The notes below the pieces were generated by a model. It worked only from the letters and a program-made list of their open reading frames with translations. It was not told the origin of the DNA and ran no database searches. DNA of 64,000 nt, taken from positions 192,001 to 256,000 of the forward strand of contig OZ244587.1 of NCBI GenBank assembly GCA_965218095.1, given 5' to 3'. Below are positions 1 to 64,000 of the stretch, piece by piece. The position numbers were made by a program, and so were the translations under genes. The stretch's first letter is position 1. Every line of letters starts with the position of its first letter. Source of the DNA: Candidatus Poribacteria bacterium (GTDB taxonomy: Bacteria; Poribacteria; WGA-4E; PCPOR2b).

Positions 1-1357
1 GTTTCATCAGTTGGGGCGGCTTGGGTGATGGATGGCCCTTGCGAATATGGTGAGCGTAAGATTCGGAGCCACTGGTCGGATAGTGGGTATCCCAAACAGG
101 GGCAAGCGCAACTGCCCACTCCTCCTCAGGCAGATCATTGAGTTTGCCGACGTTGTGCTCCTCACCTTCCAGTTCTACTGAATTGAGGAAGTATGTCCAT
201 TCCCCCCCGCTAAGATTATTGAGTTTATTTCGCGGGTCATAACGCCTTCGAGGTATCGCTTTCGATTTGGACTTTTTGGGAGGCGTCATAACCTTGACAT
301 GGAACAGCAATTCATCGACATCGTTGCTTGATGCGGAATTGTCTCCACGAGAGTTGCTTTTGAACCGTCGATAATCAATGGGAGAATCGAGGTGGGGTTC
401 GCCCCGAAGCGAAAGGATAGACATAATTTCATCTTGAGACAGGATGCCCTCGTTGTTGTAACTCACCAGGATGTACTTCGCGTCTGCTTTTTCGATCAGA
501 TCCTGAAATGCTTCCAGACAGTCCACTTTGGAGCAATACGCCGATTTTTCCGTCTCGTCATAATCACGCAGTCCCGTTTTTCCGTGGATTTGGGGATTAT
601 CATAACGGGCAATTGTTTCCAGCAGGTGATAGTTGGTAATGTATTGGCGGGTGTTGTACGGCGGGTCAATGTACAGCACGTCGCACGCAATTTCCTCAAT
701 CAGGTCGTTGGCGTCCCGGCGGAAGACTTGATGCGGCAGATCCGATGGGATAATCTCCGTCGGCACAAGGATCAGGTCGTTGTAAGTCCGGGGGTCCCAA
801 CCCTTGAGATAAGCCCCGTAGGTTCCTGAGATATTGGCAATCTTCGATGTCGCCTCTAGCAGTGGTAACAGCAGTAGACAAAATTCATTCTCGGTGATGT
901 CACCGTCATCACGCCACTTTTGGATTTGTTGGCGGGTAGCGTCAATCTTCTGACCGTTGAGATCAGACAGATACTGCCGACCATATTCATTATTCCCCGA
1001 TGGACAGTAGGTGCGAAAGATAAATCCTTTTTTACCCGGCAGGCAATTCAACCACGCGATCACCTTGTGGTAAGGTGAAAGACTGGTGAAGAGGCTATCG
1101 CTCGGCACGTCACCAAGCGTCGGGGCAATTCGGGCGAATACAGGTTCTTCGTTGTTTGCGACTAACGCTCGCTGAAATGTGTGAGAGAGTTCGAGGAGAT
1201 CGTTGGAAATAATCTGAAACCCTCGTCGTTTGAAATGTGCGGCGACACTTGCTGTTCCGGCGAAAAGATCGCAAAAAATTCTGTTTTGAATTCCCAGATC
1301 TGCAACGACCTTTTCAATATGAGATAACAGGTTCAATTTACAGCCGATATAACGCAT
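1..1357 (-). CDS. Fused DNA methyltransferase (partial, runs off left edge): D12-class/FokI-NlaIII-like N6-adenine MTase followed by the start of an N4C/N6A-family MTase domain
   Basis: Manual translation from ATG 1357: MRYIGCKLNLL...CDLFAGTASVA (motif I)...LYIDPPYN (motif IV)...LVSYNNEG. It continues without a stop into MTPPKK...NKLNNLSGGEW...KLNDLPEEEW...HPSPKPPQLMK. Absent from the ORF track because there is no stop in the window. Confidence 0.85.
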   Translation of the reverse strand, partial: MRYIGCKLNLLSHIEKVVADLGIQNRIFCDLFAGTASVAAHFKRRGFQIISNDLLELSHTFQRALVANNEEPVFARIAPTLGDVPSDSLFTSLSPYHKVIAWLNCLPGKKGFIFRTYCPSGNNEYGRQYLSDLNGQKIDATRQQIQKWRDDGDITENEFCLLLLPLLEATSKIANISGTYGAYLKGWDPRTYNDLILVPTEIIPSDLPHQVFRRDANDLIEEIACDVLYIDPPYNTRQYITNYHLLETIARYDNPQIHGKTGLRDYDETEKSAYCSKVDCLEAFQDLIEKADAKYILVSYNNEGILSQDEIMSILSLRGEPHLDSPIDYRRFKSNSRGDNSASSNDVDELLFHVKVMTPPKKSKSKAIPRRRYDPRNKLNNLSGGEWTYFLNSVELEGEEHNVGKLNDLPEEEWAVALAPVWDTHYPTSGSESYAHHIRKGHPSPKPPQLMK

Positions 1358-1403
1358 AATTTTCCTGTGTTGAGCAGATTCCCAAGGGTGATGCAACCGC
1401 TGA

Positions 1404-2723
1404 TCACCCTGTGTGTGCAATCTGTTCAAACGCTTGACGCATTAACTGCAATCCCGCTTTCGCTTCCGATTCAGCGATTACCAACGGCGGCGAAATCCGC
1501 AATACATTCCCCGCTAAGTACCCCATCAGGTGCAGCCCCTGTCGATAGCACTGGAAAACGCATTCGTTCGCAATTTTGTTCGCCGATTTGCCAGCGTAGC
1601 TATCGACTTCCAGTCCCCATACTAGTCCTTCGCCACGTACATAAGTTGCAAATTCAAAATCATCCGTGAGTCGATAAAGCCCCTCCTCAATCACCTTGCT
1701 GACCTGACGGCAATTCTCGATGATCGGAAATTTCTCAAACGTATCCAGTGCAGCGAGAATGGCGGCACATGCACGCGGGGCACCGCTGTATGAGTCGTGG
1801 GCTTCGCCACAGTCTAGCGAATCGAGGATTTCGGCTCTGCCTACGACCGCTGTCACCGGTTCACCGTTGCCGAGCCCTTTTCCCAACACGACCAGGTCTG
1901 GATGGAGTTCGTAGGTCTGGAAGGCGTACATATTTCCGGTGCGTCCGTTGCAAGATTGGACTTCGTCGAGAATGAAGGTGACGCCGTTTTGATTGCACCA
2001 GTCGTTAAGCTGGCGGAGGTACGATTCCGGTGGGTGGAAAGACCCTTTTGCGCCGAGATACGGCTCGGTGATCAGCATACAGATCTGATTAGGATACTCA
2101 CGCTTCAGGGCATCCAACTCTGCCGCGACTTTCGGCATTAGCACCTCTGGCGACCACGCGGGGTTACTGGTGTGTCGTTTGTCCATAACCATCGGAAACG
2201 AGAGCCACCGCACATTTGGATTCGCGCTTTTCTCGTCCGTGACATCTCCCGCTAGCCCCTCTTGTCCGTGGAAGCCGGGCCGGGTCGCAAGGATAATATG
2301 CTTATCAGGCTGATAGCGTTGCGCCGCCCACATCGCCTTGATGACGCTAGCAGCACCGGAATCTGCCCATAAGACACGCTGCATCTTTTCAATACCCAAA
2401 TTGGCAATGAGCCTCTGGGCGGCCCGTACTTCCAATTCAGTCAGGGCGTTATAGGCAGTTCGTGGGAGATCTTCGATATGGTGTCGGTATTGGTCTTCAA
2501 AGTACGGGTGGTTGTGCCCAAGATTAGCGACCAAAACGCCTGAGGTGAAATCGATGAATCGCCCATCCTCCGAATTCCAAAGATAGACGCCCTGCGCCCA
2601 TCGGATGACCAGTTGTGTTGGGGTGTAAGTTTTATGCCCTTTCGCAATTAGTCTGGCTGCTAACCTTCGGTGATCATCGGATCGGAATTCTTCTTCAAGC
2701 TGGATGGGTGAAGGTATTGTCAT
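1404..2723 (-). CDS. Class III PLP-dependent aminotransferase (GabT/ArgD-like)
   Basis: DFTSGVLVANLGHNHP, FILDEVQS..GRTG, PDLVVLGKGLGNG (PLP lysine), LRISPPL. Confidence 0.9.
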   Translation of the reverse strand: MTIPSPIQLEEEFRSDDHRRLAARLIAKGHKTYTPTQLVIRWAQGVYLWNSEDGRFIDFTSGVLVANLGHNHPYFEDQYRHHIEDLPRTAYNALTELEVRAAQRLIANLGIEKMQRVLWADSGAASVIKAMWAAQRYQPDKHIILATRPGFHGQEGLAGDVTDEKSANPNVRWLSFPMVMDKRHTSNPAWSPEVLMPKVAAELDALKREYPNQICMLITEPYLGAKGSFHPPESYLRQLNDWCNQNGVTFILDEVQSCNGRTGNMYAFQTYELHPDLVVLGKGLGNGEPVTAVVGRAEILDSLDCGEAHDSYSGAPRACAAILAALDTFEKFPIIENCRQVSKVIEEGLYRLTDDFEFATYVRGEGLVWGLEVDSYAGKSANKIANECVFQCYRQGLHLMGYLAGNVLRISPPLVIAESEAKAGLQLMRQAFEQIAHTG

Positions 2724-3622
2724 GATTTCCCGCCTTTTTCAAGGTAGCCAGCCAGGATCGAGATCATCTTCAAGAGATCTGGGAAAGCATCCTGATCTTC
2801 GGGAGCAAGATCGGCGAGGTGCGTCTCCCCAACGAATCGGTACATATCCACTGCTCCCGCTAAAATTTTCGGCGTCAAACCGACGTGTGCAAACGTTGAT
2901 GAAATCTCTTCCATCTCACCAATCCAACGTCTGGACTTTGGGGGCATCCCCGGTAGGTTTCGCTCCATGCGGTCATAGAGGGCGGATTGGCTCATCTGAA
3001 ATTCGGCTTTGAGGGCTTCCGAAACACCCATGATTTCCGCGGCGGTCAAGAGTTCCGTGCAAAGCGCAGTCAGTCCCTTTGTCAACGAGGCATAGCACAT
3101 CTTGATCGCCGAACCCAAGCCGATTTCCTCACCAAGCGGACGGACATCAAGCCCAAACTGACTCAATTCTTCAAAAGCATAAACGTGGGGACCTGAAGCA
3201 TAAAAGCGTGTCGCACCTGGATTTCTGGGCGGTGGACCGATAATTGAGGCATCGACAAAACACCCGCCGGCATCAGTGATGATTTCCCCCATCTGATGAG
3301 TAGTCTGTGGGGCAATTGCGTTACAATCGGCGTAGATGAGGTCCGCTTTGGTTTCGATGAGCGTGTCTGCAACTGCTTGGGCAGCGTGCTTGGCTTGCGC
3401 CGGTACCATGATTGATAGAATGATGTCAGCTTCATCCACAAGGGCTTGATACGTCGGCACATCTTCAATCTTCACACTCTCTGCCAGCGATCGGGTGCGC
3501 TCACTTCTTCCCGTCAAACAGGTAATCACGCGCAAGCCGTGCACACCAAGGACACGGCCGACAGTATGTCCCATCTCGCCAGGGCTTAGGATTCCAACGG
3601 TTTTTAACGGCATAATGTCCAT
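2720..3622 (-). CDS. NAD(P)-dependent oxidoreductase, 6-phosphogluconate/3-hydroxyisobutyrate dehydrogenase family (DUF1932-type C-terminus)
   Basis: VGILSPGEMG Rossmann motif, VDASIIGPPP, SAIKMCYASLTKG, RRWIGEMEEI; 4-bp overlap with the aminotransferase. Confidence 0.85.
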   Translation of the reverse strand: MDIMPLKTVGILSPGEMGHTVGRVLGVHGLRVITCLTGRSERTRSLAESVKIEDVPTYQALVDEADIILSIMVPAQAKHAAQAVADTLIETKADLIYADCNAIAPQTTHQMGEIITDAGGCFVDASIIGPPPRNPGATRFYASGPHVYAFEELSQFGLDVRPLGEEIGLGSAIKMCYASLTKGLTALCTELLTAAEIMGVSEALKAEFQMSQSALYDRMERNLPGMPPKSRRWIGEMEEISSTFAHVGLTPKILAGAVDMYRFVGETHLADLAPEDQDAFPDLLKMISILAGYLEKGGKS

Positions 3623-3957
3623 CTCCTTTTCAGTCTGCGGTCATTTTGATTGGTGTTTGCTGTGCAGATGTTTCTACTTTCTGAGCTAGGTACTCCTCAA
3701 TTTCTCGTTTGATTTTTTCGATCATAAAGCCGGTGCTATCTTCGCACATTTGACGGATGTCGGGATTCGTGATCATTTTAATGCCTGTTAAGGCACGCTA
3801 AAGCTGTACAACCGCTTCACGAGAAACTTGAAGCTGGTGGTCGTTCTCAATTTTACTCTTAACTCATGGTAATTCACCCCTGAGTAGCGGATCTCGCAGA
3901 TTTCCATTCATTGCAAAGGAGTCCATACAAATACATATCGAAGCGTCTGTCATCACG

Positions 3958-4451
3958 CTAGAGGTATTCCCGGTATTTCCCCTTATGCTGAAAACCCAAC
4001 TTTTCATACAGCACAATGACGCGTTCGTTGTAGCTGAATACTGTGAGTTGTACGCGGTGCAGGTTGAGCTCATCAAAGGCGAATCGGAGGACGAGTTGCA
4101 TCGCCTCGTATCCATAGCCCTTTCCCCAATGGCAATGCTGACCCCGCTCACTTGATGCGTCCACAGAATGCCGTCGAGTTCAATGTAGCCAATCAATTCA
4201 TCCCCATCAAGCAGACGAATGGCAAACAGAAAAGCATCAGTCGCTTTGTGGGTATCTTCCAGCCACTGCGCTAATGCAGACTCGGTCTTGGGATAAGCGG
4301 GGAGTGCGTCAAATAGGCGCAGGAATTCGGCATCCTGATACCAGCGGGCGATGGTCGGGAAGTCGTCTGGCGTTAACGCCGTCAGGCGCACTTTGGTTCC
4401 ACACAAGAGATTTGAGGGCGTCACGCTTGCATTCCCCGGCGGATTAGGCAT
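3958..4451 (-). pseudogene. RimL/RimJ-type GNAT acetyltransferase, frameshifted
   Basis: N-half (VRLTALTPDD...IGYIELDGI...SIAIG) and C-half (WGKGYGYEAM...FAFDELNLHRVQLTVFSYN...YEKLGF) lie in different frames; break near 4125. Confidence 0.8.
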
Positions 4452-4454
4452 GTA

Positions 4455-4910
4455 TCACGGTGTCGATTCCGTCTCCTCTGACGGGTCATCGGATGGCGGC
4501 GGCAATGTCGAGGGGTCTGCTTCCGACAAATCCTCCGTCTCGTCGGCATCCTCTGGCGCAACGGTCTCCTCCGATAGCTGGTTTTCCGTTTTGTGGTCAA
4601 CGCTATTCAGCATCGCCATGAGCCCTTCGAGGCGATCTCGGATTTCCGCTTTCTCCTCATCTATCTCGTGGCGTTCCTGCACGCGCTCTTCCTGAAGCAC
4701 CTTCAACTCAGATTCAAAATGCCGTAATTCAGCATTCTGTTTTTCGAGTTCTTGAACCCTTGCGTCTCGCTGCTTCAGTTCAGCGTGCAGCTCATTGGTC
4801 CGAGATTCCAGCGCTCCCTTTTCTTCTCTCAGACGGTGGATGGTGTCAATTGCGCGTTCAACGCGCTCCTCCAACAAAGCAAGTACATTTTCTCGTAAAT
4901 CTTCGAGCAT
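4455..4910 (-). CDS. ZapB-like coiled-coil cell-division protein with acidic tail
   Basis: LEERVERAIDTIHRLREEK...IRDRLEGLMAML heptads; GGAGG RBS before ATG 4910. Confidence 0.6.
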   Translation of the reverse strand: MLEDLRENVLALLEERVERAIDTIHRLREEKGALESRTNELHAELKQRDARVQELEKQNAELRHFESELKVLQEERVQERHEIDEEKAEIRDRLEGLMAMLNSVDHKTENQLSEETVAPEDADETEDLSEADPSTLPPPSDDPSEETESTP

Positions 4911-5060
4911 GTCAACCTCCTGTTTGTTGTTCGTGTGATGTAAAAATGTCGGGAACGAGACCCCCCGGCTCAAGCGGTAAGTCGGGATTGACTGCGTTGT
5001 ACGTTTCCGTCAGGTTCTTCGCAGGTCGGAAAGGCTTTTGTTTTGCCATTGGTCATCACT

Positions 5061-5100
5061 CCGTGAAACGTAAATGAACCCCGTGAAACGTAAATGAACC
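5061..5100. repeat. Perfect 20-bp tandem duplication
   Basis: CCGTGAAACGTAAATGAACC x2. Confidence 0.9.
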
Positions 5101-5139
5101 CCTGAACTAATGAACTCCTGAACTCATTTTCTGATTCAG

Positions 5140-6033
5140 CTAGCAGCACACTCTACGCCTCATTTCTTCTAGTCCGATGGTTCGAGCGTGATGAAAAAGG
5201 TACTGTTGCGCGTAGCCGAGATATTCACCGAAATAGCTTTGGGCGAACTCACGGATTTCGCGGATTGAGGCTTTGCGTTTCAAGTAGATCTGCTCCATAA
5301 TCCGCTTCATCCACACATCAATGGGGAGGGCTTCAATATGCCCTAACGAAAACAGGCAGATGCAGTCGGCGACCTTCTCACCGATTCCCTTGAATCGCAT
5401 GAGTTCTCGTTTCGTATCGGCATAAGGCATATTTTTCACGGTCTCAAGATTGAATTCGCCTTCAACGATTGCTGATGAAACCGCCCACAGATATGGGGCG
5501 CGGTAGCCCATTCGACAATCAAACAGCGCATCAACACCGGCTTCGGTGAGGGCTTGCGGTGTCGGGAACGAATAATCGACCTGATCATCAAGAGCGACTG
5601 TTTCACCAAATCGTGCGGAGATTGTGCGGATAATCCCCTTAATCCGAGGCACGTTGTTGTTCTGAGACAAGATGAACGACGCGAGACACTCCCACAGATC
5701 CTGGTTCAGGATGCGCATTCCCCAGTAGGTTTTGATGGCGCGATGGATGTACGGGTCGATGTCTACAGCGTTTAGAATCGCCGGCAGGTCACGGTTGAGA
5801 TCCAGATAGTAGCAGAGAAGGGCTTCAAGCTGGCCCATACCCTCGTTAGTGGAGCTCTCGACGATTAGAGACTTATCTTCCTGACGTATCTTCAGAAGCC
5901 TGCCATCAACGACGCCGTAATACCAACCGTTGATTGGCTGCCAGCGGAATGATTGCCCGCACTCCAGCGTGTGCGTCAGATTAAAATCTGCGGCCGGTTT
6001 GATTCGGATAGCACTGCTCCTCAGTGGTTCATT
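5140..6033 (-). CDS. 8-oxoguanine DNA glycosylase (Ogg1-like, HhH-GPD); start codon uncertain
   Basis: Frame extends upstream of the listed ORF through FNLTHTLECGQSFRW; WECLASFILSQNNN; KGIGEKVADCICLF; PIDVW; GYAQQYLF. The nearest ATG (6037) is 1 nt out of frame. Confidence 0.85.
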   Translation of the reverse strand, partial: NEPLRSSAIRIKPAADFNLTHTLECGQSFRWQPINGWYYGVVDGRLLKIRQEDKSLIVESSTNEGMGQLEALLCYYLDLNRDLPAILNAVDIDPYIHRAIKTYWGMRILNQDLWECLASFILSQNNNVPRIKGIIRTISARFGETVALDDQVDYSFPTPQALTEAGVDALFDCRMGYRAPYLWAVSSAIVEGEFNLETVKNMPYADTKRELMRFKGIGEKVADCICLFSLGHIEALPIDVWMKRIMEQIYLKRKASIREIREFAQSYFGEYLGYAQQYLFHHARTIGLEEMRRRVCC

Positions 6034-6871
6034 TCATAAGCCTGTATAGGGTCTTATCCTTGCGAAGGTTTCAAACCTTCACAAGGTTAGGATGCTCAAA
6101 CCCTACATGAATTTAAGAAATCGACTACCTAGTGCGATCTTTGAATTCTTGTGATCTCAGCTATCAAGGTTATTATACAATTGTGGCTATTATACAACGA
6201 ATTCATAAATGATACAAGTGTTTTGATGATACGCCGCACTCGCTCTGATTAACAAATGCTCTCTGACCTTTCACCACATCTTCCCCAAGGGAGGAAAACC
6301 GTCTGTGCGTTTAGAGATCACACTCTCCGGGAGGGGGCACCTGCATGAGAAACCGGATCGGAAGGCGAAGATCGCGCTCGAATAACAAATCCGCGCCGTT
6401 CAGAGCGAATCTAACTCGATTAGGAGTTACGCAGTTGAACATACGAAGCATCATAAACGCGCAATGAATTGCGCGACTACGAACCAGGTGCGACCTCTAA
6501 TCAATCTTAACGGAAAAACTCGTAGATTCACATTCTATTACCTTTGGTGCTAGTTGGTGATGATGTAGTCTCCACAAGGGTTGTAGAATTTATATATATT
6601 TGACCTCGCAAAGAATGGATTGTTGCTATGACTGGACCTTTGGTTTCAACCGGTTCATTATCTGATGATTTCGCCGATTGTGGAGGGGAAATCCATGAAA
6701 ATTCGCGACGATTCACGGATAAAATTTCTGCTTGTTTAGCGGAATGTGTGATGTCAGGATATACTACAAGATATTGTGTGATTAAATTCGAGAACACACA
6801 AAAAAATTTACGCAAAAAAGCGTATATTGCAAAAAAAAACGACAAAATCCGCGTCAGCACTGCATTTTTTC

Positions 6872-6900
6872 TTGACATACTAATATATGTATAGTACAAT
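6872..6900 (+). promoter_or_regulatory. Sigma70-type promoter of the HU gene
   Basis: TTGACA-17 bp-TACAAT about 60 bp upstream of AGGAGG + ATG. Confidence 0.75.
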
Positions 6901-6959
6901 TATTTTGAGTTTCAGTCATAATGCGGCTTTTAGGCATTTTCAATGATTAGGAGGATAAT

Positions 6960-7241
6960 ATGGCCAAGCTTACGAAGCAAGATGTTGTTGGCAACATCGC
7001 CGACACCACAGGGTTAAGTAAAAAAGATGCAAATGCGGCCCTTGATGCTGTTCTTTCGTGTATCCGGGATGCATTGGCCGGAGGGGATTCCGTTGGGCTC
7101 ATCGGTTTTGGCACTTATGAGGTCAAGACAAGAGCTGCCCGTGAAGGTCGAAATCCCCAAACGGGTGATCCAATCAGCATTCCAGAAAAGAATGTTCCCA
7201 CCTTTAAACCTGGAAAACAGCTAAGAGAAGCCGTTGGTTAA
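6960..7241 (+). CDS. hup: DNA-binding protein HU
   Basis: LIGFGTYEVKTRAAREGRNPQTG...PTFKPGKQLREAV. Confidence 0.95.
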   Translation: MAKLTKQDVVGNIADTTGLSKKDANAALDAVLSCIRDALAGGDSVGLIGFGTYEVKTRAAREGRNPQTGDPISIPEKNVPTFKPGKQLREAVG

Positions 7242-7661
7242 TCCATGATGGTAGCGATCAGCATGGCCGTCTTGAGGCATGTTGGTCACTACCCATCCCC
7301 GCCATTCCCCCATTATACTTCCATCCAATCTCTCATTTCAAGCCAAACCCTTCGAAAATTAGAAATTAGATACCCTCATCAAGTGTGCCGAAGTGTGCAC
7401 AACCGCAACCGGTAGAAGTGGGCACCTGCTTTCCTGATGCAAACCCAACCCGGAACAGTGTATCTGTCAGAAATTCAAGGACGTGAGAGTTATGATCATC
7501 AATCTCAACATTGATTTCGATGGATGATGAAGGTTAAAAGCGGAATAACAGCTTGACACCACCTTATGAAATGCGCTACACTTAATAGATAAATGCAAGA
7601 TGCCTTGATTCCCAGATCTGGGCGCAAACAGAAGTCCATCAACAACGTTCAAGTGGACTGA

Positions 7662-7790
7662 TGGTCTGTCAAGTCGAAATTGATGGATAGAACCATTTGA
7701 TTGACAAGTGGTTTTCACCCCTCGCTCCCGCTTAACAAGGGGGAATTACGGGGGGTTGAAAATGACCACCAGATTAAAGTTGACAGACCA
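7662..7790. mobile_element. MITE (129 bp) containing a REP-like hairpin
   Basis: Perfect 11-bp terminal IR TGGTCTGTCAA / TTGACAGACCA; internal CCCC..CTTAACAAGGGGG..GGGGG element. Confidence 0.55.
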
Positions 7791-7850
7791 CGAATAATTC
7801 TAACGAAAATCAAAGAAAAGCAACCCCGGATTCTACCAATTCAGACATTT

Positions 7851-8888
7851 ATGGAGAATAGACGTTTGCATAACCACAATCCTGTTGATGTGTTGGATAC
7901 AGATTTAGAAGCGGCCGAATTTCTGAAAAATGCGCGAGAATTGATTTTGAATGAACTCCAGAAGCGGATCGTCGGCCAACAAGAAGTCATTGATGAATTG
8001 TTGACTGCGCTCTTTTCTCAAGGACATTGTTTACTGGTCGGCGTGCCCGGTCTGGCAAAGACCCTTCTTATCAATAGTCTGGCTCAGATTTTAGACCTTG
8101 AATTTAATCGCATTCAATTTACGCCAGATCTCATGCCCTCTGACATCATCGGCACCGACATCATTCAGGACGATGTGGAAACAGGCAGGCGATTCCTTCG
8201 CTTTATCAAGGGACCTGTTTTTGCCAACATTGTCCTCGCAGACGAGATTAATCGCACACCACCCAAGACCCAGGCGGCGTTGCTGCAAGCGATGCAGGAG
8301 TACAAAGTCTCCGCAGGCGGCACGACTTATGAATTGGATCTCCCTTTTTTTGTTCTAGCTACGCAGAATCCGATCGAGCAGGAGGGAACATATCCCCTCC
8401 CTGAGGCGCAGCTAGATCGCTTTATGTTCAATATCTACATCGACTATCCCGATCCTTCTGCTGAAAAGCAGATAGTCATGACAACCACTTCTGCATACGA
8501 ACCACAGTTAGCGCACGCTATTACAGGTGAAGAAATTCTGCGTTTGCAAAAGATTGTCCGGAAGGTTCCCATCGCGGAATCCATCGTTGATTATGCTGTT
8601 GGATTAAGTCATCGTTCTCGCCCAAACACGCCAGACGCGCCGGAGTTCATCAAGGATTGGGTCAACTGGGGCGCGGGTCCCAGAGCTTCCCAATACCTCG
8701 TCTTAGGAGCGAAAGCGCGGGCGATTATGCACGGTCGCTATCATGTTTCTTATGACGACATACAGGCGGTTGCGAAACCGGTGCTGCGACACCGCATTCT
8801 GACGAACTTCAATGCTGAAGCCGATGGAATTTCTAGCCTTGATATTATCGATCGGTTACTGGAGCTCATTGAGCCTTCAGAGTCTTAG
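7851..8888 (+). CDS. moxR: MoxR-family AAA+ ATPase
   Basis: GVPGLAKT (Walker A), RIQFTPDLMPSD, LADEINRTPPKTQAALL, ATQNPIEQEGTYPLPEAQLDRF. Confidence 0.95.
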   Translation: MENRRLHNHNPVDVLDTDLEAAEFLKNARELILNELQKRIVGQQEVIDELLTALFSQGHCLLVGVPGLAKTLLINSLAQILDLEFNRIQFTPDLMPSDIIGTDIIQDDVETGRRFLRFIKGPVFANIVLADEINRTPPKTQAALLQAMQEYKVSAGGTTYELDLPFFVLATQNPIEQEGTYPLPEAQLDRFMFNIYIDYPDPSAEKQIVMTTTSAYEPQLAHAITGEEILRLQKIVRKVPIAESIVDYAVGLSHRSRPNTPDAPEFIKDWVNWGAGPRASQYLVLGAKARAIMHGRYHVSYDDIQAVAKPVLRHRILTNFNAEADGISSLDIIDRLLELIEPSES

Positions 8889-9042
8889 AAGATTAACAAA
8901 TGAGCAAATCAGCAAATCAATCAAGTCATTGAGTTTCCTCCCCACTTCACTCATTCCCACTTCACTCATTTTCATGTATTTAGGGTGAAAATGTTCATAG
9001 AAGCTACACCACACATTAAACCATATATTGGAGGCAACTAAC

Positions 9043-9828
9043 ATGCGACGTAACAAGCTACGAGAGTTGTTGAACGCTGGCCAACCGACCATTGGCACCC
9101 ATATCCACACCACTTGGCCCTCCATTGTTGAGGCCCTCGGACATACCGGTATATATGATTACGTTGAGTTTGTGGCAGAGTATGGTCCCTTTGATCTGCA
9201 TGACCTCGACAACCTGTGTCGGGCGGCTGAGTTACACGACATGTCCAGCATGATTAAAGTTGACCAAGAACCCCGGGGCTTCATCGCCCAGCGTGCGATT
9301 GGGTCCGGTTTCCAGAGTGTTTTGTTCGCCGATTCTCGGTCGGTCGAAGATGTGCATGAGTGTGTGCGCATTGTCCGCGCCGATACGCCCGAGGATGGCG
9401 GTACGCATGGTGTTGCGACGCGCCGTTTCACATATATGGGCTACGGTAACGCACCTGACTACGTTCAGGCGCTCAGGGATGTCGTTGTGGTGATTATGAT
9501 TGAGAAGAAGGGGACTGTTGAGCAGTTGGAGGAAGTTCTGTCGGTTGAGGGGGTCGATATGATTCAGTGGGGCCCGGGCGACTATTCGATGAATATCGGC
9601 CGGATCGGTGAAAAGGACTCGCCGGAGATCAAAGCCGCTGAACGCAAAGTGTTTGAAACCGCGCTGAACATGGGCGTACCCCCACGAGCTGAGATTGGTA
9701 GCGTCGATCAGGCGAGATACTACCTCGACATGGGCGTGCGGCATTTCTGCATCGGAACGGATATTTCGATTCTTCACAGTTGGTGGCAGACACATGGCGA
9801 TGCGCTACGGAAGGCAATTGAGGAATAG
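9043..9828 (+). CDS. HpcH/HpaI-family aldolase
   Basis: DYVEFVAEYG, VIMIEKKG, VDMIQWGPGDYSM, FCIGTD; GGAGG RBS. Confidence 0.85.
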   Translation: MRRNKLRELLNAGQPTIGTHIHTTWPSIVEALGHTGIYDYVEFVAEYGPFDLHDLDNLCRAAELHDMSSMIKVDQEPRGFIAQRAIGSGFQSVLFADSRSVEDVHECVRIVRADTPEDGGTHGVATRRFTYMGYGNAPDYVQALRDVVVVIMIEKKGTVEQLEEVLSVEGVDMIQWGPGDYSMNIGRIGEKDSPEIKAAERKVFETALNMGVPPRAEIGSVDQARYYLDMGVRHFCIGTDISILHSWWQTHGDALRKAIEE

Positions 9829-10027
9829 ATGGGCAGCGACATCTTAGCACGAATTTTTCAGTTAGTAATTGTAGAACGTGCAGTGCTCGTCCGAGAATCG
9901 GACATGGTATACTTCACCCATAAGTGAAAAATCCGTATCTTGCGCACGGTACAAGGTCACCCAGCACTGCCAATGACTTTATCATTCGGAGACAAAGGAG
10001 GCGTGGCTTTTCCGCCACGAAGATTTT

Positions 10028-10615
10028 GTGAAACGCGAGGCTGAAGTTGTCCGCGAAACGCGGGAAACACAGATTCGGCTCAAGCTCAATATTGATGGCG
10101 CTGGGGAATCCAATATCAGCACCGGCGTTGGGTTTCTCGACCACATGCTTGAACTCTTCGTCAAACACGGTTTTTTCGATCTCGACGTGAATGCCACAGG
10201 CGATCTCCATGTCGATGAGCACCACACCGTTGAAGATGTGGGCATCTGTTTAGGAGAGGCCTTCAAAAAGGCACTCGGAGATAAAGTTGGGATGCGCCGC
10301 TTTGGCAATTTTACCGTCCCGATGTATGAAGCCCTTGCACAGGTAAATTTAGATCTCTGCGGCCGTCCGTACTTGCACTATCAGACGCCCCTCACCCATG
10401 GCAAGGTGGGGACATTTGATGTGGAACTTGCTGAGGAGTTTTTTCATGGATTTGTCAACTACAGCGGGATGACACTGCACATTAACGTCCCCTACGGAAC
10501 AAATCACCATCATATCATTGAGGCGATTTTCAAGGCGGTTGCGAAGGCGTTTGATATTGCAACCAGTATCGATGATCGTGTCAGTGGCGTACTTTCAACT
10601 AAGGGAACGCTTTAG
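10028..10615 (+). CDS. hisB: Imidazoleglycerol-phosphate dehydratase
   Basis: [47 protein letters not shown]. Confidence 0.97.
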
Positions 10616-10720
10616 ATTTCGATACGCTACGCTGCTCAATCCAGGGATTCAGAATCGCTCTGTTTGCGCGGCGTTGAACGCAGGTGATATGCTGCGCCGT
10701 GATTGAATGGAGATAAAGTT

Positions 10721-11600
10721 ATGGCAGATAACGTTCTCGCAGTTATCCTCGGTGGTGGGGCCAGCGCACGACTCTTCCCTCTTACCAGAGATTGAGCAAA
10801 ACCAAGCGTGCCAATCGCCGGTAAATTCCGTTTGGTTAATGTCCCAATCAGCAACTGCCTTCATTCAGGCGTAGAACGGATCTATGTCCTCACTCAGTTC
10901 AATTCGGTGTCCTTGAATCGCTACATCGCTCAGGCATACCGCTTCGATTCGTATCGGAGTGGTTTCGTGCAGATTTTAGCCGCCCAGCAAACACTTGATG
11001 GTGGTGATTGGTATCAAGGCACAGCAGATGCCATTCGACGCAACGAATCGTACATCATCAGCCCGACATTTCCGGATGAGCACATTCTGATTCTCGCCGG
11101 TGATCACCTCTACCGCATGGACTATCGAAAGATGCTGGAAGTTCACGTCAACTCGCAGGCGGATATTATGATCTCTGTCATTCCGGTTCACCAAGACGTC
11201 GTGAGTGGGCTTGGGTTTTACAGGTTGATGGGGAGGGACGAATTATCGATTTTGGGCAGGACATCATCCCTAAGAGTATTCACACAAAACGGGTGTTTGC
11301 TTACTTCTTTGATGGTTACTAGGAGGATATTGGGACGATCAAGGCTTTTTACCATGCCAACCTGGGGCTCACCGATCTCTTCCCCAAATTTAACTTCTAT
11401 GATGAACACGCCCCTATCTATACGCGCCGTCACCACCTCCCGAGCACCAAAGTCAACGACAGTCGTATTAGCTCTTCAATCCTCTCGGAAGGCTCGATTA
11501 TTGACGAGTCCGAAATCGACAGATCCATCATCGGCATTCGGAGCATCATCTCCGGTAACTCTCGAATCTACCAGTCGATTCTGATGAGAGTAGACTATTA
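10721..11600 (+). pseudogene. glgC: ADP-glucose pyrophosphorylase, 5' part
   Basis: [68 protein letters not shown]; contains stops, an internal deletion/frameshift and an insertion at 11601. Confidence 0.9.
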
Positions 11601-11606
11601 GAGTTA

Positions 11607-12544
11607 ACCCAAGTTGCGGACTATTCATCGAATATGTGAGTGAACTCAGAGTTGATTGATATTGCTGGCCAGTACAAACAACACCACTTTCAATTCAAAT
11701 CCTTGTGGCGTGACGGCATGGATACAACGCGGGAGCAATCTCTCAATTAAACTCCCACCCGTCTCAACAGACTTACGATAGTAAGTAGCCAGATAGGTCT
11801 CCCATGGCGGATATGCTCGCTTTGAATTCTTCTTGCGTATCGGCTTCAACTCCACTTCGACCGCTGCAACAATATCTTCTATTTCATAGTTATTGTACGC
11901 TTTGTCTCAGTAGACCCGGCTACCCGGTGGCAAGTCGAAGTCAAAACAGTGTAACCCTTCGACGTCGCCGATGCGCGCTGGAGTCACAAAGAATTCAATG
12001 GGCTGTTGGGCAGCGGTAACTAGCAGATGAACCTTCAAGATATCGGCGTTTAGCTGCTTGATAGCCTCGAAATGCCTCATCTGTGTAGATTTTCGACCAA
12101 CGAATGCGAATATTGTCACAGACAACAATTGGCACCGTATCCATCACATAAAGTTTCTGTTGATTGAGTTGCAAAAGCTTTCAGCCAAGATTTTGAACCA
12201 TGTGATGAACATCGGTTTAATTCGGTGAAGTTGTCGATTGAACCGATTCTTTGACAGCATCTTTGGGATATATCGATGAGTCTGGAGAAAGTCACGAACC
12301 GTTTGGAAGTTGGTGCCGAAAAAGAGTGCAGCGACGATGGCGGTGGTCATGCCTTCGGCGTCAGACATCTGAGTTTGTGGATTGGGTTGATGGTCGAATG
12401 CTTCTAAGAGCTTGTCACACAGATAGAAAACGGTTGCCATCTGGATATCCATGGGTTTCTCCTTTGAGGTTATGGTTGAACACCTCAACTTTAACGGAAA
12501 ACCCATGGATTTGCAATAGGTTTAGGTTAGATAGCAACTTAGGT
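11607..12544 (-). mobile_element. IS982-family element, frameshifted transposase
   Basis: Ends ACCCAAGTTGC / GCAACTTAGGT; ORF pieces MSDAEGMTTAIVAALFF, LKVHLLVT, YYRKSVET; near-identical to the copy at 38027-38955. Confidence 0.85.
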
Positions 12545-12568
12545 TATCCATATCATTAAAAAAAACAG

Positions 12569-13888
12569 ATGCCTACAAAATCGAAATCAGGTCAGTGGAA
12601 ACAGTATCGCCCCGCCAAGAAGGTCGGCAAATTATGTTATCACAATTGTACAATGGACTCCGAGTTTCCATTGCGTAATGTTCTAGGCAAATCCACAGAA
12701 CCCAACTATGAAATGGCGACCTACAATTGGTGCGCCTGCTGTAACCAACCAGCCGTTCGCACTGCTGTCCAATGTGGTCTATCACACCTCCTGTTTATTA
12801 CGAAGTATAAGGGCAGGAATGAATGCTACAGGGATCGCTATTTTATCGTCGGCTACTACGAACTGGGGTGGACAGCAGAGATCAACGGGTGCACTGCCAT
12901 TCGAGCGAAAAACCTCTGTTTTGTACCGGTTGAGCACGCCTACGAAATTACAGATGGGCGGTGGCAATGTATCAATCCTCACGGCGAGACGACACGCTTG
13001 ACGAATTTGCGGTGGGCGACGCAACGTATCAGTGAAATCTGCCTCGACAAAATTGTGCAACATCTTGATAAACACAACCGGGTGGCTGATTATCTGTTAG
13101 AGGTTGCCCGACTGAAAGCAAAATACAATCCATTTCAGGATGTTCCCAAAGGGCGCATTTTCATCATAAACGTTGGGGCGAATACCAGCCATCGGCAACA
13201 AAGCCCACTGTTTAATGACAGAACGTTTGAGTTTATACCCATTCCCGGAGGGCACGATGAGGGGTTGACCTACGCCGATCTCCGTCAATTCAACGATCCC
13301 GATATGCCGTTGTTCGATCGATTTGCTGACTCTGCCATCTCACCATCGAAGAAGGTTCACAACGATCCCGAATTTGCCACCTTTACCTACGGCGACAATC
13401 TTCGCAAAAAGGGCGGGTTGCGTCAGTTGCAAGCGGGTGATTTCCTCTTCTTTTTGGCGCGTTTGGTGCCGTATGCGGCGCGGCAATTTGATGAAAAAAA
13501 TGCCAGATTTGCGTTGATCGGCTACCTCGAGATTGAGGAGCGTTTCGATAACCCCGATGATCTAATGTTCACTAGTCCGGCGCTCAATAAGAATGCACAC
13601 GTCATGCGATGGGTGAACAACCCGGCAAGCTTTACCAACTATGCCGTTTTCAAAGGGTCGATCAACTCCCGACGCTTCCACACCGCTGTACCTTTTGACC
13701 GCAAATTTGTCGAACATATCCCTATCCTAAAAAAGAATCGAACAGCTTGGAAGTGGGGGAAACAGACTGACCTCGGCGTTATCGGCTCAAATACTAGAGC
13801 AGTACGCATGCACATCGATCCGAAAAAAGATAAAAAACGTGCGAAACGATTTTGGAAACGTATTTGGAAATTGCAAAGTTGGTCTTGA
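12569..13888 (+). CDS. Two-domain protein: Cys-rich N-terminal domain plus C-terminal Nmad3-like (nucleotide-modification-associated) domain
   Basis: C-domain IINVGANT...SPLFNDRTFEFIPIP...TYADL...VHNDPEF..FTYGD...LQAGDFLFF...LIGY; N-domain EPNYEMATYNWCACC...LLFIT...YFIVGYY. Family call is from recall only. Confidence 0.55.
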   Translation: MPTKSKSGQWKQYRPAKKVGKLCYHNCTMDSEFPLRNVLGKSTEPNYEMATYNWCACCNQPAVRTAVQCGLSHLLFITKYKGRNECYRDRYFIVGYYELGWTAEINGCTAIRAKNLCFVPVEHAYEITDGRWQCINPHGETTRLTNLRWATQRISEICLDKIVQHLDKHNRVADYLLEVARLKAKYNPFQDVPKGRIFIINVGANTSHRQQSPLFNDRTFEFIPIPGGHDEGLTYADLRQFNDPDMPLFDRFADSAISPSKKVHNDPEFATFTYGDNLRKKGGLRQLQAGDFLFFLARLVPYAARQFDEKNARFALIGYLEIEERFDNPDDLMFTSPALNKNAHVMRWVNNPASFTNYAVFKGSINSRRFHTAVPFDRKFVEHIPILKKNRTAWKWGKQTDLGVIGSNTRAVRMHIDPKKDKKRAKRFWKRIWKLQSWS

Positions 13889-14042
13889 CGTAAGTCATCC
13901 TGAATTTTTTTTCAATCCCAGTGCCTCTGCGAATCTCCTAAGCTTTGGAAATGAGGAATGGAATGTAAAACGTAGTTACTTGAGGATAACCATTTTTCGC
14001 AACGACGAAACACCGTCCCCATGTAGCTGGTAGAAATAGATA

Positions 14043-14194
14043 ACCCGAGTTGCCACCTTGATAAGAAAAGGGGCAGAAACCGAGTTTTTTACGATGAATC
14101 AATACGAGTTGTGCGAAAACGGGCCCAATTTGCTCAGCATGTGGGAAACGGCCGCCAAAAACTCGGTTTCTCTGGAATAGGTCGCAACTTGGGT
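14043..14194. mobile_element. IS982-type MITE (152 bp)
   Basis: Ends ACCCGAGTTGCCACCT / AGGTCGCAACTTGGGT match the IS982 TIRs; internal IR AGAAACCGAGTTTT / AAAACTCGGTTTCT. Confidence 0.75.
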
Positions 14195-14196
14195 TA

Positions 14197-14292
14197 GAGT
14201 TAATTGGAAATAAGCCGATTCTACAATATGTTGGGTAATAAACGACAATTTACTGCTAAATATTGTGGCTTGTCGTTATTTCCAAATATGTC
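14197..14292. mobile_element. Older ~96-bp MITE inserted in glgC
   Basis: Imperfect IR GAGTTAATTGGAAATAA / TTATTTCCAAATATGTC; TATTA duplicated at 11596-11600 and 14293-14297. Confidence 0.6.
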
Positions 14293-14532
14293 TATTATGA
14301 AACAGAGAAACAGAAGAGGCAGAATCAGGAAAATGGCATTCTAGCTGTTGGCGTTGGAAGAAACTACCTGATTCAAGGTGCCATTGTTGACAAAAACGCC
14401 AGAATTGGAGAAAACTCAACGATTGCCAACACCGAGAATAAGGAACACTTTGACGGTGATAATTACTATATTCACGACGGTATTGTGATTATCCTTGACG
14501 ATGCGGTGATCATGCCAGGAACGGTAATCTGA
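14293..14532 (+). pseudogene. glgC: glgC 3' part (beta-helix C-terminus)
   Basis: YYETE...GVGRNYLIQGAIVDKNARIG...YYIHDGIVII...IMPGTVI; joins LMRVDY at 11581-11598. Confidence 0.9.
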
Positions 14533-14748
14533 GACATGAAACGTGATGCGTAAAACGTAAAGCGTAATATACCACGATAGGTCGTGCGCCTTACATCTTG
14601 AATCCCCGATGGATCGGGATAAACTGCGCGGAGATTCAGGCGACGAAAGCGTCATTTGTGACTGTCCGCAGTATAATTCATTGCCTTATCCATTTCATTC
14701 CCACCCTTCCATTCTTCCTTTCCTTCCAGCCTTCCTCATTCCTTCTTC

Positions 14749-16101
14749 TTATTTCTTCATTGACCCGTTTACCAATTCCCGAATCGCCTCCTTGACCGCT
14801 TCCTCAACTGCTGGCGCAAATGGGGCGCTCTGTCGCCATCGCTTGTAGGCGTTCGGCTCGTAGCCGCCCTCGGAGAGGGCTCGGGCAGTTGGCACATAAG
14901 TTTGACAGCCCTGCGTGTAGCCGAGCGTGAACGTCCGCTTTCCCCTCAACAATTCCCGTGCATACAATCCGTATTCTAGGAAAAACTCACCCGAAAACGC
15001 CATCCAGTGAACATCACCAATGTCCCACCGCGAGAAGGTGTAGTCCACCGTTGTTGGCGCGCGATTCTCCGCTAGTTCAAGCCGAACCTGCTACACCCAT
15101 TGTCGCATCGCAAGTTGGTAACCGGTATTCCACGATGAACCTCTCGCCTTTTCTGCTTCGCTCGCCTGTGCGGATCTGACCGCCTGGGCAACGACCTCAT
15201 CGAGCTCGCAACGCAATGGGGGATCGGTGAGCGGTAGCGCTCGCCGGATGCGCCAAGTACGAATGGAGTTCGGAGGAACTGGTTCACGAACCTTTAAGGC
15301 TTCATCTACGGCATCGGCAAGCTCACTCCCACAACGCATCGCATCGCTTGATGTCCCTCCCCGGAATCTGCCATTTTCATCTACGAGATTTGGACGTACA
15401 TTTCCGAATATACCCGGTAGGTAAAGCGCAACGACTTCACGATGCCGGGCTTCCAACGCCAACTGAGCTTGACCCGGATAATCCCCCGAGACTTTCGGCC
15501 CGAGTAGAATCGTTGGGTGACAACAGTAGCTGAAAAATACCCCAGCCAGCGATCCATCTTCTCGATGACATGCAAGGATGGGCACGCTTTTATCGACCAC
15601 TCCATCGGGGTTTGGCTGCATGATGCATGTTCCCGCCGCGGTAATCCGCCGTCGATTCACATTAAAATCACAAATCGACTTCCCAAACGAGAGTGTGACA
15701 GGCTCCATGCAGAATAGCAAATCTTTTGCCAATTGGGTCACATGATCACGTACGCCGTCAAAATAAGGGCTAAAGCCACCGCGGAGGTCAATAGGACACA
15801 AGATCGGCGCCGAGTGGCTGTGGCTGCTGGTTATCAGGATACGATCGGACGGAATGCTTGTTGTGTCAGTGATTGCGTTCTCAAGCTCCGCAATTTCAGC
15901 GACGCCCAGTCCCAGCGTGTCGGTGGCGAGGACGAGTACGGGGAGCCCGGCAGCTTGGATCACCGCGATACGCGCATAGATGTCGTCCAAAACGCCTGTC
16001 GGTATGCCAAAGAAGAAATCTGGATAAACGTCATTGATTGGCGGCGTTATTGAAACCTTCCCAAAAGCAGCCCCGATTTTATCGGGATGTTCCACTTTCA
16101 T
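14749..16101 (-). pseudogene. Neutral/alkaline ceramidase-like hydrolase with an in-frame TAG
   Basis: ITSSHSHSAP, NVNRR, YCCHPT, SGDYPG, then after the stop at 15091-93 GEFFLEYG...GYTQG..YVPT...EGGYE in the same frame. Confidence 0.75.
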
Positions 16102-16291
16102 CTGACCTCCCATCGTTTTTGGATTCTATTTGTTCTTGCGAAGATTTATCGATTCAGTTGCGTATGCACGCGAATTTTACGATGTGTGAATTGTCAAAAT
16201 TCCCTGTCAGTTTATCAAAAACTGTTTCTGAGATCAACGCAAAACTTACTCTCGAAACCTGATTAGATCGCCACTTCCATGAAGACTATAA

Positions 16292-17542
16292 TGGATCCCG
16301 AAATCTGTACCACCAATTAAGTCAGAAATTCGTCGAATGAATACTCATTCAAAATGGAGGGTCCAATATGTCTACGAAAAGAATTCGGCACACCGCCAAG
16401 TTCAAGTTTACTATTGCTATTGAGGCGATAAGGGCAGACAAAAGTATCAATCAACTGGCAAGTGAACACCAACTGCACCCCAGCCAAATCAGTCAGTGGA
16501 AAAAACAACTCCTTGACCAAGGGAGCCAAATTTTATCTAACATCGCTGCCAAACATCAACTCAAGCAGCACCAAAGGGAGTCAGACCTATATGAACAAAT
16601 CGGTCGGCTGAATATGGAACTCGACTGGTTGAAAAAAAAGCGACCCCATCGAGTTGAACAAAAACGCGCATGGATTGAAGCGAACCATCCTAAGCTGAGT
16701 ATTCGTCGCCAGTGTGAGTTGCTTGGTTTTTCCCGCTCAACGCTCTACTACCAACCCGCACAAGAATCGGAGGAAAATCTCAGGTTGATGTAGCTGATTG
16801 ATGAGCAGTATATGAAGACACCCTTTTACGGTAGCCGCCGAATGACCCAATATCTCAAACGCCTTGGCATAGATGTCAATCGCAAGCAGGTTCAGCGACT
16901 GATGAAGATACTGGGCATAGAAGCGATTTATCCCAAACTCAAGTCCTCAGCCATCAACAGCAAGCATCGGATTTACCCATACCTGTTGCGTGATTATGTG
17001 GTTGAAACTCCCAATGAGGTCTGGTTAGCAGACATCACATATCTACCGATGAATAAAGGGTTTATGTATCTGGTTGCGATACTCGACTGGTATAGTCGTT
17101 ACGTCATTACTTGGGAGCTATCCAATCGTCTAGAAGGTCAGTTCTGCCTCGACGCCTTGCATCGCGTATTAGCTTGGGCAACCCCTACCATCTTCAATAC
17201 CGACCAAGGCGTCCAGTTTACCGCCAATGCTTTCACCAATACTATTGAAACTGCTGGTATTGCTATGAGTATGGATGGCGTGGGTCGAGCCATTGACAAC
17301 ATTTACATCGAGCGGTTTTCGTGCTCCGTCAAGTACGAAGATGTTTACCAGAAACTCTACCAGACGGGACAAGCCCTTTTTGATGGATTAGCTAACTATA
17401 TCCGTTTCTATAATGAGCAACGACCGCACCAGAGTCTTGATTATGCAACGCCGGCTGAGGTGTATCTCGGCTAAAACAGCGTCGGTATATCTCAAACATC
17501 TTACTTATTTTTCCATTACTTTGGCCTTGAGCATGGGGTCCA
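16292..17542 (+). mobile_element. IS3-family element; transposase has a premature stop
   Basis: TG...CA ends (TGGATCCC / GGGGTCCA); orfA HTH with an A8G slippery site; orfB rve core WLADITY, FNTDQGVQF, DNIYIER, RPHQSLDY; TAG at 16791-93. Confidence 0.9.
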
Positions 17543-17736
17543 CTTTAGACTCAAGGAGAGGAAAAGGAATATCGGCTCACTTGAACAAATCAGGAGTGAA
17601 GGATAATTTGGAGCTTTCAATTAATCGATAGATGTGCTAAAATATATTTGAATCTTTCAGAGCCTTAAACCTTTGAAAGGTTGTTCGTTTCTGTTTTCAT
17701 ATCTACTCCGAACCAAATCTGTAGAGAGGTACACAA

Positions 17737-18606
17737 ATGGCGAGAGTCAACCGAGCAATCGAACTGCTCGAACAAGGACAGCCGATTTATTATAGTGGGG
17801 CTAACGAGATCAGTTACGAAGGGGGCATCAAAGCCGCCCAAACGTGGGCTGATTATCTTATCGTTGAGATGGAACATGGACTTTTTAACCTTCCCGCGCT
17901 GGATCAGTTTATGCAGGGGTTGGTTGCAGGTGGTCCCACAAAAAGTGGCCATCGCACACCGGCAATAATTACCACCCTGCCAACAGATGGAACCGATGAA
18001 CATGTGATGCGTGCAAATGCCTGGATGATCAAACAGATACTTGCGAGAGGCGTTCACGGCATCCTGCTATGCCACGCCGAAACGCCTGGTGCAGTGAAGG
18101 CATTTGTCGAATCTGCACGCTATCCATTCCAGACAATCGGTGTTGGAGAAGGACTGGATGTGGGGCGTCGGGGCTCTGGTGGACAAGGCTGTGGGGTATC
18201 GATTTGGGGTATATCGACTTTGGAATACCTGAAGACAGCCGATGTTTGGCCCCTCAACCCCAAAGGTGAAATTATGCTCGGCTTGAAGATCGAAAACAAG
18301 CGGGCGCTTAGCAATGTTGAGGCAACCGTACGTATCCCCGGCATTGCCTTCGCCGAGTGGGGGCCGGGGGACATGGGGATGTCACACGGTTATGCTGATG
18401 CGCACGATCCGCCTTATGCAGAGGAAATGGCAAAAGCACGAGCGCGGGTAAAAGCTGCCTGCGAAGCCGAAAATATTGCGTTTCTTGATGGCGTCAACCC
18501 AGACAGTGTGATCGAGAAGATCGCAGAAGGCGTTAGGATTGGTTCAGGAGGCGAGGAAGCCGCGGATATTGGCCGAAGACATACCAATCGTACCATGCCG
18601 TGGTAA
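17737..18606 (+). CDS. HpcH/HpaI aldolase/citrate-lyase-family protein
   Basis: DYLIVEMEHG, KQILARGVHGILL, GLKIEN, FAEWGPGDMGMS. Confidence 0.8.
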   Translation: MARVNRAIELLEQGQPIYYSGANEISYEGGIKAAQTWADYLIVEMEHGLFNLPALDQFMQGLVAGGPTKSGHRTPAIITTLPTDGTDEHVMRANAWMIKQILARGVHGILLCHAETPGAVKAFVESARYPFQTIGVGEGLDVGRRGSGGQGCGVSIWGISTLEYLKTADVWPLNPKGEIMLGLKIENKRALSNVEATVRIPGIAFAEWGPGDMGMSHGYADAHDPPYAEEMAKARARVKAACEAENIAFLDGVNPDSVIEKIAEGVRIGSGGEEAADIGRRHTNRTMPW

Positions 18607-19011
18607 AAGTGAAACGTGGTGCGTATTGCGTAAAAAACTGTATTAGTCAATGATATGTCGCAGCTATAGGTTGGGGGCCCCGTTGCGCGGGATCTTGCTG
18701 TGCTAGAGACTTACCCCAACTCATTCGCCGCTGCCTTGGTGGGGCAAGCCCCACACTACAAATCCGTATCTGTGTTTCCGACTTTTCATCACTGCGCAAG
18801 ACACCGTTGACCAATGAGGAGGATAAGCAGGCAATAGAGAAAGTGAAACGCAAGCGGGCCGTCAGAGAGGTGATGCAAAATGCCAAAAAAAAATGGTTCT
18901 CGAAGGTAGATGCGGAACGTCGGGAACAGATAGGAATGCACACCGTAAGCGCAAGCGTGCCGCACAGTTCAGTTACCTACCACTAGGCTTCAATTTTCGC
19001 TTTCCGCTTAA

Positions 19012-19270
19012 AAAACCTAACGGCAGATCAACAGCAAAAAATAGAACTCATCCATCTCAAGTCGGAGCAGGAGCGGATTCGGAAGGAAGCCGAGATTCGC
19101 GTGAAAGAGATTGATTTACACATTGAAATGCAGAAGCTAGTCGCCGATCGGCAGACTATCAAAGCGATTGTCAAGGAAATTGCCGATCTGCAAACTGATT
19201 CGACTCGCAGAGGTTGGTGCGATGTTCGATGTCTTTGGAGTTCTCACCCTCGATTAACTCAAGAAGGCCC
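19012..19270 (+). pseudogene. Remnant of a Spy/CpxP-like periplasmic protein
   Basis: NLTADQQQKIELIHL...EAEIRVKEIDL...DRQTIKAIVKEIADLQ; no intact start. Confidence 0.45.
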
Positions 19271-19330
19271 GCAAGATGATGAGGAAATGGAAGGAAGGGA
19301 AGGAAGGGAAGGAAGAATTCGTTGCACCCA

Positions 19331-20446
19331 TCACGTATCATGCTTCCCTGTATCCTTGTATCTCTGAGTTTTGAAGAGTTGCTTCACTGCTGATGCAGCA
19401 ATCTGCGTATCCTGTAACGGCTCAATGGGTGTTTCATCCGTCAATGCCCGTTGAAGGTTTATTTCCAGATCGCCGATGTCAGACCATGTGACTGAGGAAC
19501 GACGCATAATTTCTGGATAAACTCGGCATCGCCTGGGGCGATGGCGGGTCTTGTGATCAACCTCCAGAATAATCACCCGTTTACCGCTACTTGCGGCTTC
19601 GCAGACCATCGAAAAGCTATCTTCAGTGACGATAATCACATCCGACAGTGCGAAGATTGTCCCGACTGGATCAGCAAGTGGAACCTCCCGATCTGATCGA
19701 GGCGAATTTTCTCGGTGAGCTAAAACAAGGATTGGACACAGTTGGGGGACTGAAAGGCTTTCACCAATTAGATTTTCGACAGCAAGTGGGGTTCGGCGGG
19801 AGGTCGTCAACAAGATCTGGCTGTCGCACTTCGCAGCGAACCGCTGCAAGGTTTCGATGAGGGAAGCGGTTGTTCCCTCGGTAAGCGTGTCGTAACGGTC
19901 TTCACCTCCAATGAGAACACCGATTCGCCCCTGATCTGAAAGCCCCAGATCTGCCCGGAGTTGTTTACGCTGTGCGTCTAATTTTGCTGGACAGATCCGA
20001 TTGGGAACGCCGATCGTTTTACAGACGTTACTTTTGTTACGGCGGGGCCAATACATCCTGGGAAGAATAGCGAGGTCAAAGAAGGTGATGCCCACCGGCG
20101 AAGGACGACGGCAAGTGACTGTCTTTGCGTTGAAAAGTTGTCCGATAAGCAGGTTGGGAGCGGCAACAGATGAACTAGTTGATAGAATGAGGTCGGCGCT
20201 ATCAATGGCGAAAATCTCATCAAGCGTTCGTTGCTCGATTGCCATACGCAGGCAAGCCTTGATGAGCCAGCGCGGCAGTCTGAACCCACCGAATAGGCGC
20301 ATAAACACACGCAAGAGATTATCCCTTTGCTTACTGCGAAAACTGACGTCGATCCAGTGATGGTTGCACTCAGGAATCCGTTGAATCACGCCTAAAGACT
20401 GATTGTAATGACCGGGTTTGCCGTCACTCAAAACGATGGCTTGCAT
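19331..20446 (-). CDS. ELM1/GtrOC1-family putative glycosyltransferase-fold protein
   Basis: LSDGKPGHYNQSLG, VLIGG, LTTSRRTP, IIVTEDSFSMVCEAASSGK. Confidence 0.85.
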   Translation of the reverse strand: MQAIVLSDGKPGHYNQSLGVIQRIPECNHHWIDVSFRSKQRDNLLRVFMRLFGGFRLPRWLIKACLRMAIEQRTLDEIFAIDSADLILSTSSSVAAPNLLIGQLFNAKTVTCRRPSPVGITFFDLAILPRMYWPRRNKSNVCKTIGVPNRICPAKLDAQRKQLRADLGLSDQGRIGVLIGGEDRYDTLTEGTTASLIETLQRFAAKCDSQILLTTSRRTPLAVENLIGESLSVPQLCPILVLAHRENSPRSDREVPLADPVGTIFALSDVIIVTEDSFSMVCEAASSGKRVIILEVDHKTRHRPRRCRVYPEIMRRSSVTWSDIGDLEINLQRALTDETPIEPLQDTQIAASAVKQLFKTQRYKDTGKHDT

Positions 20447-20673
20447 GAGCGTAATACGTGATGCGTAAGGAGTGTCAAGTCAGAAAAGTGTGCTTCTGCA
20501 CATGCTTGCGAGGACCTGAGACCCATAGGCCCATAGATCTGAACTTATAGCGAGTAAAACGCGCGCTTCTCCCGTCATCTTCAACAAAGGGAAGCATCTC
20601 TTGCACCTTAACGAGGAGATTCTTCGCTGCGCTTTATTAGACTTCCAAGAAACTACCCGCAATGAGTTCCCTA

Positions 20674-21018
20674 TTAAAAATCAGCCAACGCTTCTTTCTC
20701 TGAAGCAAAGACGTCAATACTTCGGAGCAGGCCAATCACTTCAAAGATTTTCCGTATCTGGTCTGATGGATGAGCAACACGTAGAATTTGTCCCTTGTTG
20801 CGCATTTTCCAAATCAGCTTGACAATGAGCCCAAAGCCGCTGCTCGTGATAAAGCTCTGTTGGTCAAAGTTGAGCAGGATTTTCGTTGTGTTTTCGGGCT
20901 TAACCTGCTCACAAGCCGTATGAATACCTGCCTCTGAGTCTTCCGTAAGATAACCTGTGACATCAAATACGGCGATTTCTCCAACGTACCTGACTAATAT
21001 TTGAGTTTCTGATCGCAT
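20674..21018 (-). CDS. STAS-domain anti-sigma-factor antagonist
   Basis: LLNFDQQSFITSSGFG (phosphoacceptor Ser), IRKIFEVIGL. Confidence 0.85.
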   Translation of the reverse strand: MRSETQILVRYVGEIAVFDVTGYLTEDSEAGIHTACEQVKPENTTKILLNFDQQSFITSSGFGLIVKLIWKMRNKGQILRVAHPSDQIRKIFEVIGLLRSIDVFASEKEALADF

Positions 21019-21314
21019 GGATTCTCCCTTCGGCGTTCAAGGCAGACCGAACTGATATCAAGTCACTCGCGCGTATGACTATTTTAGCCAATCTGAGAAA
21101 TCCTGTCAATAGGGTAGTAGAATTGCAATCAACAATCAAGTCTCTAGGGCAGCGAGATCCCCCAATGGGATCGGGACAAATGGCCTGACGAGAGACTTCA
21201 AATTTTTGCGAATTTCCTCAATGGATCCAAAAGGGCCCCTATTGAGGTAACATCTATACCAAGTTTCCACGTGCTTTGGAAATTTCTACCTTTTTCAAAT
21301 TAAGGAGCGATAAC

Positions 21315-24023
21315 ATGCCTGAATCAATGCACAATTTATTTAACACGCTTCAAACCTTTGAAGTCGATGGACGACAGGTCCATTACTACTCACTTCCGGT
21401 TTTAGAAACACAAGGAATAGGGAACGTTTCTAAGCTGCCCGTCAGTATACGGATTCTGCTGGAATCGTTGCTGAGGAATTATGATGAGCAGCAGGTCACG
21501 GAGCAGGACGTCGTTGATCTGGCGAACTGGAATGCGAAACAGCCCAAATCAGTTGAGCTCCATTTTAAGCCAGTCCGTGTGGTGGCTCAGGACTTCACAG
21601 GCGTACCACTTCTCGTGGATATTGCAGCCATGCGGTCTGCGGTAGAGGAGATCGGCGGCGATCCGCGGATGATTGAGCTGCTTGTTCCCGTCGATTTGGT
21701 CATCGATCACTCCGTTCAGGTGGATGCTTACGGGACAGCGAATGCGTTGCAGATCAACACCCGAAGGGAATTTGAACGGAATAAAGAACGATACGAATTC
21801 CTGAAATGGGGACAGCAGGCTTTTGAAAAATTCAAAGTCATCCCACCTTCGATTGGCATCGTCCACCAGGTGAATCTGGAGTATCTTGCCAAAGTTGTCG
21901 TTCCAGATTCAGTCAATGGCGATACGATTGCTTATCCGGACACATTAGTGGGGACCGATTCTCACACCACCATGATCAACGGACTCGGAATTGTCGGCTG
22001 GGGGGTCGGCGGGATCGAAGCGGAAGCTGCGATGCTCGGTCAGCCAGTTTACATTTTGACACCCGAGGTCATAGGGGTACACATGAAGGGCGCACTCAAA
22101 GAGGGCGTAACGGCGACCGATCTTGTTTTGACGGTCACGCAGCGATTGCGTGAAACGAACGTTGTTGGCAAATTTGTCGAATTCTTCGGTGAAGGCGTCG
22201 AGGTTCTCTCGCTGCCAGACCGAGCGACAATCTCCAATATGTGTCCTGAATATGGCGCCACGATCGGCTTCTTTCCACCGGACGAAGAAGCGATTCGCTA
22301 TCTCGGGGCGACTGGAAGGGATGAAGCCCACCTCGAACTGGTCACGGAATACCTCAAAAATCAGGGGATATTCGGCATCCCGGAAGAAGGGGAGATTGAG
22401 TATTCCGACGTGCTGGAAATCGACCTTGATGCGATTGAGCCGGGCATTGCGGGTCCCAAGCGACCGCAAGATCGGATTGAACTCTCAAAGGTCAGAGAGA
22501 CCTTTTCGCGCCTGTTGACGACGTCAACTACAGATGGAGGTTATGGGCTTTCCCAGGCAGACATTGATCAGGACCATGAGAAGGCGACGGTAACGGGGAG
22601 CGTTACACACGGCGATATCGTAATCGCTGCCATCACAAGCTGCACCAACACCAGCAACCCATCGGTGATGATTGGCGCCGGCTTAGTCGCGAAAAAGGCT
22701 GTTGAACGCGGACTCAGCGTGCCGGATTATGTTAAAACCAGTTTAGCCCCCGGATCGCGGGTTGTCACGGAGTATCTCCGGGAAACGGGACTGCTGCCCT
22801 ATCTGGAGAAGTTAGGGTTTAACGTCGTCGGATACGGCTGTACCACCTGCATCGGGAATAGCGGTCCCCTGAACAAGGAAATCCAGGACGCAATTTATGA
22901 ACGAAATCTTGTCTCCGTCAGCGTTCTCAGTGGGAATCGAAATTTTGAGGCACGGGTTCACCGCGATGTCAAAGCGAGTTTTCTGATGTCTCCGCCGCTG
23001 GTTGTTGCTCACGCCCTTGCCGGACGAATCGATGTCGATCTCACGAGCGAACCGCTAGGGTATAGCGATGACAGCGAGCCTGTCTATCTGAAAGATGTGT
23101 GGCCTACACGACAGGAGATTGCGGATTTGATGGCGCGATCGCTAGATGCCAGTACCTTCAAACGCCTCTACGCAGAGATCGCCAGTCAAGCCCCGGAATG
23201 GGATGAGTTGGCAATTCCCACGGGAGGACTTTATCGCTGGAGTGAGGAAAGCACTTATATCCAGAAGCCGCCATTCTTTGAAGGGTTCAAGTTGGAACCG
23301 GATTCAATCACTGATGTTAAAGGCGCAAGGGGTCTCGCAATTCTTGGGGATTCAGTTACAACAGACCATATCTCTCCTGCCGGTGCAATTGGTGAAAGCA
23401 GTCCTGCCGGACAGTACCTGATTAGCCGTGGGGTCGAGAAAAGGGACTTTAACTCTTACGGTTCACGGCGCGGTAACGATCGAGTGATGAGTCGTGGGAC
23501 ATTCGCCAACAATCGGATCAAGAATCTAATACTCCCCGGCGTTGAAGGCGGCTACACCATCACATATCCCGCCGGAGAACAGACAACGATCTATGAGGCT
23601 GCCCAATACTATGCCAAACAAGGGACACCGCTCGTTGTCTTCGCGGGTAAGGAGTACGGCTGCGGTAGCTCTCGGGATTGGGCGGCGAAGGGCCCAAAGC
23701 TGTTGGGCGCAAAAGCCGTCGTTGCCGAGAGTTATGAGCGCATCCACCGCAGCAACCTGATCGGCATGGGCATTTTACCCTTGCAGTTCAAGGACGGTGA
23801 GAGTGCAGAGTCGCTCGACTTGAAGGGGAGTGAGCTCATCAACATCACCGGCGTCGCAGACGACCTGCAACCGGGGCAAACTGCCACGATGGAGTGGACT
23901 GACGAATCCGGCGCGAAGCGAACAACGGAATTGCTGGTCCGGATCGATGCCCCAATCGAAGTAGAGTACTACAAACACGGTGGCATCCTGGATTATGTCA
24001 TCAGAAATTTGATGACTCGATAG
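21315..24023 (+). CDS. acnA: Aconitate hydratase A
   Basis: [64 protein letters not shown]; AAGGAG RBS. Confidence 0.97.
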
Positions 24024-24074
24024 AGCGATTGTTAAGGGAGCCACAGCAGAGATCCGATTGATTGCGCAAAAACG

Positions 24075-24500
24075 ATGAAAAGATACGAATATTTGGATCA
24101 CACCGGCGATATCGGAATTCGCGCTTACGGAGCGACCCTGAAGGATCTGTTCACCCACGCGGCGGAAGGTCTTCTTGAGGCTATCGCAGATCTTAACACG
24201 GTTGACGAGGCGGCGCAAACTGAGATTGAAGTGTCGGCGGAGTCGGTTGAAGATCTGTTGGTGGCGTGGCTGGATGAACTAAATTTTCGACATGAGGTCG
24301 AGGAAACCTTCTTTCGACGGGTTAAGATTCAACGAATCTCTGAAGAGCCGTGGGTACTGTCTGCGATTGCCTATGGCGAACCGGTGGATTTTACAAAACA
24401 TGTCGTCTATACGGAGATTAAGAGTGTGACTTACCATCAGTTGCTTGTCAATCAAACTCCGAAGGGTGATTGGGTTGCCCAGGTGATTTTTGATCTGTAG
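24075..24500 (+). CDS. Archease
   Basis: YEYLDHTGDIGI...EIKSVTYH...VIFDL. Confidence 0.9.
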   Translation: MKRYEYLDHTGDIGIRAYGATLKDLFTHAAEGLLEAIADLNTVDEAAQTEIEVSAESVEDLLVAWLDELNFRHEVEETFFRRVKIQRISEEPWVLSAIAYGEPVDFTKHVVYTEIKSVTYHQLLVNQTPKGDWVAQVIFDL

Positions 24501-24884
24501 CGATGGATCAAAGTTGAATATGGACTCTTTCCATGATCAAAAATTTGGGCCAATTCGCACATCATGTGGCGTCGCTTATTCGCTCAACCGGTCATCAAGC
24601 ACGTCAGGTAGTTTTGTGAATTTTCTATTGCGGAGAAAGTTGGATCATGGTAATATTGGAGTGTTACTGTCTATAAGGAACGATGAAGATGAACAGAAAG
24701 GTCTGGTAGAAGTGGAACTTCGATGATACAAAATTCAATGAGCTCGAAGTCTGTAAATGTCGCCTGCTCAAGTTACAAACTCCGGCTAACAGATTGAAGC
24801 TCAACCGAATAAAAGCCCGCGTGCCAAAAAACTGGAGTTGATCCTCGGGGGACGATTGAACAACTCTAACAAGAGATTGATGGT

Positions 24885-26072
24885 ATGAAGCCTCTTATAA
24901 AGATTGTGCTTGCAGATGTGGATGGCTCTCTTACAGAGAGGGAGTTACTCTTTGCCGGCGCATTAAGTACGTTCAATGACAAAAGTCTTGAAATTATAAA
25001 GGACTCTTTTACGGGGGAAAGATTTAAAGAGTTTGCAAGCGAAGCACTGGAGTGGGTAAATGCACAAGGCAAGTCTTTGGTAGAAGCGGGGGACATCACG
25101 ACCAAAGAGTTAAAGCAAAATTTTTTCCTGCCGATAGCGGCGGAGGATAGTTTTGAGGCTACTTTAAAACGTGCTTTTACGGCAGCAAATAGGCTGGCAC
25201 ACAGTCAATCAAACAACAGACAAGACCCCGAATTATTGTTTCGCAACTCCGTAATCCGCCTGTGGGCAAAAGGACAGTTAGACGAGGAAGTATCCAAGGC
25301 AGATGTAAATAGCTATATTCTCGAGCAGTTTTTCCCTGCTCTAAAAGCTGCAACTGAGGCTTATGTAAGCGGCGTAAAGCTGATGCCCGGCGTTAAGGAG
25401 GCTATTGAAATACTTGCTGAAAAAAAGGTGAGAATGGTGCTAGTAACAAATAGCTCAGAAAGTCCAACAAGGTATGTCTATACAGAGATAGCCAGACAGG
25501 TTCCCAGATTTAGAGAAATATGCCAGGAAATACAGTGCCAGGCGGATGTTTGGGGAGGGTTTTTCGGAAAAGGTAAAGAAGATTTGAGTGCCAGGGTCCA
25601 TGCAATGCGGTTTCCAGGGGTTGACAAACAAGACACAACCGTGAAAATAGAGTACGTACCTGCGAAACCCGCTCCACCGGCTGTTGATGCAATATTGGTG
25701 GAATATGGAATTCGGTATGATCAGGCTGTTTTTATAGGGGATAAGGAACTGGGTGATGGTGTAACAGGCTTCAAAACCCACTTTGTCCACTTAAAATATG
25801 ACAAAAAACCAGAACCCTATGAAGCAGCAGCTATTATCTTTAAAGAAAACTATCTTTCCACACCTATTAGATCCCCGGATAAGCAGCGTCAAAAATTAGG
25901 TGAAGCTTATGTAAGACACGGTATAGCAGATTCAAGTGCCGACGTGTCTTCGTATAAAGAAATCCTTGAAAAGTTTAGTTTTGCCGCAACACCGGCGAAA
26001 CCAAAGAAGCCATCTATGCCGGCACAATCTACTCGGGTTAACTGGAGAGGGATTACGAAGACCAAACACTGA
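24885..26072 (+). CDS. HAD-superfamily hydrolase with a large cap; atypical base composition
   Basis: Motifs LADVDGSL (I), LVTNS (II), KP (III), FIGDKELGD (IV). Confidence 0.7.
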   Translation: MKPLIKIVLADVDGSLTERELLFAGALSTFNDKSLEIIKDSFTGERFKEFASEALEWVNAQGKSLVEAGDITTKELKQNFFLPIAAEDSFEATLKRAFTAANRLAHSQSNNRQDPELLFRNSVIRLWAKGQLDEEVSKADVNSYILEQFFPALKAATEAYVSGVKLMPGVKEAIEILAEKKVRMVLVTNSSESPTRYVYTEIARQVPRFREICQEIQCQADVWGGFFGKGKEDLSARVHAMRFPGVDKQDTTVKIEYVPAKPAPPAVDAILVEYGIRYDQAVFIGDKELGDGVTGFKTHFVHLKYDKKPEPYEAAAIIFKENYLSTPIRSPDKQRQKLGEAYVRHGIADSSADVSSYKEILEKFSFAATPAKPKKPSMPAQSTRVNWRGITKTKH

Positions 26073-26150
26073 CCTTATTCTGCAGAAGATAGAGGGGACG
26101 CTGCAAAACGGCACAGAATTAGTGCCATTACTCATCCGGTGCGCGAGAAC

Positions 26151-27197
26151 ATGACCCACATTCCGCTGATTACAACGACTGGACGGACAGATCCAAATCC
26201 GGGCGATACCTTCATCGGCGTGGGACTTCAATATCTATTTGAACAGGTCCTGGGCCCTCAGGTGTGGGTGCTCATCGATCGCTTCAGTCCGAAAGGCTTC
26301 CAAGGCTATGCAGATGTCATCCGAAACACCCCTTTTCTTGTCTACGGTGGAATGTCGCAATATAATAATTACGACGACTGGAAGCACTGGTACGATGATG
26401 CGATGTGGCGGGATTTCATCATTCGTTGGGGACTGAAAATCTTTACAATGGCCGGCGGGGCTGGTTTTTCTCATCCGAACATCAGCATTGATGAATATGT
26501 CGCACACTGCATGCGGAGTAAAAAAACACAGCGGATTATTCGTCAGCGGGTTGACCCGAGCCTCTGCTTCACTGTCCGCGATGCGTATGCGCACGCCCTG
26601 CTAAATGCGCTTGACATACCGAACACTTACCTTCCCTGCTCTTCAATCTGGGCAAGTCAGATGTGGAACATTGGGCCTGCGAAAAATCGTCCTTATCTGC
26701 TACTTGTGCCGCCATTGCCCCGCGAATAGCTGCATTCCCCGTCGGCGAAGAATGCAGCTATTCGCGGGGCAGTGGAAAAACTTCTATACAACGCTCAAAC
26801 AGAGCGGTCACAACGTTAAGATTCTCTGTCATGCTTATAGAGAATATACTGCCCTCCGTGATTCGATTCCTTCCGAAGATCTCTCTGGTATCATGGTGAC
26901 CCCTACACGCTGCTGCGACAATATGCCACCGCTCATACCGTTGTCTCTGTGCGGCTTCATGGTAGTCTGCCCGCCTACGGGATTTGCGGAACGGGGGTAT
27001 TAAACATTTCCGTGGACGTGCGCGGTGCCGTCACCAAGGTTTTTCCCAAAATACGAAACCTCCCGATCAGCGAAGCCAACTCTGACACGCTTCTGTCCGC
27101 GATCGACAAACGTGAACCTTCTACCCCAGTAGATCTTCATTCTTCAGAGGAGGTGTATCGGACTCTCATTCAACTTTCGCTGCCGAGTAAAATATAG
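26151..27197 (+). pseudogene. Polysaccharide pyruvyl-transferase-like gene, fragmented
   Basis: NPGDTFI, FTVRDAYA, SVRLHG motifs spread over three frames. Confidence 0.65.
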
Positions 27198-27330
27198 TCA
27201 TGACAAGGCCGAAGATGAAGTAGGGGCGAGTTTGGAACCCGCTCCTACTATGAACACAAAGTTTCGATTTTCACTTATTTTCTGTAACAATTTTCACTTA
27301 TTTTCTGTAACAATACGAATCGAACGGTCC

Positions 27331-27771
27331 TTACCCTGTCAAGGCAGCATGCAACTCTGTCCAATCATCGAGATTGTTGAGGTTCACGGCGTCTAAGATA
27401 GACCCATCATCTCCAACCCCGGCTGCGCTGAGAATGGACCCGCGCGTTTCGTCATCGTGGTTGTAGCCCTTAATTGCTGCGTTCAGTTCATCAACAGCAG
27501 CCTGATCAAGGCTTCCACCTTTTTTCTCAAGAATCCATTTCTCGAAATCGGTGTAGCTAGGCTTCTCATCGTAGAGGTACTGCAATGTTTCTTGCTGATC
27601 GAGTCCGAGACCATCAAGAACCATCGAATCGAAGCCCGCACCGCATGCTGGATAGTCAGAATGAAGTTGATCTGCTGCATCCAACATCACTTTGCTCCAA
27701 AATCTTGGTAGGTGGAGTACACCTAGCGGCCCTGCAACGCCTGAGCTGATTTGCGGAATAACTCCTGCCAT
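27331..27771 (-). CDS. DUF5069-like protein
   Basis: GPLGVLHLPRFWSK, YPACGAGFDSMVLDGLGLD, LNNLDDW; GAAGGAG RBS. Confidence 0.65.
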   Translation of the reverse strand: MAGVIPQISSGVAGPLGVLHLPRFWSKVMLDAADQLHSDYPACGAGFDSMVLDGLGLDQQETLQYLYDEKPSYTDFEKWILEKKGGSLDQAAVDELNAAIKGYNHDDETRGSILSAAGVGDDGSILDAVNLNNLDDWTELHAALTG

Positions 27772-27807
27772 TTTGTCTTCTCCTTCTTTTTCACTGTAAT
27801 GATGATA

Positions 27808-27836
27808 AGATAAATCTAGACCACCTAGATTTATCT
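27808..27836. promoter_or_regulatory. Perfect palindrome (putative operator) just downstream of a -10 box
   Basis: AGATAAATCTAG-ACCAC-CTAGATTTATCT; minus-strand TGcTATAAT at about 27842-27850. Confidence 0.6.
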
Positions 27837-28177
27837 GTTTAATTATAGCACATCTTAAAAAGACTGAAAAGTATAAAATTGCATTTGGAACGGACCTGTC
27901 GCAAACTCCAGCAGATATGCTTGCTGCTGCTGCCCTGCTGCTCACTCCAACGAGTAGGAAGTCAACCGCCGGTATGTGGCGACCATAGCATTCCGAACCC
28001 CCCTGACCTTCTGCGACGAACTTCGTCTGTTGTCAAGCAAATAGACCATTTTTCTGGTGTTGGTAAGTCCTTCCGCAGATGGTATTATTCTCCAAAGAAT
28101 AATTCTTCGGAGAATAATCGTGCAATCTAGTCGCATTGGGTTTGAGGTCATCATTCAGTGAAAATTGGCATATTGAT

Positions 28178-30001
28178 TCAAAGGTGGCAACTCGGGTTAT
28201 TACGTCTCACCTCTTCCGCATTACGTGCCGGCAATTCGATCTGAACCATTGTGCCAACCCCTTCTTTGCTTTCGACGAAGATTTCTCCATCGTGATCGGT
28301 GATAATGCGTTGAACAATCGCCATGCTGAGTCCCGTGCCTGCTTCCTTCGTTGTGTAATATGGCGTAAAGATCTCCGCCTGTGTCTCTGCTGACATACCA
28401 ATACCGGTGTCCTGAATCCCGATCTGGATCTTCCTGTCCTTCACCAATCGGGTCGCAACACTCAGTGTTCCACCGTCGGGCATCGCTTCAATCGCGTTTT
28501 TGATCAGATTACCTAGCGCCTGTGCAATCTGCTCCGGATCAACGGAGGCAGGGGGAAGATTCGGATCAAGATGACTGTCCATCTGGATGTGTGCAGCGGA
28601 TTCCGTCCCGATTCTTGGGATTTTGCTTCGCTCAACATACAGGTTTAACACATTCTGCACAATTTGATTGAGATCGGACGACTTCTGCTCAGGCACAGGC
28701 ATGCGTGCGAATTGATGGAACTCATCCACCATTCGCTGTAGCCGTCCCACCTCTTCGATAACTGTGTCGGTGCACTCATCAAAAATCTCATTAAAGACCG
28801 CGGGCCCCAGCTCCGCCGAGGATTCCGCGATGCGAAACTTAGATCGATACGATCGCTGAAGGTTTTCAACCGAAAGCCGAATCGGGAACAGCGGATTCTT
28901 GATCTCGTGGGCAATGCGACGGGCGACATCCCGCTAGGCGGCGACGCGTTCGGCAGCAAGCCGTCTATCCAGATTTGCCTTCAGATCCGCCGCCATCTGG
29001 TTGAAAGCGCCTGCCAATCCACCGATTTCATCTCGACTCTGAACGGTGGCCTGGTGCTTGAGGTTACCTGATGCGATTTCCGCTGCTCCTGCCGCCAACT
29101 GATTGATCGGTTTTGTCACTTGAAGCCCGATCACATAACTCACCATGTAGACGAAAATTAGTCCAACCCCACCCGTGATGAGCAGGATAAACACGAGTTG
29201 CTGCCGCGATTCGATTTCATTTCGGTGGGAGTATGCAACAATCAATTCCACTGGCGCCCCCGTATTCCCTTCTAAAGCCGGAAAATGATCTACGGTATGC
29301 GGAACACCAATCAGCTTCATCTCCTGATACCCTTCGTCGGTGCGACGGAAGAGCGACAGGAGAGCGTCCTGTTCAGCTTTCGGAATTGTACTACCGGGTG
29401 CATTCAGCGTAACCAGGCGATCACCTTCTTTGAGAAAAATTGGATGAAGTGCTTGATCTTTCAGGGATTGACTCAGACGTTCACGAAAAAAATAGCCACC
29501 GGTGACAAATCCCAAAAACTTGCCTTCCGCCTGGATGGGTAATGTGACCTCAATTGCCGCTTGTTCTTCAGGCGTTCGGATCCGAATTGCAGCCTGTGAT
29601 TTCAAGTTTCGTGCGCGATTCAACGCATCCGGATCTTTTTCGCCACGACGCAGATCTGGGGTTCCTTTACTCGCGGTGATCAATCCATCCTGTGTCCCAT
29701 ACTCTAAAATATCAAGGACTGTATCCGCGATACCGGGTGGGGCCGGCTCATTTTTCCGGATAGCCTGAACCACACGCCAATTCCCAATTTCGTGTTGAAC
29801 CTTCTCGTGAATATCCTGAATGAGCAGATCTATTGTATCTGAGATTCGCGTTTTGAATGTCCGGGCGTCTTCCCGGATCTGCTAATCAAAAGTTCTCCCG
29901 ATAAAACCGCGCGTGATCACAAAGATTCCGCCGATTGTAAGGAGGAAGACAGAACTATAAGCAAAGAAGATTTTGTGATGAAGCCTGCTTATGACGATCA
30001 C
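28178..30001 (-). pseudogene. NtrY-like HAMP sensor histidine kinase with two in-frame TAG stops
   Basis: HAMP DEIGGLAGAFNQM; AA*RDVARRIAHEIKN (H-box); NLIKNAIEAM, DTGIG, GTGL; all one frame, stops at 29882-84 and 28934-36. Confidence 0.85.
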
Positions 30002-30103
30002 CCTTTGCAGTTGGTCAGTGAGTACGGTTCGGGCTGTTGGGCGCAATCGCACCACGATAGGGAAGTTCAGATTCGGCGGCACAATCCCGTCCCAACAAGA
30101 TTC

Positions 30104-30244
30104 CATTTTATCAAGAATTGTCCAAACTTTAGTAAACTTTATTAAGTGTAGCAAAATTTATCCTTGAGATCAAGGGTGAATCTTTCTTGATGGGATAGTG
30201 CATAATTTTTCCCTTGATCGATAAAGACCAATCTTGATAAAATG
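30104..30244. mobile_element. Putative MITE (141 bp)
   Basis: Imperfect 19-bp terminal IR CATTTTATCAAGAATTGTC / GACCAATCTTGATAAAATG. Confidence 0.45.
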
Positions 30245-30414
30245 ATAAGGAGGATGGAGGAGCAAAGGGGCAGAAACATAGGAATAGATCTGAATCCTTG
30301 AATTCCTGCATCTCTGTTGTACATTGTCTAGAATCTTCATGAGAGGGCTATGTTCTGACCTCACTAGTGGGGCACTATCCACCAAATCCACCAACCCAAC
30401 GTGAGAAACACATA

Positions 30415-31586
30415 ATGCAATAAAAACGCACGAAAATCGTCTCTACCATTGGTCCTGCCAGCAATTCCCCAGAAAAGTTGCGAGCACTGATTGAAGCAGG
30501 AATGGGTGTCGCGAGGCTTTCGTTTTCACACGGTTCACACGCCGATTACGCGCAAACCATCACCCGCTTGAAAGCGGGTGATTTCGACCACAAGCACGGA
30601 TATCACCTGTGAAGTTGCTGGTGGGGAACTTCGATTAAACAAAGGCATCAGCGTACCTGGAGTTTCATTGAAGACACCTATTCCAACCCCAAAGGACATC
30701 AAAGATCTCTTCTTTGGGATTCAGTATGGTATCGATTGGGTCGCACAATCTTTCATCAGAAGCGCTGCGGATCTTCGCAACCTCAGATCAATCCTGCAAC
30801 AACAGATGTGCTAATCATTGCCAAATTTGAGAAGCGTGAGGCGTTGAACGATCTGGATCAGGTTCTCGCTGAAGCGGACGCCGTGATGATTGCTAGAGGA
30901 GATTTGGGACTGGAGATTCCACTTCAAGAGGTGCCGCTGATTCAAAAGGAGATCATCAGACAGGCAAACCTCGCGGGTAAGCCAGTCATCACGGCGACTC
31001 AGATGCTCGAATCAATGATCTCCAATCCCCGACCGACAAGGGCGGAAGTCACAGACATTGCGAATGCTATCTTTGATGGTACGGATGCTTTAATGCTTTC
31101 AGGGGAAACCGCTATCGGCAAATACCCCGCTGCGGCTGTAAAACTATGGTTGAAGTCGCTATAGCAACTGAAGCCAGGGTTGACCATGTGGAACAATTTA
31201 AATGCCAGCCAATAACTCTTGAGAAGGCCGTGCCAGATGCGATTGCACACGCCGCATGACATATCGCCTTAGAAATTAGTGCAAAGGCAATTATCTATTG
31301 TACACGATCCGGTCGGACAGCAAGGCTGGTGGCAAAATACCGTCCCCGCTCAACAATCGCAGTGGACAGTCCTTATGAAAACACACTACGACGAACAATG
31401 CTGTTTTGGGGTACGGCGCCGGTCTCGATTAAGTTGGCGCCAGACACGGATACGATGATTGCAAGGGCAAAAAGAGCCGTACTAGAATCAGAGTTTGCCC
31501 GGCCAGGGGATAGGGTTGTTATCATTGCTGGAATACCGGTGGATGTGCCCGGAACGACGAACATGATTAAAACAGATGTAATTTGA
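30415..31586 (+). pseudogene. pyk: Pyruvate kinase, decayed
   Basis: [60 protein letters not shown]; stops, a deletion and frameshifts. Confidence 0.92.
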
Positions 31587-31746
31587 TCCAGGACAAAAGG
31601 AAGGGCTGGAATCTCTGTATTCCTGAATCTCTGATTCGTTCCCTGAACCTCGTAGGGAAGGGGGCCGGGGGATTAGGTTTGATGGCGATCCGGTGCTAAC
31701 TGAAAAACTCGTATTATATTACAGTAGCAAATCATTGGAGGTATAG

Positions 31747-33135
31747 ATGCAAACAAGGATTGAAACAGACAGCATGGGAAAGATTGAAGTTCCTACGGAT
31801 CGGTACTGGGGTGCGCAGACCCAGCGATCGCTGCAGAATTTTAAGATCGGCGGAGAACGGTTTCCCCGCGAGATGATCTGGGCACTCGGTATTGTCAAAC
31901 AATCCGTTGCTGAAGTGAATGCTGAACTCGGGCACATTGAGCCGGATCAAGCGGATATTATCATCAAAGCGGCGCAGGAAGTGATTGATGGCGTGCTTGA
32001 TGATCACTTTCCGCTGGTTGTTTGGCAGACCGGCAGCGGCACCCAGACGAACATGAACGTCAACGAAGTAATCTCCAATCGGGCAATCGAGATGCTTGGC
32101 AGCGTCCTCGGCAGCAAAGAACCTATCCACCCCAACGACCACGTCAACAAGTCGCAGTCCACCAACGACGCTTTCCCAACGGCTATCCATGTCGCCGTCA
32201 TTGACCGTATTCACCGGCGCCTGATTCCTGCGGTGACCGCCCTGCGCGATGCGCTGGCAGATAAAGCTGAAGCTTTTAAGGATATTGTGAAAACTGGGCG
32301 CACCCACTTGCAGGATGCGACCCCACTGACATTAGGGCAAGAGTTTTCTGGCTATGTGGCGCAATTGAAAAATTCGCTTCGTGCGATAGATCACTGCTTA
32401 CCACACCTGTACGAACTGCCGATTGGTGGGACGGCGGTCGGCACCGGGTTGAATACCCACCCGGAATATGCGACGAAAGCAGCCGCGGCGATTGCGAAGC
32501 GAACTGGCTTTCCGTTCGTGACGGCGCCCAACAAGTTTGAAGCCCTTGCCGCCCGAGACGCCATCGTCGAGGCAAGCGGCGCATTCAAAACGCTGGCATG
32601 TGCGTTGAACAAAATTGCAAATGACCTCCGCTGGCTTGGCAGCGGTCCACGTTGTGGGATTGGCGAGCTCTCGTTACCGGAGAACGAGCCGGGGAGCTCG
32701 ATTATGCCCGGGAAAGTGAATCCGACGCAATGCGAAGCCATGACGATGGTTTGCGCACAGGTCATCGGCAACGACACAACGATTGTGCTGGCCGGCGCAT
32801 CGGGCAACTTCGAGTTGAATGTATTTATGCCCGTCATTGCTTTTAATGCCCTTCAATCGATCCGCTTGCTCGGAGACGCCTGCAATTCATTCAACGAAAA
32901 CTGTGTCGTCGGTATCAAGCCAAAACGAGAGAAGATTCAGGGTTACCTGAATGACTCGCTGATGCTCGTCACCGCGCTTAATCCGTACATTGGCTACGAC
33001 AATGCAGCGTTGGTCGCCAAAACTGCTCACCAACAGGGAAAAACCTTGCGGCAGGTCACGGTCGAACTGAATTTGCTGACCGAGGAAGAATTTGATAGTG
33101 TAGTTGTGCCAAGCCAGATGATCGGTCCCAAGTAA
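31747..33135 (+). CDS. fumC: Class II fumarate hydratase
   Basis: [49 protein letters not shown]. Confidence 0.97.
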
Positions 33136-33259
33136 ATGAAGGTGGTGCATAATTCGCTGGAAATACTGGAGAAACCGAGTTTTTTCGAAAATCTCGGTTT
33201 CTGCTGCGAGTCTGACCCCGATTCATTATGTATAGGACTCTGAATTCGGAGGGGAGCCA

Positions 33260-33670
33260 ATGCCGAATGCGACGGTAAAGGTCGCGGGATTCCTTGAGCA
33301 CTGGGCTATCGCTGATGATGCAGGCAAGTTCCGATTTGAGAACCTCGCGCCGGTGCTGTCGCCCTGGTTTCAACAGCTTCAACCATATTTCACAAAATGG
33401 GGGTGAAGGCATCGGCATCCAAGACGGTTCCCGATTTATGATTCAGAACAACCACCTGCTTGCTAATAATGATGACGAGATGTTCCACAACGATTCGATG
33501 AGGGACGTGATCGACAACACAATCTCGCAAAACAAAGGGAGTGGTATGCAGTGGAGCCGCACAACGTGAACCATCACCGGAAATACCATAACGGTCAACA
33601 ACGACGGCGACCTGAATCAATCGTTCGATTATGGGGCTGTGATCTCTGATGCAGTTAAACAAGTAACCCT
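33260..33670 (+). pseudogene. Remnant of a right-handed beta-helix protein
   Basis: ISQNGGEGI...IQNN...DNTISQNKGSG...ITGNTITVN repeats with frameshifts. Confidence 0.45.
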
Positions 33671-33800
33671 CAAAGATAACACAATCGAAGAAAGTGGAGC
33701 AGTAAGTGTACTGCTTATCAGGTTTTCGGTTGACAGGGACAAATAGATCGGGTATGATGTAGTAAAATTCGGGCATAAAAATACGAGGAGAGACACACGG

Positions 33801-34265
33801 ATGCACAATAGACCTCATATTTCAATTCTTTTTACACGACTATTGTTGATTGGCATCATTCTCGGCGGGTGTGATGAAACGGGCTTGGGAGGAAGCGAAT
33901 CGGTTAGCCTGCTCAAAGGAGAGCCGGTCATTCTGGACTCTGCCCTCGCAGTTAACGTCAACGATGATCGCCCGGATGGAATTGCTGACACTTTTTTTGA
34001 CACGAGCGATCGGATTTACTTGTGGATCTTTTGGGTGAACGTCAAAGGGCGGCACACGGTTGAAGTCAACTGGTTTTCGCCGGAGGACGAATTGGACGAC
34101 CCACCGTTTCGAGCGGACCAGGAGATCTTCACTTCCTCAACGGGGGATCAGATCACTTGGTTCTTTATAGATGCTCCCTCAGATGGCTTTCCCGATGGCG
34201 AGTGGTTTGTCGAAATCTTTTTGGACGGGCTGTTTGAGCGGAGCCATGTGTTTGATGTCAGGTAA
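33801..34265 (+). CDS. Putative lipoprotein, Ig-like fold
   Basis: Signal peptide with LGGC lipobox; WFSP...GEWFVEIFLDG. Confidence 0.7.
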   Translation: MHNRPHISILFTRLLLIGIILGGCDETGLGGSESVSLLKGEPVILDSALAVNVNDDRPDGIADTFFDTSDRIYLWIFWVNVKGRHTVEVNWFSPEDELDDPPFRADQEIFTSSTGDQITWFFIDAPSDGFPDGEWFVEIFLDGLFERSHVFDVR

Positions 34266-34523
34266 CTCAGCACATTTGCCAAAATCTCACTTTTCCTAAC
34301 CACTGATTATCTTTATTGGTGAAATCAGAGTTTTGGAAGAGATTGCAAAAAGCTGATTCTCGGCGGTTTCCACTCATATTCAGATCGTATTGTGCTTTCA
34401 TTGGTTTTGCTTAGGGAGTCCTTCATCTGCTCTACAACCCGAGTTGAATGGAGATATCGGATTCGCCTCTGTTGACCAAGATACTCTTGTTCATGAATAC
34501 TCTTCCATCTTGTCACAGCTTCC

Positions 34524-34853
34524 TTGATAAACTCAAAGCAGGTAAATAATACGTTAATTCAAGACAATCTCAATACCCATTGCCCGGCTTCTTTCTATGC
34601 GGCATTTAGCTTGGCTCAACGATTCGAGATGCACTACACGCCTAAAAAGGCGAGTTGGCTGAATATGGTTGAAATTGAACTGTCGGTATTATCAAAACAG
34701 TGTTTGTCCCGTCGGATAGGGGAGATTGCCCTCATGACCGATGAAGTTGAGGCTTGGGTAGCAGATCGGAATCGCAAGCGAGCCACCATCAACTGGCAGT
34801 TTACGAAGAACCAAGCTCGTGAGAAGTTTTGTAGGTACTATCCTAACCCCTGA
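34524..34853 (+). mobile_element. IS630-family transposase, 3' fragment
   Basis: QDNLNTH, HYTPKKASWLNMVEIELS, INWQFT. Confidence 0.85.
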
Positions 34854-34958
34854 CAATTGTAACCGGTCACGCGGTTGGAGAATGGGGGAGTTAGATGAAC
34901 CACTTATCACTCACCATTGAGCAACTCGGATAGCCTGTCAGGATTTATTTAACAGAAC

Positions 34959-34977
34959 CTAGAGCTGCTTGTTATGC
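34959..34977 (-). other. 5' half of an integron attC-like site, cut by an IS5 end
   Basis: Minus strand: GCATAAC (R'')-AAGCA-GCTCTAG then the IS5 terminus GTTCTGTT. Confidence 0.5.
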
Positions 34978-35069
34978 CATTTGTTACCAGTCAATGTTTC
35001 GCTTTCGCAAATATGGTTTGTGTCAATGCTGTCGCATCATCCTTAAAGGCATCAAATTCTTGAATATTC

Positions 35070-35375
35070 TTATCTCTGATACCAAAACCTAGCTTGCAGC
35101 AATTCTTGATTCCTACTTCCCAAAGAGCTGGTTAGACAATCGAGGTAAGCGCGTAATTCTTCCTGGTTCATATCAAAATCCGGATTTTTCCGCTTCGATT
35201 TCAGGAAAGGGATTATGCCACTGCCAACCCGTTTTGCATTTTGAACGACCTTCAGGATGTGGTGGGTCCAGATGCCGTAACCGAAGATGTTGGTATCAGC
35301 GGCGCAAGCCTGTTCAACAATCCGCTCAATTTTGTTCCTCATGGTTTCAATGGGGAATTGTGGTAGATTTTTCAT
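35070..35375 (-). pseudogene. HD-domain protein N-terminal remnant fused to unrelated sequence
   Basis: NIFGYGIWTHHILKVVQNAK, then loss of similarity. Confidence 0.5.
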
Positions 35376-35546
35376 CGTTCAAACCTCCTGCGCTCTCATA
35401 TTGATTCTTGAACATCTAGTGAGTGCTCGATGTGGCATAAGAAATGAGTTTATCGGATATAAAACCGTAGATTTCCGCCATCAACGGAAACGACGGGGTC
35501 GATGATTTTCCCTATCTTCCCATATCAGGAGTTTATCCTTCAGATG

Positions 35547-36260
35547 CTACTGTTTTTCCCATTCCATGAAAAGAAACAACGGAATCCGACGAAGTTGCTC
35601 TAATCGACGCGAAGCTTGTATCTGCTTATCCGTCGGCACCGGCTCATGGAAGTGTGTCAATCGAAACTCTAGGTGAATAAGCGGATTGATGAAGTCTGTA
35701 AGAGGCATGTGCCTGAAAAGCACAGGGTGTCTAAATTTGTCAGTGATGTGTTCGTCCCAGACCTGCCGCTTGAAATAGGATTGGCGATTTGAGAAGCAAG
35801 GATGAAGAATGCTCATCAGCAGAAGACCGTTCTTTTTGAGGACGCGATGTACTTCAGAAATGCTTCCCTCATAATCTTCTACGTCCATTAGGCTCATTGA
35901 GGCAAGGACAATGTCAAATGAATCTGCCCCAATACCATGAAGATAATTGGCATTCCGGACCAGAAACGTAATCGGTTCATCTGAGCTAGCCTTTGCAATG
36001 TTGATTAACCGTTCACTGCCATCAATCCCAGTGACATCTGCTCTCCGCTTCGTGAATGCACGACAATAACCACCCTCGCCACATCCCAGATCCAGAATCT
36101 TCTTGCCTGACACATCACCAAGTCGCTCAAAAGTAACAGGCATCAGAAACAGATTACGATAGTCGTTGGTATCGGCGTGTCGTGCCCAATCATCCGCAAT
36201 TCTATCCCATGACTGAGTTGAACTATCTTCTTTCATGAGTATTCCTACCTCATTTGCCAT
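35547..36260 (-). CDS. Class I SAM-dependent methyltransferase
   Basis: ILDLGCGEG, TGIDGS, FDIV, HRVLKKNG..SILHPCF. Confidence 0.88.
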   Translation of the reverse strand: MANEVGILMKEDSSTQSWDRIADDWARHADTNDYRNLFLMPVTFERLGDVSGKKILDLGCGEGGYCRAFTKRRADVTGIDGSERLINIAKASSDEPITFLVRNANYLHGIGADSFDIVLASMSLMDVEDYEGSISEVHRVLKKNGLLLMSILHPCFSNRQSYFKRQVWDEHITDKFRHPVLFRHMPLTDFINPLIHLEFRLTHFHEPVPTDKQIQASRRLEQLRRIPLFLFMEWEKQ

Positions 36261-36309
36261 CTAAAGAGTTGTTATTGTGACATTGTAACTCTTATTAAAC
36301 AAACACACC

Positions 36310-36829
36310 TCAACATCCTGTTTCTCGAAACTCAGGCGAATATCTCACTCTGGCGGTCACGCCTACCAATGCGTTCTCCCTCAGTTCTAAGACCCTGAAA
36401 GCTTCCTCCGCATTGTATTCGTTACTAAGACTGTAGTTGCTAGCTCTCCCGAAGCCAAAGCGCGAGTAGTATGCTGGGGGACCTAACACAACCACAGCGT
36501 CGTATCCAGCGGCGCGACATACTTTCAATCCTTCTCGAATTAGGCGTGAACCGATACCTTGCTTCTGATACTCAGGAATGGACACCAATAGGACCTAAAG
36601 CAACGGCGCAGAAGCTAGAGCGAGGCGGATGCAGTGTAACCGGCGAGAACAAAACATGCGCTACCACTTGATTGTTGAGTGTAGCGACGAAAGAAACCAG
36701 CACTTTGTTGGCTGCATGGAGTTGTGCAACGAGTTGTGCCTCGTTGGGATGACCCTTAAATGCTTGCTCATGCACATGGCAAATAAAGCTAAGTTCCTCT
36801 GATTTCGAGTGTCGAATTTTAATCGTCAT
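36310..36829 (-). pseudogene. YhbS-like GNAT acetyltransferase, frameshifted
   Basis: VAHVLFSPV...LGPIGV then, shifted near 36580, PEYQKQGIGSRLI..VVLG..YYSRFGF. Confidence 0.8.
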
Positions 36830-36855
36830 GAGTCCTCCATAGTAGCGAAAACACC

Positions 36856-36949
36856 GCCTACCGACTAAGTTCAGTTGTCCGCTACACGAGACCAGAACCG
36901 CGGGAATTTGCCGAAACACGTTCGGCAAACTAAAGTTGCCGTCAACTAG
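36856..36949 (-). other. 3' part of an integron attC-like site abutting IS5
   Basis: Minus strand: CTAGTTGAC...hairpin TTTGCCGAA/TTCGGCAAA...GACAACTGAAC (L')-TTAGTC-GGTAGGC (R'-like), then RBS and the GNAT ATG. Confidence 0.5.
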
Positions 36950-37779
36950 GTTCTGTTGACATTTGAGTATAAGGTTGTGGCATAATAGAAGAATGATGCC
37001 AATAACCTTACCCGATGACCAATGGAAAAAGATATACTCGTTTCTTCTAACTTGTCCCAACATCTATGTTGGCAACGAAGCGACAACACGCCGCTTTATC
37101 GAAACTGTTCTCTGGGCGACCCGTAGCGGTGCTCAATGGCGGATTCTGCCAGACACCTATGGTAAATCGAACACCCTCTATAAGCGTTTTGCTCGGTGGT
37201 GCGACAAAGGGGTCTTCACACAGATCCACCACCACTTCGCCGCCGACCCCGATATCGAGTCGCTTATTGTGGACAGTACAATCATTCGAGCGCACCCGTG
37301 TGCGGCGGGTGCCGAAAAAAAAAGGGTGGCACTGAAAACCAAGCGTTAGGTCGGTCTCGCGGGGGATTCAGTACAAAAATTCACATCACAGTTGACGGCC
37401 TGGGTAATCCACTAAGAATTCATCTGACCCCCGGTCAAAGAAACGACATAGCGGAAGCAGAAGGGTTGATACTTGGATATAAAAGCGAGTATGTGATTGG
37501 AGACATGGAGACAAGGGATATGACTCCGACAATTTTATCGCGGTTATTGAGGCGAATGGAGCGATTGCGGTGATACCGCCAAAAAGTCATCGTGTGGATC
37601 AAAGAGATTACGACAAACATCTGTACAAAGAGAGACATCGGGTTGAATGTTTCATTAACAAGATAAAATGGTATCGCCGCATCTTCTCTCGGTTCGAGAA
37701 GTTATCTATCCGTTATTTTGGATTTCTCAGCTTTGTCGCCACTCTTATATGGCTCCCTTGAAATGTCAACAGAACCTAG
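36946..37779 (+). mobile_element. IS5-family element (two-ORF, frameshift type)
   Basis: Perfect TIR CTAGGTTCTGTTGACATTT / AAATGTCAACAGAACCTAG; RSGAQWRILP, DSTIIRAH, A-run, GRSRGGFSTKIH, YKERHRVECF. Confidence 0.92.
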
Positions 37780-37809
37780 TACACTGTTAAATAAGTCTTG
37801 ATAGTCTTG

Positions 37810-37930
37810 TTCGCTGTGGATTGCCGTTCGCTGAGACTTCGGCATGAGTTCAGTCGAACGCTAACGACTTCGACGAGCTCAGTCGAGTCGTCGAAGCCAG
37901 TCGAATGCTCACGCTGAAGCCAAATCCACA
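37810..37930. repeat. Cluster of REP-like palindromes
   Basis: GACTTCGACGAGCTCAGTCGAGTCGTCGAAG-type units; related units at about 40815-40900. Confidence 0.55.
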
Positions 37931-38026
37931 GCACAAGTGTCGCAAATTATAAGGTGCCAAAAATCGGGATTGAACAAGGATTTTGAGAATTCACTTGGTT
38001 TCTGATTAGCTCAAAGTGGTATAATA

Positions 38027-38955
38027 ACCCAAGTTGCTACCTATTGCAAATCCATGGGTTTTCCGTTAAAGTTGAGGTGTTCAACCATAACCTCAATAAC
38101 CTCAAAGGAGAAACCCATGGACATCCAAATTGTAACCGTTTTCTATCTGTGTGACAAGCTCTTAGAAGCATTCAACCCAAAACTCAATCCACAAACTCAG
38201 ATGTCTGACGCCGAAGTTATGACCACCGCTGTCGTTGCTGCTCTCTTTTTCGATGCCAACTTCCAAACGGCTCGCGATTTTCTTCAAACTCATGGCTATA
38301 TACCAAATATGCTCTCAAAGAGTCGATTCAATCGACAACTTCATCGAATGAAACCGATGTTCATTACACTGTTCAAAATCTTGGCACAAAGCTTTGTGCA
38401 ACTCAATCAACAGAAGTTGTATGCGCTGGATACTGTGACAATATTCGCATTCATCGGTCAAAAACCCACACAGATGAGGCATTTCGAGGCTATCAAGCGT
38501 CCAAACATCGGTATTTCTACGGCTTGAAGGTTCATCTGCTGGTGACCGCCGCCCAACACCCCGTTGAATTTTTTGTGACCCCAGCGAGCACAGGAGACGT
38601 CGAAGGCTTACAGTGGTTTGACTTCGACTTGCCACCGGGCAGCCGGGTCTACGGCGACAAAGCGTACAATAACTATGAGATAGAAGATATTGTTGCAGCA
38701 GTTGAAGTGGAATTGAAGCCAATACGCAAGAAGCATTCAAAACGAGCATATCCGCCATGGGAGACCTATTTGGCTAATTACTATCGTAAGTCTGTTGAGA
38801 CGGCTGGAAGTTTGATTGAGAGACTGCTTCCGCGTTGTATCCATGCGGTGACGCGACAGGGATTTGAATTGAAAGTGGTCTTGTTTGTACTGGCTAGTAG
38901 TATCAATCAGCTCTGAGTTCACTCACATATTCGATGAATAGGTGGCAACTTGAGT
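38027..38955 (+). mobile_element. IS982-family element, frameshifted transposase
   Basis: ACCCAAGTTGCTACCT / AGGTGGCAACTTGAGT ends; 7-bp TSD TATAATA (38020-26 and 38956-62); YGDKAY, YYRKSVET. Confidence 0.9.
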
Positions 38956-38964
38956 TATAATAAC

Positions 38965-39435
38965 CTAAAGACTGCAACTGATTGCTATCAGACGAACTTC
39001 CCCTTCTCCATCAAGTTTGGGTTTTCGAGATGGGGTGCTCTGCTTTTGGCGTTCCAAAGCGATGGAAAGCCCTTGTTCGACAAAACGTTTTCGAACATTA
39101 TGTGCCGCCTTGCTATGGCACCCAAAGGCTTCGGCGAGTTGCTCATTCATCCAGTTGGGGTCATCCGCATCCGCTTTTAGCAAGATGTTTGATTTTGTAG
39201 GCCTGGGTTTTTCCTTTTCGTACCCATTCCGTCAAACACTAGCGTTCTTCTTCCGTAAATCTGACAACATATTTAATCATGTCGGTTTTCCCCTGTTCAG
39301 TTTATTATGGACCGACTTTGTTTGTCAAGTTTTAAGCAAGTTTCAATATAAACTATCAACTTTAAAGTTCGCGCACAATTGGCGTGGGTTTTCAATCTTC
39401 AATGTTGCTTACAAAATTAAAGTGGACAAACCTAG
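38965..39435 (-). mobile_element. IS630-family 5' fragment (HTH part and left end)
   Basis: LKADAD..W..EQLAEAF..VRKRFVEQGL..ALER..KLDGEGE; end CTAGGTTTGTCCACTTTAATT. Confidence 0.75.
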
Positions 39436-39444
39436 TACGTAATG

Positions 39445-39514
39445 GGCTAACAAGGTGCCTCCGGATGGCAATTCCGACGCGCTCAATTACCGTAACTGAA
39501 CTTATTCGTTAGGA
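39445..39514 (+). other. Integron attC-like site (70 bp)
   Basis: GGCTAAC...ATGGCAATT/AATTACCGT stem...ACTGAAC-TTATTC-GTTAGGA, immediately followed by AGGAGG and ATG; L'' box is degenerate. Confidence 0.55.
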
Positions 39515-39524
39515 GGAATATATT

Positions 39525-40637
39525 ATGAAACGTAAGACTGCTATTGTTGTTCTTTTTTGCTTTGTGAGTTTCACTTTTATCAGTATCGTACTGGAGGGAC
39601 ATCCCGAAAACCATGCTGAGCAGCAAGTCACCCCAGAAGCACAACAGGAGGGCAGGAGACGAATTGTATTTGATACAACGCTGTACGGGTTGCTGTTGTA
39701 CGGACCTGGTACAGTCAATCTGTTAGACGTTGAATCAGCTCGCCAGATAGTCGGAATAGAGCTGCTCTTTGGCAGCGGGGCATTTTGGAGCGCGCTAAAG
39801 CTTACCGAAAACCATCGGCTCGGCGCCGGACGTTCCAAACTTATGCGCTGGGGGAGTTACGCGGGTACACTTTTTGGACTCGGTGTCCCTATATTCTTTG
39901 AAATTGAAGCCGAGAACGATAAGGCGTATTGGGCAGCGGCGATGCTTGGTGCTCCTTTGGGTGGGTTAACCGCTAACAGGTTGAGTTCTCACAGATGGTT
40001 TGAGAAGGGTGAAACGGATCTACTGACCAACGGCGGATTGATTGGAGGTTTGTACGGCCTCGCGATTCCGTATCTCATCAACATTGAGAACCTTGAAAAT
40101 TGGAATGAGGCAAAAATCTACACGGCGTCCGCAATGGTCGGCGTCCCGGCTGGCGTCTGGACGACATCACGATTGATTCGGGATAAATCAATTTCACCAG
40201 GTCGGGCGCATCTCATCTCTCTCGGAGGCGTTGTCGGGGCTGCCTATGCCGCCGGACTAGTCCACCTTGCGGGGGTGGAGTTAGACGAAGAACATCTGCG
40301 CCCCTATGTGTTCGCCGCCATGCTCGGCTTACCGCTTGGAACGTATCTCGGCCATCAATTGACTGATAAAGATGAGTACACGATCGGCAGGGCGAGATTG
40401 ATAACCCTGGGTGCATTTGTCGGTGCCTTTTCCGGTACCGGAGCCCTTCTCCTTGCTGATGTCAGCTGGGAGAATACCAAATCATACGTGTTGGCAAACA
40501 TCCTTGGTTCCGCGCTTGGACTTTGGTACACACACCGTTTCACTCGAGACTGGGGCGAAAAACCCGTTTCTGCGAGCAGCGATCAGCCAGCCCTTGATGA
40601 GGGCTTCTCTATGGAATTGATGCGCATCTCGTTCTGA
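39525..40637 (+). CDS. Glycine-rich multi-pass membrane protein with internal repeats; possible gene cassette
   Basis: Signal peptide; repeated GRxxLIxLGxxxG...YxxAxMxGxPxG helical hairpins. Confidence 0.7.
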   Translation: MKRKTAIVVLFCFVSFTFISIVLEGHPENHAEQQVTPEAQQEGRRRIVFDTTLYGLLLYGPGTVNLLDVESARQIVGIELLFGSGAFWSALKLTENHRLGAGRSKLMRWGSYAGTLFGLGVPIFFEIEAENDKAYWAAAMLGAPLGGLTANRLSSHRWFEKGETDLLTNGGLIGGLYGLAIPYLINIENLENWNEAKIYTASAMVGVPAGVWTTSRLIRDKSISPGRAHLISLGGVVGAAYAAGLVHLAGVELDEEHLRPYVFAAMLGLPLGTYLGHQLTDKDEYTIGRARLITLGAFVGAFSGTGALLLADVSWENTKSYVLANILGSALGLWYTHRFTRDWGEKPVSASSDQPALDEGFSMELMRISF

Positions 40638-40968
40638 TCGGAGATTATTACACTGTAACATTGGTTTTGACATGTACAACAATCTGCGTCAGAAGGGGGG
40701 CTCGTAAAACATAATGCGTAATACGTAAATAAGCCTGTCCCTTCGGCTGGTTCAGGGCGGGCTCTTGAGCGCAGCGAAGGGAGACTTTTTCTTACGCTTC
40801 ACGTTTTACTCTTTACGACTCGACCGAGCGGTTTGGCTGAACTCACCGAAGCCTCGTCGAGGTCCGAGCTCTGCTGAAGTCTGAGCTCAGTCGAACAGCA
40901 ATCCAAGCCGAACAGGAAATGGTTGCGTTTGACTTCATGACTCAGCCGCCAGACCAAGGAACAATTCC

Positions 40969-41166
40969 ATGTCGAAATCAAAGGCTAACGTGACTGCATT
41001 GTCAATCGGTCCCAAACACCACTTCTTCAGTTACTACGGTATCAATCCGTGGGACCCAATTCACCACCACCTCGCTCTCGAAACTGATTTTCATGAGCGT
41101 TGCCCCGATGTGGGTGACATCGCTCAAGTCGGTCCTATCCATTATGAACCACCCTCATTTATCTGA
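40969..41166 (+). pseudogene. N-terminal remnant of a beta-propeller (oligogalacturonide-lyase-like) protein
   Basis: GPKHHFFSYYGINPWD..LALETDF; truncated at 65 aa. Confidence 0.45.
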
Positions 41167-41321
41167 CAACGCACAATCCGCGCTCACCGCTCATTCTACA
41201 CAAAAAAATCGCATTCGCATCTGATCATTTGCCCCCGATGTGCATCATGATATAATAGAGGGCAATGACGTTGATGTGATTGCCACCTATAATCCATATA
41301 ATCCACACGACATCGGGAGCG

Positions 41322-44132
41322 ATGAAAATGGCACACAGCGATGCCGAATTGATCAAACGGACGCTGGACGGCGATGAAACTGCGTTCGGGTTTCTGGTTG
41401 ATAAATACAAAGGCGCTGTCCACGCCCTCGCCTACCGCAAAATCGGGAACTTCCAGACCGCCGAAGAGATTACGCAAGACACCTTCCTCAAAGCCTACCA
41501 AAAACTATCCACGCTCAAGGATTGGCGACACTTTCCGGGTTGGCTCTACACGATTGCGTCACGATTCTGCTTGATGTGGCATCGAAAACAGCGACTGCCG
41601 ACGCAACCACTCAATACCGTTGAGATGCGTCACGTCGATGCCCTGGCATCGGCAAAGTACGCCGACGAACAAACCCGTCAAGCGGTACGCGACGCGCTCG
41701 AAGAGCTACCGGAAAGCCAACGCACCGTCTTGACACTTCACTATCTCGGCGGAATGACATGCGAGGAGATTGGGCGGTTCATCGGCACGTCACATGGTGC
41801 GGTTCTCGACCGACTCTATCGTGCCCGAGCGAAACTAAAAGATGAGCTTATACCGATGATGCAGAAAACATTGGGCGCGTTTCAATTGCCGCCCACCTTC
41901 ACACAACAGATGATGGATCGAATCGACCACCTTCCCCCGACGCCCACGCCACAGAGCAAACCGTTCCTGCCGTGGCTTGCTGCGACGGCAACGCTTGTCG
42001 TTGCGCTATTCATCGGATTTGGGCAGCGGGCGATGACGCGATTTCAGCAACCATACAGCCTCGACGCGCCCGAACCGGCGGTGCGGGTTGAGTTAATCGA
42101 TGCACCAGTGATTCATCTGCCGAATACGAAACCGGCACTCGTCAATCGTCCGGGTCAATTGAATGCGCGAGACGATAAGAACGGCACTCGACCCGATGGG
42201 ACCGCTTTCGCGGCAGCGGCAAACGCCGAAGCGGGTAAGGGACTCAACGACACAAATTGGAGACAGACAAACGGCCCTTACGGCGGTAGCATCAACACAC
42301 TGTTCCGGGCGTCAGATGGCACGCTCTACGCAGCCACAGACAGTGCGGGCGTCTTCCGTTCGAGCGATGACGGCGATTCATGGGTTCCGGTCAACAACGG
42401 GTTGGATGTCTATCCTGCCGGTCAGCTACCTCATCCGAGTACCATAACAGAGGCGAACGGTATGCTCTATCTCAGCACAACTTCGGAGTTCTTTTATTCA
42501 AACAATCGGGGCGAAGCGTGGCAGTGGGTGGAATATCCTGACAGAAATCCGGACATGATAGAAATCAGCGCATTCGGTGTCAGCGGAACGCGAATCTACA
42601 TCAGTCGGATTAAAGATGGTATCGCGTACTCGGATGATTATGGCGAATCGTGGATGCCCATCCATGACGATTTGCCTGATGAGCTGACCGAAGAAAAATT
42701 CGTGACAGTTGGCACAACCCTCTTCGCCAAGACGGGCGATGACCTCTTTCAGCTCAAGGTGGGCGAAACGTCGTGGACGAAAATCGCGAATGTTCCAGAA
42801 CTCCGCTTTCTCATCGCTGCAGAGGGGGTATTGATTATTGGCAGCCACACCGATTGGCACCGTTCAACGGACGAAGGCGAGACTTGGACACCGATGACAC
42901 CGGAATTGAAAAATCAATATCTTGTGGTTGAAGGCGTCACGGGGTTCGGCGATACGATTTACGCCCTACTCAGCGACTCACGCCAACTGCTCAATGGCCC
43001 CAAGTTACTTCGCTCCACAGACAACGGGCGGTCGTGGGCAACAACCGAAGCTGGGGGATTGGGCGATAAGACGATTGACAGCATGGTCGCGCTATCGGAG
43101 CATGTGGTGTGTATCGGCACAGGGGCGGGTGTATTTCGGTGGGCCGGTGGTGAAAAATCGTGGCAGCCAATCAACGAGGGGCTAATCGGTACGACGGTGC
43201 ATAGTCTGGTGTTTTTCAAGAACGCCCTCTATGTGACGACGTATAACAACAACGGTATTTTCAAATCTGTCGATGGTGGAAACCGATGGATGCCGATTCA
43301 TCGCGGGTTGCCCACAACAAACGTAGGGGCACTCACCGTTTCGGGCGGTGAACTGTACCTCGGTTTGAACGAAACGAACATGGGCACACAGAATCCACCC
43401 ACCGCCGGAATTTATCGTTTGGCGGCGAACCGGAACTCATGGATTCCGGTGCAAACGGAGATGCGCACGGACAACATAGACCATCCGGACAAGAGGTGTT
43501 ATCGAATGTATCATCAAATGTATAGCGTTGACGAGCTTGTGATTTCCGGCGATACCTTCTACGCCATTGGAGAGATGGGCATGGGTTGCCGGCTATTTCG
43601 ATGGCGGAGAGGGGAGCGGTTTTGGACGGATATCAGTCCTGATAAGACGGATTGGCTATATGATGATTTAAAGGAGCTTGCTGTCGCCGGTAAAACCGTC
43701 TATGTCCATGCCAACGGCGATTTGATGCGCTCACGCAATAAAGGCAAAACATGGTCGGAGCTCGATATTCCCACTTCTCGTTACGGTCGTCAGATTGAAG
43801 GGCTTGTCGTTTTAGGGAAAACCGTCTACATCTCAATTTCTGAATCCGGCGTGTTCCGGTCAACAGACCGCGGTAAGACGTGGGAATCGGTCAACGAAGG
43901 GTTGCCGCGGGCGTATTCCTGGGAACTTCACGCGGTCGAAAACACGCTCTATGCAACACAGGGGGATAAAGGCATCTTTTGGCTCAGGGATGGTCAGGAT
44001 TCATGGGGGCTTGTTGCATCATCTCCTTCGGATATGATAACTGCGCTGGCGGTTGCAGGCACAACGTTATACGCCGGTATAGAAGAACAGGGTATGTATC
44101 GAATTGTGCTGGAGAACCTTGATGGCGATTAA
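41322..44132 (+). CDS. ECF sigma factor fused through a TM helix to a BNR/Asp-box beta-propeller
   Basis: Sigma2 (AEEITQDTFLKAY..F.GWLY.IA), sigma4 (LPESQR..L.Y..GMTCEEI..RLYRAR), TM PWLAATATLVVALFIGFG, 8 SxxxGxxW Asp-box repeats. Confidence 0.85.
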   Translation: MKMAHSDAELIKRTLDGDETAFGFLVDKYKGAVHALAYRKIGNFQTAEEITQDTFLKAYQKLSTLKDWRHFPGWLYTIASRFCLMWHRKQRLPTQPLNTVEMRHVDALASAKYADEQTRQAVRDALEELPESQRTVLTLHYLGGMTCEEIGRFIGTSHGAVLDRLYRARAKLKDELIPMMQKTLGAFQLPPTFTQQMMDRIDHLPPTPTPQSKPFLPWLAATATLVVALFIGFGQRAMTRFQQPYSLDAPEPAVRVELIDAPVIHLPNTKPALVNRPGQLNARDDKNGTRPDGTAFAAAANAEAGKGLNDTNWRQTNGPYGGSINTLFRASDGTLYAATDSAGVFRSSDDGDSWVPVNNGLDVYPAGQLPHPSTITEANGMLYLSTTSEFFYSNNRGEAWQWVEYPDRNPDMIEISAFGVSGTRIYISRIKDGIAYSDDYGESWMPIHDDLPDELTEEKFVTVGTTLFAKTGDDLFQLKVGETSWTKIANVPELRFLIAAEGVLIIGSHTDWHRSTDEGETWTPMTPELKNQYLVVEGVTGFGDTIYALLSDSRQLLNGPKLLRSTDNGRSWATTEAGGLGDKTIDSMVALSEHVVCIGTGAGVFRWAGGEKSWQPINEGLIGTTVHSLVFFKNALYVTTYNNNGIFKSVDGGNRWMPIHRGLPTTNVGALTVSGGELYLGLNETNMGTQNPPTAGIYRLAANRNSWIPVQTEMRTDNIDHPDKRCYRMYHQMYSVDELVISGDTFYAIGEMGMGCRLFRWRRGERFWTDISPDKTDWLYDDLKELAVAGKTVYVHANGDLMRSRNKGKTWSELDIPTSRYGRQIEGLVVLGKTVYISISESGVFRSTDRGKTWESVNEGLPRAYSWELHAVENTLYATQGDKGIFWLRDGQDSWGLVASSPSDMITALAVAGTTLYAGIEEQGMYRIVLENLDGD

Positions 44133-44233
44133 TTCGTCGAATACAGCGTTGTATAAGCCTCGACTACACTTCCTTTGAAATTCGGATTGAGCACTCCGCC
44201 CGGCACATGAAACTGCTACCAAACGCAAACAGG

Positions 44234-44260
44234 TTAGCATATAGTAGCACTATATGCTAA
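44234..44260. promoter_or_regulatory. Perfect 12-bp inverted repeat upstream of the AAA remnant
   Basis: TTAGCATATAGT-AGC-ACTATATGCTAA. Confidence 0.5.
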
Positions 44261-44269
44261 TATAAATGT

Positions 44270-44753
44270 ATGGTAGATAAACAATTTTGGCGCAACCGAA
44301 TCGAAACTGCCTGGGAACACCGTTCGGTCGTATGGCTGTCCGGGGTGCGGCGCGTTGGAAAAACGTGCTTGTGCCAGACACTCCCTGATATTGAATACTT
44401 CGATTGTGAACTGCCTCGCGTCAGACGATTGATGGAAGACCCACAGGCATTTCTCGACAGCGAAGGTGACGATTGATGTGGAGAAAGTCCTTGGCGTTAA
44501 GCGCATCGAATTTTTCTCGCCACCGGATGCCGAACACCCTGAAACGGTTATCGAGTTTTTTGACTATCAATTATCGTCCGGTATCTGGCATCCGCGGAAA
44601 ATTAAGCGAGTCGATTATTGGATGAAAGCAGGTGTTCGGCAAATTTTCGGCACAACGGAGTGGGAGATAAGACAGACGGTGTTTAACGCCGGTTTTCCAG
44701 ACAATTTCTTTCAGGACCCAGCCCCAGGCAGAGTTATTCGCGTGGTACAATGA
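44270..44753 (+). pseudogene. AAA(DUF4143)-type ATPase N-terminal remnant joined to the C-terminal remnant of a LolA-like protein
   Basis: WLSGVRRVGKT Walker A then truncation; second piece FFDYQ..GIWHPRKI...FNAGFPDNFF. Confidence 0.5.
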
Positions 44754-44860
44754 ATCACGCAATTCCCAAACAGCGTGTCACTCCGACGATAATTCAATAC
44801 TCCTAGGGAACTGCAAACCACTGAATATCCAGGTCCGTCAGCTCCAGCAGGCAAATCACG

Positions 44861-47095
44861 TTATTCCTCCGCCGCAGTTGGGACCTCCGGCACGTAATTC
44901 TTCCCATCCCAAACATACACCGTTTGACCGACCAGTAAATCATCCGGTTTGACCCTGCCCGCCAAAAGTGCCTTCGCCAGACGGCTCCGCTCACGATAAT
45001 TTGCAAGTGCCCGTTCCGCCTCACGTTTAACAGCCCCATCTGAATGCAACACCCAATCCGCTAAGAGCTCCGATGCCTCCGGCGTGTCGATTTGGTCGAG
45101 TACCGGAATCGCCGCAAGGCGTGTGTCGACATCCTCGACTTCGGAGATAAGTGTCGTCCACCGATGCAGATGTGGAAAGTAATCCTCCTGTTTTATGGCT
45201 GCGAGCAGCGCGATTCTGTTGCTGTCGCTGGCATTCCATATCCTTTCCAGAAAGGTGTGCATGTGAGGTGTGTCGCAGCGTAGCATCGCTCGAATCAGGT
45301 TGGGTGGAACCGTAATCGGGTCAATCGCGGACTCGGCTTGGTATGCCTCAATCAGAAAGCGGTCTAACGATGGGTTTGGATGGTGTATTAGATTTTGCAC
45401 AACCGCCTTTTGATGGGGCGGCTGACGCCGGACGATGTCCCGGACATAACGGTACGTGCGGGCTGAATTTATACGGGTCAAGAGTCGCAATTTTTCGTCT
45501 TCAGGAAGTAGCCGCGCTTCCCCCAGCCATTCGGCGAGTGAATCGGCCTCCTCTTCGGTGAGTGCGCGCTCCAACCGCGCATGGATGAAATTGCGGAGTA
45601 GGCGCTCGGGGCCTCGCGGGTCGACCTGCGCGTGTTTGAGCACGAAACGACGCAGTTCTGGTTCGAGTGCCGAATTCTGCAACTGCGTCGCAAAGTCCAA
45701 CGCCCTCAGTTGTGGTTGAAACCGAATCCAAGAACTACCGGAGGTTATGAGAGGCTTGTAGTGGCTGACGTCGTCGAGATACTGCCGGACAAGCCGCAAG
45801 GCTTCCTCACGCGAATAGTTGCCAACCATGCTCAGAAACCGTTCCCCGCGTCGGGATTCGTAAACAAGTCGTTTGAACAATGCCGGTGGGGGGCTCTTCA
45901 ACACGGCGTACTCCAACGGCAGAAATTCCGCAGGTTCACCAGCCATCGAATGATTTAACCCAGAAACAAAAATCTGCCATGGCTGAATTGCCCGGGAAAG
46001 CAGTTCGAGGAAACGGGTTTCAATCAATTTCATGTTGTGTTGCATCATCACGTCCATCACCATGGACTCTGGTGATGGCGTGTGAAAGATTCGCCGTTGC
46101 TTTGCTCGTGACATAATCTCGTCCAAGACAGCTTCCCACGCCTGTGCTGACATCCCCTCGTGAATGCCAAACTCCGTCTGAATCGCCATCTCAAGTGCTC
46201 GCATCACCCGTGAATCCCGCTGACCCACCTCATATAAATGTCGGAAAAGTAGACCGGAAAATCTGGCAACGTGCGTCCGCCATTCTACGGAGGGTTGATA
46301 GTTCGACCGCTTCAAGTCGTGTAGCAGATGCTTCAGATACGGCTGGACAGACGAGTACTGTAAATCTGGCACCCACGACTGGGGTCTGCTGAGAGGTTGG
46401 CCATCTTCATAAGAACCCCAAACCATACCTCCACTCGCCGCTAACCCTGCACATCCGTCTTTCTCGAAACGCCACCAGTAACCGGATTTCACGGCATCGT
46501 GATAGCTGGAGAACCCCGGTTCGTGGAAGACGCGGTGTCGGTCGAAATAGTTGTAAGGGATGTAGAACCATCGCAACTCCGTGTTCGCTAATCCATAGCG
46601 GTGCGTTTTGATCTTCTCAATGAACTCCTCTTCAATAACTATCTTCTGACGGGGCGGCGTGTCCCACGGCTTCACCTTCTCGTGAAACTCTGCCTCCGAG
46701 ATTTTAAGCGGCGTTTCACCCAGATACACATCGTTGCAGTACACTTCAATTCCCGGTTCATGTGCGTATATTACAAGCTGACGCGGCCCGGCTCCGCTAC
46801 CTTCTAAGCGGATCCTGCTGAAGGAAACTGTGAGCAAAAAGAAACCAAAGAACACGGTAAGAACCGCTAAACGTAAACGGCCTTTCCAGATTACCAAGAT
46901 GATACTCGCCACATAGAGTGCTATCATCAAGACAACAACTGATAAATGAAGCCAATGTCCGCCCTTAATTAGTGATTGAATGTAACCTAGCTTGATGACC
47001 CGAATCAATTGAGGATACAATAGCACAGGCAAAAAGATAACGAACACCGTCACATTCAGGGCCCACCAATTTGCTTGATTGTCATTTTTCATCAT
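44861..47095 (-). CDS. Membrane protein with a PEGA-like domain and HEAT-like C-terminus
   Basis: 3 TM helices; PGIEVYCNDVYLGETPL; TRLAAIPVLDQIDTPEA...VKREAERAL. Confidence 0.65.
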   Translation of the reverse strand: MMKNDNQANWWALNVTVFVIFLPVLLYPQLIRVIKLGYIQSLIKGGHWLHLSVVVLMIALYVASIILVIWKGRLRLAVLTVFFGFFLLTVSFSRIRLEGSGAGPRQLVIYAHEPGIEVYCNDVYLGETPLKISEAEFHEKVKPWDTPPRQKIVIEEEFIEKIKTHRYGLANTELRWFYIPYNYFDRHRVFHEPGFSSYHDAVKSGYWWRFEKDGCAGLAASGGMVWGSYEDGQPLSRPQSWVPDLQYSSVQPYLKHLLHDLKRSNYQPSVEWRTHVARFSGLLFRHLYEVGQRDSRVMRALEMAIQTEFGIHEGMSAQAWEAVLDEIMSRAKQRRIFHTPSPESMVMDVMMQHNMKLIETRFLELLSRAIQPWQIFVSGLNHSMAGEPAEFLPLEYAVLKSPPPALFKRLVYESRRGERFLSMVGNYSREEALRLVRQYLDDVSHYKPLITSGSSWIRFQPQLRALDFATQLQNSALEPELRRFVLKHAQVDPRGPERLLRNFIHARLERALTEEEADSLAEWLGEARLLPEDEKLRLLTRINSARTYRYVRDIVRRQPPHQKAVVQNLIHHPNPSLDRFLIEAYQAESAIDPITVPPNLIRAMLRCDTPHMHTFLERIWNASDSNRIALLAAIKQEDYFPHLHRWTTLISEVEDVDTRLAAIPVLDQIDTPEASELLADWVLHSDGAVKREAERALANYRERSRLAKALLAGRVKPDDLLVGQTVYVWDGKNYVPEVPTAAEE

Positions 47096-47112
47096 TCTCA
47101 CCTCCGAATAGC

Positions 47113-47832
47113 TTAAGCCTCAATCTCCAAGTGTTGATAACAGTGGAGCGACGCCAACGTTCCCACTATTGTCACCAGCGCAACGTAGATTAGCTGATAG
47201 TGAATTGGGCCGATGTGTATAAAAGACCCCGTTAACATTGTCACCAGCGCAAAGGAGATCAGCCGATAGCGAATTGGGCCGATGTTTGTAAAAAAACCCA
47301 CTGAAATTGACACCAACATCACGAAGACTAACACAGTTCCGAGGATATCCCGCCACGTTGGTGGACGCACGCTCACAATGCGCCCGCGTAGTTTCAGGAA
47401 CATGATGATCTCGTAGCCCAAAATCGAAAACAGCGCAATCGTCCCAAGAACGGATAGTTCATACCATTTGACCATCGGCTGATAAGGTGAGTTCATCAGC
47501 ACCTGTACCCCACTTCGCAGCCCAGTGGCAATGGTGGCGAATACAGCCATAATCGTCAGCAACTGAAGCGAGATCCCGAAGGACCAGCGTGTCAGGAACA
47601 ACCGCTTACGCGATAATGGGCGCGAAAAGATGAACGCCCCAACACCCCCAGAATCGCTGAACAGCCGCCAAGCGATGACCGAGCCCTGTAGGCAGGCAAT
47701 CAAGTTCACTCTCCAATCACCGCTCGATAACGGCGTTTTCTGAAACAACACGTACCCAACGGTTAGCAGTAGGAAAGGTGCATAGTACGGACAGACTTTC
47801 CGCCCGTCGATTTTCAGTATTTCGATGGACAT
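47113..47832 (-). CDS. ABC-2-type permease-like membrane protein
   Basis: FIFSRPLSRKRLFLTR motif, 6-7 TM helices, operonic with the ABC ATPase. Confidence 0.7.
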   Translation of the reverse strand: MSIEILKIDGRKVCPYYAPFLLLTVGYVLFQKTPLSSGDWRVNLIACLQGSVIAWRLFSDSGGVGAFIFSRPLSRKRLFLTRWSFGISLQLLTIMAVFATIATGLRSGVQVLMNSPYQPMVKWYELSVLGTIALFSILGYEIIMFLKLRGRIVSVRPPTWRDILGTVLVFVMLVSISVGFFTNIGPIRYRLISFALVTMLTGSFIHIGPIHYQLIYVALVTIVGTLASLHCYQHLEIEA

Positions 47833-48105
47833 ATCTCCTCCGTTGATATTGAAGATTAAATATTATACCGCTTCTGAATAATTTTGTCGCACGATTCGGA
47901 CAGAAAGCGCAGAGACAATGAGAAAGTGAGGGAAAAATCGCACGGGTGAAAGGGTGACAATGGGAAAGTGAGACAAAGACAAGACATTGGTTTCTTGCTT
48001 TTGTTTTGGCTCACCTGCTCGTTTTCACACCTGTTCACTTTCTTCTTCTGCTTGCCGGCTCGCTCCCTCGTTTCAACAATGCGTGACTCTTTATCAGAAT
48101 TGGTA

Positions 48106-49047
48106 TTAAATCCCTCTGCGTCTCCGCGTTAAATATCTGGTAATCCTTCGCCGCTTTGCAGTGCCCTCGACAAGTTTCACAAAAAGGTCTTCTAGGTTGA
48201 AACCGTGAACTTGAGCGGTCTCGCCCCATCTGTATTGCTGGCAGAGTGCTCGAAAACGCGCTTCGTCGAAGTCACGGACGATGGCGACTGTCTGTCCTTC
48301 GAGCGACTCGTATCGCAGAATCTCGAAGTGTGGGTCAAGCGATTCGCGGGGTATGGCGCCCGGCAAGTGGAGTTGGCGGACCTCTGTTTTGAGGTCATTG
48401 AGTGCCCCCGACAGATGCAATTGACCACGATGGAGAATCGCCAGCCGGTCAATGACCCGCTCCAGGTCACTCAATAGGTGAGACGAAAGGAATACCGTTC
48501 GCCGTCCATCATACACCTGCTCCAGAATGAGATTCAGGAATTTGTGCCGTGCAACCACATCAAGCCCCGCGGCAGGTTCATCGAGGATCAGGACATCAGC
48601 GTTCTGACAAATCGCAAGTAGCAGACAGAGCCGACGTTTCTCGCCTCTTGAGAACGATTGATATTTTTTAAAGCGGCGCAGGTCGAACTCGCCTAGTAGC
48701 TGTTCCGCAAGCCTGTTGTCCCACTTCGGGTACAGCGAAGCGTTGAGTTGTATCGCGTGCGCCGGCGTCATCCAACTCGGCAGGTGCATGTTGTCCGAAA
48801 CATAAGCCACACGACGCCGTTCCGATTCGGTCAGTTTCCACGGATTCGTACCGAGTAGGTTGACCTCGCCTTCGGTGGGATGCAGGTGACCCATAATCAT
48901 CCGAACCGTCGTTGTTTTTCCCGCGCCGTTGACGCCCAAGAACCCGAAAACCGAGCCTTGCGGCACCGTCAAATTGAGTGAATTGACCGCTTTTCTGTAC
49001 TCGAAAACCTTCGTGAGATTTTGTGTTTGAATAACGTTCTCGCTCAT
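48106..49047 (-). CDS. ABC transporter ATP-binding protein (YtrB-like)
   Basis: GVNGAGKTT, FSRGE, LILDEPAAGLD, SSHLL. Confidence 0.92.
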   Translation of the reverse strand: MSENVIQTQNLTKVFEYRKAVNSLNLTVPQGSVFGFLGVNGAGKTTTVRMIMGHLHPTEGEVNLLGTNPWKLTESERRRVAYVSDNMHLPSWMTPAHAIQLNASLYPKWDNRLAEQLLGEFDLRRFKKYQSFSRGEKRRLCLLLAICQNADVLILDEPAAGLDVVARHKFLNLILEQVYDGRRTVFLSSHLLSDLERVIDRLAILHRGQLHLSGALNDLKTEVRQLHLPGAIPRESLDPHFEILRYESLEGQTVAIVRDFDEARFRALCQQYRWGETAQVHGFNLEDLFVKLVEGTAKRRRITRYLTRRRRGI

Positions 49048-49433
49048 CCCTCACCTTTCTGGATGCTTCGATACGCCGCATCGACAATCAGGTCAATCTC
49101 CTCGCGGGTCAGCCCGAATCGTAGCCCTTCGACCAGCATTTTCCGGGCGTGTTCCGAAACGATTCGGTGAATCTCCTCGCTCGCAAGCGAGACCACTTTC
49201 GGCGCGACGAACGCACCTTGACCCTGACGCAGTATTAGGATGCCCTCGTACGCTAACTCGTTGTAGATTCTCGCCGAGGTGGTCGGATTAATCTTCAGGG
49301 TTTTCGCCAACTCGCGGATAGAGGGCATGCGATCTCCGGGCTTTAGTCCACCGTTGACGACGGAGAGCTTTATCTGCTCAATGACCTGTTGATAGATCGG
49401 TTGGCTGCTGTTGTAGTCAATATGGAAAAGCAT
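49044..49433 (-). CDS. GntR-family regulator, YtrA subfamily
   Basis: PIYQQVIEQIK..GLKPGDRMPSIRELA..INPTT..Y..L..EG..RQGQGAFV; short C-terminus. Confidence 0.9.
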   Translation of the reverse strand: MLFHIDYNSSQPIYQQVIEQIKLSVVNGGLKPGDRMPSIRELAKTLKINPTTSARIYNELAYEGILILRQGQGAFVAPKVVSLASEEIHRIVSEHARKMLVEGLRFGLTREEIDLIVDAAYRSIQKGEG

Positions 49434-49451
49434 CAGTACCTCATCTGTATG

Positions 49452-49478
49452 AACTGTATGGTATATTATCATACAGTT
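49452..49478. promoter_or_regulatory. YtrA-type operator overlapping the promoter
   Basis: AACTGTATG-N9-CATACAGTT; minus-strand TTGACA at 49487-92. Confidence 0.7.
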
Positions 49479-49757
49479 TGTCTATATGTCAAGGAAATAA
49501 GTAAAAATACCAATTTCAATTCTATTTGAGCCGATTCTGTGATATACTGAAGCCGATTGATAAATGAAAGAAATTGTGCCTCAATTGACATCTATGGCGG
49601 CGGGAGTCCAATAATCTTAGGTTGCTACTGACTAAGCCAAGTAGCCTTCTAACGTTCTGCTTCTGGCACATACCCGTCGGAATCCAGGCTGAAAGTGGAT
49701 TAGACCGCAAGCAACTTTTGCAATAAGTGGCAACTCGAGTGACAACCGCTAAAGGAG

Positions 49758-50300
49758 GTGCGAGCGGTGTGGGTTGATCGTCTGCTTAATATCTGTTTCC
49801 TCATTTTGTTTCTGTCCCTCCTGGTGACAGTGCCCTGCTATCTGGTCTGGAAGCGGAGAACAATGGGACGGGTCTTGTACCATCTGCCTATACCAAGATC
49901 CAACAAGGTACTTTTGGGCTTTATCATCGTTTTTTGGACCAGTGCCATGCTTGCACAAATCGTGTCGGTGATAAACAGCGGCTGGCAGTCTTCATCGGTT
50001 TTGTGGCCAATGCTAGGGTTAACATTCCCCCTATTTTCTCTGTCCTCCGCCAACCGGTTTGAAATCAGAGAAGCGGGAATCAACTCTCGGGGAAACTTTA
50101 CAAAGTGGAAAGGCCTAAACGCCTTCCAATGGAAAGAGGAAGGGGATTATAAATTCGGTTTGGGCAAAGAGGCGTATATCTTCGGCTTGTATAAGTCAGG
50201 TGACAAGTTCCCATGGTGGCTTGAGTGGGACAAGTTTCAACAAGACCAACGTGAAAACGTTGATAAGCTATTGTCCCGATACCTGCCGAAAGCGACTTGA
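49758..50300 (+). CDS. Membrane protein with a bacterial PH-like C-terminal domain
   Basis: AGGAGG RBS, 3 TM helices, FEIREAGI...KWKGLNAFQW. Confidence 0.6.
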   Translation: MRAVWVDRLLNICFLILFLSLLVTVPCYLVWKRRTMGRVLYHLPIPRSNKVLLGFIIVFWTSAMLAQIVSVINSGWQSSSVLWPMLGLTFPLFSLSSANRFEIREAGINSRGNFTKWKGLNAFQWKEEGDYKFGLGKEAYIFGLYKSGDKFPWWLEWDKFQQDQRENVDKLLSRYLPKAT

Positions 50301-50468
50301 GAAAAGCGGTAAACGGCACGCGGTAGGTGTCCGATATTCAGTGGCACCATAGGTGTCAATTTATTCTTAGGGGCACCCCTTGTGGGTGCCCCTACGGAAT
50401 TGCGGATTGGCGCGGATTGTTGGATTTCGCCGGTTTTTTATGGAAATGTTCGATTGACTTTGACATTC

Positions 50469-50529
50469 ATGCTAAATTTTTCGCATTTTGTCTTGACACA
50501 TACTTTCGCACATGCTAAAATATTCGCAT
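50469..50529 (+). promoter_or_regulatory. BlaI-type promoter with two operator copies
   Basis: ATGCTAAATTTTTCGCAT and ATGCTAAAATATTCGCAT around TTGACA(50493)-17-TAAAAT. Confidence 0.75.
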
Positions 50530-50549
50530 ATTACAAAAGAGGTGGCGGA

Positions 50550-50951
50550 ATGGAAGATTATCGTATCGTAAAACTGAGTCGGCGTGAGCGGCAGATTATG
50601 GATGTCGTCTATCAACACGGTCACGCTTCCGTTGCCGATGTCCTCGCAGACCTCCCCGATCCCCCAAGCTACTCTACGGTTCGGGCGTTGTTGCGGATTT
50701 TGGAGGAGAAAGGGCATCTTACCCACGAAAAAGATGGCCCACGCTACATCTATCGCCCCACGCAACCGCGCCATCAGGCGGGGCGTTCTGCGCTCAAACA
50801 GATTGTTCAGACTTTTTTCGATAAATCGATCGAAAAAACGGTCGCGGCGTTGGTTTCCGATGCTGAAGTCTCGGATGACGAACTTGACCGTTTAAGCCGA
50901 CTCATCGAGCAAGCCAAAAAAGGAGACAATTCTCATGATACAATTGATTGA
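50550..50951 (+). CDS. BlaI/MecI/CopY-family repressor
   Basis: LSRRERQIMD..YSTVRALLRILEEKG..G.RYIY..TFF...DELDRL. Confidence 0.92.
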   Translation: MEDYRIVKLSRRERQIMDVVYQHGHASVADVLADLPDPPSYSTVRALLRILEEKGHLTHEKDGPRYIYRPTQPRHQAGRSALKQIVQTFFDKSIEKTVAALVSDAEVSDDELDRLSRLIEQAKKGDNSHDTID

Positions 50952-53900
50952 CGCACTCAACGCAAACCTGTGGCTGAAATTTCTGGTTGACGCCACGCTG
51001 AAAAGTTTCGTGATTTTCGCCCTTGCGGGTGTATTTGGGTTCATTCTCCGTCGCCAATCGGCGGCGTTGCGCGGTTTGGTTTGGGGCATGGCGATTGTCG
51101 GATGCCTTATTGTCCCGCTGTTTTCTCTCGCGCTCTCCAAGTGGCAGGTCGGTGTCCTACCGGGAACGCTAGGCGGATTTGAGGCGGAAGTGTTGGTAGA
51201 TAACAGTCAGCCACCCGCGACACTTGTTCCGATTGCGCCACACCCGGCGCCGTCAACCGCGGCGCCACCAACCCAAGCCACACCGACACCGCTTAAACCG
51301 CAACCCGCGACCGGCGGGAGTGGCATCCTCGCCTCGCTTCATTGGAGCGATTGGCTGGCAGTGGTCTGGGCAGGGGGCTGCCTTTTTCTACTCGCCCGTT
51401 TGATTGTTGGCATCGGTGCCGTCTGGCACATCTCCGCCCGTAGCAACGACTTCAGCGGTTCGATTCAGGGCTTGCGACTCAATTGGAAGCGAGGGGTCAG
51501 CGTCCGTCGAAGTGACGCTGTCACGGTGCCGATGATGTGGGGTTTCTTTCGTCCTGTGATTTTGTTGCCCGCCGATGCAAACCATTGGCAGGCGGAACGG
51601 CGACGCGCTGTTTTACTCCACGAGTTGGCGCACATCCAACGGCGAGATTGGTTGATGCAGACGATAGCACAGATAACGTGTGCGGTCTACTGGTTTAATC
51701 CACTCGTATGGTTTGCTGTGCGTCGGATGCGAACAGAGGCCGAGCAGGCGTGCGATGACCATGTGTTAAACACGGGGTATCAATCGACCGACTACGCCCA
51801 ACACCTGCTCGATATTGTGGGAAACATGAAGGCGGCTGGCTCGGCGTCGCGGGCGGCAGTAGCGATGGCGCGTCCCTCTAACATCGAAGGGCGGCTTCGA
51901 AAGGTTCTCGCCGAAAATCTGAATCGGCGTCCGGTGACGAAGGTCGCCGTGGTGATAGGACTGCTTGTCCTCACCTGTTTCGCCGTCCCGATGGGCGCGA
52001 TGCAGTTGGCGGAAGCGGTTGACCAAGAGGGGGTGTTGTATCAAGAAATTGAGACGGTTTCCGATTTCCAACCGGAGCCGTTGCCAGAAAACCCGACCGA
52101 AACAGAGAAAGCGGCACGTCAGGAACAGTACCGGCAGAAGTGGGAACGCGGTCTCCAACTCTGCGAGCAGTTTCTCAACGTCTACCCGGAGAGCGAACGA
52201 TACGATGAGATGTTATATAAAAAACTCCGCTACGTCCGTAATCTCGGACGCGATGCCGAGTTTGATGCCGGCGTTGAGAAGTTTTTCTCGGAACGTCCAT
52301 CTTCGGAATATGCCAGCGAAATTCGTAGTCTCCGCGCGTATCATCTAGAGAGCCAGTTTAGATACGACGAAGCCCTTGCGGAATGGGACAAAATTGATGA
52401 CCCGGCGTTTCTACACAGAGTGTACGACCGGAAAGGACAGATTTACGGACGGATGGGCAATTCGGCGAAATGGAGGGAATTTGACCTGCTTCGCGCCGAG
52501 CTTATCTTGGGAAAATCCGCGCCCGAATTTTCGCACACGAGCGTGCATGGCGTCCCCGTCTCGTTGGGTGCCCTGCGCGGCAAAGTGGTCGTGCTCTACC
52601 ACTGGTCAACACGAGATGGAAGAACGGTGCGAGATGACGAAACCGGAGGGGAGATATCGACACTCAAGCGGCTACACGAAACGCACGGCGAAAACCCCAA
52701 TTTCGTCCTGATCACTGTCTGTTCGCAGAGCAGTGAAGCTAAGGTGAAGCAGTTCGTCGAGACATACGCAATGCCGGGCAATCTGCTCCTCGAACTCGAG
52801 GCGGTGCCGTATCAGTTCGGCGTGATGGGTTGGCCCTACTATGTGGTCATTGATAAAGCGGGGATACTCCGCGAGAGTGCGCACGGTTTCGTGCTGAGGG
52901 ATTTGGAGGTTGAACGTTTGGTCACGGCACTGTTGGCGGAGGACACAAACGCCCCCGGCGAGCGTATCATCCCCCGGATTAGTCAACTCCGTGCCGAGGT
53001 TTACATGTTTCAAGACCAGGAGGAAAAAGCTCTCGCCGAATATGAAAAACTCCTCGCTTTTACCCCAAACAATTTCTACGTTATGATGCAGGTTCTCAGC
53101 TACAAACGAGAGCAAACGGGTAAGGTGATGGCATTGATGAATCAAGCATATGACTGGATTGTTGAAGCGAGTCAGTTGTCTCCAGACCTAGAACTCGATA
53201 TCGCAGATCATGCGCTTGAGTTGGCGGGATTCTTCTCTCAACAAGGCAACCGAGAAAAAACATGGGCGCTGTTTCAGATTGCGGTTGCGCACGAGGACGA
53301 TGATAACTATAACTCCGCTATCAATTACGCAAAACAGGAACCGGAACGTTTCGCGGCGATTCAGGATATGCCCGAATTTCAGAAACTTCTCGCCGACACA
53401 CCACAGACTGAGACGGACAAACGATTGGACGAAGCGAACCGGAAACGCGAAATGTATGCAGAAGCCCTGTATACCGCATACAAATCGTTCACGGGGGTGG
53501 AAGCGGACGGTGAGATTTTCACAGGCGTCATCCTGAGCCAAGTCGGTCATATTCTCGTACCGGCGAGCGTCGCGCGAGCCGAAGTCATTCGCACCAAAAT
53601 CGTCGATTACCAGCCCACCAAAGTTGTCGCCATTGACACGGAGAGCGGATTGGCGGTGGTGCAGGTGGACGGACAGAACTACCTTCGACCAGTTGTCCTC
53701 GGAATTGTGGACGATTTGCGGGAATACGTCCCGATTCCGCTACCCAACCCGGCGGACGGTTACACGTACCCGAGCATATCGGTGATCTCCGCACGCGGCT
53801 ATCCCAACCATCCCAATCTACCCCCGGAGATTCATCAGCAGGCTGTTGGACATCCGATCGAGCAGCACGCCAGCATCATGCAACTCGAAATTGGCGATGA

Positions 53901-54633
53901 CGGGAAGGTGACAACGCTGAAAGCGGCAACTGGGCGCCCCGGCGAAATCAGCAGAGGCGACGCACTCGTTTACTACGACGGACGACTGCTCGCACTTTCA
54001 CTTGAAAATGAGGTGCGCTACGGCGTTTGGGGCCCGAGTGCCGACCCGATACCGATCGACCAGATCCGTACCGCGCTTGAACGAATGAACATAATCGACT
54101 TGATGGAAAGTCGCATTCAGAAACCAGCGGAGAGGTTTGAACTGGTGCTCGAGGCGGAGGATTTCACGCAGCTGGATGGGGTAAAACCGAAAGTGCAACC
54201 GTTCCTGACAGTCGATGACGAAACCGCATCCGGCGGCGCGTTCATCGTTGCCAATACAGCATTGGACGACCAATACCGAGAAACTGAAACGTGGCTAACG
54301 TATGAGGTTGAGATTCCGGCGGATGGTGACTACGCGCTCTGGCTCTATGGGCGGGCGCACACCGGCAAGAGCGATTCCTTCTTCGTCGGTACAGACCTTG
54401 AAACGCGACGCGCGTGCGACGTGGGCAGCTACGACGAGTGGGGCGCGGTGCCGGCAATTGACCGGACTTCAGTACAGGCAATACCGGCGTTTAGCTTCAC
54501 ACAAGGGGTGCACGAAATTCGGATCTTCGTCCGGGAGACGGGCACGGAGTTGGATGCCATCGTGATTACGAACGACCTGAGTTTAGGCGCAGAGGAGATT
54601 AACCGAAGATTTGTGTTACAAAACGATCTATGA
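50935..54633 (+). CDS. BlaR1-type M56 peptidase with TPR, redoxin-like, trypsin-like and CBM-like extracytoplasmic domains
   Basis: LLHELAHIQRRD, YWFNPLVW, EQACDD, YAQHLL; APEFS..G..VSL..LRGKVVVL; LEAEDF..ASGG.. Confidence 0.85.
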   Translation: MIQLIDALNANLWLKFLVDATLKSFVIFALAGVFGFILRRQSAALRGLVWGMAIVGCLIVPLFSLALSKWQVGVLPGTLGGFEAEVLVDNSQPPATLVPIAPHPAPSTAAPPTQATPTPLKPQPATGGSGILASLHWSDWLAVVWAGGCLFLLARLIVGIGAVWHISARSNDFSGSIQGLRLNWKRGVSVRRSDAVTVPMMWGFFRPVILLPADANHWQAERRRAVLLHELAHIQRRDWLMQTIAQITCAVYWFNPLVWFAVRRMRTEAEQACDDHVLNTGYQSTDYAQHLLDIVGNMKAAGSASRAAVAMARPSNIEGRLRKVLAENLNRRPVTKVAVVIGLLVLTCFAVPMGAMQLAEAVDQEGVLYQEIETVSDFQPEPLPENPTETEKAARQEQYRQKWERGLQLCEQFLNVYPESERYDEMLYKKLRYVRNLGRDAEFDAGVEKFFSERPSSEYASEIRSLRAYHLESQFRYDEALAEWDKIDDPAFLHRVYDRKGQIYGRMGNSAKWREFDLLRAELILGKSAPEFSHTSVHGVPVSLGALRGKVVVLYHWSTRDGRTVRDDETGGEISTLKRLHETHGENPNFVLITVCSQSSEAKVKQFVETYAMPGNLLLELEAVPYQFGVMGWPYYVVIDKAGILRESAHGFVLRDLEVERLVTALLAEDTNAPGERIIPRISQLRAEVYMFQDQEEKALAEYEKLLAFTPNNFYVMMQVLSYKREQTGKVMALMNQAYDWIVEASQLSPDLELDIADHALELAGFFSQQGNREKTWALFQIAVAHEDDDNYNSAINYAKQEPERFAAIQDMPEFQKLLADTPQTETDKRLDEANRKREMYAEALYTAYKSFTGVEADGEIFTGVILSQVGHILVPASVARAEVIRTKIVDYQPTKVVAIDTESGLAVVQVDGQNYLRPVVLGIVDDLREYVPIPLPNPADGYTYPSISVISARGYPNHPNLPPEIHQQAVGHPIEQHASIMQLEIGDDGKVTTLKAATGRPGEISRGDALVYYDGRLLALSLENEVRYGVWGPSADPIPIDQIRTALERMNIIDLMESRIQKPAERFELVLEAEDFTQLDGVKPKVQPFLTVDDETASGGAFIVANTALDDQYRETETWLTYEVEIPADGDYALWLYGRAHTGKSDSFFVGTDLETRRACDVGSYDEWGAVPAIDRTSVQAIPAFSFTQGVHEIRIFVRETGTELDAIVITNDLSLGAEEINRRFVLQNDL

Positions 54634-55157
54634 AATAACACCCTCTCTCAACTTGGTAACCGAATCACACAGACACAGTCAGGTCCTACTCCCAAGGATG
54701 ATTGAGATCGTGGCATCATCAACAACCGCCCGCATGAGCGGGTATGACGCCGTCTTCGCCAAAGATCGGATGTGCTCTATCTGTTCAGGACAGCAGGAGC
54801 AAGGCTTCTTCGCTTCTGATTTATTGGGGCTTCTCCTTTTAAGATTCAGCCAAAGCGTTTGGCGATTTGAAACGTTTGTCTTGAGGCGGCAAAAGTTCAA
54901 CCCCAAGCCGACGACTCACTTTCGGCTGAGCTCAAACGGATAGGGTTGCGGAATAAGGTTGCGAGCTAGTCTAATGTCTCACTATCATAAATTCGCCACA
55001 CCCCATCCACTTTTCGCATCCTAACCAGTTCGTCGTGTGCCCGAACATCCCTAATCTCCATCCCCGGTATCTCCGGCATCTCCGGCGATAGTCCTCCCAA
55101 TTCAAAGTGGAATTCATCACCAACATATTCGCTGTTCAAAGGGAATCTTTCTATTGC

Positions 55158-57365
55158 TCATGCCCAATCCTCACACAACACCTCGGCTTGTTCTAAGACA
55201 GTTTCGGTGGCTTTGGCTTGTTTGTCGGGTGGGTAGCCGTATTTGCGAAGAATGCGCTTCACCATCACCCGCAGCTTAGCGCGAACGCTTTCTTTCATCG
55301 TCCAGTCGATGGTTACGTTACACCGAACAGTTTCAACAAGTTCAACCGCGATGGTTCGCAGGGTTTCATCTCCCAACACTTTCACTGCACTATCGTTGGT
55401 CTCAAGCGCGTCATAGAATGCCAATTCATCGCCTGAAAGCCCTAAATCATCGCCGCGGTTTTGCGCCTGACGCATCTCTTTCGCAATTTCGATCAGTTCC
55501 TCGATTACCTGCGCCGCTTCAACCGTACGGTTCTGATAAGCGCGGATTGAGCCTTCCAACATCTCTGCAAATGAACGCCCTTGCACGACATTCTTCCGTG
55601 AGTGGGTTCTGATCTCATCGTTGAGGAGTTTTTCCAAAAGTTCAACCGCCACGTTTTTATGCGGCAAGTCACGCACTTCGACGAGAAATTCGTCGGAGAG
55701 AATCGAGACATCGGGCTTTTCCAGCCCCGCAGCGGCGAAAATGTCAACCACGCCTTCAGAAACCACCGCTCTGGATATCAACTGCTTTATTGCCTGCTCT
55801 GTCGCTTCAGACTGGGCTTCTTCCGTAGCAGTCGGTTTTGCCAAGACGCTTCTCACCGCTTGAAAAAAGGCGACATCGTCACGAATTTCAATCGTTTTCT
55901 CGTGCGGCACTGCCAGCGCAAACGCTTTGGAGAGCGCGGTAACCGTTTCCAGTAGACGGACTTTGCCATCCTTCTGTCTCAAGATGTGCTCTTGAGCTGG
56001 TGGTAGCAGTTTGAGGCGATCTGTGGCGTTGCCAGCGATCCACGACGACCAATCGAAACTGTAAAACAGTCCACAGCAGATCTCGTGCTTTTCTTGCATC
56101 ACCGCAACGGCTTCTGCTTTGTTAATGGCGGTACTCCCTTTTCCACCGTTTTCGGTGTAGTTTGCCAGTGCCCGTTTCAGGTGGTAAGCGAGCCCGATGT
56201 AGTCCACAACCAAACCGCCCGGCTTGTCGGCGAACACCCGATTGACGCGGGCAATGGCTTGCATCAGTCCATGTCCACGCATCGGCTTGTCCACATACAT
56301 GGTGTGAAGGCTTGGCGCGTCAAACTCTGTTAGCCACATATCACGGACAATTACCACTTTCAACGGGTCTTTGGGGTTTTTGAATCGTACCGCCATCTCT
56401 TCTCGCCGAGCCTTGTTGCGGATATGCGGTTGCCACGACGCATCATCATCAGACGAGCCTGTCATCACAACTTTGATCGTTCCCTGTTTGTCATCGCCGT
56501 TATGCCACTCTGGACAACGTGCGACAAGCGCGTTGTAAAGGTCAACGCAGATACGCCGGCTCATGCAGACAATCATCGCCTTGCCATCCATTGTTTCTAG
56601 CCGTTCTTCAAAGTGTGTGATAATATCATCGGCGATGAGCCCTAACCGCTTTTCCGTTCCCACCAACACCTCTAGTTCTAATTCAGTTGATGGTGCTTCG
56701 TCCTCTCCCTTGATTGTCCTCCACGGCATGAACCATTCGTGATCAGCGGTCAGGGAGCCGATGCGCGCCTCTAATCCGTCAGAAATGACGAGCGTCTCGT
56801 TATAGATGAACAGCGAAGGAATTTCCTGCTTGTAGGTACAGATTTGGCGAAATGCGGTTAGGATGGTGGCTTTTTCGTCGGTCGGGTTTTTGAGTTCAAT
56901 CACGGATAAGGGCAGCCTGTTGATAAACAACACGATGTCCGGGCGGCGTTCGCTGTTCTCTACCACTGTGAACTGGTTGACCGTCAACCAATCATTGCTT
57001 TCAGGCGTATCAAAATCAACCAACTGCACGCGCTTACCGCGTATCGTACCGTCCGGCTGTCGAGCCTCAACCTCTATCCCATCGACCAGCATCAGGTGAA
57101 ATGCGCGGTTGTTCTGGGTCAATGCAGGAGAATCTGGGTGAAGCACTTTTCGGATTGCTTCCTCTTGTGCTTCGGCGGGTATGTTTGGATTCAGGCGGGC
57201 AACTGCATCCCGAAGACGACGCTCTAAAATTACTTTGCTGTAGGTGGGGCGTTCCGCATCGGGGGTATCCGGGGCGATGTCGGGACCATGTAAAACGGTA
57301 TAGCCCAGTTCAGCGAGCCAGTCGAGCGCGGCTTCTTCGATATCGGATTCAGTGATTGTGGTCAT
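55158..57365 (-). pseudogene. hsdR: Type I restriction subunit R with an in-frame internal deletion
   Basis: [14 protein letters not shown] nuclease motif; [26 protein letters not shown] and the conserved C-terminus present; Walker A and DEAH motifs absent; junction [12 protein letters not shown]. Confidence 0.85.
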
Positions 57366-57367
57366 AG

Positions 57368-58039
57368 TCACTCAGTCTCCGGTCTCTTAGCCAGCGGATT
57401 TTCTTTGTCAAAAGCCCATTGACCCGGATTGTCGAGGATATATTGCTGAAGGTGCCTCAAAGACTCGTCATGTCGCACGATATGCTCATGGTAGTTTCGC
57501 TGCCACAATCGTCCGTAGAACGGTGTCTATTTCATCGTCTTCACACTCCGTACATATTCTACTGTGGTCAAAGATTTGTACGCGCCGATTACGTCACCCA
57601 AAGCGAATTGATTCGCGGTCAGGGCATCCACCCCACTAGCCATGGTTTCTGTAGGGGCAACCCTCGTGGTTGCCCTGTGGTCTGGGCATCTGTTGGTATT
57701 TTGGGCAGGCACAAGGCCTGCCCCTACATTGGTTGATTTCGTAAGGGCAACCCTTGTGGTTGCCCTATTCGGCTTGATTACGATGATTCCGTGCAAATGA
57801 TTTGGCATAACCACGAACATATCAATCTCCGTTACCGGGAACCGTTGGGGCAGCGCCTCCCAGGTTCTACACACCATCTCCCCTGCCTCATTCAATCGCA
57901 TTTCCTTGCCAATAACCTCACCGAATAGGCACGATCTGCCCTGAGTGGCGATGGTTACAAAATAAGCACCCATGTGCGTATAATCGTATCCCTTTAGACG
58001 CAGCGACCGGCGGCGATGGATTTCCGGATTGTATGCCAT
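57368..58039 (-). pseudogene. REP-associated tyrosine transposase (RAYT/Y1) with an in-frame TAG
   Basis: HRRRSLRLKGYDY..YFVTI, VVMPNHLHGI (HUH), then after the stop at 57527-29 LWQRNYHEHIVR..YILDNP..W. Confidence 0.85.
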
Positions 58040-58170
58040 TGCCATTATCCTTTACGGTTGGTTCAACCCCTGTGGTCTGTGGCCTGGACGTTTGTCCGTG
58101 TATTGGGCAGGCACAAGGCCTGCCCCTACATTGGTCGATTTCTGTAGGGGCAATCCTTGTGGTTGCTCTA
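57650..58170. repeat. REP elements inside and upstream of RAYT
   Basis: GTAGGGGCAACCCTCGTGGTTGCCC and GGGCAGGCACAAGGCCTGCCCCTAC units; related REP at about 50368-50395. Confidence 0.8.
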
Positions 58171-58172
58171 TT

Positions 58173-58290
58173 CTATTCTTGCTTTGATGTGCATTTCGAG
58201 ATCGGAGATATGAATTCCCCCAGACAATAGCTTCAGCAGCAGAACGTCTCCGATTTGGGAGAGTGCAAGATTGTTCAAACGGTTTTAACC
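58173..58290 (-). pseudogene. hsdS: HsdS C-terminal remnant
   Basis: LSQIGDVLLLKLLSGE resembles the conserved HsdS end (LRDTLLPKLLSGE). Confidence 0.55.
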
Positions 58291-58305
58291 AATCAGTAAC
58301 TGAGG

Positions 58306-59640
58306 TTACACCCCCTCAAAGAAATTCTGATAGATATCAGAAAGATTCTGGTGAGTTATCGGATTAAATGAGGCTGCATACATCTCCCGTAACTGATTGT
58401 CAGCTAATCGAATCCAAATTTCCCATGAGTTCTCCATTTGCTCACGTGTGACATTTAAGCTGGTCCATAGTTCTATAAGTGCTTCCAGATTACGACGCAA
58501 TAAAAGAGTAGCACGCTGGGTTATATCGTAGTCCTCGGACAGAAAAGTCAATGGAACTGTAAAGTAATATTTGGAACTTGTATTTAAGGTGTCTTGTTGA
58601 CCTGAAGCGATTACCGTCGCTAATTCATAGATGTTCAGTGCCATATAATATGCCACCAGTGAGGTTCGGTATTCCAGTGCATCCCCAAAAATGGGAGTCA
58701 ACCACTCCCATTTTCTTTCATAAGCTTCGATCAAATACTTCCAGCCTTCTAAACTATTTCCACCACGCGTGCCACTAATTGACTGGGAGTACCCCACAAG
58801 TTCACCAATTTCCCATACAGGAAAGTGCCTGGTTCCGTATGCAAGAGGAATTTTAACTCGCGCAAGACTAAGGGCGAGGTCTAGCTGGTTTGTGATTAGG
58901 CTGAGCCCCCCGTGCAGACTGTGGTAGACGTATCCTAGGGCATAAGGAATATGTATCCAAACTTCGTACCCAGCACGGTTCCATCTCGCGATATTGAGCA
59001 GGTCATCAAGGGTGGACTTCTGATCCCTAAATTGTTCGCTACCGGATTCAACCCCCACTAAAGCAACAGAAATTAAGGGTGAAATAATCTCAACCGCTCT
59101 GTCCACAACTTGAGACCGTTTTTTGCTTTCTGGTGGTTTTCCATCCAACTCATTTTGCCGCCATTGTACCAAAGAGTTGAATACACTTGGTTTAATTCGT
59201 TTGATAAGTTGTCGCCAGCCAAACTCATCCCCTGTACGAACAATCTCAACAGCTGCTGAGTAAGCGTCGGACGCAGATCTAACTTGCTCCGGGATCTCAG
59301 GCAGTTGAGCATCGGTTCCTTCAGAAGGTGGTGCTTTTTGTTTGTCAAATGTTGGTTTCTCCCCCAAAGATGGCTTCTGGACAACTGGCACGTCGTAGAG
59401 TTTATGAAGCAACTCATCAAACTGCTCATTAAATTGGCTATCATCTGTAAAGTCAATGTAAACTCGTCCACCTAAAAATGTTGGCATTTTCTCCTGCCCT
59501 GATGCCTGACGAATTATGGGAATAAATTTGTCAATCCCCAAATTTTCAACAAGCTGTGCAGTTACAATCTGCACCTCGTATCCAACACCACCTTCGCAAT
59601 TGTTAGCCTTTCTCACGTAATTGTCCGTGCAAATGACTAG
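58306..59640 (-). pseudogene. TIR/SEFIR-domain protein, 5'-truncated by IS5
   Basis: LVICTDNYVRKAN..GGVGYE..KFIPIIR..PTFLGGRVYIDF; AT-richer than flanks. Confidence 0.75.
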
Positions 59641-60425
59641 GTTCTGTTGACATTTCATCGTAACCAGATAATCGCAGCAACGAAACTCAGAAACCCCAAA
59701 TAGCGACCCGCCAACTTATCAAAACGACTGAAGATACGCCTATAGTGCTTGATTTTGTTGATGAAGCATTCCACCCGATGTCTCTCTCGGTACAGATGCG
59801 TATCATAGTCTCGTGGCTCATGGCGGTTGATACGGGGACGAATCACTGGCTCTGCACCCATACGGGTTATCAACTGCACCAATGAATCCGCGTCATACGC
59901 TGAGTCGGCTATCACATACTCACTGCTATACCCTTCTGCACAAGTCATGGCGTGGCGTTGTCTAGCCGTCAGCGCAAAACGTAATGGATTGCTTAAGCCA
60001 TCAACCGTGATGTGAATTTTGGTTGAAAATCCACCCGCACTACGTCCGAGTGCCTGTGAGGCTTGACCGCCACTTGTTTTCAAAGCCCCTGCAGCACAGG
60101 GGTGAGCGTGGATGATGGTACTGTCACCATATCTGGGTCGTTGACAAAGTGTTGATGCAGCCGTTGGAAGATGCCTTTATCGCACCAGCAAGCGAATCGT
60201 TTATAGACGCTGTTCCAACTGCCGTACTCTTTTGGTAGGAGTCGCCATTGACTACCACTACGAGTTATCCAAAGCACTGCTTGGACAAAACGTTTTAAGT
60301 TCGCTTGCTGTCCGGTGTAGACATCGGAACAGGTTTGCAGGAATGCTGCTATTTTTGACCATTGATTATCGGATAAGGTAAGTGTTGACATATCGTTATT
60401 ATGCCATAAATGTCAACACGTCCTA
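59637..60425 (-). mobile_element. IS5-family element, degenerate
   Basis: CTAGGTTCTGTTGACATTT / AAATGTCAACACGTCCTAG; RSGSQWRLLP, GGFSTKIH, ADSAYD, YRERHRVECF. Confidence 0.9.
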
Positions 60426-60695
60426 GAGCATCCAATTTATGAGGGCGTTGATTCGAGCAAGGTGCAACTCTTCTTCGCTTTCTATTTCACCATGACCGGT
60501 ATGCACGCCTTGCACATGATTATCGGGCTCGGTGTTTTGGTCGTGCTTGTTATTCAGGCTTGGGGTGGCAAATTCTCGCCGGAGTACAACGCGCCTGTGG
60601 ATATGACCGGCCTCTACTGGCACTTCGTGGATATCGTCTGGATCTTCCTGTTTCCACTACTCTATTTAATCGGTCGTCATATGGGGCAACACTGA
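60426..60695 (+). pseudogene. ctaE: Cytochrome c oxidase subunit III, 3' fragment
   Basis: [16 protein letters not shown]...[19 protein letters not shown]; 5' part replaced by IS5. Confidence 0.88.
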
Positions 60696-61036
60696 TGTCA
60701 CAACATATCACTTCAAGAAAAGTCTACCTCCTCATTTTCATTTCGCTAATCGTCCTGACTTTTATGACTGTCAAAGTCGCTTTCATCGATCTGGGGTGGT
60801 TAAATACTTTTATAGCGATCACGATTGCTGTTTGCAAGGCGCTTTTGGTCATCCTCTATTTCATGCACATGCGGTACAGCAGTCGCCTCATTTGGCTCTT
60901 TGTTGCGGTGGGGGTTTTCTGGCTGCTGTTGTTAATCGGGCTAACTATGAGTGATTTCATCAGCCGGGATTGGCTGGAGGCCCGAAATCCGACAGAACAA
61001 ATCTCTGAAATTACTTCTTTTCAAGAGCGCCTCTGA
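60695..61036 (+). CDS. ctaF: Cytochrome c oxidase subunit IV
   Basis: TGATG overlap; LIVLTFMTV...AVCKALLVILYFMHM. Confidence 0.85.
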   Translation: MSQHITSRKVYLLIFISLIVLTFMTVKVAFIDLGWLNTFIAITIAVCKALLVILYFMHMRYSSRLIWLFVAVGVFWLLLLIGLTMSDFISRDWLEARNPTEQISEITSFQERL

Positions 61037-61115
61037 CAAAGGAGCCGACGGGTGGATGGGTAAATTAAGGACTGCCTCGATTTTTGACGCGGTGCCTTCG
61101 ATGACTTGCACGGCT

Positions 61116-61829
61116 TTAAGTGAAGAATTCCTCGTTGTGGGGACGAAGATCTAACTCAAATGTCTAGGCACTTTTCTCCTGCTGCACCAAACACCAGTAG
61201 GTTTCTGCGGTGGCATCGGGGTCAAGCAGCGGTTCATCTAGATCTAGTTGGTATCGAGTGCGCACATCAGGTGTGTCAATGACGCCATCGATAATAATGT
61301 GAGCGATATGAATCCCTTTGGGACCGACTTCACGTGCAAGTGCCCACGCCAAACCGCGCACTGCAAACTTGGCGCTGCTAAAGGCAATCGCCCCAGCCCT
61401 ACCGCGGATCGCCGAAGTCGCGCCCGTAAAAAGAATCGTACCGCCGCCATTGAGCATGTCGGGCACAACTGCCCTGGAACAGAGAAACGCGCCGAATGCG
61501 CACACCCGCCAGGACCGTTCAAAGTCTTCAGGCGTCAGGTCAGAAAAGTCCCCCCAGGCCGCATTTCCCGCGTGATTCACTAAAATATCGACCGATCCCA
61601 ACTTCTCACGCACTTGCGCGAAACTGTTAACAACCGCCTCAGGGTCAGTAATATCGGTGGGTAGGGCAAGCGTGGTTGCACCTGTCCCCTGTACCTCAGT
61701 GGCCAGGGTTTGAATGTAGTCGGGAGAGCGTGCAAGCAGCCCTACCTAGCATCCCTCATGTGCAAATTTCCTTACCAGCGAGGCGCCTAATCCTGCGCCA
61801 ACGCCTGCAATAACAGCAGTCTTTTTCAT
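61116..61829 (-). pseudogene. Short-chain dehydrogenase/reductase with two in-frame TAG stops
   Basis: IAGVGAGLG, GC*VGL, LVNHAG, FSSAKFAVRGL, KSA*TFELDLRP. Confidence 0.85.
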
Positions 61830-62585
61830 GTTAAATCTCCCGAATCATCACTCTTTCTGCCTCAAACAGAAGTTGAAATTCTTTCTGCTAATCCCGTCCA
61901 ATCAAAGTGTAATCTATCTCTTTGCCGACGTTGTACATACTTCCTCTTTTACTTGCCCAATAACCTGAAAACCAATATTATCACTTTGATCATTTCCTGT
62001 CAATTTTCTTTTGAAAATTGTATTAATCAGAGGTATGTTGCAGTAGAAAAGCTATACTCAAAATTGCCCTCTTCAGCGGTTCATGGGGATCAAATCGTTC
62101 AAAACACCGTTTTTTGAACTGCAACATTTCGTTGCCTAATACAGATGTGGAAATACTCCAAGGGCGTAGATCAGGTAACCAATGGAGGTACGGGCGCAGG
62201 CGCAGCCTTCTGCATGCTTATCCTTCTTGGTGTAATTGGTATGGCAATCCTCCAAAGCAGCCCAGAGTAGAGTTTACGAATCATTGCGGCTTGACGTCCT
62301 CGCCAATCATCTCGCCAATGTTGATTTCACTAGCTGCAAAAAGAGCCGGCTCCAAGCGACCTCTTCCTTCTATACTTTCACATCTGCCAGAAATTTCCAA
62401 AGCGTTTGACAGATGAGCCAACAAATCGACAATTGATTATCAATTATCGATTATTGAGCCTCACCTCCGTCCATTTGCTTATCTGCTTGATTACAAATTT
62501 CTAACACCTCCTATTCGTATTACGTTCCTCCTGATTCCATGCTAAACTATACGTGTTGATGGGCGGAGTGTGGTCAAATCGACCC

Positions 62586-62770
62586 ACGGATGCGGTTGAT
62601 TGAATACAGGGCAATCTGTGGGGCGGGATACACGTCCACTAACAGCAAGTGGTCTTTGGTGTCAGTCGCTGCTTGTCATTTAACTCACAGCGCCAACTCA
62701 GAACCCCAATTTCACCCTCGCCAGTTGATTGGCACCCAAATTGCCCTTACGGACAGTCAGCCAATTCCGT
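62586..62770 (+). ncRNA. Candidate structured RNA (~185 nt)
   Basis: Nested stems ACGGA/TCCGT, GGTTGATTG/CAGTCAGCC (G-U pairs), AGGGCAAT/ATTGCCCT, inner CGCTG/CAGCG; no family assigned. Confidence 0.35.
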
Positions 62771-62843
62771 AATTGCAGAAACTTACAATCTGTACCGCAA
62801 GATACCATTTTGCGCTGCAATGAATGTTAAGGAGGCGACAGCC

Positions 62844-64000
62844 ATGAAACTCAACAGCAAGTTATTACTCACCATCATCGGTATCCTTTCCATCATCATT
62901 ATTGGTGGAGGGATTTACATCGCAACGCAGAACAAAACAACAACCCATTCAGCCACACCATTCAGAGCATCCAAAAGCCAGGCGGTCACACCCGCCAAAG
63001 GTGAAACGCTTAACTTCTCCGTGAAGTCGTTTTCGCCGCGAGGCAGAGTCTCCCAACGGCAAAATTTCACCATTACCTTTTCTCGGCCGATTGCCGATGT
63101 GTCGTTGATTAACACTGAATTGGACAGTTCACCCGTCACATTCACGCCGCAGATTCGCGGCAGATTTCGGTGGATTGGACAAGACCAGATCCGTTTCTTC
63201 CCAGAAGTTCCACTTTCTCCCTCCACAGAATATACCGCTGAAATCCTTCCGGAGATTAGCCCAGACCCACAACATTACAGGCTTACGGGCAAACGTGACC
63301 TTACCTTTTTCACCGAGCGTTTTTACGTCAAAAGCGCAAGACTCTCGTTTGAATTCAACACGCCAAAAAAGAGGCGGGCGAAGATCCTTGGGACGGTTGA
63401 TTTCAACTATGCGGTCAATCCTGCTGACTTGAAGGAATACCTCACCATTGCTTATGAAGGCGGCACGGAGATTCCGTGCCAAATCAAAACCACCGGTTCT
63501 AATTCGATTATCCGGTTGGAAACCGGAGAGGTCGCGCGAGGCGACAACGATCGGCGCATTCGGTTGCAAATCAAAAAAGACCTCAAGGGGGTCAACTGTC
63601 AACTTGGTCTTGAGAAGGATTACACCTCTCCGATTATCTTGAAAGGAAAAGGAAACCTGTACGTTCATAATGCGAACACGAGGCGCGGAGGCAGTGGAAG
63701 CTATATTCGTCTCTACCTCAGCACCCCTGTTGACTCAGAGGCGGCGAAGCCATATCTGACGATTGAGCCGGAAATCGATTATCAACTCACGGCAAACTAT
63801 CGCTACCTCAACATCCACGCTGATTTTAAGCCCGGCAATCGCTACACTGTAACTGTCAAGCAGGGCTTGCGGTCAGAGGATGATGCCGTCTTCAGACAGG
63901 ATTTTCTCGCACGTTTACCATCCCGGACCTTGAGCCGAGTCTCCGCTTTGTTGGCGATGGGTTCTTCCTCCCGAGAGATGGTGCCCTCAACCTCGGTTTG
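62844..64000 (+). CDS. Bacterial alpha-2-macroglobulin N-terminus (partial; probable frameshift near 63904)
   Basis: AAGGAGG RBS, TM anchor, FSP.G..ITFSRP..FTP.IRGRFRW..RFFP..STEYTA; the typical PDLEPSLRFVGDGFFLPR continues in a shifted frame. Confidence 0.75.
   Translation, partial: MKLNSKLLLTIIGILSIIIIGGGIYIATQNKTTTHSATPFRASKSQAVTPAKGETLNFSVKSFSPRGRVSQRQNFTITFSRPIADVSLINTELDSSPVTFTPQIRGRFRWIGQDQIRFFPEVPLSPSTEYTAEILPEISPDPQHYRLTGKRDLTFFTERFYVKSARLSFEFNTPKKRRAKILGTVDFNYAVNPADLKEYLTIAYEGGTEIPCQIKTTGSNSIIRLETGEVARGDNDRRIRLQIKKDLKGVNCQLGLEKDYTSPIILKGKGNLYVHNANTRRGGSGSYIRLYLSTPVDSEAAKPYLTIEPEIDYQLTANYRYLNIHADFKPGNRYTVTVKQGLRSEDDAVFRQDFLARLPSRTLSRVSALLAMGSSSREMVPSTSV

Follow-up and report, generated by a model that had tools for sequence, protein, structure and literature searches.

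The EVE (PH1033, THYN1), ASCH (TRIP4, ZmASCH), YTH (YTHDF1-3, Mmi1) and archaeal McrB N-terminal (McrB-N) domains are PUA-like readers of modified bases. Small ASCH-fold amidohydrolases act on modified cytidines. QueG and QueA are the last two enzymes in queuosine-tRNA synthesis. To our knowledge, Nmad3 (PF18754) is a Pfam family with no known fold and no described function; it also occurs in Nmad3-Nmad2 fusions such as P0186 (435 aa), in which Nmad3 stands first and its partner is Nmad2 (PF18753). As a precedent, stand-alone EVE proteins share operons with tRNA-modification enzymes, according to a review (PMC7641849) that mentions neither queuosine nor Nmad. Our own literature searches on Nmad domains and queuosine yielded no paper tying Nmad3 or a PUA-like domain to queuosine, and no dedicated PUA-like reader of queuosine-family bases.

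The locus studied here lies in a window, meaning the whole stretch of DNA analysed, of 64,000 nt from Candidatus Poribacteria bacterium (GCA_965218095.1, contig OZ244587.1, positions 192,001-256,000, forward strand). Its features are as follows.

10721..11598, plus strand: 5' part of a glgC pseudogene, from tblastn against an intact relative; NTP_transferase domain
11601..11604, no strand: GAGT, left copy of the 4-bp target-site duplication of the IS-ORF-MITE unit, from reading the sequence
11605..12546, minus strand: decayed IS982-like IS that retains its two terminal inverted repeats; a 120-aa fragment matches IS982 transposase weakly
12569..13888, plus strand: intact ORF of 439 aa with an ATG start and no interruption, a fusion of an N-domain and an Nmad3 C-domain
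12569..13141, plus strand: N-domain, residues 1-191, without a Pfam model; distant homolog of the Nmad3 core
13142..13885, plus strand: C-domain, residues 192-439, divergent Nmad3 (PF18754, E 5e-21), PUA-like barrel fold in the model
14041..14196, no strand: MITE whose two ends carry inverted repeats of IS982 type, the outer of which pairs with the left end of the IS
14197..14200, no strand: GAGT, right copy of the duplication
14197..14292, no strand: remainder of a small palindromic MITE-like element, the insertion target of the composite unit, including the right GAGT copy
14293..14532, plus strand: 3' remnant of the glgC pseudogene, which continues here from residue 351; LbH_GLGC domain

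The sequence supports the idea that the ORF is cargo of a transposable unit bounded by the IS982-like element and the MITE. The outer inverted repeats of this unit are 22 nt long and 91% complementary, and glgC is cleanly split at residue 351. Matching flanks are absent for the IS alone and for the MITE alone, and a 4-bp match such as the outer GAGT is expected by chance at roughly 1%; other copies of the IS have AT-rich duplications of 3-5 bp. Together, the inverted repeats, the outer duplication and the glgC split bear out the proposal in an earlier note on this DNA, made from the sequence alone, that the ORF travels on a transposon. The palindromic element at the insertion site has an inverted repeat (14195-14229 / 14260-14294), and its segment 14198-14262 recurs elsewhere in the genome at 100% identity. 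The 5' part of glgC holds residues 1-165 and 234-351, with two in-frame stops and 68 residues (166-233) missing. In this genome, the gene would thus be a passenger, on a unit that may have entered a glgC that was already dead and ridden with mobile elements.

The arrangement resembles IS-mobilised passenger genes in its cognate outer repeats, the 4-bp outer duplication and the cargo inside. It differs from them in that the transposase is decayed, that the unit is single-copy in the genome and that the flanks of the ORF are not shared by its relatives. The transposase survives only as fragments; the longest, of 120 aa, reaches 22.8 bits where the cut-off is 130. The genome has 31 further near-full-length copies of the element at 77-86% identity. 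Partial copies of the MITE occur elsewhere in the genome, and its interior shows no homology with the IS.

Amid a glgC pseudogene and an IS reduced to transposase fragments, the ORF does stand uninterrupted, as had been noticed. It is present once in the host genome, and its start coincides with that of its closest homolog. In a 32-sequence family alignment, it retains 58 of 58 invariant columns, and dN/dS in pairs with five relatives ranges from 0.16 to 0.31, well below 1 in every pair. From these two observations we take the gene to be functional, and the sequence data support purifying selection on an intact gene. The highest of the five values, 0.31, belongs to the pair with the closest copy and is about six times that of two housekeeping controls. 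Four metatranscriptome runs on sponges, all from the same study, gave RNA contigs that are 99-100% identical to parts of the ORF; their depth over it is low, equal to that over the decayed IS and the glgC remnant, and bears neither way on its transcription, and no weight attaches to the parts left uncovered. A promoter and terminator scan found no more sites than in shuffled sequence. A second 439-aa ORF in the window (1404-2723) was considered and is unrelated.

In the phylum, about 9 of 176 genomes have a copy of the fused type, and the gene is present in several copies in some genomes. For the closest copy, dS is 0.32, compared with 1.59 for MoxR and 3.04 for an aldolase, two housekeeping genes, in the same genome pair, and nucleotide homology to relatives stops 24-62 bp from the ORF. 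The gene thus appears to have arrived by recent transfer within Poribacteria. The genes that flank the closest homolog are dispersed across the host genome, hence no empty site can be defined. Canonical Nmad3 is found in 23 of 28 genomes of the host's family and is lacking in the host itself.

The ORF had been read as a double Nmad-like protein. This holds for the C-half, which matches Pfam Nmad3 at residues 196-347 with 75.9 bits (cut-off 27, E 5e-21), a score reproduced in a six-frame genome search. The match covers model positions 1-164 of 247, not the whole model, whereas canonical Poribacteria Nmad3 proteins match positions 1-247 (E 1e-65 to 1e-84, ORFs of ~280-330 aa). Beyond the match, the C-half is nonetheless conserved with its solo relatives, and it has the N-V-G-A-N, H-x-D-P-E-F and G-D-x-L-F-F-L-A-R-L type motifs of solo Nmad3 too. 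The C-half is a divergent Nmad3 subfamily. The N-half gave no match in Pfam, NCBIfam or PADLOC models, and specifically none to Nmad2 at E up to 0.1, so the expected Nmad2 was not found. Against P0186, its profile aligns with the Nmad3 part only and leaves the Nmad2 part (residues 260-431) unaligned. The ORF and Nmad3-Nmad2 fusions are therefore alike in near-equal length and in joining Nmad3 to a second 'Nmad' domain, but differ in order and in the partner, the N-domain here not being Nmad2. From Nmad3 as modelled by Pfam, the ORF differs in this additional homologous domain. Relatives of the N-domain that stand alone have about 183-230 aa.

Direct comparison of the two halves by BLASTP gave an E-value of only 0.047. 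Profile-profile comparison gave 71% probability and E 3.7e-5 over 50 columns, and independently built alignments of solo N-domains and solo C-domains matched with 87.7% probability and E 3.4e-6 over 72 columns. The latter alignment pairs exactly the motifs from which tandem related domains had been proposed (EPNY..TY/DPEF..TYG, LLFIT/FLFF and FIVGY/ALIGY). The similarity between the halves exceeds chance, and the N-half is, by profile, a distant homolog of the C-half. Invariant polar residues are H264, D266, E268, D276, D291, N342 and H344 in the C-half, which carries H-x-D-P-E-F and W-x-W motifs; the N-half has the invariant residues E44, N46 and E48 in an E-P-N-Y-E motif.

An AlphaFold2 model of the whole protein reached a pLDDT of 95.2 and a pTM of 0.93, and a model of the C-domain alone a pLDDT of 92.6. 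Both were searched with Foldseek against the PDB, a check for PUA/SRA/EVE-like folds that the earlier note had suggested and that leaned its way, with PUA-, EVE- and YTH-like proteins heading lists of weak matches. The full model matched YTH and McrB-N domains, essentially all PUA-like, weakly and with E never reaching 1e-3. The C-domain matched McrB-N, ASCH, EVE (PH1033, THYN1) and MJECL36, with a best E of 3e-3 and a probability of 0.91; target-normalised TM-scores of the two models to PUA-like folds were 0.35-0.56. The YTH-like matches weakened once the C-domain was searched alone and probably belong to the N-domain. Each half is thus predicted to form a PUA-like barrel. No sequence-level membership accompanies this likeness to EVE, ASCH, YTH and McrB-N domains: the Pfam models for PUA, EVE, YTH and ASCH do not match the protein, and a sequence-profile search of the PDB returned nothing at E up to 10. 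Unlike those readers, the family consists of two diverged barrels, in one chain or in a gene pair, and the ORF has no fused nuclease or GTPase. In the ESM Atlas, the N-domain retrieved clusters without names and, at 0.93, a T4 Gp59-like cluster that we took as chance.

Relatives of the two domains also occur as separate genes. Of 80 metagenome loci, 16 have an N gene and a C gene side by side, namely as 4 C-then-N tandems with a 4-nt overlap, 11 convergent pairs and one N-then-C pair, and the fused form accounts for a further arrangement in 6 of the 80. By gene order, the ORF is a fused version of a conserved two-gene module. Genomes with only one domain were examined for the other: Nmad3 had no match in any of 5 Fibrobacterota genomes that carry a solo N-domain, nor had the N-domain in any of 5 Dehalococcoidia genomes that carry solo Nmad3, absences that are unproven since the completeness of these genomes is unknown. 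Scanning genome contigs with a single protein gave nothing, whereas the same contigs scanned with an alignment did give relatives.

The unfused forms have recurrent neighbours. Of 25 loci with solo Nmad3, 16 have a QueG gene no more than ~80 nt away; both representatives tested have Fer4_16, QueG_DUF1730 and HEAT domains. Among the 12 same-strand QueG-Nmad3 pairs measured, whose Nmad3 orthologs are 49-82% identical, 7 either overlap by 4 nt or are separated by 1-5 nt. In Dehalococcoidia the pair adjoins HisRS, RF1 and PrmC. Directly upstream of the solo N-domain, QueA is present in 20 of 38 loci from genomes and in 10 of 80 from metagenomes. In the same two sets, an Asp/Glu-racemase-like gene lies upstream in 9 and 23 loci, respectively, and FolE is a neighbour of the solo N-domain in 2 further loci. 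Other neighbours point to nucleotide metabolism: an IMPDH/GMP-reductase-like gene in 11 of 25 solo-Nmad3 loci, DHOD-like and PyrK-like genes that overlap a C-then-N tandem (with an ABC transporter there too), and a PyrF-PRTase fusion gene after a solo N-domain. Epimerases were 4 of 33 neighbours. Because the QueG, QueA and FolE contexts are RNA or nucleotide modification loci, the link of homologs to defence or modification loci that the earlier note had named as a check does exist on the side of modification, with nucleotide metabolism genes nearby and no link to defence found.

The queuosine adjacency comes from Dehalococcoidia and Fibrobacterota, two lineages in which it may go back to one old gene arrangement each. 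The racemase-like, DHOD-like, PyrF-PRTase and epimerase contexts speak for pathways other than that of queuosine. Near full-length homologs, no queuosine gene was found among 81 neighbours of 15 loci, and in the host QueA, QueG and Tgt lie megabases from the ORF. QueG and MetH are B12 enzymes, and cobalamin was considered as the common link of these contexts; it was rejected, as just 7 of 38 loci have MetH and QueA does not depend on B12.

We tentatively favour, as an account with nearly an even chance of being right, a two-barrel protein that binds a modified base of the queuosine family rather than a sensor for phage defence. Two PUA-like barrels of the Nmad3 superfamily would pack into one globule, a pseudo-heterodimer, and the base would be held in a pocket, as in EVE, YTH, ASCH and McrB-N domains. 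Invariant acidic, histidine, arginine and aromatic residues (H-x-D-P-E-F, W-x-W, E-P-N-Y-E) are the putative lining of this pocket. The likeliest ligand would be a 7-deazaguanine base, whether epoxyqueuosine or queuosine in position 34 of a tRNA or else the nucleoside in free form; we rank it first because unfused relatives are encoded directly after QueG and QueA. The protein may then serve the queuosine pathway as reader or helper, possibly as hydrolase. Pocket binding, the queuosine-type ligand and the choice of reader or enzyme are all points that we infer. This account sits less well with a gene that is patchy, mobile and recently transferred and has a dN/dS of 0.31, traits commoner in accessory or conflict genes than in helpers of tRNA modification.

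Less probably, the module could be a salvage or house-cleaning enzyme that uses its invariant His, Asp and Glu residues to process a free modified nucleoside or nucleotide, for example from tRNA turnover. Consistent with this reading, which we hold to be unlikely, both halves contain invariant polar residues, ASCH enzymes are among the fold matches of the C-domain, and the neighbours of its relatives include the nucleotide-metabolism genes (DHOD-like, PyrK-like, PyrF-PRTase, IMPDH/GMP-reductase-like and FolE). However, we recognised no catalytic motif of a known hydrolase family, these contexts in nucleotide metabolism amount to no more than 3 and 2 loci, which may come from the same organisms, and the substrates of QueG and QueA are tRNA-bound bases, not free nucleosides.

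An improbable alternative is, as the earlier note had supposed, a stand-alone defence or anti-modification protein that senses modified phage DNA; this DNA could conceivably carry 7-deazaguanine, and the protein would act alone or with an unlinked effector. The best fold matches are McrB N-domains, which are modified-DNA sensors; the gene is mobile and patchily distributed, with several copies in some genomes and a recent transfer behind it; and its dN/dS exceeds that of housekeeping controls. DefensePredictor (PMC13092281) has an unspecified NMAD domain among its predicted, unvalidated defence domains. Against this, PADLOC matched 0 families to the ORF protein at E up to 1, and no effector domain (nuclease, NTPase or other) was seen in the 71 near-full-length relatives among 120 matches listed. 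Across 16 clustered loci there was no conserved neighbour, save in two syntenic sister genomes. At the 15 full-length loci, with 81 neighbours in all, no Pfam family appeared more than twice, and PADLOC gave single-member matches only, which come without a measured background rate. IMG/VR, searched with the family alignment and P0186, returned pattern matches and no confirmed relative, and the best match in the BFVD fold search had a non-significant E of 0.07. The solo forms, moreover, lie in housekeeping translation and queuosine contexts. The defence role thus found no backing in systems, neighbours or viral relatives, and nothing here supports a phage-DNA target.

A reading with two roles for one recogniser looks like a long shot. 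In it, a solo or paired housekeeping form, tied to QueA and QueG, would handle oQ or Q in tRNA, and a mobile fused form in sponge symbionts would sense or remove 7-deazaguanine in phage DNA or scavenge queuine. If true, such a dedicated 7-deazaguanine recogniser would be a new reader or enzyme class.

That the gene is a hitch-hiker with no current role, brought in by the IS-MITE unit, intact only through recent arrival and bound to decay, is very improbable. In favour of this, its surroundings are all decayed, the host lacks the canonical Nmad3 common in its family, the RNA contigs run no deeper over it than over pseudogene and IS, and the closest copy gives the top dN/dS of five pairs; against it, 439 codons are open, the 58 family-invariant residues are all in place, dN/dS is well below 1 throughout, and the idea covers only the present copy, leaving the role of the family unexplained.

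Returning to the favoured two-barrel reader or helper, the results have several consequences for the family. Nmad3 gains, from the predicted model, a candidate fold class, that of the PUA-like modified-base readers, and the functional unit would seem to comprise two diverged barrels, joined in one chain or made from two genes. Should the ligand guess be wrong, the family would on the predicted fold remain an unusual two-barrel PUA-like module without an effector. One branch of it is horizontally mobile among sponge symbionts. The repeated coupling to QueA and QueG provides a testable hypothesis for the ligand, one that bears on the salvage, turnover and reading of the modification in queuosine biology.

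The ORF (window 12569–13888, + strand), which encodes the fused protein, starts with ATG and runs for 439 aa without interruption. It is single-copy at the DNA level in the 6.35-Mb, one-contig host genome, and profiles of either domain likewise recovered only this copy. An earlier note had proposed that the protein consists of two mutually similar Nmad-like halves. This held for the C-domain (residues 192–439), which matched Pfam Nmad3 at 75.9 bits versus a cut-off of 27, the match being limited to model positions 1–164 of 247. It did not hold for the N-domain (residues 1–191), which had no match in Pfam, NCBIfam or PADLOC. The assignment of this half to Nmad2 was rejected, its profile, when compared with the 435-aa Nmad3-Nmad2 fusion protein P0186, aligning (weakly) with the Nmad3 portion but not with Nmad2. 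The likeness of the halves was borne out: marginal by BLASTP (E = 0.047), it reached 71% probability in profile–profile comparison (E = 3.7e-5) and 87.7% (E = 3.4e-6, 72 columns) between independently built alignments of solo N-type and solo C-type proteins, the unfused relatives of each half. The 72 columns fall on exactly the motifs that the note had listed.

The whole-chain AlphaFold2 model, run with a 106-row alignment, displayed a pLDDT of 95.2 and a pTM of 0.93, indicating that the two domains are packed, in the prediction, as a single fixed globule; the C-domain modelled alone had a pLDDT of 92.6. A profile search of the PDB identified no solved structures among sequence relatives, and Foldseek against the PDB returned nothing at E ≤ 1e-3. 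Despite the weak E values, the Foldseek lists were uniform in kind. At E = 8e-3 to 0.2, the matches of the whole model were YTH domains and T. gammatolerans McrB, through its YTH-like N-domain, while the C-domain alone matched McrB N-domains best (E = 3e-3, probability 0.91), with further matches to ASCH (TRIP4, ZmASCH), THYN1 (EVE), MJECL36 and the ATP-sulfurylase N-domain; PH1033 (EVE) gave a TM of 0.51–0.56 against the C-domain. The suggested check for PUA/SRA/EVE-like folds thus yielded uniformly PUA-like proteins, and, at the level of fold class, both halves probably belong to the PUA-like modified-base binders. YTHDF matches weakened from E ~0.03 to 0.6 without the N-domain, which is therefore probably the more YTH-like barrel of the two.

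A word-indexed search detected 269 relatives, and 71 of the best 120 covered at least 95% of the query; a representative library contained 473 relatives at E ≤ 1e-3. Stand-alone Nmad3 proteins (~250 aa) are numerous, and stand-alone N-domain proteins measure ~183–230 aa. We pulled out 80 metagenome loci with the solo-N alignment and sorted them by arrangement. Six carry the fused form and 16 carry N and C as separate neighbouring genes (11 convergent pairs, four C-then-N tandems with a 4-nt overlap and one N-then-C pair). Fusion together with three independent adjacent arrangements is a classic signature of two proteins acting as one unit, and gene order thus lends good support to N and C forming one functional module, fused here. 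In the single-domain lineages searched, the partner domain had no match (0/5 and 0/5 genomes, completeness unknown). In metagenome contigs L119, L120 and L122, DHOD-like and PyrK-like Fe-S/NAD genes that overlap lie upstream of the C-then-N tandem, and two genes without Pfam matches (287 and 203 aa) and an ABC exporter lie downstream; together they may make up a larger operon.

Queuosine-tRNA synthesis ends with two steps catalysed by QueA and QueG. In Dehalococcoidia/Chloroflexota, QueG precedes solo Nmad3 in 16/25 loci, often with a 4-nt overlap or a 1–5 nt gap, and the pair adjoins HisRS, RF1 and PrmC; QueG domains were confirmed in both representatives tested, and the Nmad3 orthologs are only 49–82% identical. 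QueA precedes the solo N-domain in 20/38 genome loci, mostly Fibrobacterota, and in 10/80 metagenome loci, and FolE adjoins it in two further loci. Homologous domains are thus tied to two successive steps in two distant lineages, although each link may represent one old gene arrangement. We infer, with a little less than even confidence, that the two-barrel module would hold a modified base of the queuosine family, whether free or part of a tRNA, and would assist or follow the QueA/QueG steps, travelling here as transposon cargo. Literature searches on the Nmad domains and on queuosine turned up no link between queuosine and either Nmad3 or PUA-like domains, and the available part of an EVE/PUA review (PMC7641849) mentions neither Nmad nor queuosine.

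Several contexts count against the queuosine reading. In the host, QueA, QueG and Tgt are encoded far from the ORF, an Asp/Glu-racemase-like gene lies upstream of the solo N-domain in 9/38 and 23/80 loci, some N/C pairs adjoin DHOD-like/PyrK-like genes and an ABC transporter, and a PyrF-PRTase fusion occurs in some contexts. As an alternative to the queuosine reading, we regard an enzyme acting on free modified nucleosides or nucleotides as unlikely. In gut/rumen MAG contigs (subsets of loci L083–L100 and L145–L191), a large solo-N group has the racemase-like gene directly upstream and, further upstream, a UvrD-helicase/acyltransferase fusion and an LPG-synthase-like membrane protein. Near-identical arrangements of this type occur in bins of very different taxa, which points either to mis-binned contigs or to a mobile element. 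The host genome (G000) encodes one canonical Tgt and, in addition, four divergent TGT-family paralogs (52–62 bits, open frames of 348–646 aa):

G000:1273509–1274360, TGT-family paralog (PF01702)
G000:3554616–3555377, TGT-family paralog (PF01702)
G000:288453–289298, TGT-family paralog (PF01702)
G000:678095–678865, TGT-family paralog (PF01702)

Several base-exchange enzymes in one genome are unusual and could be linked to 7-deazaguanine chemistry.

The earlier note had favoured a defence or modified-DNA sensor, and the available part of the DefensePredictor paper (PMC13092281) has an unspecified NMAD domain among its unvalidated predictions. Across 16 clustered loci, full-length homologs had no conserved neighbours except the flanks of two syntenic sister genomes. 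Among 81 flanking proteins from 15 loci (omitting L036, the syntenic sister locus), every Pfam family occurred at most twice, one protein was a DDE transposase, and PADLOC gave single-member matches only. PADLOC did not match the ORF protein, no relative was confirmed in IMG/VR, and a BFVD fold search gave no significant match. The predicted association with defence islands therefore failed, and we consider such a sensor decidedly improbable.

The ORF lies in a nested 2.7-kb insertion within a glgC (ADP-glucose pyrophosphorylase) pseudogene:

10721–11598 and 14293–14532, parts of the glgC pseudogene
11599–11604 and 14197–14292, palindromic MITE-like element (inverted repeat, copy elsewhere)
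11605–12546, IS982-like element with only transposase fragments, left end of the unit
14041–14196, 156-bp MITE with IS982-type terminal repeats

The pseudogene carries two in-frame stops, lacks residues 166–233 and is cleanly broken at residue 351, between 11598 and 14293. Its N-terminal part was matched in only 6/13 related genomes searched, host included. Inside the small palindromic element lies a unit consisting of the IS982-like element, 22 bp, the ORF, 152 bp and the MITE. The inverted repeat of the palindromic element (14195–14294) has 35-nt arms, 71% complementary, and 14198–14262 has a 100% identical copy at G000:2171215–2171279. The IS982-like element has 31 other host-genome copies (77–86% identity), and the MITE has partial copies at many other places. 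The left end of the IS and the right end of the MITE form 22-nt inverted repeats, 91% complementary, and GAGT flanks the outer ends of the unit on both sides, with no matching flanks around the IS alone or the MITE alone; target duplications at other IS copies measure 3–5 bp. The outer repeats and flanks thus support transposition of IS, ORF and MITE once as a unit, the 4-bp match being modest evidence, and agree with the earlier description of the gene as intact mobile cargo amid decayed genes. A second decayed IS982-like copy, 86% identical to the ORF-adjacent one, lies at ~38039–38957 (G000:230039–230957). An apparently whole IS3-type pair comprises OrfA (HTH_Tnp_1, 16368–16793) and OrfB (rve integrase core, 16812–17474). 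At 14749–16113 (− strand), an ORF of 340 aa with a faint ceramidase-like match (E = 0.08) and an adjacent ORF of 99 aa may be another split gene.

Nucleotide homology to relatives ends 24–62 bp from the ORF, so the flanks do not accompany the gene elsewhere. Nmad3 matched in 35/176 genomes of the phylum. The fused type, defined by model positions ~1–165 and an ORF of at least 442 aa, occurs in nine of the 176, with 11 copies and one broken copy as read from the table. In the tree built here, all 11 Poribacteria copies included form one clade (support 99/100), with Chloroflexota copies outside. Between the host and the genome of the closest copy, dS is 0.32 for the ORF versus 1.59 for MoxR and 3.04 for HpcH aldolase, two window controls paired by best hit with dN similar to that of the ORF. 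This comparison indicates that the ORF was transferred within Poribacteria long after the two genomes had diverged. Canonical full-model Nmad3 (~280–330 aa) is absent from the host and present in 23/28 genomes of its family and 10/11 of a sister family (carriers include G013, G043, G050, G060, G061 and G067; loci L192–L203), where it is syntenic within genera among ordinary metabolic genes.

Contigs of four sponge metatranscriptome runs from one study matched parts of the ORF at 99–100%; the neighbouring pseudogene and IS were matched at similar depth, so these matches give no ORF-specific expression signal. Summed depth on the 156-bp MITE was much higher than in its surroundings. The ORF shows a dN/dS of 0.16–0.31 against five relatives, lower in the C-domain, and keeps 58/58 invariant columns of a 32-sequence alignment; that it is a functionless hitch-hiker is very hard to credit. 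The module would be of the same kind as PUA-like readers, but what is new here is that such readers would form a paired-barrel module that has no effector and is partly mobile.
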